DNA from: Narcine bancroftii
Lineage: Eukaryota
Direction of reading: 5' to 3'
DNA: 64,000 nt
Assembly: GCF_036971445.1 (NCBI RefSeq)
Contig: NC_091475.1
Location: forward strand, 156,612,001 to 156,676,000
The notes under the pieces were generated by a model that had not been told where the DNA came from, ran no database searches, and saw only the letters and a list, made by a program, of their open reading frames with translations. Every line of letters begins with the position of its first letter. Position 1 is the stretch's first letter. The translations under genes and the position numbers were made by a program. Below are positions 1 through 64,000 of this stretch, one piece after another.

Positions 1-303
1 TATTTATATCTTATATCGTATTCTAAAAAAGATTGAATTTTCTTCCAAAAAGATTGTATATGTATACATAACCAAACAGCATGAAAAAATGTTCCAACTG
101 TATCACCACGTCTAAAACACAAATCTGATTCACGAAAACCATATTTTTTTATTTTTTCAGGTGTCAAATATAATTAATGTAAAAAATTGTAATTAATCAT
201 ACGTGCATTTATCAATCTAGTTACACCATCATAACAGATATCTAACCAATCTTCTTCAGAAAAAAAATAAAACAAATATCCGCTTCCCATTTAATTTTAG
301 ATC

Positions 304-1638
304 TTTCTTTGGCTTGGCTTCGCGGACGAAGATTTATGGAGGGGGTAAAAAGTCCACGTCAGCTGCAGGCTCGTTTGTGGCTGACAAGTCCGATGCGGGA
401 CAGGCAGACACGGTTGCAGCGGTTGCAGGGGAAAATTGGTTGGTTGGGGTTGGGTGTTGGGTTTTTCCTCCTTTGCCTTTTGTCAGTGAGGTGGGCTCTG
501 CGGTCTTCTTCAAAGGAGGTTGCTGCCCGCCAAACTGTGAGGCGCCAAGATGCACGGTTTGAGGCGTTATCAGCCCACTGGCGGTGGTCATTGTGGCAGG
601 CACCAAGAGATTTCTTTAGGCAGTCCTTGTACCTTTTCTTTGGTGCACCTCTGTCACGGTGGCCAGTGGAGAGCTCCCCATATAACACGATCTTGGGAAG
701 GCGATGGTCCTCCATTCTGGAGACGTGACCCATCCAGCGCAGCTGGATCTTCAGCAGCGTGGACTCGATGCTGTCGACCTCTGCCATCTCGAGTACTTCG
801 ACATAGGGATGAAAGCGCTCCAATGGATGTTGAGGATGGAGCGGAGACAACGCTGGTGGAAGCGTTCTAGGAGCCGTAGGTGGTGCCGTTAGAGGACCCA
901 TGATTCGGAGCCGAACAGGAGTGTGGGTATGACAACAGCTCTGTATACGCTTATCTTTGTGAGGTTTTTCAGTTGGTTGTTTTTCCAGACTCTTTTGTGT
1001 AGTCTTCCAAAGGCGCTATTTGCCTTGGCGAGTCTGTTGTCTATCTCATTGTCGATCCTTGCATCTGATGAAATGGTGCAGCCGAGATAGGTAAACTGGT
1101 TGACCGTTTTGAGTTTTGTGTGCCCGATGGATATGTGGGGGGGTTGGTAGTCATGGTGGGGAGCTGGCTGATGGAGGACCTCAGTTTTCTTCAGGCTGAC
1201 TTCCAGGCCAAACATTTTGGCAGTTTCCGCAAAGCAGGACGTCAAGCGCTGAAGAGCTGGCTCTGAATGGGCAACTAAAGCGGCATCGTCTGCAAAGAGT
1301 AGTTCACGGACAAGTTTCTCTTGTGTCTTGGTGTGAGCTTGCAGGCGCCTCAGATTAAAGAGACTGCCATCCGTGCGGTACCGGATATAAACAGCGTCTT
1401 CATTGTTGGGGTCTTTCATGGCTTGGTTCAGCATCATGCTAAAGAAGATTGAAAAGAGGGTTGGTGTGAGAACACAGCCTTGCTTCACGCCATTGTTAAT
1501 GGAGAAGGGTTCAGAGAGCTCATTGCTGTATCTGACCCGACCTTGTTGGTTTTCGTGCAGTTGGATAATCATGTTGAGGAACTTTGGGGGACATCCGATG
1601 CGCTCTAGTATTTGCCAAAGCCCTTTCCTGCTCACGGT
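304..1638 (-). mobile_element. RTE-clade (AviRTE/BovB-like) LINE, copy 1, 5'-truncated and inactivated
   Basis: RT motifs GVKQGCVL and LLFADD, C-terminal CxxC...HxxxC motif (FPCNRCNRVCLSRIGLVSHKRAC), and 3' end ...cgcgaagccaagccaaagaa. It has a TAC>TAA stop at 889-891 and a 1-bp deletion near 803. It is inserted into L1/Tx1 ORF2. Confidence 0.92.
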
Positions 1639-4600
1639 CCCAACCCTTTTTATCCATACCATCCTGTAATATTTGATACATAGATGAAATATAACCCTTC
1701 TCTGGTACCTTCATAAGAAAAGTCTCAAATTTAGTCATTTTAGGTAAAATCATATCTCTACCAAACATACATTTTACCAAAGATCGAATTTAATAATAAA
1801 GAAATAGAGTTCTTATCAATACCAAAACCTTCCCTCATCTGATTAAAAGATAAAAACTTACTCTCTTTAAAACATCTTCCAAATTTTTCACACCTTTAAA
1901 TCTCCAATGCAATAAACTTTGATTATGTATTGAAAAAGAAATAAGTTGATTATTATACAATGGAGTCAAAGCCGATAATTTACCCCTAGAGCCTGTCATT
2001 TTATTTTTCTTTATCCATAACTTCATTAAATGTTTTAGTATAGTCTCATTATATTGTTGTAACAAATTTATATTCCATCTAAACAAAAATTGATGTATTT
2101 CAAATTCAGAAATACTTGCCATCTCAATTTTAGCCGAATTAGGAGGCCGTACCAAATCCATCAATGAACTAATAAATTTAAGTTGGGCTGCTTCATAATA
2201 ATTTTGAAAATGTGGTAAACGTAATCCCTCTAACTCATATTTCCAAGTTAATTTATTCAAAGCTACTCTTGAAAATTTACCCCTCCATAAAAACTCTCTA
2301 ACCATTTTATTCAAATCTCAAAAAAAAATTTATCAAGTAAATACGGAATAGATTGAAACAAATATTGTATACGTGGAAAGTTATTGATCTTAATTGTATT
2401 TATCCTACCCATTAAATTAAAAGGTAAATCTTTCCATTTAATCAAATCAGTTTTAATTTTTTTGGTTAATGGAGTATAATTTCATTTATATAAAGATTGA
2501 TAATTAACATTCAAAATTATACCCAGATATTTAATTTGATCAGTCCACTTCAAATTAATAATATTCTTATAAACTGAATAATCTCCTTCACTTACCAGTA
2601 ATATTTCACTTTTTTCCCAATTAACTTTATATCCAGAAAGACATCCTTATTGTATTAAACATTCCTTCAAGTGCAAAAGTGACTGAGCTGGGTTTATTCA
2701 ATGCACCAATACATCATCAGCAAATAAATTAATTTTATACTCCTCATCTAAAACTTTCATACCTTGTATCTGTGTATTTTGTCTTATCAACTGTGCTAAA
2801 GGTTCAATCACTAACGCAAACAAAGCTGGTGATAAAGGACAACCTTGACAAGTTGATTGAGTTAACTTAAAGGATTCCGAAATCAAACCATTCGGTTTAC
2901 TATATAGAGCCCTAATCCAACCAATAAAAAAAGGACCAAACTTAAATTTCTCTAAAACTCTAAACAAAAAATTCCCTTCAACTCTATCAAATGCTTTTTC
3001 TCCATCTAAGGATATCACCATCGGATGATCTGAGGATTGTCGAAATCTATTAATCAAACTAATCATGCGCAAAATGTTATCTGAAGCATGTCTATTCTTT
3101 ATAAAACCTGTTTGATCAATATGAATCAACTTGGGTAAAAATTTAGCCAATCTATTCGCTAATATTTTAGCCATTTTATAATCTACATTTAACAACGAAA
3201 TTGTTCTATATGAAGTTACTTTCAAAGGACCTCTATCTTTTTTAGGAATTACTGTAATTAAAGCACTAGAACAAGACTCAGGTAATTCATAATGTTTTCC
3301 AACTTGACGTAATACATCCCCAAACACTGCAGATAAATCATCATAAAAAATTTTATAAAATTCAACCAAAAATCCATCATCACCAGGCGATTTACCGTTC
3401 AGCATTTCTAGCATAGCCATTTCAATTTCCAAATCAGTAAATGGTTCTTCTGACTCCTGTATATCTGCATCCTCTAATATCGGTAAATTCAACTGTGATA
3501 AAAAAAAGATCAATTGATCCAGTGTCTTGTTTTCCTTCAGAAGTATATAACTTTTTATAAAATGAATAAAATTCATCATTAAATCTCACGAGGTTTATAA
3601 GGAATAAGAAAATTCCGTCTAACAGCATTAATAGTATTCGAAATCTGTTCTTTCTTTAATTGCCACGCCAATACCTTATGTGCTTTCCCTCCCCATTCGT
3701 AATACCATTGTTTAGTCCAATTAATCACACATTCAAATTGATAAGATTGCAAAGTATTATATTCCAATTTCAGCCTAGATAATTCTATTTTCTAATCTTC
3801 TGTAGCCTCTTTCTGAAATTCCTTTTCTAACTCATCAATCTGTTTTTCTAATTCAAGACTCAGATTTAATTGATTCTTTTCTATTTTAGAAGTATAACTA
3901 ATTATTTGTCCTCTCAAATAGGCTTTCATAGCATCCCATAATACAAACTTACTTTGAACAGAATTAGAATTTTCTTTCAAAAAAAATTAATTTGTTTTTT
4001 CAAAAAAAATCAATAAATTCCATTTTTAACAACATTGTATTAAACCTCCAATGATAAGCCATTTGAATTTTCTCAGAAGTTGCAAATATAAAATATAACA
4101 AAAAGTGATCTGAAATCACCTTACTTTTATATTCCGCTTGTAGTATTTTCCTTTAAATGTGCCGATACTAAAAAGAAGTCAATCCTCGAAAACGATTCAT
4201 GTCATTTCTCTGTCGGATTAAGACGTCTCCAAATATCTACTAAATTAAGATCTTTCATCAACGCTTGGACCTGAATTGCCATCTTGGATTTCTTAACTTT
4301 CTTCGGAGATTTATCTAATAAAGATTCCAAAACACATTTAAAATCACCACCAACTAAAATATTATCATTAGCCTGACCCAAACATAAAAATGCATCTGAA
4401 ATAAATATTTCATCATCTGCATTTGGGCCATAAATATTAAGTAAAGTCTAAAATTCACTAAAAATCTTACAATTCAATTTAAGAATACATCCTGTCTTTT
4501 CCTCCATTGATTGTAATTCAAAAGATAAATTTTTATGTATCAAAATTGCTACATCTTTAGCTCTAGAATTAAATGAAGAAGAATATACATGCCCAATCCA

Positions 4601-4788
4601 GTCCCTCTTTAATTTCATGCTTTCCTTCACATTCAAATGTGTTTCTTGTAAAAAAGCAATATCAATTTTCATTTTCTTAATATACGCCAAGACTTGCTTA
4701 TGCTTAATCGGACTGTTTAATCCTCGAACATTAGAAGTAGCAAATCTCAACTTTGACATACCTACTATTATTACTAAATACCAATAAT

Positions 4789-5715
4789 TTCTTCTTTGGC
4801 TTGGCTTCGCGGACGAAGATTTATGGAGGGAGTAAAAAGTCCACGTCAGCTGCAGGCTCGTTTGTGGCTGACAAGTCCGATGCGGGACAGGCAGACACGA
4901 TTGCAGCGGTTGCAGGGGAAAATTGGTTGGTTGGGGTTGGGTGTTGGGTTTTTCCTCCTTTGCCTTTTGTCAGTGAGGTGGGCTCTGCGGTCTTCTTCAA
5001 AGGAGGTTGCTGCCCGCCAAACTGTGAGGCGCCAAGATGCACGGTTTGAGGCGTTATCAGCCCACTGGCGGTGGTCAATGTGGCAGGCACCAAGAGATTT
5101 CTTTAGGCAGTCCTTGTACCTTTTCTTTGGTGCACCTCTGTCACGGTGGCCAGTGGAGAGCTCGCCATATAACACGATCTTGGGAAGGCAATGGTCCTCC
5201 ATTCTGGAGACGTGACCCATCCAGCGCAGCTGGATCTTCAGCAGCGTGGACTCGATGCTGTCGACCTCTGCCATCTCGAGTACTTCGACGTTAGGGATGT
5301 AAGCGGTCCAATGGATGTTGAGGATGGAGCGGAGACAACGCTGGTGGAAGCGTTCTAGGAGCCGTAGGTGGTGCCGGTAGAAGACCCATGATTCGGAGCC
5401 GAACAGGAGTGTGGGTATGACAACGGCTATGTATACGCTTATCTTTGTGAGGTTTTTCAGTTGGTTGTTTTTCCAGACTCTTTTGTGTAGTCTTCCAAAG
5501 GCGCTATTTGCCTTGGCGAGTCTGTTGTCTATCTCATTGTCGATCCTTGCATCTGATGAAATGGTGCAGCCGAGATAGGTAAACTGGTTGACCGTTTTGA
5601 GTTTTGTGTGCCCGATGGAGATGTGGGGGGGCTGGTAGTCATGGTGGGGAGCTGGCTGATGGAGGACCTCAGTTTTCTTCAGGCTGACTTCCAGGCCAAA
5701 CATTTTGGCAGTTTC
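4789..5715 (-). mobile_element. RTE-clade LINE, copy 2, 5'-truncated
   Basis: ORF 4846..5703 is near-identical to the other copies and has a GAA-type tail. Possible 5-bp TSD ATAAT (4784-4788 / 5716-5720). It sits in the L1 inter-ORF spacer. Confidence 0.92.
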
Positions 5716-6535
5716 ATAATATCTTTATAGAAAAACTCAAATCAATGTATATAGGCCCTCCAATAGAAAAAAAAAAATCACAAATTAAAAACTAACAAGA
5801 AAATTAAAAAAATAAAGAAAAAAAAAGAAAATCCCCCCCCAAAAAAACCCACCAAAAGGTAGTAATCCCCTAAACAAAAATTGGGTGTGGGTCACCCACC
5901 AGTGGCTGATGACTAGTAAAGAACTTAACGCAAATCTCTCCCTCCCCAGCCAAACAATCAATAACATCAAAATATCATAACAAAAAAAATGGAATAAGAA
6001 AATTCTTCTTTTCATCCAAAAGATTCCAATCTCGGAGATCCCATTTCAGAAGGGGGTAGACTCTTTCCATTTCCGTTTTTCCCCATTTCTGCCATTTCTT
6101 CCGTTTCTGGAACAACCAGATTTTTCTTTAGGAAATAATGGTGGACTACGTCTTTGTCCTCTTATATCTGGCAATGAATCAGCAAAAATCATTGCTTCAT
6201 GTTCATTTTCAAAAAACCGAAATTGATAGTCTCCATAAAACACCTTCAACACTGCAGGGTAGCGAAAAGTAGACTTATAACCTTTACGCCACAAAACTTC
6301 TTTAACTGGATTGAATCGACGTCGACGTTGAATGACCTCTTGACTCAAATCAGGATTTTAAAAATCTCTGCTATTCTGAATCAATAACTGAGTTTGTTGT
6401 CTCGCATTTTGTACTGCGAGTCGAAGTATTGCTTCTCTGTCCAAATAACTCAAACATCGAATTATTACCGGTCTCGGTGGTTGACCAGCTGAGGGTGTTC
6501 TTCTTAAAGCTCTATGGGCTCTTTCCAGTACCTCT

Positions 6536-9500
6536 CACCCCATTCATAATACCGTTGTTTAGATCTATTAATCAAGCATTGAAATTGATAAGATTGCAAT
6601 GTATTGTATTTCAATTTCAATCTAGACAACTCTATTTTTTGATTTTCTGTCACATCTCTCTGAAATTCCCTTTTCTGTTTCAATCTGTTTCTCTAATTCA
6701 AGGCTCTCGGTCGAATAATTCTTTTTAACCTTAGAGGTATATCTAATTATTTGTCCTCTCAAGTAAGCTTTCATAGCATCCCACAATATAAATTTACTCT
6801 GAATGGAATTAACATTTTCTTCCAAGAAGAGATTGATTTGTTTTTTTTTAAATTCAGTATATTCTGCTTTTTTTAACAACATTGTATTGAATCTCCAACG
6901 AGAAGCTGCACACATTTTTCAGAACTCTCATAAGTAAAATACAACAAAGAATGATCTGAAATTACCCTACTTTTATATTTTGCTTGCAATATTTTCCCCT
7001 GTAAATGAGCGGATACTAAAAAAAAATCAATTCGAGAAAAAGATTCCCTTCTCTGTTGTGTTGAGACATCGCCAAATAGCCACTAAATTAAAATCATTCA
7101 TCAAAGCTCGAATTTGAATTGCCATTTTAGATTTTTTAACATTTTTTGGAAATTTATCTAATAAAGGTTCCAGAACACAGTTAAAATCTCCTCCAACCAG
7201 AACATTTTCATTAGCTTGTCCCAGAAGCAAAAATGCATCCGAAATAAATGCTTCATCATCCACATTTGGTGCATAAATGTTGAGTAAAGTTCAAAATTCA
7301 TTAAAAATCTTACAATTCAATTTAAGAATACGTCCTGCATTCATTTCCAATGATTGTAATTCAAAAGGTAAATTTTTATGTATCAAAATTGCTACTCCCT
7401 TAGCTTTAGAAAAAAATGAAGAAAAAAAAAAACATGTCCAACCCAGTCCCTCTTCAATTTCATACTTTCTTTTTCATTCAAATGTGTCTTCTGTGAAAAA
7501 GCAAGATCAATTTTCATCTTTTTGACATATGTCAAAACTCTCTTAAGCTTGATCGGGTTGTTCAATCCCTGAACATTAAAAGTAGCAAATTTCAAATTTG
7601 ACATATTTTAACTAAATACTAAAAATAATCACAAAATTAATAATAACAAAAAAAATTTAAGAATACGTCCTGCATTCATTTCCAATGATTGTAATTCAAA
7701 AGGTAAATTTTTATGTATCAAAATTGCTACTCCCTTAGCTTTAGAAAAAATGAAGAAAAAAAAAACGTGTCCAACCCAGTCCCTCTTCAGTTTCATACTT
7801 TCTTTTTCATTCAAATGTGTCTTCTGTGAAAAAGCAAGATCAATTTTCATCTTTTTGACATATGTCAAAACTCTCTTAAGCTTGATCGGGTTGTTTAATC
7901 CCTGAACATTAAAAGTAGCAAATTTCAAATTTGACATATTTTAACTAAATACTAAAAATAATCAAAAAAAATTTTTTTGTTATTATATAGGACCCCCAAA
8001 TTAAAATATATAGGCCCTCCAAATAAAAATAATATTCATTAATAAGAAAAACAAAACAAAAAAAAACAAAAAAATACCAAAAGGTAGTAACTCCCTAAAA
8101 GAACTGGATGTGGACTACCCACTAGTGACTGATGACTAACAAAGAAATCAGTGCAATCCCCTCCTCCCCAGCCAGCCAATCAAAAATATTAACATATTAC
8201 CAAAAAAATCAGCCTTGAGATTCCAATCCAGATGGTGAACTCATTTCAAGAGTAGATGAACTCTTTCCATTCCCATTCTTTCCACTTCTGCCAATATTCC
8301 CATTTCCAAAACCATCAGATTTTCTTTTAGGAGATAATGGTGGACTTCTTCTTTGTCCTCTGACATCTGGTAGCGAATTAGCAAAAACCATTGCTTCATG
8401 CTCACTCTCAAAGAATTGTGACTGATAGTTTCCATAATACACTTTCAACATAGCAGGGTAATGAAAAGCAAATTTGTAACCTTTACGCCATAAAACATCT
8501 TTAACTGGATTACATTCACGTCAGCATCTAATGACATCTTGACTCAACTCAGGGTAGAAGAAAACTCTACTATTCTGAATCATCTTTGGAGCTTGCCTTT
8601 GTCTTGCATTTTGAACTGCAAGTTGAAGAATTGTCTCTCTATCCAAACAGTTCAAACAATGAACTATCACAGCTCTTGGGGGTTGACCAGGTAGGGTTGT
8701 TCTTCTTAAAGCTCTATGTGCTCTTTCCAATACCAATCCATCAGGAAAAGACTCTTCCCTTAACATCTGAGGAATCCAATTTTTAAAAAGATTTGACAGG
8801 ATCTTGACCTTCTATACCTTCTGGCAAACCCAGAATTTTCACATTATTTCTTCTGCTTTGATTTTCCAAATAGTCTTTTTTTTTGTTAATTCTCTTTCCT
8901 GGGCTCCTAAATCTTTAACTGATTTTTCCACCTTTACTATTGTTTCTGTATTGGATTGTACCTGTTGTTTACATTCAGAAAAGGAAGCTTCAAAATTTTT
9001 AAAGTTTTCCCAATTTTCTTTAGCTTCTGTCTTAACCACAGTTAGGTCTGAGCTCATATCAGTATTCATTTGAACCAGCTGGTTCAATTGACCAGTAATG
9101 ATATCCAAATAAGAAGCAATACCTTCAAACATCATATCAACAGGTTGAGATGCAATTTGGAATGCAGAATCCGGTTCCGTAATTTGTAACTCACTTTCTT
9201 CCAGCTCTTCTTCCATTTCCTGTGCAGTGGCAGAGTAAGGTAAGCCCTCTTCTAGTTGTACATCGAAAGGCAGCATTCTAGTCGTTTTGCTGAGGGTTTC
9301 AACACCCAATGACGACCCCCCGACTTCTCAGGGGGTTGCTGCTGTCCTCCCCCCGCAGACCATTTTAAATAAAATTACGGAATCCTCCATAATTAGCAGC
9401 GCTACTCACGTCCACAGTCACTATAGACTGTGTGTCTAGCGTCACAGTCCTCTTTCTCCGCGCTCCCATCTCTTTCAACGGGGTTATTCTTTGCAACAAG

Positions 9501-9892
9501 CCTCCAGGCTCATGCCCAACTTCTCAGGAGCGCGCTCCTTCCTCCACAAAATGGGTCGAACCAGCGCCATCTTGAGACTGGTGAGTGGCTGTTACTTTAA
9601 CTTTTGTCCCCACCAGCGATCGTTGAGGCTTGGGGATCGCTGAAATCGAGTCCAAGGCTCCGTCAAGTCGTTTAGGCCCCAATTCTTCTACACTTCGAAA
9701 CTGTATTTTCTTTTGTAACTGAAACTTAGTTTTTTTTTACATTAGCAGCCATAATGGCTCACCAAAATATCAAACTAAAAATTAAAATTTTAAAATTAAA
9801 AATAAAGGGTTAAAAAACGGGTACTTAAAAGTCTGACCAGAGAGGACAGGGATGACACATCTAGTCTCTACGCCATCTCGCCACGCCTCCCC
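6536..9892 (-). mobile_element. L1/Tx1-clade LINE 'B': 5' UTR, ORF1, spacer and ORF2 endonuclease, with a ~333-bp internal tandem duplication
   Basis: 5' end GGGGAGGCGTGGCGAGATGGCG near 9892. ORF1 fragments at 8209-9750 (coiled coil, LERAHR, FYPELSQDV). ORF2 start MSNLKFATFNVQGLN occurs twice (7604 and 7937). VGGDFNCVL is present, and the element ends at YYEWGE near 6536. Confidence 0.88.
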
Positions 9893-10388
9893 TTTGTGAG
9901 ATGTCTGAGGAGATTCGGTATGTCACAGAAGACTCTCAAAAGCTTTGACAGGTTTACCATGGAGAGCATTCTAGCTGGTTACATCACTGCCTGGTATGGA
10001 GGTACTAACTCTCAGGACAAGAATAAAATATCACAGGCACCAGACTTCACTCCGTCAAGGACATATGCATGAGGCAGTGTCTTAAAAAAGCAGCCTCTTC
10101 CTCAAAAACCCCCATCTCCCAGGCCATGCCCTCTTTACTCTGCTACCATCAGGGGAAAAAGTACACGAACCTAAAGCCGAGCACGTAACTGCACAAGGAT
10201 GGCTTCTTCCCCTCTGCCATCAGATTCCTGAATGGCGAATGAACCTTACTTACTTTTCATGCTCTATTATTGTTATTTTTATTTTATTTATAGCAATGTT
10301 GGAAGATGGTTTGCTCTATGATGCTGTTGCAGGACACCAAATTACATGATGTGTTCATAACAATAAATTTTGATTCTAATTCTGATTC
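9893..10388 (+). mobile_element. Rex1/Babar-like LINE 3' fragment
   Basis: Encodes ...LRRFGMSQKTL...ESILAGYITAWYG-like text, followed by AATAAA and a (GATTCT)-like tail. Confidence 0.7.
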
Positions 10389-11087
10389 ATTATCTTTTCT
10401 CTGAACATTAAAAGAACTACATTCCATATTTTCTTTAATTCTCTGAACAGATGTAGTATGTCAATCCCTAATCAATCATTTCCTCTCACTTTTCTGTTTT
10501 GTTCTTTGCTTATGAATAGATTTCCATTTAATGTCCTTAAATCTTGCAAAATTTAAAAAAGCAACCAATTATTTTATTACATAATTTTAATAATTGAAAT
10601 TAAACTCCATTTGTTTTCATGTTTTGCATAATAATTCAATGTCCATGTCTCACTTATTTTTCATATGGTTGTTGTAGCACAAGTTAAATGCTTTTGCCTT
10701 CCCTTCGAATTTACAGATAATTTTTTTTACACTTGAATTTTACTTTTACAATTTCTGATGCAATAACTGAGTATTTGGAGTGCCTGTGAGTACTTTTTGA
10801 ATAGATGTATTCAAAAGTCAAATTTATGAAAATGATTCTTCTGTTTAAACATGTTTAAAAATTTTTTACAGAGAATGATTTTCTTTTATGTTTACATTTG
10901 CAAACTCTTAATTCAAAAACTGGGGGTTAGAAGTTGAACTGCCAATGGAAACATGTTAAAGTACTCTGCATAGATAGTGGATGAATTTGAAAGTAAAGTG
11001 ATTGCACTTTAATTACAATATTTAGCACTGTTCCTGATGGACAATTTTCTAGCAGTTTTTTTTCCCAATTGGAATAAATTAAATCTA

Positions 11088-12065
11088 CAGTGCTCTCCAT
11101 GATGTTTGGGCCAAAGTCACTTTTTCCTTTGTTTGCTCCTGTGCTCCACAATTATAAATTTGTAATCAAATAATTCACATGTGATTAATGTGGACATTCA
11201 GATTTTATTAAAAGTTATTTGTATATGTTTTGGTTTGGCCGTGTAGAAATTACAGTACTTTTTATATATAGATCGCCCATTTTAGGACACCATAATGCTT
11301 GGGACAGTTGGCTTCACACGTATTTTTAATTACTCAGGTATGTTTAATTGCTTCATTGGTGCAGGAATAAGAGAGCTAGGCTTGCTTCTAAGCTTTTAAT
11401 CACCATTGCCATTTTTCAACATGAGAATCCTAATCAGAATTTATTGCCTTGAACAAGTCAGGGAATTCAATGTTTTGTGGCAGCATCATAGAGCAAACAT
11501 TCATATTATAACCACCTTACAACAATAATATATAAAAAATAAAATAATAGTGCACAAAAAGAAAGGCAGTATCTTTGGTTCATTGATCATCCAGGAGACT
11601 GATGGCAGAGGGGAACAAGCTATCCTTATTCCATTGAATGCTCGTCTTCAGGCTCCTAATGGTAGCAGAGTGAAGAGGACATGGCCTGGGTGGTGGGGGT
11701 CTTTGAGGATAAAGAGAATGCCTCATGTAGTTGTCCTCAATAGAATGAAGTCTGGTGCCTGTGATGTTGCAAGCCAAGATAGCAACCGTCTGGAGTTTAT
11801 CTTGTCCTGAGAGTTGCCACCTCTAGTGAGTTTTTGAGAGTCTTTGGTGATGCACCGAATTTCCTCAGACACCTCACCAAGTATAGCTGCTGGTGAGCCT
11901 TCTTCATGATTGCATCAACGTGGAGGCTCCAGGGCAAATCTTCAGACATGAGGACCAAAGTTGTGCTAATGAAAGTTAAGAAGCCATTATAAGGCTGAAA
12001 TATAAGAATAAAACAGTAAGAGACATTGCCCAACCTTAAGATTACCAAAATCAACTGTTTGGAAA
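11088..12065 (+). mobile_element. Tc1-family transposon left end and transposase 5' remnant, interrupted by a Rex1-like LINE
   Basis: Starts TA|CAGTGCTCTCCAT, the same TIR family as 14986-17109. Transposase start ATGAGGACCAAAGTTGTG resumes at 11948. Confidence 0.75.
11426..11945 (-). mobile_element. Rex1/Babar-like LINE 3' fragment
   Basis: KKAHQQLYLVRCLRKFG in ORF 11797..12054, tail at the left end, and 7-bp TSD ACATGAG (11419-11425 / 11946-11952). Confidence 0.8.
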
Positions 12066-13533
12066 GCCTGTCTTCAGACTCCCTGCTTCCTTAACACTAC
12101 CCACCCCTCCACCTACCTTGGTATCATCTGCAAACTTGGCCACAATACCATCAGTTCCACATTTTTCTCATCATACGCCATCTGGCATCAACATGCCCAC
12201 TCATTCCACCTCTCAATGTTACTTTTTAGATTATATTGATCCTTCTCACCACTTACTTTCCTACCTGAGATTTTTAGTTCCTGCAAACTTCAATACAATA
12301 CATATTGACTCTTTATCCAAACCCTAATTCTAAATTCTGATCATTTAATACTGATCTTTTTAAAACTCAACAGGAAATATTAATTATTCTTTTTAAAATG
12401 TTTAAATATTCCTGCCTGTTTTCTGTCCATTAACCAATCTCCTATCGATGTCAAAATGTTACTTTTATCATTTTAACCTTAATTTGAATCAACAACTTAT
12501 AAGTTCAACTTGGGGAAAAAATCTTATGAAAATTCATAAAGGACGTCTTCTTTCTTGCCATTATCAGACTCTTAAATGGACCTCTCATTGGTAAAAGGTG
12601 ATGTCTTTGCACAGTTTTAACTGTACTTTTCTCTATACCCTGCACTTTGTTGCTGTAACATAATATCCTGTAACACTATACCCTGCACACTTGCTTTATT
12701 ATTGCACCACCAGCTGTTTTTAAATGAATTGATTGACCTGAGTAGCACGTAAAACAAAGCTTTTCACTGTATCACAATACACTGGTTAATAAACAGTTCA
12801 ATGTGCGTCAAGTGCCAAGACCTAGTGAAAAGCATTTCCATCCCATTCATCAAGTTACGTAAATATGAATTATCTTTGGACATTTTAATGACATATCCTT
12901 GGAAAGGCAACATGACACTGGAGTAATGCATCATATTTGGAAAGTGATTAATGCTGCAAGTGTTACAATGAACTTGTGCAGATTATTTTTTTTAATCATT
13001 AAGAATATCCTAATTTCAACATTACTGCCATAATCTGAACTGGGTTTTGGTTAGAGAGCAAAGGGCCAATGTACATGTCAGTTCGTGGATTACAAACTCA
13101 AGTGAGATTCCAATCCAACTAATGCACAGAATTGTTGATCTCATCCACCAAGTTATATTACATTTAGTGGCTGAGATTTCCTTATTGGAATTTGAGGTGG
13201 CTGTGCGATGCTGTGAAGGTTTTCTAGTCATACTTTGTTCTTTCATCATTCTCATTACAAGTATCTGTTGCAGAACATATTTGCATCAATTCTTATCATA
13301 CCAATGTATCAAAACTGACAGTAATATATTCGAACATAGTTCCCTTAATTGGCAGAATTCTCACTTCTGAGTCAGAAACTAATCGTCTTTCCATACTCTT
13401 ATTCGTGTAACATTGGTTCATATTTCACCACTGAAAGAACTACTGTTGGATGTCAACTTGAATCATACATTTAATTCAGACTACATTGTTCCATAAAGAG
13501 CAAAACATCATTCAATTTCTAAATTAACTTGTA

Positions 13534-14531
13534 AGTTATGGGTTATATTTTATATTATATATAAATATGTTTTTAAAAGAGAGAGATTGTGGAGGATTTA
13601 GTCGAGGTCACTTCACAAGCAGACATTAACATTTCACAAAAGACATCTCATTTGAAATGTAAGAGCTATGCATAAACAGAGACATGTCCACAGTGACTTT
13701 ACAGTAGGTGTTGTTTGGACTGCTGTTGTGGAATAAATGGACTGTTGTCTTTAAAGCAACAGATGTCCAGGCAGAAACTGATGCTGGTGCCAGCAATTTG
13801 GTTGCAGTTTGCTGTTCTAAGAGGGGTCATGTGGTTTTGCAAACAGAGAGAGAAAAAAATGTGATTCTTTGGAGAGAGAGAGAGAGACAGAGAGAGAAAG
13901 CGAAGTCAGTTCGACAGTTCTTCAGTAGCTTTTGGAGGCTGCAACATGGCAAACTGGCAGGCTTGTTGAAACCCCCATTTTGAAAATGGGATGTGAGTTC
14001 TGAGTTCAGCCTGTTCAAACCCCTTGGAGTCTTTACCGGAGGAAATAGCTGGCTAGAGTGTTTCTTCTAAAATAAGGGAAACAAGAGGAACTCTGTGGTG
14101 ACTCGGAAGAAGAGGTTACCATTTGGAAAACCCATAATGGGGCAAGTTTCTTTGGCAAGACACTGAAGTGGCTGATTGGAGAAAATCAGTTTATGTGTGT
14201 CCAACGAGCAACAAATTTCTCTCTGAAACCAAAGAGAACCTTCCTGAGTGGTAATCATTTACCTTTCAGCACCAGAGCCTGGTGAAAATTCATAAATGTT
14301 AAATTATGTACACAGTATAAGAATTGCCTGATACTGGTGAACTTGGAGAAGAGAGAAGTGAATGAATGGACTATTAAAGCAAAGAACTTTCCTGAACATA
14401 TACACATTAGATACATGTGTGCTTACAATTGGAAGGGGTTAAGTTAAGTAAAGCAACTTTTGTTTTAGCAACAATTTGTCTTGGTGAATTTCTATTGCTG
14501 CTGGGTTTTGGGGTCCTCTGAACTCGTAACA
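13534..14531. mobile_element. Probable ~1-kb solo LTR
   Basis: Imperfect terminal inverted ends (A)GTTATGGGT ... ACTCGTAACA (TG..CA type), composition distinct from the flanks, no coding capacity. The TSD is not clean. Confidence 0.5.
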
Positions 14532-14985
14532 ATGCAAATTAACTGATTGTTTATTTTCAGTTTGCAATACTTTGCATATAGTTAACATCTGTGCAAGTTG
14601 CTTAAAATTACTCTTATATTGAACAAGGCCAGGCATTTAGAATAAAACCTGAACTTTGTGATGACATTTGCGAAGAGTATTGAACTTTGCAACTGGCACC
14701 CTCCAAGTAGACATTTGAAGATCAAATGATGCAACTGGATCAATGATTAATGATGGTGATGTAAAGAATGCTTGATTGCACTTCAGAAGTTGTCCACTTG
14801 CTACCAAGCATTTTCAAGTATACAAAGGACTGTACATTATGCCAGTTACATCTTGTGAACATTTAGTCAATTTTTAATAAATTCACAATTCTCTTTTGCG
14901 TTGTGTATGTCTTTCTGAATTTCAAAATGAATGCTGAATCTTTTCATATTTTCTAACTTTCAGGTGCTCATGAATTGAAAACATA

Positions 14986-17109
14986 CAGTGCCCTCCATGA
15001 GGGCCCTTTATTTGCCCCTGTGCACCACAGTTTTAAATTTGTAATCAAATAATTCATGTGATTAAAGTGCACATTCAGATTTTATTAAAGTTTATTTGTA
15101 TACAATTTGGTTTGACCACGTTGAAGTTGCAACATTTTTTATACATAGCCCCATCATTTCAGGGCAACAATATTTGGGGCAGAGCAATGTACCTTAAAGT
15201 AGTCATGTTTAGTACTCTTGCATAAACTTTGCATGCAATGTCTGCTTGAAGTCTGTGATTCATGAACATCACCAGATGCTGAGTATCTTCTCTGATGATG
15301 CTCTGCCAGGCCTCTTCTCCAGTCATCTTTGGCTCCTGCTTGTTTTGGGGGCTTGTCCCCTTAAGTTTTCTCTTCAGCATATGGAAGGCATGTTCAGTTG
15401 GACTTAGATCAGGTGACTTGCTTGGCCATACAGTAATTTTCCAATTTTTAGCTTTGGAAAAACTCCTTTGTTGTTTTAGCAGTATGTTTGAGTTCATTGT
15501 CTTGCTGCAGGTTGAAGCACCATCCAATGAGTTTGGAGGCATCTGCTTGAAATTGAGCTGGTAAGATATTTTTATACACCTCAAATTAAGTTTGCTTCTG
15601 CCATCAGCAGTTACATAATCATTAAAAATAAGTGGACCAGAACCTGTGTCAGCTGAACATGTTGAGGCCATAAAACCACCACGACCATGTTTCACAGATG
15701 AGGTGGTATGCTTCAGATCTTGGGCAGTTCCTTTATGCCTTCACAATTTGCTCTTGCCATCACTCTGATATTAGTTAATCTTGGTCTCATTTGTCCACAA
15801 GAGCTTTTTCCAGAATTTTGCAGGCTCTTTTAAATCGATCTCGGTAAACTGTAACTGTGCCTCACTGGTGGTTTGCATCTTACATTTTAGCCTCTGTATT
15901 TCTGTTCATGAAGTTTTCTGCAGGCTCATAATGGCTTTTTTGACTTTCATATGCACAACTCCAGTCATTATGTTGAAAAATGGTGACTACAGACTCCAAA
16001 GGTGGTCAAAATCTTAGAAGCAAGCCTAGCTCTCTGATACTGTAGGCCATTTCATAATCGAGATGTAAAGGCAGAGAAACTCTGCCAAAATGCATAATCA
16101 CCTAGCTTTCTGAATGTGCCGAGGCGGTCTCTGAGCCGCATATTCCAACCCCTCTCTGAGCGGGATAATCTCCACAGCACAGCCCTCCGCCGTTCTATCT
16201 GAATGTACAGCTGCGATAAGTGGCTGTTTAGGGTGGACTGATGATGGCGTCAGCCCACGACCCATCTCCCCAATAGTTAATGTTCTGATAAAATAGCCCC
16301 AAATGGACCCCTCACCCCTCTCCCTCCAAGTCAGGGCTGGCAGGGCAGCGGTAGCCCTTGGCGCAGCAGGGGCTGTCGGGACACCGGGGGCCATTGGGGC
16401 AGCAGGAGCTGTCAGTGGGGCCCATCCGGCAGGGGGTGGCTGGTGCAGGCTGGGACAGCCAAACCAGGCCCTTTTGGCTTCAGGGCCGCTCTCTGCGGCT
16501 CAAAATGCGGCAGAGCAATGACAGGCTTTCCTACCTATAATCTTTCATGCAACTGGAACTGTTATGGGAACCATAGAGTGGTTTTAGCTGCGTGGGGATT
16601 ATGGGTAGGGAATACGACCATCTCTCTGCCGCATATTTATGACGGTTGGCACTATGGCACCAGTCGCCCCACTTCCATTGGATCTGGAGGGTGCTACAAG
16701 GCACCTCTGGATATGAATGGGATGCTGGAGCAGCCTTTTAGGGCTGCTGTCTGAAAAGTACATTCCCGTTTTTCCATCGGCTCCATAGCCAGTCTCAAGG
16801 CAGAGGCCCGACATGAAATGGCCTTGTATCTGCAGCAATGAAGCAATTAAACATACCTGAGTAATCACAAACATCTTTGAAGCCATGTGTTCCAAAAATT
16901 ATGGTGCCCTAAAATGGGAGAACTATGTATAAAAAGTGCTGTAATTTCTACATGGCCAAACCAAAATGTATATAAATAACCAAAATAAAATGTGGAATGT
17001 GCACTTTAATCACATGTGAATTGTTTGATTACAAATTTAAATTTATGAACCACAGGGGCAAATAAAGGATAAAAAATTGTCTTTGCTCCAAATGTTATGG
17101 AGGGCACTG
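14986..17109 (-). mobile_element. Tc1/mariner transposon with decayed transposase and long TIRs
   Basis: TA|CAGTGCCCTCCAT ... ATGGAGGGCACTG|TA with ~200-bp inverted ends. The Tc1 motif WPSKSPDLSPTEHAF is in ORF 15159..15695. Confidence 0.92.
16044..16824. mobile_element. GC-rich non-autonomous DNA transposon (PIF/Harbinger-like MITE) nested in the Tc1
   Basis: Perfect 12-bp TIR AGGCCATTTCAT (16044-16055) / ATGAAATGGCCT (16813-16824), flanked by TGT on both sides (3-bp TSD). Tc1 sequence resumes after it. Confidence 0.72.
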
Positions 17110-17605
17110 TAGTTATATCTGGAATAGTTTAGTCTCGTTCTCATGAATTGTACTGTTTTGTCAATTATTTTTATTCTTCAAATCTAAAGTCCCCAATAAG
17201 ATTTTGACCACTTGAGTTTGATCTCTGAATTGGAGTACTCAAATACATTTGATAGTAGACATATCAAGGCAATGTACCTTTGAATGATTTTCTTTGTTTC
17301 TCCAAATGCCTGACTCTAATAAGCATCCACACCAACCAGCCAAATTAGAATGCCACTCATTCTACTGAATCAAACCAGTACTGAGTGGTTTAATGCCAAA
17401 AGAAAATGCTTGTTGGGAAGGTTCCTTTGTGCCCATCTACTTATTTGCATCTAGAGATGCATCCAATGTTCTTTAGTTTTACTGCAGAAGTATAATAAAC
17501 AAATTAGTTTTAGGACAGTGTCAGAAATTCTTTTCGGCAATGTATTATTCACAAGTCAAAACCTAGGGTCTTGTATATTTCACCGTGATCATTGCCCTTT
17601 GGAAA

Positions 17606-17825
17606 GTGCAACAGTTAGCGCAAAGCTGTTACAGTACCAGTGATCGTGACCGGGTTCGAATCCCATGCTGTTTATAGGGAGTTTGTACATCATTCTCATG
17701 ACTGTGTGGGTTTTCCCTTGGGCCTCCAGTTTTCTCCCACTGTTCAAAAACGTGCATTCGGGTGTAATTGTGCAGCACAGGCTTGTTGGCTGAAATAGCC
17801 TGTTACCGCACTAAATGTCAATGTA
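17606..17825 (+). mobile_element. tRNA-derived SINE (V-SINE/HE1-like)
   Basis: B-box GGGTTCGAATCCC, V-domain-like GGAGTTTGTAC...TGTGTGGGTTTTCC...GTTTCTCCCAC, and tail GCCTGTTACCG. Confidence 0.75.
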
Positions 17826-19052
17826 AAGATAAATTACATGCACATTTGCTGTCCAGTAAAAGGGACCTAAATAGTTATTAGAAGCTCCATTTGTTTGTTT
17901 GGGTGTGCTATAAATCACGAAATTGGAGGTCATTGCAATGAGTGTTAAGCATTCAATAAACATTTGAAGTGCAGTCTGAAAAATATCCAGGAATGGATCA
18001 TGACATCAGTGAGACATAAGTATTTTCATGTGAAGTTGCTTTCATTAGGCAATGCAATATTGGCAAACACCTGTAAATTCTGGGCTGTCATAACTGCTAT
18101 GTGACTGAAACAGTAAAATGGTTCAACCAGGGTTGTGAACTGGTGTCCACAGTGGCAGCAGTGCATTAATGCAAGATGATGGTGGCAGCATGCAAGAAAA
18201 GCATCAGGGCCATTTTTCCTCAGGTATGCAACATGATCATATGTTCCCAGCCACAGCTTTAAATTAAATTAATGGTACAGTTTAGGGGGAAAATATTTAT
18301 AACTTTAAAATCATTTCATTCTTGAAGGAAATATAACTTGTGGGCTAGGGAGGCTTGTTGTTGTCAGTGCAAGCAGGCCTTTAAAAAAAAACCATGCTCA
18401 AATACTGATGAGGTCACACCTCATTTTGTTGATAAAATCATTTGTGTTCTGCTTCATTATTTTTATAAAATTATTTTGTCTGCCTTTACCCTTCATGTTC
18501 ACATTTATGGCACATGCTCCAAATTTATCTTGCTCTTTCTCATAAATTTTCCTAAATACCTTTTTAAAGGTAAACTTGTATTTATGATAAGTAATTGTTA
18601 GTACAACCACAAGTTAATGTCATCATTCAGACAGTGTACCATGCTCATTGTCTGAGCATCTGTCCATGGAATCCAATTTTATGAATGGTTATCACTAGTT
18701 AAACCTATTAAATACCATCCCTATCTGCATTGATGAAAGGGAATCTGAAGGGAGAAAAGGATAGACTCACCCAAATTTGTGGAAGTCATTCCGCAGCTTT
18801 TGCAGGATCGGAGTAAACCATGGATTGTGGAAGAAATCAAGCAACCCAACCCAACATTACGGTTCTGAGCTGTGAGAATAAAATGTGCAGAGAACAGGAA
18901 AAAACAGGTCTCAGAAAATCTTGCAGATTTAAACAATTTAATAAGCATGCTTCAATCTTAAGTAAGAACAAATGCTAAAACCAGACAGCATCTGTAGAGA
19001 GTGAAAAACTGAACATTTTAGGTTGATGGTCTTTCACCGGAAAAAAAGTAAA

Positions 19053-19348
19053 GATGAAAATCAAACGTGCTTTAGTTACAATGACACAGAGGCTGGAGAG
19101 AAAATATGGAATGGTAGTGATCGGATGGAAACCAAACGTGCTTTAGTTACAATGACACAGAGGCTGGAGAGAAAATATGGAATGGTAGTGATGGGATGGA
19201 AATCAAATGTGCTTTAGTTACAATGACACAGAGGCTGGAGAGAAAATATGGAATGGTAGTGATCGGATGGAAATCAAACGTGCTTTAGTTACAATGACAC
19301 AGAGGCTGGAGAGAAAATATGGAATGGTAGTGATCGGATGGAAACCAA
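19053..19348. repeat. Tandem repeat, 71-bp unit x ~4.1
   Basis: Unit positions 19061, 19132, 19203, 19274 and 19345, near-identical. Confidence 0.95.
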
Positions 19349-19859
19349 GGAGAAAATAATTCAAGTGTTGATGATGTTGGCTGAGAAAAAGTGATAAAGA
19401 CTTGTTAATTGTTCTTAATCTATCTATGAGATGAATTTGAAGAGAGAAAAATGCTGGAACTGTGAGATATAAATGGAGATCGTTGTTGGAAGTAAAGGGA
19501 TATATCTGGCATGACTGGTAGAAGAATAGACATTCTCTTTGTTCTCTCCACTATTCTCCTGGAACTTAAAGCATATTATTCCTGGTTATAATAACTAATA
19601 GCTTCAAGTTATAACCCTGTTTCCACCTCTGTAGGTGCTGCTAGATCTGCTGACTCAGCATTTTTTTCTTTTTTATTCTGGATCATTAGTCAAGTGGTAG
19701 GAGCTTGATTTGATATATTGGCAGAAGTAGTGTTCTCGGAACATAGATACAGTGTTGTAAGCAGATAAATGTGGTCATCCATGAGTCAATGACTGCTGTC
19801 TGCAGAAGACTTCATAAACAGAAATACAGAGGCTAGACTGCAAGATACAAACCATGGCA

Positions 19860-20404
19860 AAGGTGGAATGCTTTGGATCTTGGGCAGTTCTTTTTGCCTC
19901 TACACTTTGCATAAGAATTCTTTTGTCATCAGCAGTGGAGGTCTTCCTTTGTGATTCCCAAGCTCACCAGTTCGTTCTTTCTTCTTAATGATGTTCCAAA
20001 GAGTTAATTTTGGTATTCTTGCTTTTCAGCCTCATAATGACTTCTTTGACTTTCATTGGCACAACTCTGGTCCTCATGTAGAAAAATGCCAACTACAGAC
20101 CCCAAAGGTGATCAAAAACTAGCTCTCTTGTGCCTGCACCAATTAAACATACCTGAGCACACACAAACATTTGTGAAGTGAAATGTCCCATTCATTATAG
20201 TGCCCTGAAATGAGGGGACTATGTAGAAAAAGTGCTGTAATTTCTACATGGTCAATCCAAGAAATATACAAGTAACCTTGAATAAAATCTGGAGTGTGAA
20301 GTTTAATTACATGTGAATTGTTTGATTACAAATTTTAAATTGTGGAGCACCGTGGCAATTAAAGGAAAAAATTGTCTTTGTCCCAAATATTATGGAGGGC
20401 ACTG
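19860..20404 (-). mobile_element. Tc1 fragment with internal deletions
   Basis: Homologous to 15700-17109 and ends ATGGAGGGCACTG|TA. Confidence 0.8.
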
Positions 20405-20569
20405 TACATGCTAGTTGTTTGGATTGAATAGATAAATATTGTTTGGAATGAAGATTACTTTGGCCTTTTATTCATCCATTGTGATCAACTAGATACTATC
20501 AATCGAAGGATAGCAAGAATGGAATCCTGAAGTGAGAAATATTTTCTTTCTTTATAATAATTCACTTAG

Positions 20570-20880
20570 GTCAGCAAAATTAATAATGATCTTTTATTGC
20601 TGTTGAGAGAGATTAGGATATGCCACTTGACCCACGGTGGAGCATGCATTGTTTTCCATCTACCATTGCCTGCTTCCAAAGTACAATTTTCCATTTTCAC
20701 CCAGTGATAATGTGTCATGATGGTGTGTGTCTTGGTGGTGAGTTTGTGAGTACCCATGATTTCCCCCAAACAATTACTATTCTTGCCCTCCAATAATTTG
20801 GCATCATAGTTGAAGAAGTATTGGGGCTTGGTAAATGATGCATTTTTATGGAGGAAGGGAATGTTCAGTTTTGTCAATTA
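20570..20880 (-). pseudogene. Possible ancient PIF/Harbinger transposase fragment
   Basis: Across frames GNHGYS resembles the GDSGYP motif, and HYHWVKMENCTLEAGNGRWKTMH resembles H..TRV.IE..FG.LK.RWR.LH. Very degenerate. Confidence 0.3.
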
Positions 20881-23314
20881 ACCAGACTGATATCTACTTT
20901 ATTGATTTTGAATATTTTGGGTACTTTTTCAGGCAAACAATGCACCTGAAATGCATATGTGCACACCAGTGTTTCTAGAATGGACAGAATGATACCTTAG
21001 AAATCAGTAGTTCTTTTGAATGATATCAGTTCCAACTCAATCAGTGACAAACCAGAAGCCATTGATGGAAATAAGAGACACATGGAGGAGCTGAGGTATA
21101 TTTTTGCTGTAAATTGCATAATTCCCACGTGCTGTGAGCACATAGTGTTAGCTAAATTGTCAGAGCACATTTTGTCCAGGTTGGCATCAAGTGACCTTGC
21201 GTTACGGTTGACATAACTGTGCTTATTTTGCATAGTGCCAGTGTGTGTATATAAAACATGTCCTAAAGTACTGTTCAAATTACTGCAAACAAATACAGAT
21301 TCAATTTTTAAAACAAAATTGAAAGCAATTTGACAATAATGGCAGTGGTATTAACAGTAAAACAGGGCCTGAGTGTATAATCTAGAGTACTTTTATACCC
21401 ACTAATTCCCTCCTGGGCATTCTTTTTGACAAGCAAGAAATTTTTGATTTAGATGTGCAGCAATGAAAATTGGATTGTCTCTTTCATGGCTGTATACAGT
21501 CTTTTACATCTGTGTTTTGTCAGATGGGAAGAGAAAAAAGTGATATATCGTGTATCATCAATTTTTTTTGTACTTTAGTTGTGAAGGTTAAATTAAATTG
21601 AGCATCGGGAATTAAATTTGCTGTTTCAGTCTGCTTTGTTTCGCATTAAATCTGGAATGTTTACTTTTTAAAACTCATTTACCATTAGAGTAAAAAAAAA
21701 TAACTGTACAATGGTGCATGAACAATTGGGATGCTGGAAATCTGAAATGTAAATGAAAAATGCTTGAAATATTCAGCCGGTCAGGCAGGCCTACTAGAGA
21801 GAAAAGTGTAGCATTTCAGGTCAATGACCTTTCATCAATCAGTGTGTCATTGACATTTAGGTCCAAATGCAGAGAAATCTTTACTGTAAAATGTGAATAG
21901 AAAATATATGGAAGTGCTTACATGTCAAAGCAATATTGAAATAAAACTAATTGTGCCACTCCAGTGGTTTGATAATCAGAAAGTGCTCTTTATTAGATAA
22001 CTGATTCTGGTTTCCATGACAAAATGCTTCTCTTCCTGCAAAAAATACAGCTTATATTTGGAAAGCTTTTTGAAGCCTTGACGATAGTTTTTGGGTGATT
22101 CATAAGCCATGTGTTACCATGGTCATATTGACGCTGTTGTCATTAATGTTACCTGATTGAAGGAGAGTCAAGGATTTATTTTAATAGCCCGATCAAAATG
22201 AGTGCTGTGTAATCATAAGGAGGATGAATGAAAATGTGATTCATGGAATTTCTGGTTGTCGACATCAGGGCTGCTCATGAACACCCTTTTCATTCTTTTT
22301 AATTTATATGTTATATATCAGTTGGAAAATATTAGCAGGTTTAAGAAAAGATTTAGAGGACCTGAGGTAAATCTCTTCACGTGCCAGTGACACGCATGAG
22401 CAAATTAGTGCATATTTTTTAAAATATTGAGTTTAACATATAAGCATAAATACATATGAATCTTTATATAATTGTCAATTCTGTATACAAGTAACATGCA
22501 CAATAAAAAGCCAATTAAAAAAATAGATAAAATTACATCAATACGTATAATAACTCAAAAACATTTAATGGAAATTATCTCTGCAACCAAGTTATTTCAA
22601 ATTAGTGCATACTAAGAAGCAATTTACTTCAGAACTATCCCCAAACCATTAGACATCTCACACTTAACTAAGGTGGTGGTTAGATTTAACCAGAGTTTAC
22701 CGTACTATGCTGTATTTCTTTCATCCACTTCAAGACCAACAATGCACATTAAATGACAATTAATGCAGGTGGCACTGAAATGGAGGGAATCTGATAATTT
22801 TCCATAACTTAAAGTATGCTTGCTAAAGTAAAATACCAACTTGTGGCAAATATTTTTGCTCATATTTATAGATCTGTGAGCATATATAACAAGAGAGCAG
22901 AAAAAGCTGGGAGATTCTGTTTAAGACAAAATGTTTAATTGTTCACGGGAATATAGATCATTATAAATGCTGAAGTAAATTCAGTTTGATCCTTATTCCT
23001 GTCTGCAATGGATGTTTTTCGATTGGGTGTATGCAAGGCTTCTGAAATTAATTATTGTTCATTCAGCAAATTGGGAAATGTTTATTGGCATTGTTCTGTA
23101 CAAGAATTGTGATAACACTTTGCAAAGACTACAAAGCTAATTTGACTATCGATTAAGATGTGAATCTTTTGCCTATGGGTTTAATAAAATGATAACAGCT
23201 CAAATTCAGGTAGTGAAAGTGAATTAATAACATCAGCAGTGGTTTACTCCAGTGTTCTGACAAATATATTTATCATAAATTGAGACTTTTCCCTGAATGT
23301 GCTGGGACTTTTTC

Positions 23315-23809
23315 TCCTTGGAACTTAGAAGGTTGAGGGGAACCTTACAGAGGTGTATGAAATCATGAGGGGAATAGATAAGGTAAAGAGTTTTAGTTTA
23401 TTTTCCAAGGGCATCCTTGGAACTTAGAAAGTTGAGGGGAACCTTACAGAGGTGTATGAAATCATGAGGGGAATAGATAAGGTAAAGAGTTTTAGTTTAT
23501 TTTCCAAGGGCATGCTTGGAACTTAGAAGGTTGAGGGGAACCTTACAGAGGTGTATGAAATCATGAGGGGAATAGATAAGGTAAAGAGTTTTAGTTTATT
23601 TTCCAAGGGCATCCTTGGAACTTAGAAGGTTGAGGGGAACCTTACAGAGGCGTATGAAATCATGAGGGGAATAGATAAGGTAAAGAGTTTTAGTTTATTT
23701 TCCAAGGGCATCCTTGGAACTTAGAAGGTTGAGGGGAACCTTACAGAGGTGTATGAAATCATGAGGGGAATAGAGAAGGTAAAGAGTTTTAGTTTATTTT
23801 CCAAGGGCA
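23315..23809. repeat. Tandem repeat, 99-bp unit x 5 (CR1-derived)
   Basis: Unit starts 23315, 23414, 23513, 23612 and 23711, with only a few substitutions. Confidence 0.95.
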
Positions 23810-23966
23810 GTGGAGCTAAAATTGGGAACAATATGAAAGGGATCTGTGGAGTACACAGAGGGAGGAAGTTTTATGGAATGAGCTTCCAAAATAAATGGTA
23901 GAGGTGGCCATAATTGTTGTATTTCAGTTACATTTGGACAGATACATGGATGGGAAAAGTTTAGAG

Positions 23967-24321
23967 CAGTGGTTCTCAACCTTTTTCTTTCCACTCACAT
24001 ACCATTTTAAGTATTCCCTATGCCATAGGTGCTCTGTGATTAGTAATGGATTGCTTAAGGTGGTATGTGGGTGGAAAGAAAAAGTTTGAAAATCTAATTG
24101 GCTCATTACGTGCACAGTTTCATAACTCTGAAAGAAATGGGCCAATGACAATTTTTCTCAAGCATTTGCTAGACACAATTGTGTCTAGAACAGTGATTCA
24201 CAACCTTCTCTTCCCACTCACATGCCACCTTAAGCAATCCCATATTAATCACAGAGCACTGATGGCATAGGGATGACTTAAACTGGTATGTGAATGGAAA
24301 GAAAAAGGTTGAGAACCACTG
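23967..24321. mobile_element. hAT-type MITE with nested palindromic structure, inserted in a CR1 3' end
   Basis: TIR CAGTGGTTCTCAACCTTTTTCTTTCCA at both ends with ~125-bp inverted arms. The TSD is not cleanly preserved. Confidence 0.8.
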
Positions 24322-24770
24322 GTTCTCACTGGATATGAACTGAATGCAGGCAAATGGGACTAGCTTGGGTTGAAACTTTAGTTACCAGGGTCAAGTTGAG
24401 CCAAATAACCTATTTCCATGCTGTAAAATTTTATGACTCTAATTAATTTTATTTGATGTGATTTGATGCACATTATTGCACTCTTTTTACTCTCCATTGT
24501 GAATGGTTAATGATCCTTCAAAGAAATATACCTTGCAGATGCATTTCCTTGTAATTCACAATTATTTATCATACCCTGCTGATTGGATAATCTGTTCTCA
24601 TGTTTACTTTGGCAAATGCCTCTAATTTTCAATGCTTATATACATAGAAGCAAAACAAATTACAGTTCAAAGCCAAAGGAAGACATCTTGTACACGAATA
24701 CCAATTAGTCTGCTTGTACGTTTATATATTTTTGACTTTGTATGTGTTGGCAATTTTATTTTGCTTATTT

Positions 24771-24772
<2 letters not shown>

Positions 24773-24812
<40 letters not shown>
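24773..24812. repeat. (TG)n microsatellite
   Basis: Directly visible in the sequence. Confidence 0.95.
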
Positions 24813-24819
<7 letters not shown>

Positions 24820-26120
24820 CACTGACCACTGATGGCAAAAAATTAAGATTGTTAGGGAAAACACATTTCACCAGATTATAGGTTTTTAAAAAGATATCTT
24901 ACCCATTGCAGAATAAAGAATTCCAAAGAATGTAATTGTTTAAGATCAGTTATCCTTTGCCATTTGTTTTCAATATACACCAGAAATGTGTAGACATTAT
25001 CTTAATCATTACACCTTACCTCTCAATTCAATCTCCTTTAATAGCATCTCAAATCCCGAATCCAGATTTATCTTTTTGGAAAATTCAGAATTAATTTATA
25101 ACTAAAGTGAAGCTCTATTTGAATTTGTTGAACATGCATGACTCTTTCAATGCAACGTTTTCTGGATCTGTCTCAACTTTATAAACCTTTTGACATCACT
25201 GGTTCTAGAAGTTGAAATGGAAACTCATTTGAGGACTCTTTCTTTACTCATTATTTATTATTGAATATTTATCTTTCTGTATTGCACAGTTTGTTTACAT
25301 TTATTTATTTTTTATATATTTTTTATTCTTGAGCACAGTTTACCACACCAGTAATTAGAAATTCTGCCTTGCTCACAGTAAAAAGAATCTCAGGATTGCA
25401 TGTGATGTCATGTATGTGATCTGACAATAAATTGAATTTTGAATTAAAATAGCAAGCTATCACCCATCAAGGAAGTTCTTAATAATTATCAAAATAATAT
25501 TACTAATGAAGCTATACTGTATATTGGAGAACACAATAAAGACAGGTGCTTATTATAAAAAGTGAATTAAATAATATTTTATTGTTCATGATGGTATAAA
25601 GGAAAATGGCATCCACATACAAAAATTCTGGTTTCCAAGGTGATGTTCATTAGGTGTTATCTGAAGTGGTGAGTGGGAATATCCTGCTTAAGTAGGATTA
25701 GTAAAGACTTCATCTGATGAGTATGTGTATTTGGAATATCTCTGTAGATCTATAAATCTCTCAATTTGTAATTAAATGGCTTTGTATATTTCTGTGGTAG
25801 AACCAGGGGCACTGTGGTGTAAACAATAATCATATCGACATGATGGAGTGATTAAACGGCTTTAATTGCCAAAAACCTGAGCATTACTGATACACTTCTT
25901 GGCCAGGTTCCAGATACAAGAGCAAGAGAGGGCAAGTCCAGAGATGCCAGCCTTTATTGGGAAATCAGGGGAGGAGCCAAGGGAGGGGTTAGGGAAGATC
26001 AGGGAGGTTCGGACTGGCCAGTCCTTACATCTATACAAATGCCTTTCACCACATTCACCCCTCCTTTGAGATAAATCCTGGCGGGTGATGTGGTGACATG
26101 GAACACATACTGTACTTTGC

Positions 26121-26124
<4 letters not shown>

Positions 26125-26158
<34 letters not shown>
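26125..26158. repeat. (TA)n microsatellite inside the Gypsy element
   Basis: Directly visible in the sequence. Confidence 0.95.
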
Positions 26159-26162
<4 letters not shown>

Positions 26163-26615
26163 GTTCATAGAGTCGATCACAGGTGCAGCCTGTCCAGTGG
26201 TCTCGTGATCTTCTGTGACTTCCAAGGCGCTGGGTGAGGCCCCTTTTTGTGATCGAGCTGGCAGGACTGTGTATCTGTGTGGGTGGAATTAGAGTTATAG
26301 AGTCCTTTGGTGCCTGTTGTGGTGGTTTACCCCGCTGTTTGTTGTTAAACATAAATGCAATGGCCCTCTGGTCCATCAGCAGGGTAAATGGTCTACCAGC
26401 CAAATAATACCTCCAGTGGCGCACAGCTTCCACTATGACCTATGTCTTTTTCTCAATTGCTGAGTTTCGGATTCTGGAGTGTTCTAGAGAAAATTGCCAC
26501 TGGCCTGCCTGCCTGATTCAGCGTGGCTGCCAGGGTAACATCAGAGGCTTCACTTACCACTTGGAATGGGATGGATTCATCAATGGCCTGCATCACCACC
26601 TTGGCAATCTCATTC

Positions 26616-26955
26616 TCTTTTTAATTTTTTTTTATTTTTCACACTATGAACCATATTGACCCAAATACACATAAACATTTCCCTCTTGAATATACACAGT
26701 GTCATTTTCTCCCCTCCCTTCCCTCCCTCCTTCCCACCCCCTCCCCACCCACTAAATGTTCAACATATACAATACATTAAACCCATTAAACAATGTCATC
26801 ACACAATGAAAATAAACAAGAAAATTGTGTCATCTACTTTTACACATTGGGTCATTTCATTTCGTCTTCTTCTCATTCTGTCATTTTAGGTGGTGGAGGT
26901 CCACGGTAGGACTTCTCTGTTGTGTTCCATGTACGGTTCCCAACTTTGTTTGAAT
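26616..26955 (-). mobile_element. L1/Tx1-like 3' end fragment inserted in the Gypsy element
   Basis: T-rich run at the left (poly-A tail on - strand), G-rich 3' UTR, and WEPYMEHNRE-like end of ORF2. Confidence 0.6.
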
Positions 26956-28289
26956 AGTTTGATGCCTACCCGACAGTACACACACATCTCTGCGGACTGG
27001 GCTTTAGATGCCAGGGATATTCATCTCTTTTCCGGAGACACCTTCAGTGTACAGCGCTTTATTAAGTCCGGGTGGATAAAATTTTCGGTGCTCCCTGTGT
27101 CAAACAAACAACCCGTGACGCGACCATTTACCTCAATGTTCATCATCAATTGCACCAGCTGGTGAGGCCTGTTCTGATCCAGCGTCACAGAGGCCAGGAT
27201 TAGCTCCAATTCAGAGTTACCATTGTACCGTTCCTGTCAGTAATATGTCGGGCTTGGTGCCTCAGAAGATGGCCGCCCCCAGTACATGCACATGGCTGGG
27301 ACCTGAGGTGAAGTTAGCAATCGCTGATCCAAAGCCAGAAGTGATGTTAGTGATCGTCGTCTTAATGTTGATGACCCATCCCTCGGATTGCACACAGCAT
27401 TGCTGGTAGTGAGCTTCCCCCATCACACCTTCAAATAGTGCCCTTTCTCTTTGCAATTTGAGTGAGCACACTGCGTTCTTGGCCAGGCAGGACTTCTGGG
27501 GGTGCCTGGCCAGCCCGCAGAACCCGCACTTCCCAGTCCCAACTGCCACTGGTGCCATATCCCAACATAGTGGCACCCTCATACCGCATGCAGACGCTGG
27601 ACCGCTGGCAGTGTGAGCCTCACAGCTTTGCACCACAGTCTCCATTGCCTCCCCCAAGTCCTTCTTGCAATGTGGAGTTACCTTTTTCAACAGCATCCCT
27701 TAGGTTGTAGTGGCGCATGAACATCTGCATCCCGTGCAGCCACCTCTCGAAGGTAAAATCTGCGTTGGGCTCCCTGGATTCAATCGTGAGCGTGGTTGGC
27801 CGGCAAACGTCTCCCATTACCCGCTGCAGAGTTGATGTAGACCCCAGGGATGCGACCACTACTGCACCTCTTGGTTGGGCTGACTTCACCATCTGTGGGC
27901 TGGGTGACCAGGCAACTTTCTGATCGCTGCTGCTTTGTCCTGTATGCTGAGTTTCCATGACTTTTGTTTTGGTAATTAAATTGTGGTGCACACAATAATC
28001 ACATTGACATGATGGAGTGATTAAATGGCTTTAATTACCAAAAACCTGAGCATTACTGATATACTACTGGCCTGGTTCCAGGTACAGGAGCAAGAGAGGA
28101 CAAGTCCAGGCACGCTAGCCTTTATTAGGAAATCCGGGGAGGAGCCAAGTGAGGAATTAGGGAAGGTCAGGGAGGTTCAGACTGGCCAGCGGATACATCT
28201 ATACAAATGCCTTTCACCACAGGTATTTCCATATCTTCTTGTTCTTGTTTTCCATTGCAATGAGTACTTAATTTCTTTCCACCTAGACT

Positions 28290-28945
28290 TTTGACTTCTT
28301 TTCATGAAGTCTTCTGCAGAGATTAGTCTTTGGCATATCCACACCTGTGTGCCGAACGGTGCTTCTGAACTGTCAGCCATGTGTTTGGGGACTTTTCTTC
28401 AAACTCATAAGAATTCTTCTCTCATCAGCAATGGAGTTCTTCATTGAAATACCAGCCTCTTTGAGATTACTGAGCTCACCAGTATGCTTTTTATTCTTAA
28501 TGACGTACAAAACTGTTGAATTTGGTAATCCTAAGATTTGAGTGATAACTCTTACAGTTTTAATCTTGAATTTCAGCCTCATAATGGCTTCTTTGACTTT
28601 CATTGGCACAACCCTGGTCTTCTTGTTGAAAAATGGCAACTACAGGCTCCAAAGATGACCAAAAGCTTATTAGCCAGATAAGCTCTCTTATACCTGCACT
28701 AATTAAGCATACCTGATCACTCACAAACACTTGTGAAGCTAAATGTCCCAAATACTATGGTGCCCTGAAATGAGGGGACTATGTCTAAAAGGTCAAACCA
28801 AAATGTATACAAATAACCCTGAATAAAATCTGGAATGTGCACTTTAATTACATGTGAATTGTTTGATTACAAAATTAAAACTGTGGAGCAAAGGGGCCAA
28901 TAAAGGAAAAAAAGTGTCTGTCCTGAACATCATGGAAGGCACTTA
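28290..28945 (-). mobile_element. Tc1 fragment (transposase N-terminus plus TIR)
   Basis: ORF 28373..28639 (TRVVPMKVKEAIMRL...LGLPNSTV) and a TIR copy ending near CATGGAAGGCACT. Confidence 0.8.
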
Positions 28946-29069
28946 CACTGAAGCCTTTTTCACATTTCACTTAGCTTTGTATCATTAACAAATTTGATCT
29001 CTCATCAAAATTATTGAGTGCTAAAAGCTGGTCATCACTTCACAATCCAAATTTTATAATTTTTTTTTA

Positions 29070-29258
29070 AATTAAATTTAGAAATACAGCACGGTAAACA
29101 GGCCATTTTGGCAAACAAGCCCATGCCACCCAATTAGCCTATAACTCCCAGTAGGTTTCGAAGTAAGTGAGAGGAAACGGGAGCATTCGGGAAAACTCAC
29201 ACAGACATAGGGAGAACATACAAACTCCTTACAGACAGCGCAGGATTCGAAACCCAGT
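29070..29258 (-). mobile_element. V-SINE/HE1-like SINE
   Basis: Reverse complement of the same core (ACAAACTCCTTACAGACAGCGCAGGATTCGAA). Confidence 0.7.
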
Positions 29259-29814
29259 CTGCTTATTCCTCTTTTTGTTTTTGTTCACGAAGAAATCCTC
29301 AATCCACATCAGGAAAATATTACAACCATGAACTTTACTAATCTCTTATGTGGTATGTATTAAAGGTCTTTTGAAGATCCAAATGCCCCACACGAACTAG
29401 TTTAGGCTTATCTGTTCTGTTAGTTACAATCTCAAAAATATCTGACAGGTTTATTAAATGTTAATTTATTTCAAAAATTCAAATTGGCTGTCAATACTAT
29501 TTTTACTTTCTTGGTACTCTGTCGCCATTTCCTTAAAAAGAGATTCTAGTATTTTACTTTCCATTGATGTCAAAGCAACAAGTCTATGGTATCACGTTCT
29601 ATCTCCCTCTCTGTTAGAAATGATTCCAGAGTCCATGATAGTTTGGAAGACAGCTAGTTTATTTACCACCATAACAACGTTCTTCGAATCCATTAATGGC
29701 AGGTCATGAGGCCTGAGGGAATTATTAGCTTACAGTCCCATGAAATATTCCAGTGTACTAACTTTGTATTCATGTTAATTTCTTTGAATTTTATGGAATG
29801 TAATTAGTTTAAGT

Positions 29815-30031
29815 CAGGGGTTCCCAACCTGGGGTACATGTACCCCCAGTGGTACATTTGGACTTTTCATTGGGTCTGAGAGAATAACCACTACTGTACA
29901 ATACATGGTGTTGTAATCTGCAGTCAGATTGGACATTGTTGTGTTTTTTTTTATTCTTAATTTTTAGGGGTACTCAGGAACCTATAAAAATGCCCAGGGG
30001 TACAGAGGAACTAAAAGGTTGGGAACCCCTG
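29815..30031. mobile_element. hAT-type MITE (217 bp)
   Basis: TIR CAGGGGTTCCCAACCT / AGGTTGGGAACCCCTG and a perfect 8-bp TSD GTTTAAGT (29807-29814 / 30032-30039). Confidence 0.93.
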
Positions 30032-30284
30032 GTTTAAGTGAATGGGTGAAGACCTGTGTATATAGTGGGAAAATGAGAATTTGTCCATTAGTCATGAAAA
30101 ATAAAAAAGCATCTTGTCTAAAGGACTGAGTGATGAGGAACTCCTGCATGATTCCTAAAAGGCTGGTATGCAGATACACAGTAAAACTTTTTATTTATTA
30201 CTAGGAAAGTAGAATACAAATGTAATAAAAAGTTAGTTATTTAGGGTATTGGTGAGGACTATGTCGACAGTATTGTATTGTTTA

Positions 30285-30423
30285 GAAATAACCTTTAATA
30301 AAATCTGGGGTGTGCATTTTAATGACATGTAAATAGTTTAATTACAAATTTAAAACTGTGGAGCACAGGGGCAAATAGAGGGAAGTAAAAGGGTCTTTGT
30401 GCCAAATATTATGGAGGGCACTG
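30285..30423 (-). mobile_element. Tc1 terminal inverted repeat remnant
   Basis: Ends TTATGGAGGGCACTG|TA and matches the other Tc1 ends. Confidence 0.7.
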
Positions 30424-31960
30424 TATCTTGGCACCATTAGCTTCTCAATCTCCTTCTTTTATTCTGTTTCATCATTTAATATTTGATCTATGGCTGTGGT
30501 ATCATCAGTGAAATTAGAATGATATTTGACTGTACAATCATGGGAGTAGAAGGAGTATTATAGAGGGCTGAGTAGATATCATTGTGGGATATCGGTGTTG
30601 AGTGTGACCATGGAAGAGAATTTTGCTGCCTATCTTCACTGATTGTGGTCTGTTAGACAGGAGGTCAAGTTGTGGGGTGGGGGAGGCCAAGATCCCAAAG
30701 TTTGAGGATGTTGGTTTGGGTATATGGAATTGAAGACGAAGCTGTGGACGATGAACAGTAGTGTGACCTGGGTGTCCTTGTCATCCAGGTTGTCCAGGGC
30801 CAAGTGCGGGGCTAAGGAATTGGTGTCTGCCGGACATCCGTTTGGGCTAAAGGCCAATTGAAGTGGGTCAAAGTTGGCTGGAAGGCTGAAGTTAATGTAA
30901 GCCATGACTGGCATTTCATAACAATTAACATTGGTAAACATCAGAGCCACTGGTCAAAAGTTATTTTGGCACATTATTGTGTTTTTTCTTCAGTACTGGG
31001 ATGATGGTGGCCCTTCTGAATCAGATGGGAACTTTAGTCTGTTGCAGGGACAAAATTTCTTAATTCTTGAAGTCAAACACATACTTTATAAAAATTAAAA
31101 CCAAACTTCAATTTTAAACCAAACTTTAATTTACCATATGGAAAGATGTAATAAATATTAAAAAAGAGATTGATAATAAATATTCATTCTTACAGTCGTG
31201 AAAAACATTTAGACATAGACATACAGCATGGTAACAGCTCCTTTTGGTCCACGAGCCGATGCCACCCGATTTCATCCAATGGACCTACAACCCCAGTACG
31301 TTTTTGAAGGGTGGAAGAAAGCAAGAGTACCAGGGAAAACTCACACTGACACAGGGAGTACATACAAACTCCTTACAGACAGCACTGGATTCAAACCGTA
31401 ACGCCCTGAAAAATTTTGTGTTTCCATAATGCCTTTTTGTAGGGTCAGAGTAGTTTATGATTTGAGGAGTAAGGTGAAGTTCAAGACCCTGATAGCTGTT
31501 GATAAAACTGCTCTTGAACTTTAGAGTTGCTGGACTTAAGGCTTCCCAAAGATAGAACTGTGAAGAGGTTGTGACCAGTATGATGGGGGCCTTTTCTGAT
31601 GTTGACTGCCTTCTTCAGGTAGAGAGTGAGTGAGAGAGAGAGGGGAGAGAGTGAGGGAGGAAAGAGTGTGAGAGAGAGGGAGGAGGGAAAAAGAGGGAGA
31701 GAGAGAGAGGGAGAGTTGTGAGAGAGAGGGGAGAGAGAGAGGACAATAGAGACAGGATGTGAGAGAGAGAGAGAGAGGTGGAATGTCTCTGACTTGGCTT
31801 TCAGATGCAAACTATCTTTGAGCTTCATCCATGGTTTCTGATTTGCCTGTATTTTTCTCTTAGTCATACAGTCTTTCACATACTTCCTGATGAATTCAGT
31901 CATGCCAGTAGTGCCTACATCAAATTGGGATGCTGAATCTTTGAATGTGGACCACTCATT
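30424..31960 (-). mobile_element. Rex1/Babar-like LINE fragments (nested) with a SINE and a GA-rich tract
   Basis: LPANFDPLQLAF...HLALDNLD...LLFI-like RT text (ORF 30636..30950), NQKPWM (ORF 31481..31903), and 3'-end text at 31440-31620. Confidence 0.65.
31205..31400 (-). mobile_element. V-SINE/HE1-like SINE
   Basis: Same core in reverse (TACAAACTCCTTACAGACAGC...GGATTCAAACC). Confidence 0.7.
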
Positions 31961-33222
31961 GTCATCTAAGACTTCTGTGATAATGGACAGGAAGGCTATG
32001 CAGTCTTTGATCTTTCTGTCATATATTCAACAAAGAGAGATGCAGCACTAACCTGTCACTATGTTCTGAGTTCTAAGTTCTAACCCTAACCCTAGTTATA
32101 AATGATGGGCATGGGCTCATTGACAAGCAAAGTTCCTATCAGTTGAACCTGTCCTTTGTGAAAAAATATTTTTTCAGGTTAACACCCTTGACCAGAAATT
32201 TATCAGGCATTGATCAACACAGAATGTCATGTGCATTGGCAAGAAATGGGCACAATGAATTCTGTGGAATGGTTTCCCGAGCAGACTGTCAAAAACATTC
32301 TGCAGAACTCAAATAACTCATTGTCAGAATACACCAACAAACATCAAGACCTCACTTGGCTGAAAAAGAGAGAGGACCTCCCCATCAAACCCTTTCACTT
32401 GGCATCTCACTTGCAGCTCATGCTGCTTTCTTGATGGCTTTAATGAACATTTGATGGTTGCCCCTTTTTTTTTGGATTGCAGATTTGCAAAAAAAAAAAT
32501 CTGCAAAATAATGCAAGGCCCTTGTTGACTTCATTTCATGCAGTTTTCCTGACAGGAGATTTACCAAGATAAATTTCAAGTGCTGCAGAAAGATCATCAA
32601 CTTAACGAAAGTTTGCCTGAAAACTATTGACCTTCCAGTACAATGGGATGTCGACTGGCACATTTCAGGTTATAAGGAGAACATGCTGAGATTTGATGCA
32701 GCCAACTCTCAAGCTTTGTGGACAAGGATTGCAGTCGATGATCCAGCCACAACTAGACTCTGAAAAGCCTCTCAAACACTCTTAAGTGGCAACCAAAGAG
32801 GCAACATGAACAAAGGCAAGAAAATACTAATACTACAAATGTGGAATGGCTGATAACATTCTAAATATATAGACTAAATGACATTATGCATTTAGGGAAA
32901 CTATGCACTTTTTTGTGTTTCTTGTATCTATTTTTACAAGTAAATTTTATGACTAAAATCTGTTGAACTTTTTTATTCCAATTTGCACAAGTGCTTACAT
33001 TGAGTGCAATGAAAGTCATGGACTAATTGTACCTGGTTATACTATTGTAGCCCCCACCTGTTCCATGCCTACTTTTGGGGAAGGCTTAATAAGTTTTTAG
33101 CCTATTCAACTTTAGATTAAGTTTACATTGATATCTTGAAAGTAAAATGGTTATTGCTGCTCAAAATTATTGCAATTATTCCTGCAAATTGTCTCTCCTC
33201 TTATTTTCAAATCTACTTGCAG

Positions 33223-33650
33223 AAACTAGAAGTATGAGGCACTCTTCTTCATTATTCCCCGACATACGTCCGAGTTCCGTTCTAACCCACCAGTCGTATC
33301 GTGAAAAGGATGTAAATCTGAAGTACGTTAACATGGCATGTAGAAGCCATAAATCAAGTCATTTTCTATTCCAAATCGAGCGTCTTCCTTGGCTTCTTGA
33401 CAGATCTATCTGCAAGGGATGGGCTTTTCCTCTTGTTCGCCATCTTTGGCAAGCATATGCACTTACTGAATGGCAACTGACCTCTCTCTCATCCTCTCTC
33501 TATTGTCCTCTCTCTCTTCTTCCCCCCTCTCTTATCGTATGCACGCAGCCATTATTTTTTTCAGTCGTAGGTCAGGAGGGTAGCAAGTCGGGGAGAGGCT
33601 GTAGTATGATGATATGTGGCATTGGTGTGAGTTATCAAGTACTGAAATAA
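33223..33650 (+). other. Candidate alternative (cassette or terminal) exon of dlg2, or a conserved element
   Basis: Strong acceptor tctctcctcttattttcaaatctacttgcAG (33221-33222) enters the 167-aa ORF 33147..33650 in phase 1. The region is CpG-rich and not repeat-like. Possible donors lie at 33625 and 33627, and AATAAA lies at 33646-33651. Confidence 0.45.
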
Positions 33651-36600
33651 AATTACAATAGAGTGAGATTGAATTTAAAATTATGGTTATCAATAAGTGG
33701 TAAAATCTTTTAATTTTTTTTGCAAAATCCTTTAAGATATCATATTGAGTTCTGCAATATTACCCAATGTCCCTCTGAAAGTTAAATTTCAATGGACATT
33801 GATTTCAATATGCTTAATGCTTATCTGACATTGTATAAATACCATAATGTATGTGAGGTTAAATATAATTATTTATAAATAATTATTTGGATTTAGAATG
33901 GCTCTATGTTCAGTAAAAACGATTTTATGTTGCTGAATTTTATAGAAATACTTGGAATTATTTGGATTATCTTGAGTAAAAGCATTAGAATACTAAAATT
34001 TAAAGTTTAATTTGACATCTCTTTAATTAATTTATCATTTGTTTTCAGCAACTGAGTGTGTTTGCCAAGAAAATAATATTTAAAGAAATCATCTTATGCA
34101 AAAATCTTTTAATTGCTTAAAATTAGCTCATGAAGTGTCAATAACTATTTGAGGGAGAAAGACTTCAACTGATGTCTGCTTTCTAGATTCTTACAGTTGC
34201 AAGACTGTAAGAAAGTCAGCAGGGATATCTGATGTGGACATCTTTGCTCATCCCCATCTTGTTTGCAATCACACATTCCAGCAGGGGTCAGTGGATAATG
34301 ATGAACAGCAGGAGACTGTTTTTATTTCCTATGCCAGAGTATTGTCATTAATTAGAATGCTCTCATTGTCAATCTGGCTACTAATAACAGCAGAGTGCAC
34401 AATTGAGGAGTAAATCTGAAGTTGGTCCACTGTGCCTGTTCTATTACCTGTTTTGTTTCTGCAGAATTGTTTAATTTCATTCAGTTTTTCTAGACCACTC
34501 TGTTACTTTACAAAGTAATAATAGCTATTTAACTTGACTAATAAAAATAGAAGTATTTTGAATGAAATCTAGCAATAAAGTTTGTAAAAATAGGCAGGAT
34601 GTTTTTCACAAAAATACATACTGTATCAGCTCAATGTTGATAAGCGTTTCCTTTTTAATGTAATTTTATCTGAATTGAAGAAGATGTCCTTTAAGATTGG
34701 CATTTCTTATTATGAATTTGAATTTCTGCTGAATAAATATAGAGAATGGAAATTTCCTCCAGCTATTTATGCTGACAGCTGCTCTAAATAATAATGGCTT
34801 TTTTTTTAAAAAGCATATAATTCACCTTTTCAAATACCAAGTCACAAGTTCATTCTTAATGCACAAATAATAGCCACTGTTGTTTTATATGAAGTTTTTT
34901 TCTCTTGAAGCTATGAATGTATTTAAATTATTTTTATTCATTCTTTCTTCTGATCTTTGAATCATATAAACCTGTAAACAAATGAATTAAAATGGAACAT
35001 GCTAACTAGCAGGTAGTGTGGGGGAGTGTAGGGGGGGGAACAGTGTAAATCAGAGTTGAATATTGATGGAAAATAATTATTAAGACTTGTTCGCCTGGAT
35101 AAAGATATGCGAAAGCCCTCTGGTGAACAGAATAGAGGAAATTGACTGATAATGATTGCCATCTGCAGTAAAAAGCTGCTGTCAGTATTTAAAGACATTT
35201 GTTGTTTGATGATATGAGGTATTAAACCATTCCATCATGTGCCATCATAGACTGCAGTAATAGGATGACGAGTTGAAATAACAGAAAACACTGATGCTTC
35301 AACTTGGTGAAATGACTCTGGGTTTGACTGCACATTAGTAATGGGTCATTCCTTCTTGAGCTCCACTGCCGCTGCTCTGACAGGGTAGCCCTGATTTCTT
35401 CTTGTTCCTGGGAAGATTCAAACGTAATTGGGAAGGTCCGCTTGTTTCCAGGTGAGAAACTGGGGTTTTTTTTAAGCGATACCCATGGAATAATAGCATT
35501 GTACTGCTTTCAGGTGCCAGTTTAAAATGTTTCTATTGAAATTAACTGGAATGGAGGTTTATAGAAATCCATTTCAATGTGTTTGGTTTCCCTGGTGATT
35601 TCTCTCAGTTGGCTGTCGAGGTTATCCTGCTGTGGAAAATGTGTATATGTATTGCAATATAATTTGCTATTTGTGCTTTGAAGGAGTTATTGTGATTTTT
35701 ACTGCTCTCATAACTCTTTCCTTAATAGGTGATTATATTGTAGTTTATATTTAGAAAAAAACATAGACTTTTGAAAATCTCTTCGGTAGATCAAACATTG
35801 GATTAAAATAATAGGATGGATGCTCTTATGGTCTTTCTGTGCAAAGTGCTGTACGATCATTATAATTCTTAAGACAGTATTTTCATTTGTAATGTTGGAT
35901 CATTCTGAAGCAGAATGCAGGTATTTTGCAGGCTGATGTATATAACTATCGGAGATGTACCAGGTTCTGATTGTTTTCATATTTCTTTCCCTGTATCCTG
36001 ACAATGTTTAAAATTACATTACAATATTAGAGCTATAAATCAGTATTTTTGAAAAATTCAGACCCTTACATATACCAAATTTGCATTGTGATAAAAATTC
36101 TACTGTAATTATTTTTCATGTAAATGCCAATGAAAACATACATGTTTGAAGTAAACCAGTTAAAGTTGTTTCATTTTTTGCACTGTAATTGCTGTGCAGC
36201 TTTTTAATGGAATTGTTCTCGCTGTGTTAATGCATCTTACATACACAGTATTCTAATATAAAGTGCCTAACAATTTTTTAGAAGATGTTTCATGTATATT
36301 CAACATTTTATTGACAAATATGCATCTGGACAATTGCAATATTGAAGTCATTTAACTTTGCAGCTACAACATGCCTGTTGTAGGTCTGTATGAAGCTATT
36401 AACAATAGAACCATATGAAATAAGTTTGTTGGAAATGCATTCGTCCATCAAAAAGTGAAGATAATGAATTCCATAAATAGTGTTTAAACTACAATGCTTC
36501 CTGTTGTAGATGTGCATGGTGGGGAAGGGGTGATCCGGAGCAATAGAGAGAGTCTTAATATTTTTGCAATTTTACAGCAAATAAGCCTGATATTGAATGT

Positions 36601-36673
36601 ATTGTAAAATAAAATTATGATTCCAGATATTTTATGTTTTTTTTTCTTTCTCTGCTTCACATTCCCAATGAAG

Positions 36674-36788
36674 AGTACAGCCGTTTTGAGGCAAAAATCC
36701 ATGACCTGCGGGAGCAGATGCTAAATCACAGTATGAGTTCTGGGTCTGGCTCCCTAAGAACCAACCAGAAACGCTCGTTATATGTCAG
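36674..36788 (+). CDS. dlg2: Internal coding exon of a Discs-large MAGUK scaffold (PDZ3-SH3 linker), most like DLG2/PSD-93
   Basis: A long pyrimidine tract and AG (36672-36673) precede the exon and AG|GTAAGT follows it. It translates (phase 1 to phase 2) as (E)[37 protein letters not shown](R). [22 protein letters not shown] is the DLG2 form of this motif as I recall it (DLG1 has [16 protein letters not shown]). No other canonical DLG exon was recognised in the window. Confidence 0.92.
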
Positions 36789-37189
36789 GTAAGTACAATT
36801 ATTTACCACTATTTCAATTTGCAGCTATTTATTACATTAGTGTATCATGTGTATATTTTTATATACTCCTGAAATTAAATTGGATCTTGACTAAAAGGGG
36901 CAGAGTGTCAATGTGGAGCAAACTGCACATACCTAATGCAGCCAAGATTAGAACCATGAATTTGGCAAAGCCACATTGCCTTATTCACTGCAAGATTAAG
37001 TCATAGTTATGTCCCCAATCATTGTTTGGAAGCTGGTCAAAATCTTTAGCTGATTTTGGGGTGTCAACGATGACAATCTGAGGTGAAATGAGCAGAGAGC
37101 AGCAGCAACTAATAAGAACTTGTTTGTAGTTCATAATGAGAAATGTAGGTGAAGTTCAAACTTGCCTTCCATGAGCATCTTTAACATTT

Positions 37190-37865
37190 CACTTTTACCA
37201 AGGAAAAGGGCATGGATAGTGACAGGGAGAATGCTTATGCATTTGGGCATTTTGAGGTCAAGAAAGAAGTGGTATTGGGTCTTTTTGGAAGTTACTGAGA
37301 TGGATGATTCTGGGCCTGATGCTATTTATCCAAGGTTATTGAAAGAGATAAGTTAAGAGATTGCTGGGGCCTTGACAAAGATCTTTGCATTCTCACTACC
37401 AATCAGAGAACTCCCAGAGAATTGGAGATGGCTAATGTTATACCTTTGTTCAAAAGGGGAAAAAAGATGATCCAGGACATTGTAGACCAGTAAGCCTCAC
37501 ATCAGTGGTAGAGAAAATAGTAGAAAGCACACTTAAGGATATGAAGTACGTCATTATGGCTTTGTGAGAGGCAGGTCCCCATAGTTGTCTCACACTGGAC
37601 AGCATGAATTAAAGGTGAAGGAGAGGAAGTTTAAGAATATTTTATTCAGTGTAGTACATGCTTAGAAAAAGCAGCCAGGAGTACTGGTGGAAGTATATAT
37701 AATAGTAGTATTTAAGAGGCTTCTAGATAGACACATGAACATGAAGAGAATGGAGGGATTAGGTGCACGCAACAAATTTTAGTTTGATTTGGTCATCATG
37801 TTTGGCACAGACATATTGATCGAAGGGCCTGTCCTATGCTCTGCTGATCTGTGGTCTATGTCTGC
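37190..37865 (+). mobile_element. Decayed CR1 LINE fragments
   Basis: GPDAIYPRLLKE, ANVIPLFKRG and RPVSLTSVV-like remnants, plus a 3' UTR GAAGGGCCTGT...TCTATG. Confidence 0.75.
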
Positions 37866-40632
37866 TCTGAATCTAAAGCAATTGACTGAAAAAACAAGTT
37901 GGAGGAGCATTTGTCAATAAGGCAGGTGTGCACCACTTGCAAAGAGAATATGCATTAACGTGATCTTTTCTATTCAACATGTGCAGACCCATTTTGCACA
38001 AGGGAAACTGGGTATTGTAATCCAATTCCCATGACACAACTTTATAAAATTAATTTGGATCATGCTTAGCCCCTAATTGGAAAACCATGTCTTAGAATAC
38101 TATTTCCGCTGATGAAGCAACGGTCTTGTGTGATTTGGGGCTATCTAGTCACCTTTGAATCAGCATGTGGGGTTCTGAGCAATGATCATGAAAACCCTTG
38201 CCTTCATTATTAGATCTAACGTGACACTAACTGCCAGCTCAACCCAAAGCCTTCCTATTGCCATTTATTAAAGAAGAACATAAGCATCTGCAAACTTGAA
38301 AACAATGTTAATTACTGAATCTGAGCTCCTTTACATTCAGTGATATATTGTATATCTGCATATTTTCTATAATTAGCTCCACCACTGGGTGGTGATATGA
38401 GAGGTGCCATAGATCTTCTTGTTACTCACTTCTTGCTGTTGGCTGTGAATTTTGTTAAGTATAATCAGGCTGTGCTTCTTGGCAGAATTGTATGTGTAAT
38501 GTACTCTTAATATCAAAATCTGTGCTTTATGAAGAGCAAACTTCTGTCCAAGCTTTTGAAGGGAGAACAAATTACAGGAGTGCTGTTTGTCTCTTTCTCA
38601 ATTGTGTTTTCCATCTCTCGGCTTGTGCTTTTGTGCATAATTTAATTAATCTTCTTTCTGATGTGAATTTAAGTATTATACAGAAATAGATAGCATAAAT
38701 AGCTTTTATCTATCCAGATACTTAGGAATTTGCTAAAATAAAAGTGTTCTTCTTAATGCAAAAAAAATGTGCGAGTCTTCTTAATGAAGAATATGAGTGA
38801 GTCATATTGTTATGTACTTTGAGTTGTTGATTGTATAGTGAATGTCAGTAGAACCTGGAAGAAAATTCTTCGTCTCCCATAGTCATTCAGAAGCAGCAAG
38901 TAGAAAATGTCATGAGTAAAGAAAATAAATTTAAAATGCGGAAACAACTGTGAATAAATAATAAATCAAAATTTGTGTATGATTATTTCACTTTATTCTT
39001 GGAAACAGTTGTCAATCCTTTATTTTCACTTGGGTATAAGAATTTTTGTGAGCTGTTTTCTTTGCCTCATTCTTTGTGGTGCAGGAAGAGAAGGTCAGGG
39101 AGTATGAGACAATGAAATATCTTTTCCTACTGCTTCACATATGCCAGCTATGATTTTTTTGTGTCAGTACTTGGTGGTAAATTCAATTCAGACCAAGCCT
39201 TTCACACAAACGTGCTTCAACCTATCTCTGTCTGATTATGTAAGTGGATTCTGCTGCTTTTACTAATGCAGTATTCATACTGGGACAGCAGTTTTTCTAT
39301 TACAGTTTGCAGTGATCAGAATCATGTCCAGGAACAGCAATACAATGTGTAAAAGACACCAAAAAAGGTAGAAATGGATTTAAAATAAAGGGCAGAAGGG
39401 AGGTGGTGGTGGGGGGGGGGGGGGGGGGGGGAATAGATGACAGTGGAAAACTCAAGTTTATAGAAAAATAGAAATGAAATTGAAGATATGGTGCCATAAA
39501 GAGGAAATGATGAACATGAATTGCAATGGAGAAAAAAAGGACAAAATCTGGGTGCAGAAATTCTGATGACTTGGACAAAGTTAGACATTATACTTTAGAG
39601 TTCCAATGGAGAATGATAGCTAGCACTAACTGAAAGGGAAAATGTCTGCATGTTGTATAAGGAAGATAAAGGGGTGCCAACTTAAACTTCAGGAATAAAT
39701 GGAGCTAAATTGAAATAGGGATTTGTTGGGAGGAAAAATATGCCAATTTCACCTGAAGGTGAAAACTCTATTCTGGCTTAAATAAAGTTGGACACAGAAG
39801 AAGATGTGGGAGACTTTGCAGGAGATTTTTAAAAATGATTCTCTAAAGAAGTGGGAGCTGGGTTCCATAATATCTCTTTGAATTGCATAAAGAACATATA
39901 ACATACTTCTGTATTGAAATGAGATTTCAATATAGGATGGTGATAGTTCAACTTACTTCTCAGGAATGAATGGCTTGGTTTGCTTGTTAAACATTCAAAT
40001 GTCAATTTATTGTTCTTTACTTTTGAGTTAAATATCTACCAAATGTAAACTATAGAAGTGCAAAGAATTAATTTATTTCTAATGCAAAATGTACATTTTT
40101 CCAGAGAAACATGGCTATTGAATTCTATAAAATACTCTGCAAAGATTACAGATTTCCTGCATTAGCTAGTCATTATTTTTTTCATATGACTGAAAGAACA
40201 TTGAATGCAGCTACATCTTACATTATGGAAGCTAAAGGAACTATTTATGTTGGCTTACAATCAAAATCTGTTTTTGCTTGAATTCCATAAAAACGTTTTT
40301 ATTGGTTTATCTGTTGCTCATGTTCCACTATACCTGAATACAAAGAATTCTAATGTTTACATATTGTTGAGAAACAAAAGCATAATTTCTTGGCTAACAT
40401 TTTTTTTAATTCCTCTTCCAATTGATTTAAGTTGGAAATCCTTGTGATCTTCATGTGAGGTAAAAAAAATGTATTCAGAAAGGTTGGGTTAAACCTAAGT
40501 TGAATCTCTCACTGACATCATGTTATAGTTGATCAAATCTAAATCAGTGGATAAAATATTGCTGATACTTTGAATTTATCTGATACATTAAACAGTATTT
40601 CAGAATGCTTTTTTGAGATTTGGGAGTTGAAT

Positions 40633-40845
40633 GGCACGGTTAGCATAGCGGTTAGTGCCAGCTACCGTGGTTCAAATCTGGCACACTCCGTAAGAAGTTT
40701 GTATGTTTTCCCTGTGTGTGCATGGGTTTCCTTCAGGTACTCAAGTTTCCTCCCACCATTCAAAAAAATGCACTGGGGTTGTAGGTTAATTGGTTGTAAT
40801 TGGGTAGCACAGACTCGTCTGTTACCGTGCTGTATGTCTAAATGA
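40633..40845 (+). mobile_element. V-SINE/HE1-like SINE
   Basis: GGCACGGTTAGCATAGCGGTTAG A-box, GGTTCAAATC B-box, V-like core, and tail TGTTACCGTGCTGTATGTCTAAAT. Confidence 0.78.
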
Positions 40846-41059
40846 AACAAAATGTATGCTAGATGATGTCAAATTTCATCTCACCACTGTGATGTGGAGT
40901 TAAATAATGTGAACTACAATATTGATTAATGATCTTGAATTAATTTCAACTAAAAGTGCTGTCAGTTGAAGAATCCTCAAAAGCAGAGTTAACCTTCTTA
41001 ATTTTGATATCATTTGAAATATACTTCAACTAACATCTGATTTCATTCGATTAGGAAAT

Positions 41060-43790
41060 AAGAAAACTAACTCCTTTATTTAAAATGGAGGGAGACGACA
41101 TGCAAAGTCTTCAAACCAGCTAACTTGACATCTATAGTATAGAAAATGTTAGAAGCTTTTTCTAAAGATGTAATAGCAGAGCACTCAGAATAATTCAAGT
41201 TAATCAAGCAAAGTCAACATAGTTTTGTAAGAGGGAAATCAGGTTTGATCAATTTATTGTTCTTTGATGAAGTAACATGCGCTTTAGATATAGCAGAGCC
41301 AGAGAATTACTATACTTGTATTTCCAGGAGACATTTTATGAGTTCTACATAAAAAGATTTTGCAGAAAATTTTAAAAGAAACTCATGGTGTAGAAGGTAA
41401 CACATCTGCATGGACGGACTTAAAAGTTCTTTATCTGGTACGCAGTATTAAATAAATGTGTTCTGCCTGGATCAATATTGGGTCCCAACATTTTACAAGT
41501 TACATAAATAACTTGGATGAGGAGACCAAAGAAACAGGTGAAGTCCTGAAGGAAGAAAATATCAATAATTCAGGCAACTCTTGGCTGGTGAGCTTCGCAT
41601 CAGTGATAGGGATGCTATTGGAGAAGAGACTTAACATTAGGGAAAACATGGCCAGATTAGGGACTTCCGGCATGGCTCTTTGAAGAACTGGTTTGAGTTT
41701 TTCAAGGAGGTGATGAAGGTAGGACAGTAAATTTGTCTTCATGGACTTTATAAGATATTTGACAAGGTCCTTCATAGTAGGCTGATCTCGAAGGTAATGA
41801 TGCATGGGATCCATGGTAAATTGATAGTTTAGATCCAGAACTGCCTTGCCCACAAAAGAAAGAGGGTAGTCTTCTTCTAGCTGGAGGTCAGTGACCAAAG
41901 GTATTTCACTCAGATCAATGCTATGAACCCTGTTCATGATATGTATGTAAATGACTTGGATGAAAAAGTAGATGGATGGATTAGTAAGTTTGTAGATGTC
42001 ACAAAGATTGAAGGAGTCATGGACAGTGCAGAAGGTCACCAAAGGAACCAGCAAGCTATCAATTGGTTACAGAAATGGGAAAAGAAATGGCAGAGTATAA
42101 TCTGAGCAAGAACATTTTGCACTTTGGGAGGTCAAAAGCAAGGGGAAAGTACACAGCTAATAAGAAGACCCTTAACAGCATTAATGTATAGAAGAATCTA
42201 GAAGTCCAATTCCATAACTTCCTGCAAGTGGCCACAGAAGTAGATAGGGTGGTAAAGGAGGACAAGGATTTGAGAATAAGAGTAAGGAAATCATATTGCA
42301 GCTACATCAAACTTTGGTTTGGCTGCACTTGGGCAATACTGTGGGCAATTCTGGTTATCCCATTACAGGAAGGATGTGAGGCCTTTAGAAGAGTACAGAA
42401 GAAATTTGCTGTGGTGAATCTATGTTGAGTTGTCAGTCTCTCACTGTCACTTAGTCTACTTTACTGGCATTGGACGTGTATTATCTCTACCACTAAAGAC
42501 ACTCCCCTTGGGTATAACTGTGTATGCACCCATTGTCTTACATTATTGTACCACTAGTTTCTGCTGATAAAAGCCATGATTACTGGTTAACTACACAGGC
42601 TTCGTCTTCTTCATTAATTGGCACTTCATTTGCCAGGATGTTTTTTTTTGTCTGAACTATAGGAGATGAGCTAGTAGGATGCTAGAAGTTTGGTGAATGT
42701 AGGTTGTTTTCTCTGGAACAGTGAAGGCTGAGAGAATACTTGGTAGGAGTTTATAAAATTATGAGAGAATAGGGTAGAGAGTCAGAATCTTTTTCCAAGA
42801 GTAAAACCATCAAATACTGGAGGGCATGCATTTAAGGAGAGAAGGGGAAAGTTTAAAGGAAATCTTCAGGCCAAGCATTCTGCACAGATGCAAAGAATGG
42901 ACTGGCATGTGTGGTGGTGGAAGCTTAAACAATGAATAGTATGATTTATAATTTGCTGATGCCACAGGTAGGAAAGTAATTTACATAAGGAACTACTAAG
43001 AAATATTTGAATGACTAAAGATGTAGCAAATTGTGCATTTTAGAAATAGAGGTAAATGATTTAAATGGTGAGAGATTGTAGAATTCTGAGTTGCAGAGGA
43101 ATGTGTATGTGCAAATTCCTAGAATTAAAATGCAGACGTACCAAGTAGTTAGGAAAGTTAAAACAATATTATTGATTATTACCAGGGAAATGTAATTCCT
43201 AATATTTGTTGTTATTGCTACAGTATTTGTTTCCTTATTTAAGTAAAGATGTAAATGTTTTGGAAGTAGTTCAGAGAAGCTTTACTAAGACCAATGCCTA
43301 CAGCAGGTCTGTTGTGTATTGAGGAAAGTTGGACACGTTAGGGTTTGGCTACATCATTAAAGAATTTCAGTGCATAATTATGTTACTTATGTTTATGATA
43401 ATAAACATTATTGTTATCATCATGTTTTCTACTGAATTTAGAAGAGTGAGAGATGACAACTATGATTCTGAAAAGGCTTGATAGGGTGAAGAGAATGCTT
43501 CCTTGTGGGAGAATATAGAAGTAAGGAGACATTGTTCAAAAATAAGGGTTTATCCATTTATAGTTAGACAAAGAGGGTTGTAAGTCTTTTGCTTTGTGAG
43601 AGGCAGGTCGTGTCTTACAATTTTAAGTGAATTTTTTAAAGAGGTGATAAAGATGGTTGATGAGGGTAAGGTAGTAGATGTTGTCTACATGGACTTTAGT
43701 AAGGCGTTTGATAAAAGTCCTTCACTATTTTTAAGACAAGAACAGATGGATTCTTTTAAATGAAAAGCTACTGGAGGCAGGCTTGAATGC
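41060..43790 (+). mobile_element. Cluster of nested, decayed CR1 LINEs
   Basis: YVNDLDEKVDGWISKFVDVTKI, VDVVYMDFSKAFD (43672-43715), and repeated ORF2 C-terminal text. Confidence 0.75.
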
Positions 43791-43824
43791 AGAGTTGGGT
43801 TTACAGTCAGATACACAGATGTGT

Positions 43825-44035
43825 GGCATGGTAGCACAACATTATTACAGTGGCGGAGACCTATGTTTGAATCTGATGCTATCTGTAAGAAGTTATTACG
43901 CTCTCCCCATGACATGTATAGGTCTTCTCTGGATGCTCCAAAAGTGTAGAGGGTTGGTAAATTAATTGAGAATTATTGGGTGGCACAGGTTTCTTGGGTC
44001 AGAAGGTTCTACCACTCTGTATCATTTTTTTTAAA
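43825..44035 (+). mobile_element. Degenerate V-SINE/HE1-like SINE
   Basis: Decayed copy of the same head, core and tail. Confidence 0.55.
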
Positions 44036-47000
44036 TTAGAAAATGGTGAAACATAGAGGGGAGGAGCAGGTGACCCTATTTCTCCTCTTAATTTATATAT
44101 TCATTGTGTACAATATTCCCAAGATCTGTCAATTTCAGAGTTGTCTCCCCTAGCTAATTATCTGAACAAACAATCTGGTCTGTTTTTGCTGGTATTCTGA
44201 CTTATTGGCTCCTGGTTTGTTATGAAAGGATACTATTTTTCTTTTAAACCTCAGTTTAAAATTGTTGACATTTCCTTATTAATAGTAACAAAAACTAGAG
44301 AATGTAAACCTGAGAATGAGTCACTTCAAGGAAATGATGCAAATGATGAGGAAAGCTGCAAAATACTGTGCCTCACATGGCCAATTTGTAAGATGTCATT
44401 TTCAAGCTTCTTGCTTCCAGTGTCAATCTGTCCCCTGAGAAAATTTGGAAGAGTGGCCAGCAATACTTTAGTGGGCATTTTAAATTACTAGGACGACCTC
44501 TTCAAACAATTGCCATCATTATAAATATTCAAAAACTGCTATTGCATTCGGAATACCAGAATGGTTAAAAAAAGATAATAGTATAGTATCTGTCTCAAAA
44601 TTCTAGTTTGAAAGACAATTTTTCTTACAAGTATTGGTCTTGATTCTGTGGTCAAAGACAAAGCAATAGCTCTAAAGAAACTAGTCCACAAAGACCAAGT
44701 AAAATCTATGGTATGGGCTTCCCCTTTACCAATGTTGAATATTGTCAGATGTTGATTTTAGAAAGGAGATGATATCATTGTTATTAGCTGAGCTCTGGTC
44801 CCGTTGAAAACTCTTACCAACCACAATAGGTAAGCCAAAGACACAACTTTTCATTCACTGAACCTGAGGTAAAGATTGAAGCAGGTTGACAAGATCAAGG
44901 CAGCTGATGAAATACAAACAAATTATTAAAAAGAATAAAGAAAATGCTTTTTTAAAAAGTCCACAGAATTTTGAAATAAAATTAAAAGGGAATAATCATC
45001 AACAAAAAAACTGATTATGAATGAGCTAGAGAGATTACTGAATAATTATTGGTTCCCATTGGATATTTTATTGCTATATTTGTTCATAAATATCGGCCGA
45101 TATAAAAAATTTCATTGATTTCTTCAAAATTAAGCAGAAGATGCTTTTAAAGAAATTGATCCTGAGAAGAAAGGGAACTATTGACAGCAACACCTGGATC
45201 TTTATGTTTAACTATACAAGTGTATTCTCCAAAAATTGCAACACATTTTGTTTTGTAATAATGGCAGCCACTGACAATTTCATCACTGGTACCTTTGCAA
45301 AAACATAGGTTATTAGAATTTAATCAATAGAAGGAAAGGCAAACTGTGAAAAAATAGATATGAATGAGGAATAGGAGCAGATACATTGAGTTGGATGGTT
45401 ATCGATCTATCAAAGTATGTTATGTTGTATAAACTTTATATGCAAATATATAGGGCTGATATTTGCCCCTGTCTAAACCTGCTGGAAAAACCAGCCTAAT
45501 TCTTGGTGGCAAGTCCCTGTGCAGCAGGAGGGATTTTCATGATGTATAAGGCATTATACACTGGTGGAGGTAAATACGACCCACCTAATATCAATACCTT
45601 CAATGTTTCTACAAGTCAGAAACATTGAAAAACAACTCAAGTTAGGGCATCTCTTCAATGACTTTAAACATTAACCAAATTTAAGCAATAGAAAAAAAAT
45701 CACTCCTGTAAAACTAAAACAAAATCAATTGAAATAATTAAAATAATCTATTTTGCAATTTTGGAATTGGCACATTTGCACAGAAAAGATAAAGCGATTG
45801 TTACTTATGTGGAACAATGTCAGTAAATGTCAGCAATGCATTTCTACCATGATGTAGTACAGTAGTAAAACTTCAGTCAAAAATGATCTTTTTCCTTGCA
45901 TGTATCTGTAACATCATTGCACATGGTGATCAGTATGATTTCTTATCTATTGTTGTGAGGGTGCACTTTATCACTGGTAACTTCCAAAAGATGGAGCAGA
46001 ATTTGGCCCCTTAGCCCTTTGCACCTCTTCAGTTTAATCTTTTACTGGAGTGCCACCTGTAACATGCCCTTCAAACTCAGTGATTTAGTCTCCATAATCC
46101 TTCTTAGGTGAAGAATTGCAAGAATTCACTTCATCCTGGATGAATAAATCTCTTATAATTTCAATGCTGATTGGTTGGATTGTATTCCCTTGTTTTTGAA
46201 ATCCCAGGTGGGAGGGTGTAATCCCTTTATCTGTCCATCAACTCCCTTTATCTGTCCATCAACCCCCATTCCAATGTTAAAAGTTGCAATGGAATCAACA
46301 CTCTTTGTTCTAAATTCTAGTCAAGGAATCTCTCATGAATAGACGATTCTTTGATCCTAAATTCCAATCTGGTGAACTTTCATCAGAATCCCCCTACCAT
46401 GAGTATAATATTTGTTAGGTAAGAAAACCAAACCTGTAAAAGATATTCCAGGTACAGCGTCACTGGAGCTGTTTATTACTGTAGTGGTACATACTCAAAT
46501 CTGGCATTCCAATGATCTTGCAGTGAAGTCAAATGTAACATTTGTTTCAGCTTAAAATTATCTGCTGGAGGAACACAGTAGAGTCAGACAGCATCAGTGG
46601 GAGAAAAAAATTAATGGTCTATATATCAGGTCAGAAACTTTCATCAAAACTGAATTTGCTTTTCCAGTCACTTACTGCGTATTGACGTAGTCTGCTTAAC
46701 ATCTCCCCCGCAGGACAATGCAGCCGTCCTAGGAATCAATCTTGGGAGTCTTAACACATTCTCTCTATTGTAGTTATTTTTACTTGCATCGGAAAATCAT
46801 ACACTATTTCATGATACTCTCACAAGCTTTCTATCGTCAATAATTTGGCCTTTCCTTGATCCATTTGGGCATTGACTTGCTTATGCTGAAAGCCAGGTGT
46901 TTATTTGTTACTATAGTTTTATGGAAAATGTGGCTTAATAATGGTGAAGTATATCAGAAATACATGACTAGTCCGTGAAACCTGCCTACCTAGTATATTT

Positions 47001-48639
47001 GTGACATTATGTTCTGTTCACTCACTGCCAAGAACTCAAAGCGTACTTTTAATCTGATTCTCATGCTGTTTTAACACTGAACCAGATCTTTCCTTTTTTA
47101 TTATAATTGGTCTGATTGTAATTGGCCTCTGGGCTTCTTTGATTCTTTTTATTAGTCCTCCCACTCATAAAGTGATATTACTGGAAGCAGAACGGCACTT
47201 GTGTGTGCTTTTGTTACTATGACCTCAGTACATTTACAATTTAAGAACGGTGTGTGCTTCATGTGGGTCTCTTTGTGTTACTCTGTCTGACAAAGCATCT
47301 TCAACTTGGTCTGTTTTGTTTTGACTTTTTATTTGGGATAGAACAGTTCAAGGTGGATGAGTAGCAAGGAGATGAAGCATCAGCCTCAGGGGAGGGGTGC
47401 TGCCTGAGCCGAGGACTTCTGTTATACCTTCTCGAGAGAGAGAGCAATTTTTGTCCTTTCCAATTTAGAGAAGTGACCACTGACACTCCTGAAGCTGGCA
47501 ATCTTTCCACGTCTAACATGTTTGATTGGCGATATCCTGGTATTTCTAGAGAACCAATTTCTTGCATCCCTTCCCCTTTTATAAGACCAAGAGAAATTTC
47601 TGAGAAATTTGTTCCGGCTTCCTACTCCTTTCAGATTTCCTTTTAATATTTTCAAAATAAAAACAAGGGATGTAATCTCATTTTTAGAGATCTATCTCCA
47701 CTGAAATAGGCTTCCGACTAATCGGCTTGAAATTGTGACTGGAAAGCAGGAAGGTTTTCTGTTGGATTAGCTAATTTAATAAGAAGCTATATGTGGTAGG
47801 ATTATAATGAATCTCTAGAGGAAAGCATGTCAAATTTAAATTGGAGTGAAAGTTGACTGCAACTAAAGTTAACTTACTAAAAATGGCAGAAACATGAAAA
47901 TTGAATATAAAATATTGTGTCCAGTCTTTGGTCTTTACTCCAGATCATGAAAGTAAATAAGAATTAGCTTCATGCCTATCAGATAGGATCAAATAATCCT
48001 TGATTGCTCCAAGTTGTCCCCATCCATGAGTGATTGCTTAACTGTGTAAAAAGGTGAGTTTAGAGTGGACTACCTTCTGTCAGCTTCTCTTGCTTTTCCT
48101 ATGATCATTTTGTCCTTGAAGAAAATTGTAAATAATGTATCTCAACAAATATTCAGTCTTTCACAAAAATGAATCTGGTGGGCACGATGGCAGGTACCTA
48201 CATTTACTTGAAAGTTCACTGCATCAGACCTGCTATATAGTATCATTGGTGCCCTGGACTTTGCCCTTTGAAATCTATTCTGCTGAGTACCACTCAGTGC
48301 CTTTTATGTTAAATATGAAGAGTTGTCAAAAAAGTGTTTTAGAGTGAGAATGAAGATAGGAATGTATAAGTAATATTTTAAATACCATTAGATCATAAGA
48401 ATCAGATACAATTATGTTGATTTAGAGGCTTTCAATCAGGCAATTAAGTAGGCAAGGCATTCCGATCAAATACAGGCAAAGGAGATTAGAGTCGATGGGT
48501 GAAAGAATGAGCATGAACATGGTGGGCTAAAAGGGCCATTTCTATGCTGTACACTGCAGTGACCATATAAGTCTTGATGCAATTTTTAGATATTCCACCT
48601 ATTGTCAAATATAGATTCCCTTTTAATTTTTAAACAGTT

Positions 48640-48882
48640 TTTAAAAATTTAGATATACTGTACAGCACGGTAACAGGCCATTTCAGCCCACGAGTTCATG
48701 CCACCCAATTTATACCCAATTAACCTATGTAGATGGTGGGAGGTAACCAGAGCCCCCAGGGAAAACCCACATAGACACGGGGAGAGCATACAAACTCTTC
48801 ATTGACAGCGTGAGATTCAAAGCCCGATCCTGATCACTGGAGCTGTAAAGGCATTGCGCTAACCACTACGCCAACTGTGCCA
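48640..48882 (-). mobile_element. V-SINE/HE1-like SINE, near full length
   Basis: Ends CGCTAACCACTACGCCAACTGTGCC (reverse A-box), with core GGAAAACCCACATAGACACGGGGAGAGCATACAAACTC. Confidence 0.8.
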
Positions 48883-48914
48883 CAACCAACATCCTATTAA
48901 AAGGATGTTATTAA

Positions 48915-50525
48915 GGTTGAAGGTTCCTTTTATTGTCACATAATAATACATTAAAAATGTGATATACTTCAACTTTTATCTGCCATAAGGCAAATAACTG
49001 TGTAATGCCTTGAGCATTGCCCGGTGCCCCTAGTAATAGGAGAAAGAGAAGCAAAAGAGAGTCCCATCAGAAGCTTTGGGTATCTGTGGATTTGCTTCTA
49101 GTGCTCCCGCTGCCTCTGCGGCCACAGACTCCACTTCAAACCGTCAGCAACCAGAGCTCCAGATCCAAACTTCCAATATGATCAGGAAGCCTTCAGTGCC
49201 TCAGGCACTTCAGGAGTCCTTCTTACCCTTTGCACCTTCTTGAATCCTGGTTCCAATATCTGGTTCCCATAAGCCAGTTCCAGGAGCCTGCAGCCTGTGT
49301 GGGTCGTTTCAGCTGCAAATCGCGAGCAGCCCATAAGCTGTTTGAGTCCTTAAACTGCTGAGGCGCTCACTGGCCTGCTGCATAGTCACCATCTCCTATG
49401 CTTCTACTTCTCAATCGTGGGGGTGGTGGTGTTCTTCCCAATTCTATTCCTGTCCACCGGTCTGCTGCTTCCCAGAGTCTGCAACACCTTGTGGTGTGAT
49501 GCCCAACACAGGCACCCCCATCTTGGGCACAAACCCCATGGTTAAAAAAATGTCGGCTACTTAATCATGCATTAAAGCATGTATGGAACTGACAGTATTA
49601 CGACCAAGCAGTAGGACCTTGCAAAGCTGCACTTGTCTTCGCTCTCCACTCTCCTAGGTCTGCACCAACAGCAGCACTGCCATATTTTTATCAAGTAAAA
49701 TCAACTTAGTTGTATGAAAGTAAGCACGTTTAACAAATGTAGTGAAGTTCTTTGAAAATGTTACACAGAAGGTGGGTAAAGTAACAAGATCAAGCATCAT
49801 TTATTGTACACAAAATACACAATATTTGTTTTCCTTTTTTACCCTGTAAAGGTACACAAGGAGGTGCCAATAGTCCATTGCCCTTATCAAGATAAGAAGG
49901 AAAAGCAAAAGGGAGTCCTTTAAGAGACATTGAGTGTCAGTGGACCCTGCTATGCATAGTCACATGGCCTCTTGTCCATTCCAGCAGTGAACCTAGACTT
50001 GAAGCATCCCATTTACCCACCACACCCCTAGTTCCAAACCTCTGATGTGATTAAGCTGTCAGCACCCGAGGCTCTTTAGGAGTCCTGCTTGCCATTGACT
50101 CCCACTCCTGCTACCTGGTTTTCAGAACCCAGTCGCCAGCAACCCACAGACCAGCGTGAGTCCTTTGGCTGCTGAGCCACACGCTGCTCTTCTGCTGTGA
50201 TGCCCTTCCCTGTAGAGTCTGCTCCCAGGCTCCTGTTTGTTGACATGGTGTGTTCTCCCGCTCTGGGATCTGTAACACTCTGCTGCTCCTTCTAAGCCCA
50301 CAATCATCATAGTCTGGACTGTCAAGCGTGGGCATTTCCATCTTGGGCATGAACGCCCAGGTTCTTCAATGTAAAAATACTGCCAGCTTAATTTTTCAGG
50401 CAATTTAAATATATGGAGCCATAAGGCATTGAAGGATGTCTTTTCCACTCCTCCCGCTCTTCCCAGGTTTGTACTAGCAACAGCACTGCCGTTACGGCAA
50501 CTATAGCAGCACCGCTATCTTGATT
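48915..50525 (-). mobile_element. Two tandem, diverged copies of a ~750-bp non-coding retroposon-like repeat (48915-49690 and 49790-50525)
   Basis: Both start with TTTATTGT (AATAAA on -), share CATTGCCC...AAGCAAAAG.GAGTCC and CCATCTTGGGCA blocks, and end in ...GCACTGCCATATT / GCACCGCTATCTTG (AAGATGGCG-like 5' end on -). Confidence 0.5.
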
Positions 50526-51510
50526 ATATGTGATATATTTTCAGAGAGCATTCAATAAGTTTTCACATAAAGCATGACTGCACAAGCAAGAGATCATGAC
50601 ATTGGGTGAAGGATTAGATAGCAGAAACAGAGAGTTGAGATAATTGAATCATTTTCAGATTGGCAAGCTGTAACTTGTGGAGTATTACAGACCTCAACTA
50701 CCTGCATTCTGTATGAATAACTTAGAAGAAGGGACTGGATGTACTGTGGCCAAATCTGCTAGATACTGTAGATGGGTGAAGCCAAGAAGTGGAAAGGTTA
50801 AGTGTTAGGAGTTGTCCGTCAGGTAGGTGGGAAGAGGGTTGGAGGGGAAACATAAAGTTATGCAGTTGTTGACTTTGGCAGGAAGAATAGATGAAAAAAA
50901 AATGGAAAGAAGCCACAAAATGATGCTGAAGTGAGGCATTTGGATGTCCTTGTACATGAAACATTGGAAATGCAGGCAATTAGAAAGGCAAATGGAATAT
51001 TGACCTTTATTGCAAAGGGGATGAAGTATAAAAGTAGGGAAGCTTGTATGCTGCTTTGTTCTTGTTCAAAGAGAGATATTCTTACATAATGAGCAGTTCA
51101 AAGTTTTGCTTTGATTAATTCCCAGGCTAAAGAGATTGACTTATAAGGATCTTGTTGGAGTTTTGAAGAAAAAAGATTCTGAGAGGCCTTAGCATACCAA
51201 GAATATTCCTCTTGCAGTGGAATCTCAAATGAGAGAAAATAATTTCAGAATAAAGTGTTGCCTATTTAAGACAGAGGTGAGGAGAAATGTCTTCTCTTAA
51301 AGGATCATTAAGTGTGGAGGTGATTCGATGAATATATTAGTAGCTGAGAAGTCTCAATCACTGAATTCAAAGCCAAGATAGACAGATTTTTGTTCAACAG
51401 GGGAGTCAAAAATTGTAGAGTTTAGGTGGGCAACCAGAGATGAGGCCAACTGATCAACCTTGATCTTGTTAACTAGAAGCTCAGGGGATCGAATGTCATA
51501 CTCCTCTTAC
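50526..51510 (+). mobile_element. Decayed CR1 LINE
   Basis: FSDWQAVTCGV and NNLEEGTGCTVAK-like RT text, AIRKANGILTFIAKG, and a CR1-type 3' UTR. Confidence 0.7.
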
Positions 51511-51917
51511 ATGGCACAAACACAGAGTTGTTTACTAATCGGCCTTTGCAATCCTCCACAGAAATAAACAAAATGTTCCAGAATGTCTGTCTCTCTCATC
51601 ACCACTGCAATATTTAACTATTCATTAATCTCAACCTCAGGTTGTGTCACCTCATTTCTTTCAAGCAATAATAAACATGTTGTATTTTTAGTTTCTTCAG
51701 ATTTTCAGTGAATAGAATTCCAGGGAAGATTTTACTTTTTTTAAAGTGGTGTATCTTCATTACTGCTCAGCTCTGCTCTCCTTGCACACCCACCCCAACC
51801 ACCCCAGCTCCATCTGCTCACCCGTATCAATGTGCATTGATTAAAATGTTCGTCCGCAGAGTTTCTTTCTGAGGATGAGAATCCACAGAATAAGAAGAGC
51901 AGGGATTATAGATGTGA

Positions 51918-52135
51918 AAACAGAAAATGCTGAAGTAGCTCAGCAGGTCAGGCAGTACCTGTGGGAAGAAAAACAAATGTGTTGTATTGATGCACTTTCG
52001 TCAAAACAGCTGACCCTTCATCGGAACAGATCCTTCCATGGTTCCGATGAAGCATTTTTGACCTGACCAACTGAGTGTAATTCCAGCATTTTATTTTTGT
52101 GTAATTTCACACTTGCAACATCTGCAGTTTTTCAA
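51918..52135. repeat. Short palindromic Penelope-terminus-like repeat
   Basis: AAAATGCTGAAG..CTCAGCAGGTCAGG arm and its inverse TGACCTG..CTGAG..CCAGCATTTT, with an inner perfect stem CTTCATCGGAAC / GTTCCGATGAAG. Confidence 0.6.
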
Positions 52136-53399
52136 GTTTTATTTGCTGTGGGCAGCAGGTACAGCCAGTTGTGTACTACAAGGGGATGTTTTATGATTTG
52201 TAACTCCCAACATGATTCTGAAATATTAGCAAATTCTAATTACCAAATAAATTACCAAATTCTAATTACCAAATAAATATTTTGTCCATGCAATGACTAA
52301 ATTAACGGTATTATACAAACTTTGTCAAATCCAAATCTCCTCGATGAAAGCTGTCCGTGTTCCAAAAGTAGAGATGACCTCCATTTTCTCCTTGAACTCC
52401 CACCTCTCCAACCATTTTAAACCATTTTCAGAGCCTCATTTTCCTACTTTCTCCACTACCATGCCAATAAATGGAGAAAGGTCAATGACCTTGTGGTCAC
52501 TAAATTGAGATCATCCCATCAACTTCCTCTGTGAGTCTCTTCCTTTTCTTGATCTGCTGAGCTTGACTTACCATAAGGTTGCTACCCTGACTTGCCCCAA
52601 AATATATTTATTTCATGCTCTCCATTTCCCTCTTCTGAATGAACTGTTCTTGCTTATGCCTGTTGACCCTACAGACTGATTCCCACCTAGCTGCTGATCA
52701 TCTCTTGCCCCAGTATTAACATCATTGCCTTTCAGTTCTTGCAAACTATTCTCTTCAAGCCAATGTATTTTTTTTCCTCATCAGATCCCTTGAGTGCTCT
52801 GTGACTTCCCAAAGTTATGTTCCTTTTCCCACTGTTCCATGTTGGAATCTCCTCAACCAGGTTTCTCCCCCTGTCATGGCAGATAAGAACTCTTTTTCAA
52901 AATCATGTCTTACATTTCATGATTTTTAGAGACAATAGTACACTATTTTCCCAGTTTTTTCTTCTTTCTGCAACTTTTGAACTAGTTGTCAAAAGAATCC
53001 TCCTCCATTGCCTCTCCACAATTGTTGGTAGATGGGGTCCCTGTTTACGCAACCAGCCATAATCAGAGAATCCCTTGCAGTGGTTTCTCTTCCTCCTGCT
53101 GCACATTACATTTTGGAGCCCTCAAGGATTGACTCTTGTCCTTTGCTACTTGTAACTAAAGGCTTCAGTTGGCTATATCAGAAAATTCAATGTCTGCTCA
53201 CGACACCCAACTCTACCTCTCTACCACTTCTCTAATCTGCTCTATTGCTTCCTATTTTATAAGATGTTTGTCGAACACTTATTCTTGAAAGTATTCCATT
53301 GGACAGAAGATGCAAGAGTTTGAAAACTCGAACCTTCAGATTTAAGGTTCGTTTCCTTCGAGACCTCTCAATGGAAAAAGGTGATTACCGTGATCCCTG

Positions 53400-54480
53400 C
53401 CCCTAGACCCCTCAGTAGGAGAAACATTCTCTCTGCATTAAGCCTGTCCATGCTTTAAGAATCGTGTACGTTTTGATTAGATCCTTTCTCATTTTTCTGA
53501 ACTCTTTTAAAAAAAACAGTCCCTGTCTATTGAATCTCTTCTCATGCAATAAACCTGCCATCCTTGAAACCTGTCTAGTAAATCTTCCCTGCATCTCCTC
53601 CATGGTAAGTACATCCTTTCTTTGGGAAGAAGTTGTTGACCTTCAGTAACCTTTGTACAAGAGCACTATGTATGTCCATTTCAATGTTAATATTATCTAA
53701 ATCTCTCATCATTTGACAAATGCTCCGCTTTTCCTTTATTCACAACAAAGAGGGATGACCTCACATTTTTCACATTATATTCCATAGACTATGATCTCAT
53801 GCACTCACAAGCTTTTTCATTTCCCTTTGAAGCTGCTTTACATTATTTTCCATACTCCCAGTACCTCATTATTTACTATTATCAGAAAACATGGACATAT
53901 TTTAATACTCTCAGCCAAATTGTTAATGTATATCCTGAACATCTGGGGCCCAAATAGTGAACCCAACAGAACCCCACTAGTCACAGGCTGCCAACCTGAG
54001 AAGGATCCATTATTCCCATATTTTGCCTTTTGTTCAATATTCAATTTTAAATCCATGTCTGTATATTACCCTAATTCTACATGTTCTAACCTTCATGGGG
54101 GACCTTATGAAAAGTCTTATCAAAATCCAAATACATAAGATCCACTAGTCACCTCTCATCTTTTCCACTAATTACATCCTCAAAGAATTCCATTAGATTT
54201 GTCTATCATGATTTTTTCTTTCTTTATTTGACTTTTCTTAAGCCAATTATTTTCAAAGTGCTCTGTTATTTCATCATTATGGAGTCCAGCATTTTCCCAA
54301 CCACTCCCAACAAATTGGTAGTTACCTGTTTTTGCTCTCCCTCTTTTCCAAATCATAAAGTCACATTGGCTATACTCCAATCTCCAGAACTTGAAAGATG
54401 ACAACTAAAGCTTTCTCCAAATTCACGTCTGTTAAAATTGTAGGATGTGGAAATCGTGTTCTGAGATTGATTGGCTTCTC
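53400..54480 (-). mobile_element. Decayed CR1 LINE
   Basis: NGSFSGWQPVTSGVLLGSLFGPQMFRIYINNL (ORF 53838..54056) and MEEMQGRFTR...RKDLIKTYTILK. Confidence 0.75.
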
Positions 54481-54564
54481 TATTGCTGAATTCCAATTAT
54501 TGGTTATTTCTTCAGGTTCTCATTCTCACCAGACAATTTGTTCACTAATTGAACAAATTATGCA

Positions 54565-54783
54565 GTGGATATATTAGTGGATTCATGGATATATTAGTGG
54601 ATTCATGGATATATTAGTGGATTCCTGGATATATTAGTGGATTCCTGGATATATTCGTGGATTCCTGGATATATTCGTGGATTCCTGGATATATTCGTGG
54701 ATTCCTGGATATATTCGTGGATTCGTGGATATATTAGTGGATTCGTGGATATAGTAGTGGATTCGTGGATATATTAGTGGATA
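54565..54783. repeat. Minisatellite, 20-bp unit (NTGGATATATTMGTGGATTC) x ~11
   Basis: Directly visible in the sequence. Confidence 0.95.
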
Positions 54784-55545
54784 GATTTCTGTGAAAACAG
54801 ATACAAACTAACTGTGTTAATTCCTCTGCTGTTTTCTTATTTGCCAACATAAACTCAGCTGTCAATTAGGGAGTTCCTGGTGCTCACCACTCGATGAAAA
54901 ATTGTTTTCTCAATTCCCTTCCAATCCTTCTATAATTTTTATTAAAGTGGTTTAATTGATGTTGAAACTTGAGTAACATAATTGGACTTTAACGTTTTAA
55001 TATTCATGATCTTTGCAAGCGCCTGCAGAAGGTGGACTTTGTGATCCTGAAAACTCAGAATTGAAACATCAGGAGCAGAGCACACTGTCGTTTCCACACA
55101 GCCTTCTTTTAAGCCAATAGCTGCTTAGTGACCACAAGTTGTCGAGGTTTATGGGTGAACTTAACTATAAACCCTCAGTGGAATGTTGCTCCAGTACTCT
55201 AAAGTAAATTTGCACTCATTCCTGAAGAATTTTTCAAGCAAATAAAAATGAAATGTATTAATAAATAAAAAGATGAAATCTACTTTCTAGGTCATCAACG
55301 CAAGATGAATTAAGCTATCATTTTGTAAAGGCAAATCTTTCAACCCTTGTACATTTTCTGCAGTTACCATAGTAACAAACATCTTTAAGGGGAGTACAGT
55401 CTGTTTGCAGAAATATGAAAACAATTCTGCAGAACTATTGTTCTTGTCTCTGCCGTCATTACTAGTTTCTAGTTAATAAATCCAGAAAGGAAACAATTCA
55501 TGTTTCCTGTATTGTCATTATTTAATTCTTGTGTAAATATGTTAA

Positions 55546-55956
55546 CCATCGCCTTCCCAAGATCGTGTTATATGGCAAGCTCTCCACTGGCCACCGTGAC
55601 AGAGGTGCACCAAAGAAGAGATACAAGGACTGCCTAAAGAAATCTCTTGGTGCCTGCCACATTGACCACCGCCAGTGGGCTGATATCGCCTCAAACCGTG
55701 CATCTTGGCGCCTCACAGTTCGGCGGGCAGCAACCTCCTTTGAAGAACACTGTAGAGCCCACCTCACTGACAAAAGACAAAGGAGGAAAAACCCAACACC
55801 CAACCCCAACCAACCAATTTTCCCCTGCAACCGCTGCAACCGTGTCTGCCTGTCCCGCATCGGACTTGTCAGCCACAATCGAGCCTGCAGCTGACGTGGA
55901 CATTTACCCCCTCCATAAATCTTCGTCCGCGAAGCCAATCCAAAGAAGAAAAGAAG
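55546..55956 (+). mobile_element. RTE-clade LINE, copy 3, 3' ~410 bp
   Basis: Same C-terminus and 3' UTR with a (GAA)n tail. 11-bp TSD AAATATGTTAA at 55535-55545 and 55957-55967. Confidence 0.93.
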
Positions 55957-56134
55957 AAATATGTTAATGCAATAGGAGATCATAAATCCTTTTTGTTTAT
56001 ATATAGGAGATCATAAATCCTTTTTTCTTATCTACAAATGTTAAATCTAACATCTTTGAGACTGTGTGAAACATGAAGGTAGGCAAAAATAAAGAAGGAA
56101 AGAAATAGTGGTCAAAATCCCTCAATCCTTCTAA

Positions 56135-56875
56135 ATAAAAACAAAATGCTGGAGAAGCTCAGCAGATAAAACAGGGTCCTTTATGTAGCAACGGCAAAGA
56201 TACAGAACCCAGGTTTTAAACTTGAGCTTTTTATCAAAGTATGAGAAATGCCAGCAAGCATCTAAACAAAAGAGCGGGGGAGGGGAGGTGGTGGCAAGGC
56301 AGGAGATGATGGGTGGAGAAAGGAGGGAGGGGACAGCGGAATGAGGGGGAGGGAGGATGGTAGGGCTGGTGAAAGAATTGGAAGGACAGGAAAGGAGGAG
56401 GGGGAAGAAAAGGTAAGCAGGTTTAATGGAAAGTAGTAGTCAATGTTCATGCCATGTCTGGAGGGTGCCCAGACAGAAAATAAGGTGTTGTTCCTCCAAA
56501 CTGCAGGTGGTCATGGTGGGACAGTACATAAGACAGATGTGTGAGTGCGGGAGTGTGACCCAGAGTTGAAATGGTTGGCCACTGGGAGGTCACTGATTAT
56601 AAACAGAGCAGAGCTGCTGAGTGAAGTGATCTCCCAGTTTCTCTCCGATGTAGAGAATGCAATAAAGGGTAAACCAGATGCAATAGATAAGTCCTCTGGA
56701 TGTGCAAGAGAAGTATTGCTTCACCTGAAAGCCCTGTTTGGGGTCCCAGACCTTAGTGAGGGAGGAGATGTGGGTGCAAATGTTGCACCTCCTGCAGGTA
56801 CAGGGGAAGGTGCTGGAGGTGCAATGGGTGGGGAGGGATGAGTGCATGAGGGAATCGTGGAGGGAGCAGCCCTTC
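56135..56875 (-). mobile_element. Penelope-like element, GIY-YIG endonuclease remnant
   Basis: TFPCTCRRCNIC...FQVKQYFSCTSRGLIYCIW...LYIGE (ORF 56590..56847), followed by a typical terminal repeat AAATGCTGGAGAAGCTCAGCAG. Confidence 0.82.
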
Positions 56876-57442
56876 TACCATATATTTAGTAAGAACTAGA
56901 ATTATCTAATTTTAATTTCTGTTAAGGTGTTTTCAATGTCTAAACCAATGCAAGAGTAAACCAAAGACATTTGGTCCCAAGTTGATGAATTCCCACATCT
57001 CCATGCTCAGAAACACAGCAAGTTCTTAGTAGCTGGTTATCCAGTATAATATAAGCCCAAAAAATCCTCTCCAATCTCTACGGGATCTTCTCACGTCAAT
57101 GTCCTTGCTGCTGCTTCAACTCTCCACCTACTCCTGTTCTACCTTTCAACCTTACCAGCTGTCAGGCCAGTAGTTTGAATGCTTGTGAATACCCTTGGCA
57201 TTCATATGCATTTCCACATGTTCCTACATATTCACAAACTATTAAAATATTTTACATTGCAAAAAGCTAGGAAACACAAAGGTAATTAAATGCATTCAAT
57301 AAATTCAAAAAAGCTGTAAATGCCCTAACTTGCTTGATTCCCTTTCCATTTACATTGAAGTGAATGGAACTGCTGAACCTGCAGCATGTATAACCTGGCA
57401 AAGACTGAGTAGGTAGATTTCCCTCATTGCTATTTTGGTTAA

Positions 57443-59021
57443 ACTGCTCAAACTACAGGGGAATCACGTTGCTCTCCATTGCAGGCAAAATCTTCGCTAG
57501 GATTCTACTAAATAGAATAATACCTAGTGTCGCTGAGAATATTCTCCCAGAATCACAGTGCGGCTTTCGCGCAAACAGAGGAACCACTGACATGGTCTTT
57601 GCCCTCAGACAGCTCCAAGAAAAGTGCAGAGAACAAAACAAAGGACTCTACATCACCTTTGTTGACCTCACCAAAGCCTTCGACACCGTGAGCAGGAAAG
57701 GGCTTTGGCAAATACTAGAGCGCATCGGATGTACCCCAAAGTTCCTCAACATGATTATCCAACTGCACGAAAACCAACAAGGTCGGGTCAGATACAGCAA
57801 TGAGCTCTCTGAACCCTTCTCCATTAACAATGGCGTGAAGCAAGGCTGTGTTCTCGCACCAACCCTCTTTTCAATCTTCTTCAGCATGATGCTGAACCAA
57901 GTCATGAAAGACCCCAACAATGAAGACGCTGTTTACATCCGGTACCGCACGGATGGCAGTCTCTTCAATCTGAGGCGCCTGCAAGCTCACACCAAGACAC
58001 AAGAGAAACTTGTCCGTGAACTACTCTTTGCAGATGATGCCGCTTTAGTTGCCCATTCAGAGCCAGCTCTTCAGCGCTTGACGTCCTGCTTTGCGGAAAC
58101 TGCCAAAATGTTTGGCCTGGAAGTCAGCCTGAAGAAAACTGAGGTCCTCCATCAGCCAGCTCCCCACCATGACTACCAGCCCCCCCACATCTCCATCGGG
58201 CACACAAAACTCAAAACGGTCAACCAGTTTACCTATCTCGGCTGCACCATTTCATCAGATGCAAAGATCGACAATGAGATAGACAACAGACTCGCCAAGG
58301 CAAATAGCGCCTTTGGAAGACTACACAAAAGAGTCTGGAGAAACAACCAACTGAAAAACCTCACAAAGATAAGCGTATACAGAGCCGTTGTCATACCCAC
58401 ACTCCTGTTCGGCTCCGAATCATGGGTCCTCTACCGGCACCACCTACGGCTCCTAGAACGCTTCCACCAGCGTTGTCTCCGCTCCATCCTCAACATCCAT
58501 TGGAGCGCTCACACCCCTAACGTCGAGGTACTCGAGATGGCAGAGGTCGACAGCATCGAGTCCACGCTGCTGAAGATCCAGCTGCGCTGGATGGGTCACG
58601 TCTCCAGAATGGAGGACCATCGCCTTCCCAAGATCGTATTATATGGCGAGCTCTCCACTGGCCACCGTGACAGAGGTGCACCAAAGAAAAGGTACAAGGA
58701 CTGCCTAAAGAAATCTCTTGGTGCCTGCCACATTGACCACCGCCAGTGGGCTGATAACGCCTCAAACCGTGCATCTTGGCGCCTCACAGTTTGGCGGGCA
58801 GCAGCCTCCTTTGAAGAAGACCGCAGAGCCTACCTCACTGACAAAAGGCAAAGGAGGAAAAACCCAACACCCAACCCCAACCAACCAATTTTCCCTTGCA
58901 ACCGCTGCAATCGTGTCTGCCTGTCCCGCATCGGACTGGTCAGCCACAAACGAGCCTGCAGCTGACGTGGACTTTTTACCCCCTCCATAAATCTTCGTCC
59001 GCGAAGCCAAGCCAAAGAAGA
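57443..59021 (+). mobile_element. RTE-clade LINE, copy 4, 5'-truncated with uninterrupted RT ORF
   Basis: ORF 57427..58965 ([38 protein letters not shown]-terminal zinc-finger-like motif). 11-bp TSD ATTTTGGTTAA at 57432-57442 and 59022-59032. Confidence 0.95.
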
Positions 59022-59204
59022 ATTTTGGTTAACATAATCCAGGTAAAGGGACTTTCTCTACTTTTCTTTTTGAGGGAAAATGAAACTGATAGCAAATGGA
59101 TTTATTAGCATTCCCAACTTCTCTAAACCTGAGGAGGAAATTAATGACACCTCTTCCTCCTCCTCCTCCTCCTCTTTATAGTTGATCACTCACTGAAGGT
59201 GCAT

Positions 59205-59995
59205 TACCACAGAACTCTTGAACAAAAGGAGATGGTTATGGATGTACAAGGTCAAACATCCCAGCTCCAGGACACCACTGCAGGAGTCATTCAGGGCATT
59301 CGTAGTTCCAACATTCTTCAACTGTATCCTAAATAGCCTTCAAGACATGAGGTGCGGATGTGTGCACGATGTTCAAAGCTATTCACAACTGTCCAAAAAA
59401 TGAACTAGCCCAGAACTTTACAGCAGAACCTAAATAATTCTTGCACAACAAAAGTGCCAGTGAGTGAACATCTTCAACAACAGCACGTCCTAATATTCAA
59501 TCCCATCTTCCGCCCCTCAGTGAACATCTAGACACACCATTGACCAGAGACACAACTGCAATAGGGATAAATTCTCTGGCAACAAAAGCAGATCAGAGGC
59601 TTGGTATCCTTTGGTGAGTTGCTCACCTGCTGAAAAATGCTTGATTGTTTGGCAACTCATCCAACAACGAAGCACTCAGTACCATCACTGCTGGTTTATT
59701 GTGGTTGCAGTGTTCTCCATGTGCAAACTGCATTGAAATTGCTTGTCTCTGCTTCTCTGAGATCAGGTGTCATCATTGTGACTTCTCCCACCATCATGTT
59801 CCCTTCCAAGTTGCACATTATCTTGATATGAAAAGACATCACAATTCCTCATCAATACTGGTTCCAAATCCTGGAATTCCTTATTTAACTGCATTGTAAG
59901 AGCACATTGTCCAAAATAATGGCAGCAATTCACAAAGAAGCTTCACCACCATCTTCTCAAGGAATGGGCGATAAATATTGGACTTGCCAGCAATT
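59205..59995 (+). mobile_element. Old CR1/L2-type LINE remnant
   Basis: Decayed RT C-terminal text (CAGGAGTC..TCAGGGC, CTTCAACTGT...AATAGCCTT, ACAAAAGCAGATCAGAGGCTTGG) and a 3' end GGGCGATAAATATTGG. Confidence 0.5.
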
Positions 59996-62125
59996 GAATT
60001 AATACATAAAAAGTTGATTCATTGCTTACTGAGGGTTTCTTCTGAACTGGTGGCTTTTGTGATACTCCTGATATCACTGATTGTTTCCTCTCAAGTCACG
60101 AAGCATGCTTTAAATAGATCAACTACACTGCTCATTGAATGTCCTTCCAATTATTGAACATATAGTATCACTCTATGTGGCTTTGATACCATGATATGTG
60201 AAGAACAGAGCCAGACCATGAAATAAATTATCCAAACATTTTGTGAATTTCTAACTGCAGAATCTTCTACATATTGATAGAATGGGAAAAGAGCTATTAA
60301 GGAAATTAAAAGGTTGGGAACTTGAACAGCTATTGGTGAAGTCCAACTATCAGGTCCAACAAGCAACAAGTCCTGTTCCAGAATGCTGCAAATATCTGCC
60401 AGAATGTGATACTCTACCCTTCTGAGATGTTGGTGTTCTTAAATTTTACAGCAACTTGGTAATTTTGGCTGTCTGTAAGTTAGACCAGTTCTTAATTTCC
60501 TCCTCCCTCACCCTTCATTTGCAACTGCTGGAATGTGAGGTCAACTTTTTTTTTTCTCCCCCAAGACTTGTATATGACATTCCTTTGTGGATCTCTAAGT
60601 ATAGCATTAGAAATGGGGCATCTGCATGAAAAAAGTTTGGTGAAAATTCAACAAAATTTATAAACTTTGCCTGAGTTTCACAAATCTTCCTCCAAGGTTT
60701 GCTAAACCATTTCCCAACAGAATCTCTACAACACAAGCCTTCTGTGTCATTCAGGAATACAACTGTCAGGCTGCAGTATTTCTGGTCAGGTTTGTCTGAC
60801 AATTTTTCAGCCCTTAATAATTGCCACTGTGCTCACTTTATTTTCACTGGTAAATTCCAGAAATCTCGAGAAGCACATGTACACTGAGCCATATTCCCAA
60901 ACGATGACCTTTCTAAAGTGCCCCTCATATGGGAATTAGGAAAGCATGGTTTAAATACATAGTGAAATGGGTTTTGAATGTACTGTCACATTTAAAATAT
61001 TTAACTCCTTATCTGATCACAAATTCCATGATAGTTTTCATGAATGGAGGGAGGTTAGTAATCAGATACGGCAGCAATTGATGAAAGAAAAACCTGGGTA
61101 CAAGTGATTTTTAAAATTTTTTATAGAACAGTATATTATCGTAACCTAGAATTAATATCCTAAAAGGGTGGTATGAACAGATTCTGTAACGATGTTCTTC
61201 AGGAAATTTGCAATTTTTTTTCTTTACAGTAGAGAGAGCTGGTGGATGACACAATTTGGATAGATTTTTTTCTGAGCATTGGCAAAGATGCTAAAAGTCG
61301 AATGGTTTCTTTACTATATTATTCTGTGATTCTACAATAAAAAGTATGATTTGCTGCCAGCGTATATTCAGGCCAAATTCTATTTGAGACAGCATTATTT
61401 TTCTACTTTTCAGTGAGTTGTAATTTAAGTAAAATTTATTTGGCAATGTATTTTCTTAGTTTGTGGAAGGGCATGAAAATGTTTTGTCACAATAGCTTTG
61501 AGGTTAAACTATGAGATATGATACACGCCACTTCAGTGGAGGCATTCATTTGGTAATAGCCAAGAAATAATTTCAAACAAATATGTAAAATATTTAATTC
61601 AGGCATCTAACAGAGTAATTTTAATCCTAGTGTAATTTTCTTAATAGTCTTCAGTTGAAAATAAAAACTGCAAAATATTACAACAATCAAAGGAGCATCT
61701 CTTTCTTATTTGCTACTTTTCATATTATCTGATTACTTATTTTTAATCCAATAGATGGGTGTCCTGGTTTCTTTGTGTAATACGTGTTCTGATTTTTTTT
61801 TAATAGAAGATTATTTTTCAAAACCATGTTAACCATCTTTGTCGATCAAGTTTCATCTGATATTTCACTCATACCCAGTGTTAAGGCAGCCTTCAGCTCT
61901 CACATAATGACTCGTTTACATTTAATGGTAATATGAGATGTTCCAAAGGTTGGACAAAAGCCATTTCTCATACAAGGAGCCCACTAAAGCCTTTGCTAGA
62001 GCTTTTGTTTTCTCCTTGTCTGCAAGTAAATTTAAAGTGAATGAATTTTTAAAAATCATTACAGTAGATGTAATTTATTTACAAAAGCTTTTGGTTTATA
62101 TATAGTTAGGTTTTATTTAAGTTGA

Positions 62126-64000
62126 CTGAATGGGCAACTAAAGCGGCATCATCTGCAAAGAGTAGTTCACGGACAAGTTTCTCTTGTGTCTTGGTGTGAG
62201 CTTGCAGGCGCCTCAGATTGAAGAGACTGCCATCCGTGCGGTACCGGATGTAAACAGCGTCTTCATTGTTGGGGTCTTTCATGGCTTGGTTCAGCATCAT
62301 GCTGAAGAAGATTGAAAAGAGGGTTGGTGCGAGAACACAGCCTTGCTTCACGCCATTGTTAATGGAGAAGGGTTCAGAGAGCTCATTGCTGTATCTGACC
62401 CGACCTTGTTGGTTTTCGTGCAGTTGGATAATCATGTTGAGGAACTTTGGGGGACATCCGATGCGCTCTAGTATTTGCCAAAGCCCTTTCCTGCTCACGG
62501 TGTCGAAGGCTTTGGTGAGGTCAACAAAGGTGATGTAGAGTCCTTTGTTTTGTTCTCTGCACTTTTCTTGGAGCTGTCTGAGGGCAAAGACCATGTCAGT
62601 GGTTCCTCTGTTTGCGCGAAAGCCACACTGTGATTCTGGGAGAATATTCTCGGCGACACTAGGTATTATTCTATTTAGTAGAATCCTAGCGAAGATTTTG
62701 CCTGCAATGGAGAGCAACGTGATTCCCCTGTAGTTTGAGCAGTCTGATTTCTCGCCTTTGTTTTTGTACAGGGTGATGATGGTGGCATCACGAAGATCCT
62801 GAGGCAGTTTACCTTGGTCCCAACAAAGCTTGAAAAACTCATGCAGTTTGGCATGCAGAGTTTTGCCGCCAGCCTTCCAGACTTCTGGGGGGATTCCATC
62901 CATACCTGCTGCTTTGCCACTTTTCAGTTGTTCGATTGCCTTATATGTCTCATCCAGGGTGGGAACCTCATCCAGCTCTAGCCTTAGGGGCTGTTGAGGG
63001 AGCTGGAGCAGGGCGGAATCTTGGACTGAGCGGTTGGCACTGAAAAGAGATTGGAAGTGTTCTGACCATCGGTTGAGGATGGAGATCTTGTCGCTGAGGA
63101 GGACTTTGCCGTCTGAGCTGCGCAGCGGGCTTTGGACTTGGGGTGAGGGGCCGTACACAGCCTTTAGAGCCTCGTAGAAACCCCTGAAGTCGCCAATGTC
63201 CGCGCTGAGCTGTGTTCGTTTGGCGAGGCTAGTCCACCACTCATTTTGGATCTCCCGGAGTTTGCGCTGAAGATGGCTGCATGCGCGACGGAAGGCTTGT
63301 TTCTTCTCTGGACAGGACGGCTTTGTAAGGTGAGCCTGGTGGGCAGCTCGCTTCTTTGCCAGCAGCTCCTGGATTTCCTGGCTGTTTTCGTCAAACCAGT
63401 CCTTGTTTTTCCTGGAGGAGAAGCCCAGTACCTCTTCAGTGGATTGCAGTATGGTAGTCTTCAACTGATCCCAGAGGGTTTCAGGGGACGGGTCCGTGAG
63501 GCGGGTTGCAACGTCGAGCTTTGCTTTGAGGTTTGCCTGGAAGTTTCCTCTCGCTTCGTCTGACTGCAGTTTTCCAACATTGAACCTCTTTCTGGGGGCT
63601 TCATTGTTCCTGGGCTTTGGCTTGAAGTGAAGGTTGAGCTTGCAGCGAACCAGCCGGTGGTCAGTGTGGCATTCCGCGCTAGGCATGACCCTGGTGTGGA
63701 GCACATCTTGTTTGTCACTTTCTTGCACCAGGATGTAGTCCAGGAGGTGCCAGTGTTTGGATCGGGGATGCATCCAGGTGGTCTTAAGGCTGTCCCTCTG
63801 CTGAAAAAGGGTGTTTGTAATGACAAGCCGCTGTTCTGCGCAGAGCTCCAACAGGAGGCGCCCATTGTCGTTGCACTTGCCGACGCCATGCTTGCCCAGG
63901 ATTCCTGGCCAGGTTTCTGAGTCTTTGCCGACACGAGCGTTGAAGTCGCCCAGGATGACAACCTTGTCGGCTGTAGGGGTACGTTGGATGAGGTTGCGCA
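62126..64000 (-). mobile_element. RTE-clade LINE, copy 5: AP-endonuclease plus N-terminal RT, ends just after FADD and runs off the window
   Basis: ORF 62106..63851 has endonuclease motifs (GDFNARVG upstream of the annotated start, [23 protein letters not shown]) and the RT. Homology stops abruptly at ...ALVAHS (62126). Confidence 0.95.

Follow-up and report, generated by a model that had tools for sequence, protein, structure and literature searches.

A lineage-wide RNA stem predicted at the LTR-leader junction of Gypsy elements, most likely used for self-primed reverse transcription

The window analysed here, a 64,000-nucleotide stretch of DNA from Narcine bancroftii, carries a decayed and internally deleted LTR element of 2.4 kb on its minus strand, and all features of the element given below are on that strand. 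Its 5′ LTR (27982-28221) is 240 bp long, is bounded by TG...CA, and is identical at 213 of 240 aligned bases to the 3′ LTR (25813-26053). Between the two LTRs are located a likely gag ATG that lies 23 nt past the LTR end (27956-27958), the first CCHC knuckle of a decayed gag (27487-27528), a protease remnant with the residues LFDTGSTENFI (26973-27203), RNase H remnants in two frames (26326-26605), and a polypurine tract that ends in AA and precedes the 3′ LTR (26054-26067). The protease and RNase H pieces match an intact relative, represented by protein P0001, and gag remnants are also left; no piece of RT or integrase matching this relative was found in the window copy. An initial annotation of the same DNA described a two-knuckle gag, which is what P0001 carries, whereas the window copy retains one complete knuckle and a second that is out of frame. 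The element is bordered by a possible decayed 5-bp target-site duplication, in which three of five bases match (28222-28226 and 25808-25812). Clean 5-bp duplications are present at five of six young relatives that were checked, and the sixth is ambiguous.

Other repeats are also found in the window. Fragments of LINE reverse transcriptases and remnants of Tc1-like transposons, labelled by eye, lie around the element (359-1710, 2698-3585, 4846-5724, 57409-58965, 15159-15740 and 28274-28912). In addition, there are tandem arrays at 23216-23908 (99-nt unit) and 19053-19407 (71-nt unit), and a 120-nt inverted repeat at 23967-24321 whose arms are 88% complementary and separated by 115 nt.

At the junction between the 5′ LTR and the leader, one unpaired spacer base (A at 27981) separates the terminal CA of the LTR from the primer-binding-site position (27967-27980), which is the exact reverse complement of an LTR segment (28030-28043) that we call the LTR arm. 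The resulting 14-bp stem closes a loop of 49 nt, comprising 48 LTR bases and the spacer, precisely as the initial annotation had claimed. Also present are the other features that it listed, namely ATTAAA within the arm, a second AATAAA at 28121-28126 and the LFDTGSTENFI residues. The 3′ end of the arm pairs beside the LTR end and is directed into U5. Only two other perfect stems of at least 14 bp with loops of at most 100 nt occur in the 64-kb window, one of which is an AT repeat. Only 32 of 200,000 shuffled LTRs contained a chance partner for as few as 10 of the 14 bases, and on this basis a chance origin of the stem was rejected. Folding of the region from 27950 to 28100 gave a z value of -2.15, with 4 of 200 shuffles equally good. 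The primer-binding position begins with TTT rather than TGG, and its best tRNA match is only 4-5 nt in a comparison with an incomplete set of 14 host tRNA genes representing 10 amino-acid types.

The last six bases of the arm (28030-28035) read ATTAAA, which is a likely poly(A) signal. Given the second AATAAA farther upstream, the choice between the two hexamers had originally been left uncertain. In families of this host, a TATA-like word is located 74-96 nt upstream of the end of the hexamer (flagged in 7 of 18, and TATAAG-like by eye in others), and in the sister families initiator-like words follow about 30 nt after the TATA-like words. From this spacing, we infer that the AATAAA at 28121-28126 belongs to a promoter word, AATAAAGG (28119-28126), which is TATA-like and is placed relative to initiator-like words as in the sister families, and that the ATTAAA of the arm is the signal. 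Transcription is predicted from the TATA-like word to start at about 28085-28100, and in this host 30-50 nt upstream of the arm. Among the 14 other-host representatives, the scan flagged no TATA-like word.

Folding also predicts an inner helix (27988-28029) that begins with GCC straight after the arm, and the predicted cut site discussed below is located between 28030 and 28029. The bases after the arm have a mean pairing probability of 0.63 in 32 representatives, versus 0.32 in loop shuffles. For the window copy the value is high (0.85); the inner helix of several representatives is weak, among them those of a young family (0.29-0.37, L082). A helix between the loop and downstream sequences was not above shuffles (6.8 versus 7.2). 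In 29 of the 32 representatives, an ATG is located 14-35 nt downstream.

Some rearranged copies were observed as well. In a young element (L077:4208-4397), the 5′ LTR stops exactly after AATAAAA of the arm and is followed by the LTR end in inverted orientation, with the break located at the predicted cut site, and locus L220 exhibits another inverted LTR arrangement. An A-rich loose end in contigs (L082:1660) was not upheld on re-examination.

A search of the genome from which the window derives gave 1094 candidates for the same family, of which 40, picked by likeness to the window, were scored. The stem is kept in these copies, averaging 13.1 of 14 pairs, and is perfect in 15 of them. Because the copies were found by their likeness to the window, they demonstrate conservation and not covariation. 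A second search, with an RNase H query, returned 39,543 candidates in the genome, and among 20 fetched loci there are at least five families that have different LTRs and the same layout. The LTRs of the young family (L082 type) share 98-100% identity, its coding sequence is one long reading frame, and at least 964 of its junctions are present in the genome.

A pattern fixing only AATAAAGCC and CAATTTATT yielded 1248 matches in the genome versus 0 for a control. Seventy of these loci were examined, comprising 30 as returned and 40 hand-chosen from the first 100 for varied loops. Across eight unselected positions, 6.94 of 8 pair within a copy versus 4.04 across copies. When one locus that is not an element was dropped, the remaining 69 gave 7.01 of 8, compared with a permutation mean of 4.16 and a maximum of 4.71 in 2000 permutations. 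Compensatory covariation between the arms, which the initial annotation had named beforehand as a test, is therefore evident. All four pair types are present at positions 1, 2 and 4, and pairing drops beyond eight to nine unselected positions, which indicates a stem of 14-15 bp. The site is hypervariable, with 38 different first 6-mers beyond the core among the 70 loci.

The hexamer of the arm follows the same trend. AATAAA is paired with TTTATT 1248 times, versus 43 times with the mismatched TTTAAT. An ATTAAA version of the pattern gave 2882 matches, other repeats included, versus 2 for its control; among 30 of these loci examined, the 21 that are lineage-like pair at 6.05 of 8 positions and the nine other repeats at 2.9 of 8. 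A GTTAAA version gave seven matches in the genome, none of them lineage-like by eye, and in the patterns tested for this host the arm hexamer alternates only between AATAAA and ATTAAA.

In 27 disjoint pairs of copies, differences per site in the stem (0.185 and 0.167) compared with those in the LTR flanks (0.125) reveal that the stem is no better conserved. Compensated transversions amount to 0.019 versus 0.002 expected, an approximately 10-fold excess (four events in 216 sites). One-sided changes in these pairs (22 and 18) outnumber compensated changes (11), an excess that decay after insertion predicts and that plain selection also allows. Two copies that are 98-99% identical (L197 and L199) are distinguished by a single compensated pair, which is seen in the site and in the arms of both LTRs. 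Among 16 young copies picked for variants there was no compensated change, and one of them combined a variant shared by both arms with an unaltered site.

Related proteins are widespread, forming 108 clusters at E values up to 1e-30. Host names were taken from 10 looked-up clusters, four of which are named, and these come from two rays, Trichinella and Cydia moths. From metagenomes, 80 loci were fetched and 44 scanned. A stem is present in 25 of the 44, at the LTR-leader junction in 21 cases and elsewhere in four, and none was obtained from 19, in several cases because the contig ends early. Both LTRs could be located at 16 loci, of which 14 were scored and the other two have a degenerate stem by eye. 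Nineteen of the 21 junction stems begin one base after CA, and the other two carry an inner mismatch. Although loop length varies (20-65 nt), the position of the stem relative to the terminal CA is constant. In all 14 other-host representatives, the final bases of the arm are TAAA (TAAAA in one), followed by ACC, GCC or GCT, and AATAAA or ATTAAA is present in the arm of only six, with neither hexamer in the remaining eight. Pairing in L075 extends over only seven contiguous pairs.

Scans of viral contigs gave nothing related, or only four distant elements, and the clusters obtained from the ESM Atlas were all of a generic RT/RNase H kind. The four contigs from a viral collection (L270-L273) are 5.2-5.5 kb in length, circularly permuted and Gypsy-like, and three of them group as a separate clade in trees. 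At a separate locus (L213:94-362), the LTR end and leader occur twice in tandem, such that the site at the primer position is duplicated.

On the basis of domain order, TG...CA LTRs and 5-bp duplications, the lineage belongs to the Ty3/Gypsy LTR retrotransposons. P0001 has the order Gag-PR-RT-RNase H-IN and two CCHC knuckles of the form CX2CX4HX4C, and its best solved relative is Ty3 (E 2.5e-63). The element had been suspected to be non-chromoviral, and this view is supported by the lack of a chromodomain. In the tree described below, the lineage is not nested among five decayed chromovirus copies of this genome. No match to Chromo or SH3_Tf2-1 was obtained in P0001, P0152 and P0154 at E 0.1, or in P0018, P0019, P0058 and P0121 at E 0.01. 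A control from the same genome (L279) matches SH3_Tf2-1 and, weakly, Chromo.

An RT-RNase H tree was built with 36 rows, leaving out 28 of 64 aligned rows as short or redundant (20 of 64 in another tree). The lineage forms one clade (100/100) on a long stem, apart from the chromovirus, Mag-type, Gmr1-type and CsRn1-like rows of this genome, for which the labels rest on domain order, a weak Chromo match in a relative, and primer motifs that we assume to be diagnostic. The lineage and the five decayed chromovirus copies are each supported at 100/100, and their sister relationship at only 63/35, in a tree whose chromovirus rows all come from this genome. The lineage is also apart from Mag in the best tree, though grouping the two is not rejected (p-AU 0.445); the Mag-type controls of this genome were found by what we take to be the Mag primer motif. 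The single row that we presume to be CsRn1-like from its primer motif (L292) is a long branch outside the clade. We conclude that these elements constitute a separate, deep clade of Gypsy that lacks a chromodomain.

Several named groups were considered as homes for this clade. The window LTR ends fit the CsRn1 motif TGTGGYG...MSYYAMA as tabulated in PMC3601003 (Table 3), and the ends of the sister families differ. Troyka was rejected, given that the available account (PMC12440569) describes CG...CG ends, a 3-bp duplication and a CX2CX8-10HX4C knuckle, versus TG...CA, 5 bp and CX2CX4HX4C here. Saci2/lennie was rejected by comparison with published descriptions, in which there is a tRNA primer site, versus no TGG here; the lennie site is given as a tRNA-Leu type in the accessible portions of PMC4558846 and PMC12471100. 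The lineage could be one of the MolGy clades that appear in the available part of PMC6238403.

Three further observations were made on the proteins and elements of this genome. The RT motif is YxDN instead of YxDD in 29 of 61 motif matches (P0001 residues about 883-886; P0002-P0173), including the young intact family. An active RT that lacks the second aspartate would be unusual, and a literature search on the YLDN motif found nothing relevant. Members of the young family (L082:1586-6025) encode a tandem repeat rich in Ala and Thr, together with a short peptide that recurs, between gag and protease (P0001 residues about 370-455 and 505-525), and the length of the frame varies between copies from about 1400 to 1540 aa. 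Lastly, an abundant Gmr1-type family (L275-L293), in which integrase precedes RT, has a TGG in its leader only several bases past the LTR end.

The start point of minus-strand synthesis determines where an LTR ends. A helix located one base from this end, with its 3′ end directed into U5, is best read as a primer, and because the letters of the site vary and follow the LTR, a single tRNA cannot fit. The complementarity, fixed register and covariation of the LTR arm point to it as the predicted self-primer, and the earlier claim that a tRNA-type primer site is missing is supported. We consider it probable that elements across this lineage use a Tf1-like form of self-priming, in which the LTR arm would act as the primer after a cut just behind the hexamer, without a tRNA. 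In the proposed mechanism, once the arm has paired with the site that follows the LTR, cleavage of the RNA immediately behind the final TAAA of the arm (between TAAA and RCY) would release a 3′ end from which reverse transcription would begin. The stretch from the cut to the poly(A) site would provide the overlap for the strand jump, and plus-strand copying of the primer would write changes in the arm into the next site. The excess of compensated transversions and the L197/L199 pair are consistent with such copying, and selection alone may also account for the compensated changes. Where the hexamer is the true signal, the same helix would hide the poly(A) signal of the 5′ LTR. Weighing against self-priming are the 16 young variant copies without compensation, a predicted start that is not at the arm, and the absence of a Tf1-type third duplex. 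The initial annotation had proposed that a start at 28043 would support priming and that one near 28095 would favour masking, which is a false choice, because a start upstream still allows cutting and priming.

The original statement was that the hairpin can form only at the 5′ LTR. A second copy of the arm, with one substitution in the window element, is present in the 3′ LTR and could pair with the site over a long range. The primer could thus be the identical arm of the 3′ LTR, paired in cis to form a circle or on a partner RNA, and cut behind the hexamer with loss of the poly(A) end. This route would make use of the presence of the arm in both LTRs, of its location just before the predicted RNA 3′ end, and of a predicted start well upstream of the 5′ arm, and sequence covariation cannot separate the two copies of the arm. 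We nevertheless regard it as unlikely, because the 5′ arm is only 20-65 nt away, forms the local minimum-energy fold and would occupy the site first.

We consider it improbable that the stem is instead regulatory, hiding the 5′ poly(A) signal or controlling access to the gag start, with priming achieved by other means. Such a role would suit the near-exclusive use of AATAAA (1248) or ATTAAA (2882) in this host, where GTTAAA is practically absent (7), the U/G-rich sequence after the hexamer, and the proximity of the ATG noted above; retroviruses, too, must silence a 5′ signal, according to the available text of PMC3694450. However, both AATAAA and ATTAAA are missing from the arm in eight of 14 other-host representatives, and an AATAAA lies free in the loop of L191. 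Moreover, a constant distance to the terminal CA is not required for masking, the 3′ LTR in any case needs the hexamer to function as a signal, and no alternative primer site remains. Masking, which had been put forward alongside tRNA-independent priming, is thereby weakened as the main purpose of the stem. Given that the hexamer is nearly always AATAAA or ATTAAA in this host, it may be a side function there. The least credible explanation by far is that priming at the site is carried out by a host tRNA, a half-tRNA or another small RNA and that the LTR match is secondary, since the site starts with TTT, its letters vary freely with the LTR and its best tRNA match is 4-5 nt, even though the tRNA set compared was incomplete and half-tRNA priming exists in Copia lineages (PMC6317226).

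With these alternatives weighed, we return to self-priming by the LTR arm as the likeliest function, as the initial annotation had suggested, and we view the lineage as sharing a predicted RNA structure that most likely serves self-primed reverse transcription, a judgement drawn from sequence comparisons. We lean slightly against a broader reading in its entirety, in which a deep unnamed Gypsy clade of rays, a nematode, moths and other hosts would prime without tRNA apart from the chromoviruses, its internal primer would end at the poly(A) hexamer, and one helix would mask the 5′ signal, then be cut to prime, and then template the next primer site.

To our knowledge, self-primed reverse transcription has been proven so far only in yeast Tf1. 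Some Repbase entries reportedly call animal Gypsy families self-primed, and we found no description of the present layout in the open full-text literature, a search that lies outside Repbase and GyDB. Self-priming is treated as a mark of Tf1/sushi among Gypsy elements. If it is used by a second abundant animal clade, then self-priming would have arisen again or would be older than thought, and priming would be coupled to the poly(A) signal. Host defence can involve tRNA fragments aimed at primer sites, which such elements would escape; they would also be overlooked by annotation tools that depend on a tRNA site. With at least 964 young junctions in the genome, the predicted cut could be mapped directly in host RNA.

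Among known systems, the lineage resembles Mag-lineage Gypsy elements in its short LTRs and two-knuckle gag, which are typical of Mag, but the Mag-type elements of this genome have a TGG site where TTT is present here. Skipper of Dictyostelium and fungal GalEa are likewise LTR elements without a TGG site, although the available text of PMC5006619 and PMC5445492 reports no complementary LTR segment, which is the defining feature here. HIV-1, foamy virus and MoMLV carry a signal in both LTRs and must keep the 5′ one silent, and a title cited in the same source refers to an HIV-1 R-region hairpin (PMC3694450). As described there, however, retroviruses keep a tRNA site, and suppression in HIV-1 and foamy virus works through a splice donor and U1 snRNP, whereas here the partner strand is the predicted primer site. 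For the TAR lineage of plant Ty1/copia elements (Houba, Osr-1), self-priming was also predicted from LTR-site complementarity outside the chromoviruses; these belong to another superfamily and other hosts, and a link to a poly(A) hexamer is not mentioned in the accessible part of that report (PMC6317226).

The closest precedent is Tf1, for which self-priming is described as proven (PMC4600332, PMC10085805). As far as the available accounts extend (PMC10085805, PMC4600332, PMC6317226), Tf1 and Tf2 of Schizosaccharomyces pombe and the other Tf1/sushi elements (Tj1, Tosmo1-3, Tcry1 and Tcn1) share three features with the present lineage: a tRNA site is lacking, part of the LTR is complementary to the site that directly follows the terminal CA, and a further helix adjoins this pairing. 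Although the lineage would work like Tf1, it lacks both the chromodomain of Tf1/sushi and the three-duplex pretzel of Tf1, having only the central duplex and one inner helix, and we therefore do not file it in that group. It also falls in a separate clade. Moreover, the Tf1 primer is the 5′ end of the RNA, whereas the arm of the present elements is predicted to be internal, with transcription starting 30-50 nt upstream, and its 3′ terminus is a fixed TAAA, often the poly(A) signal.
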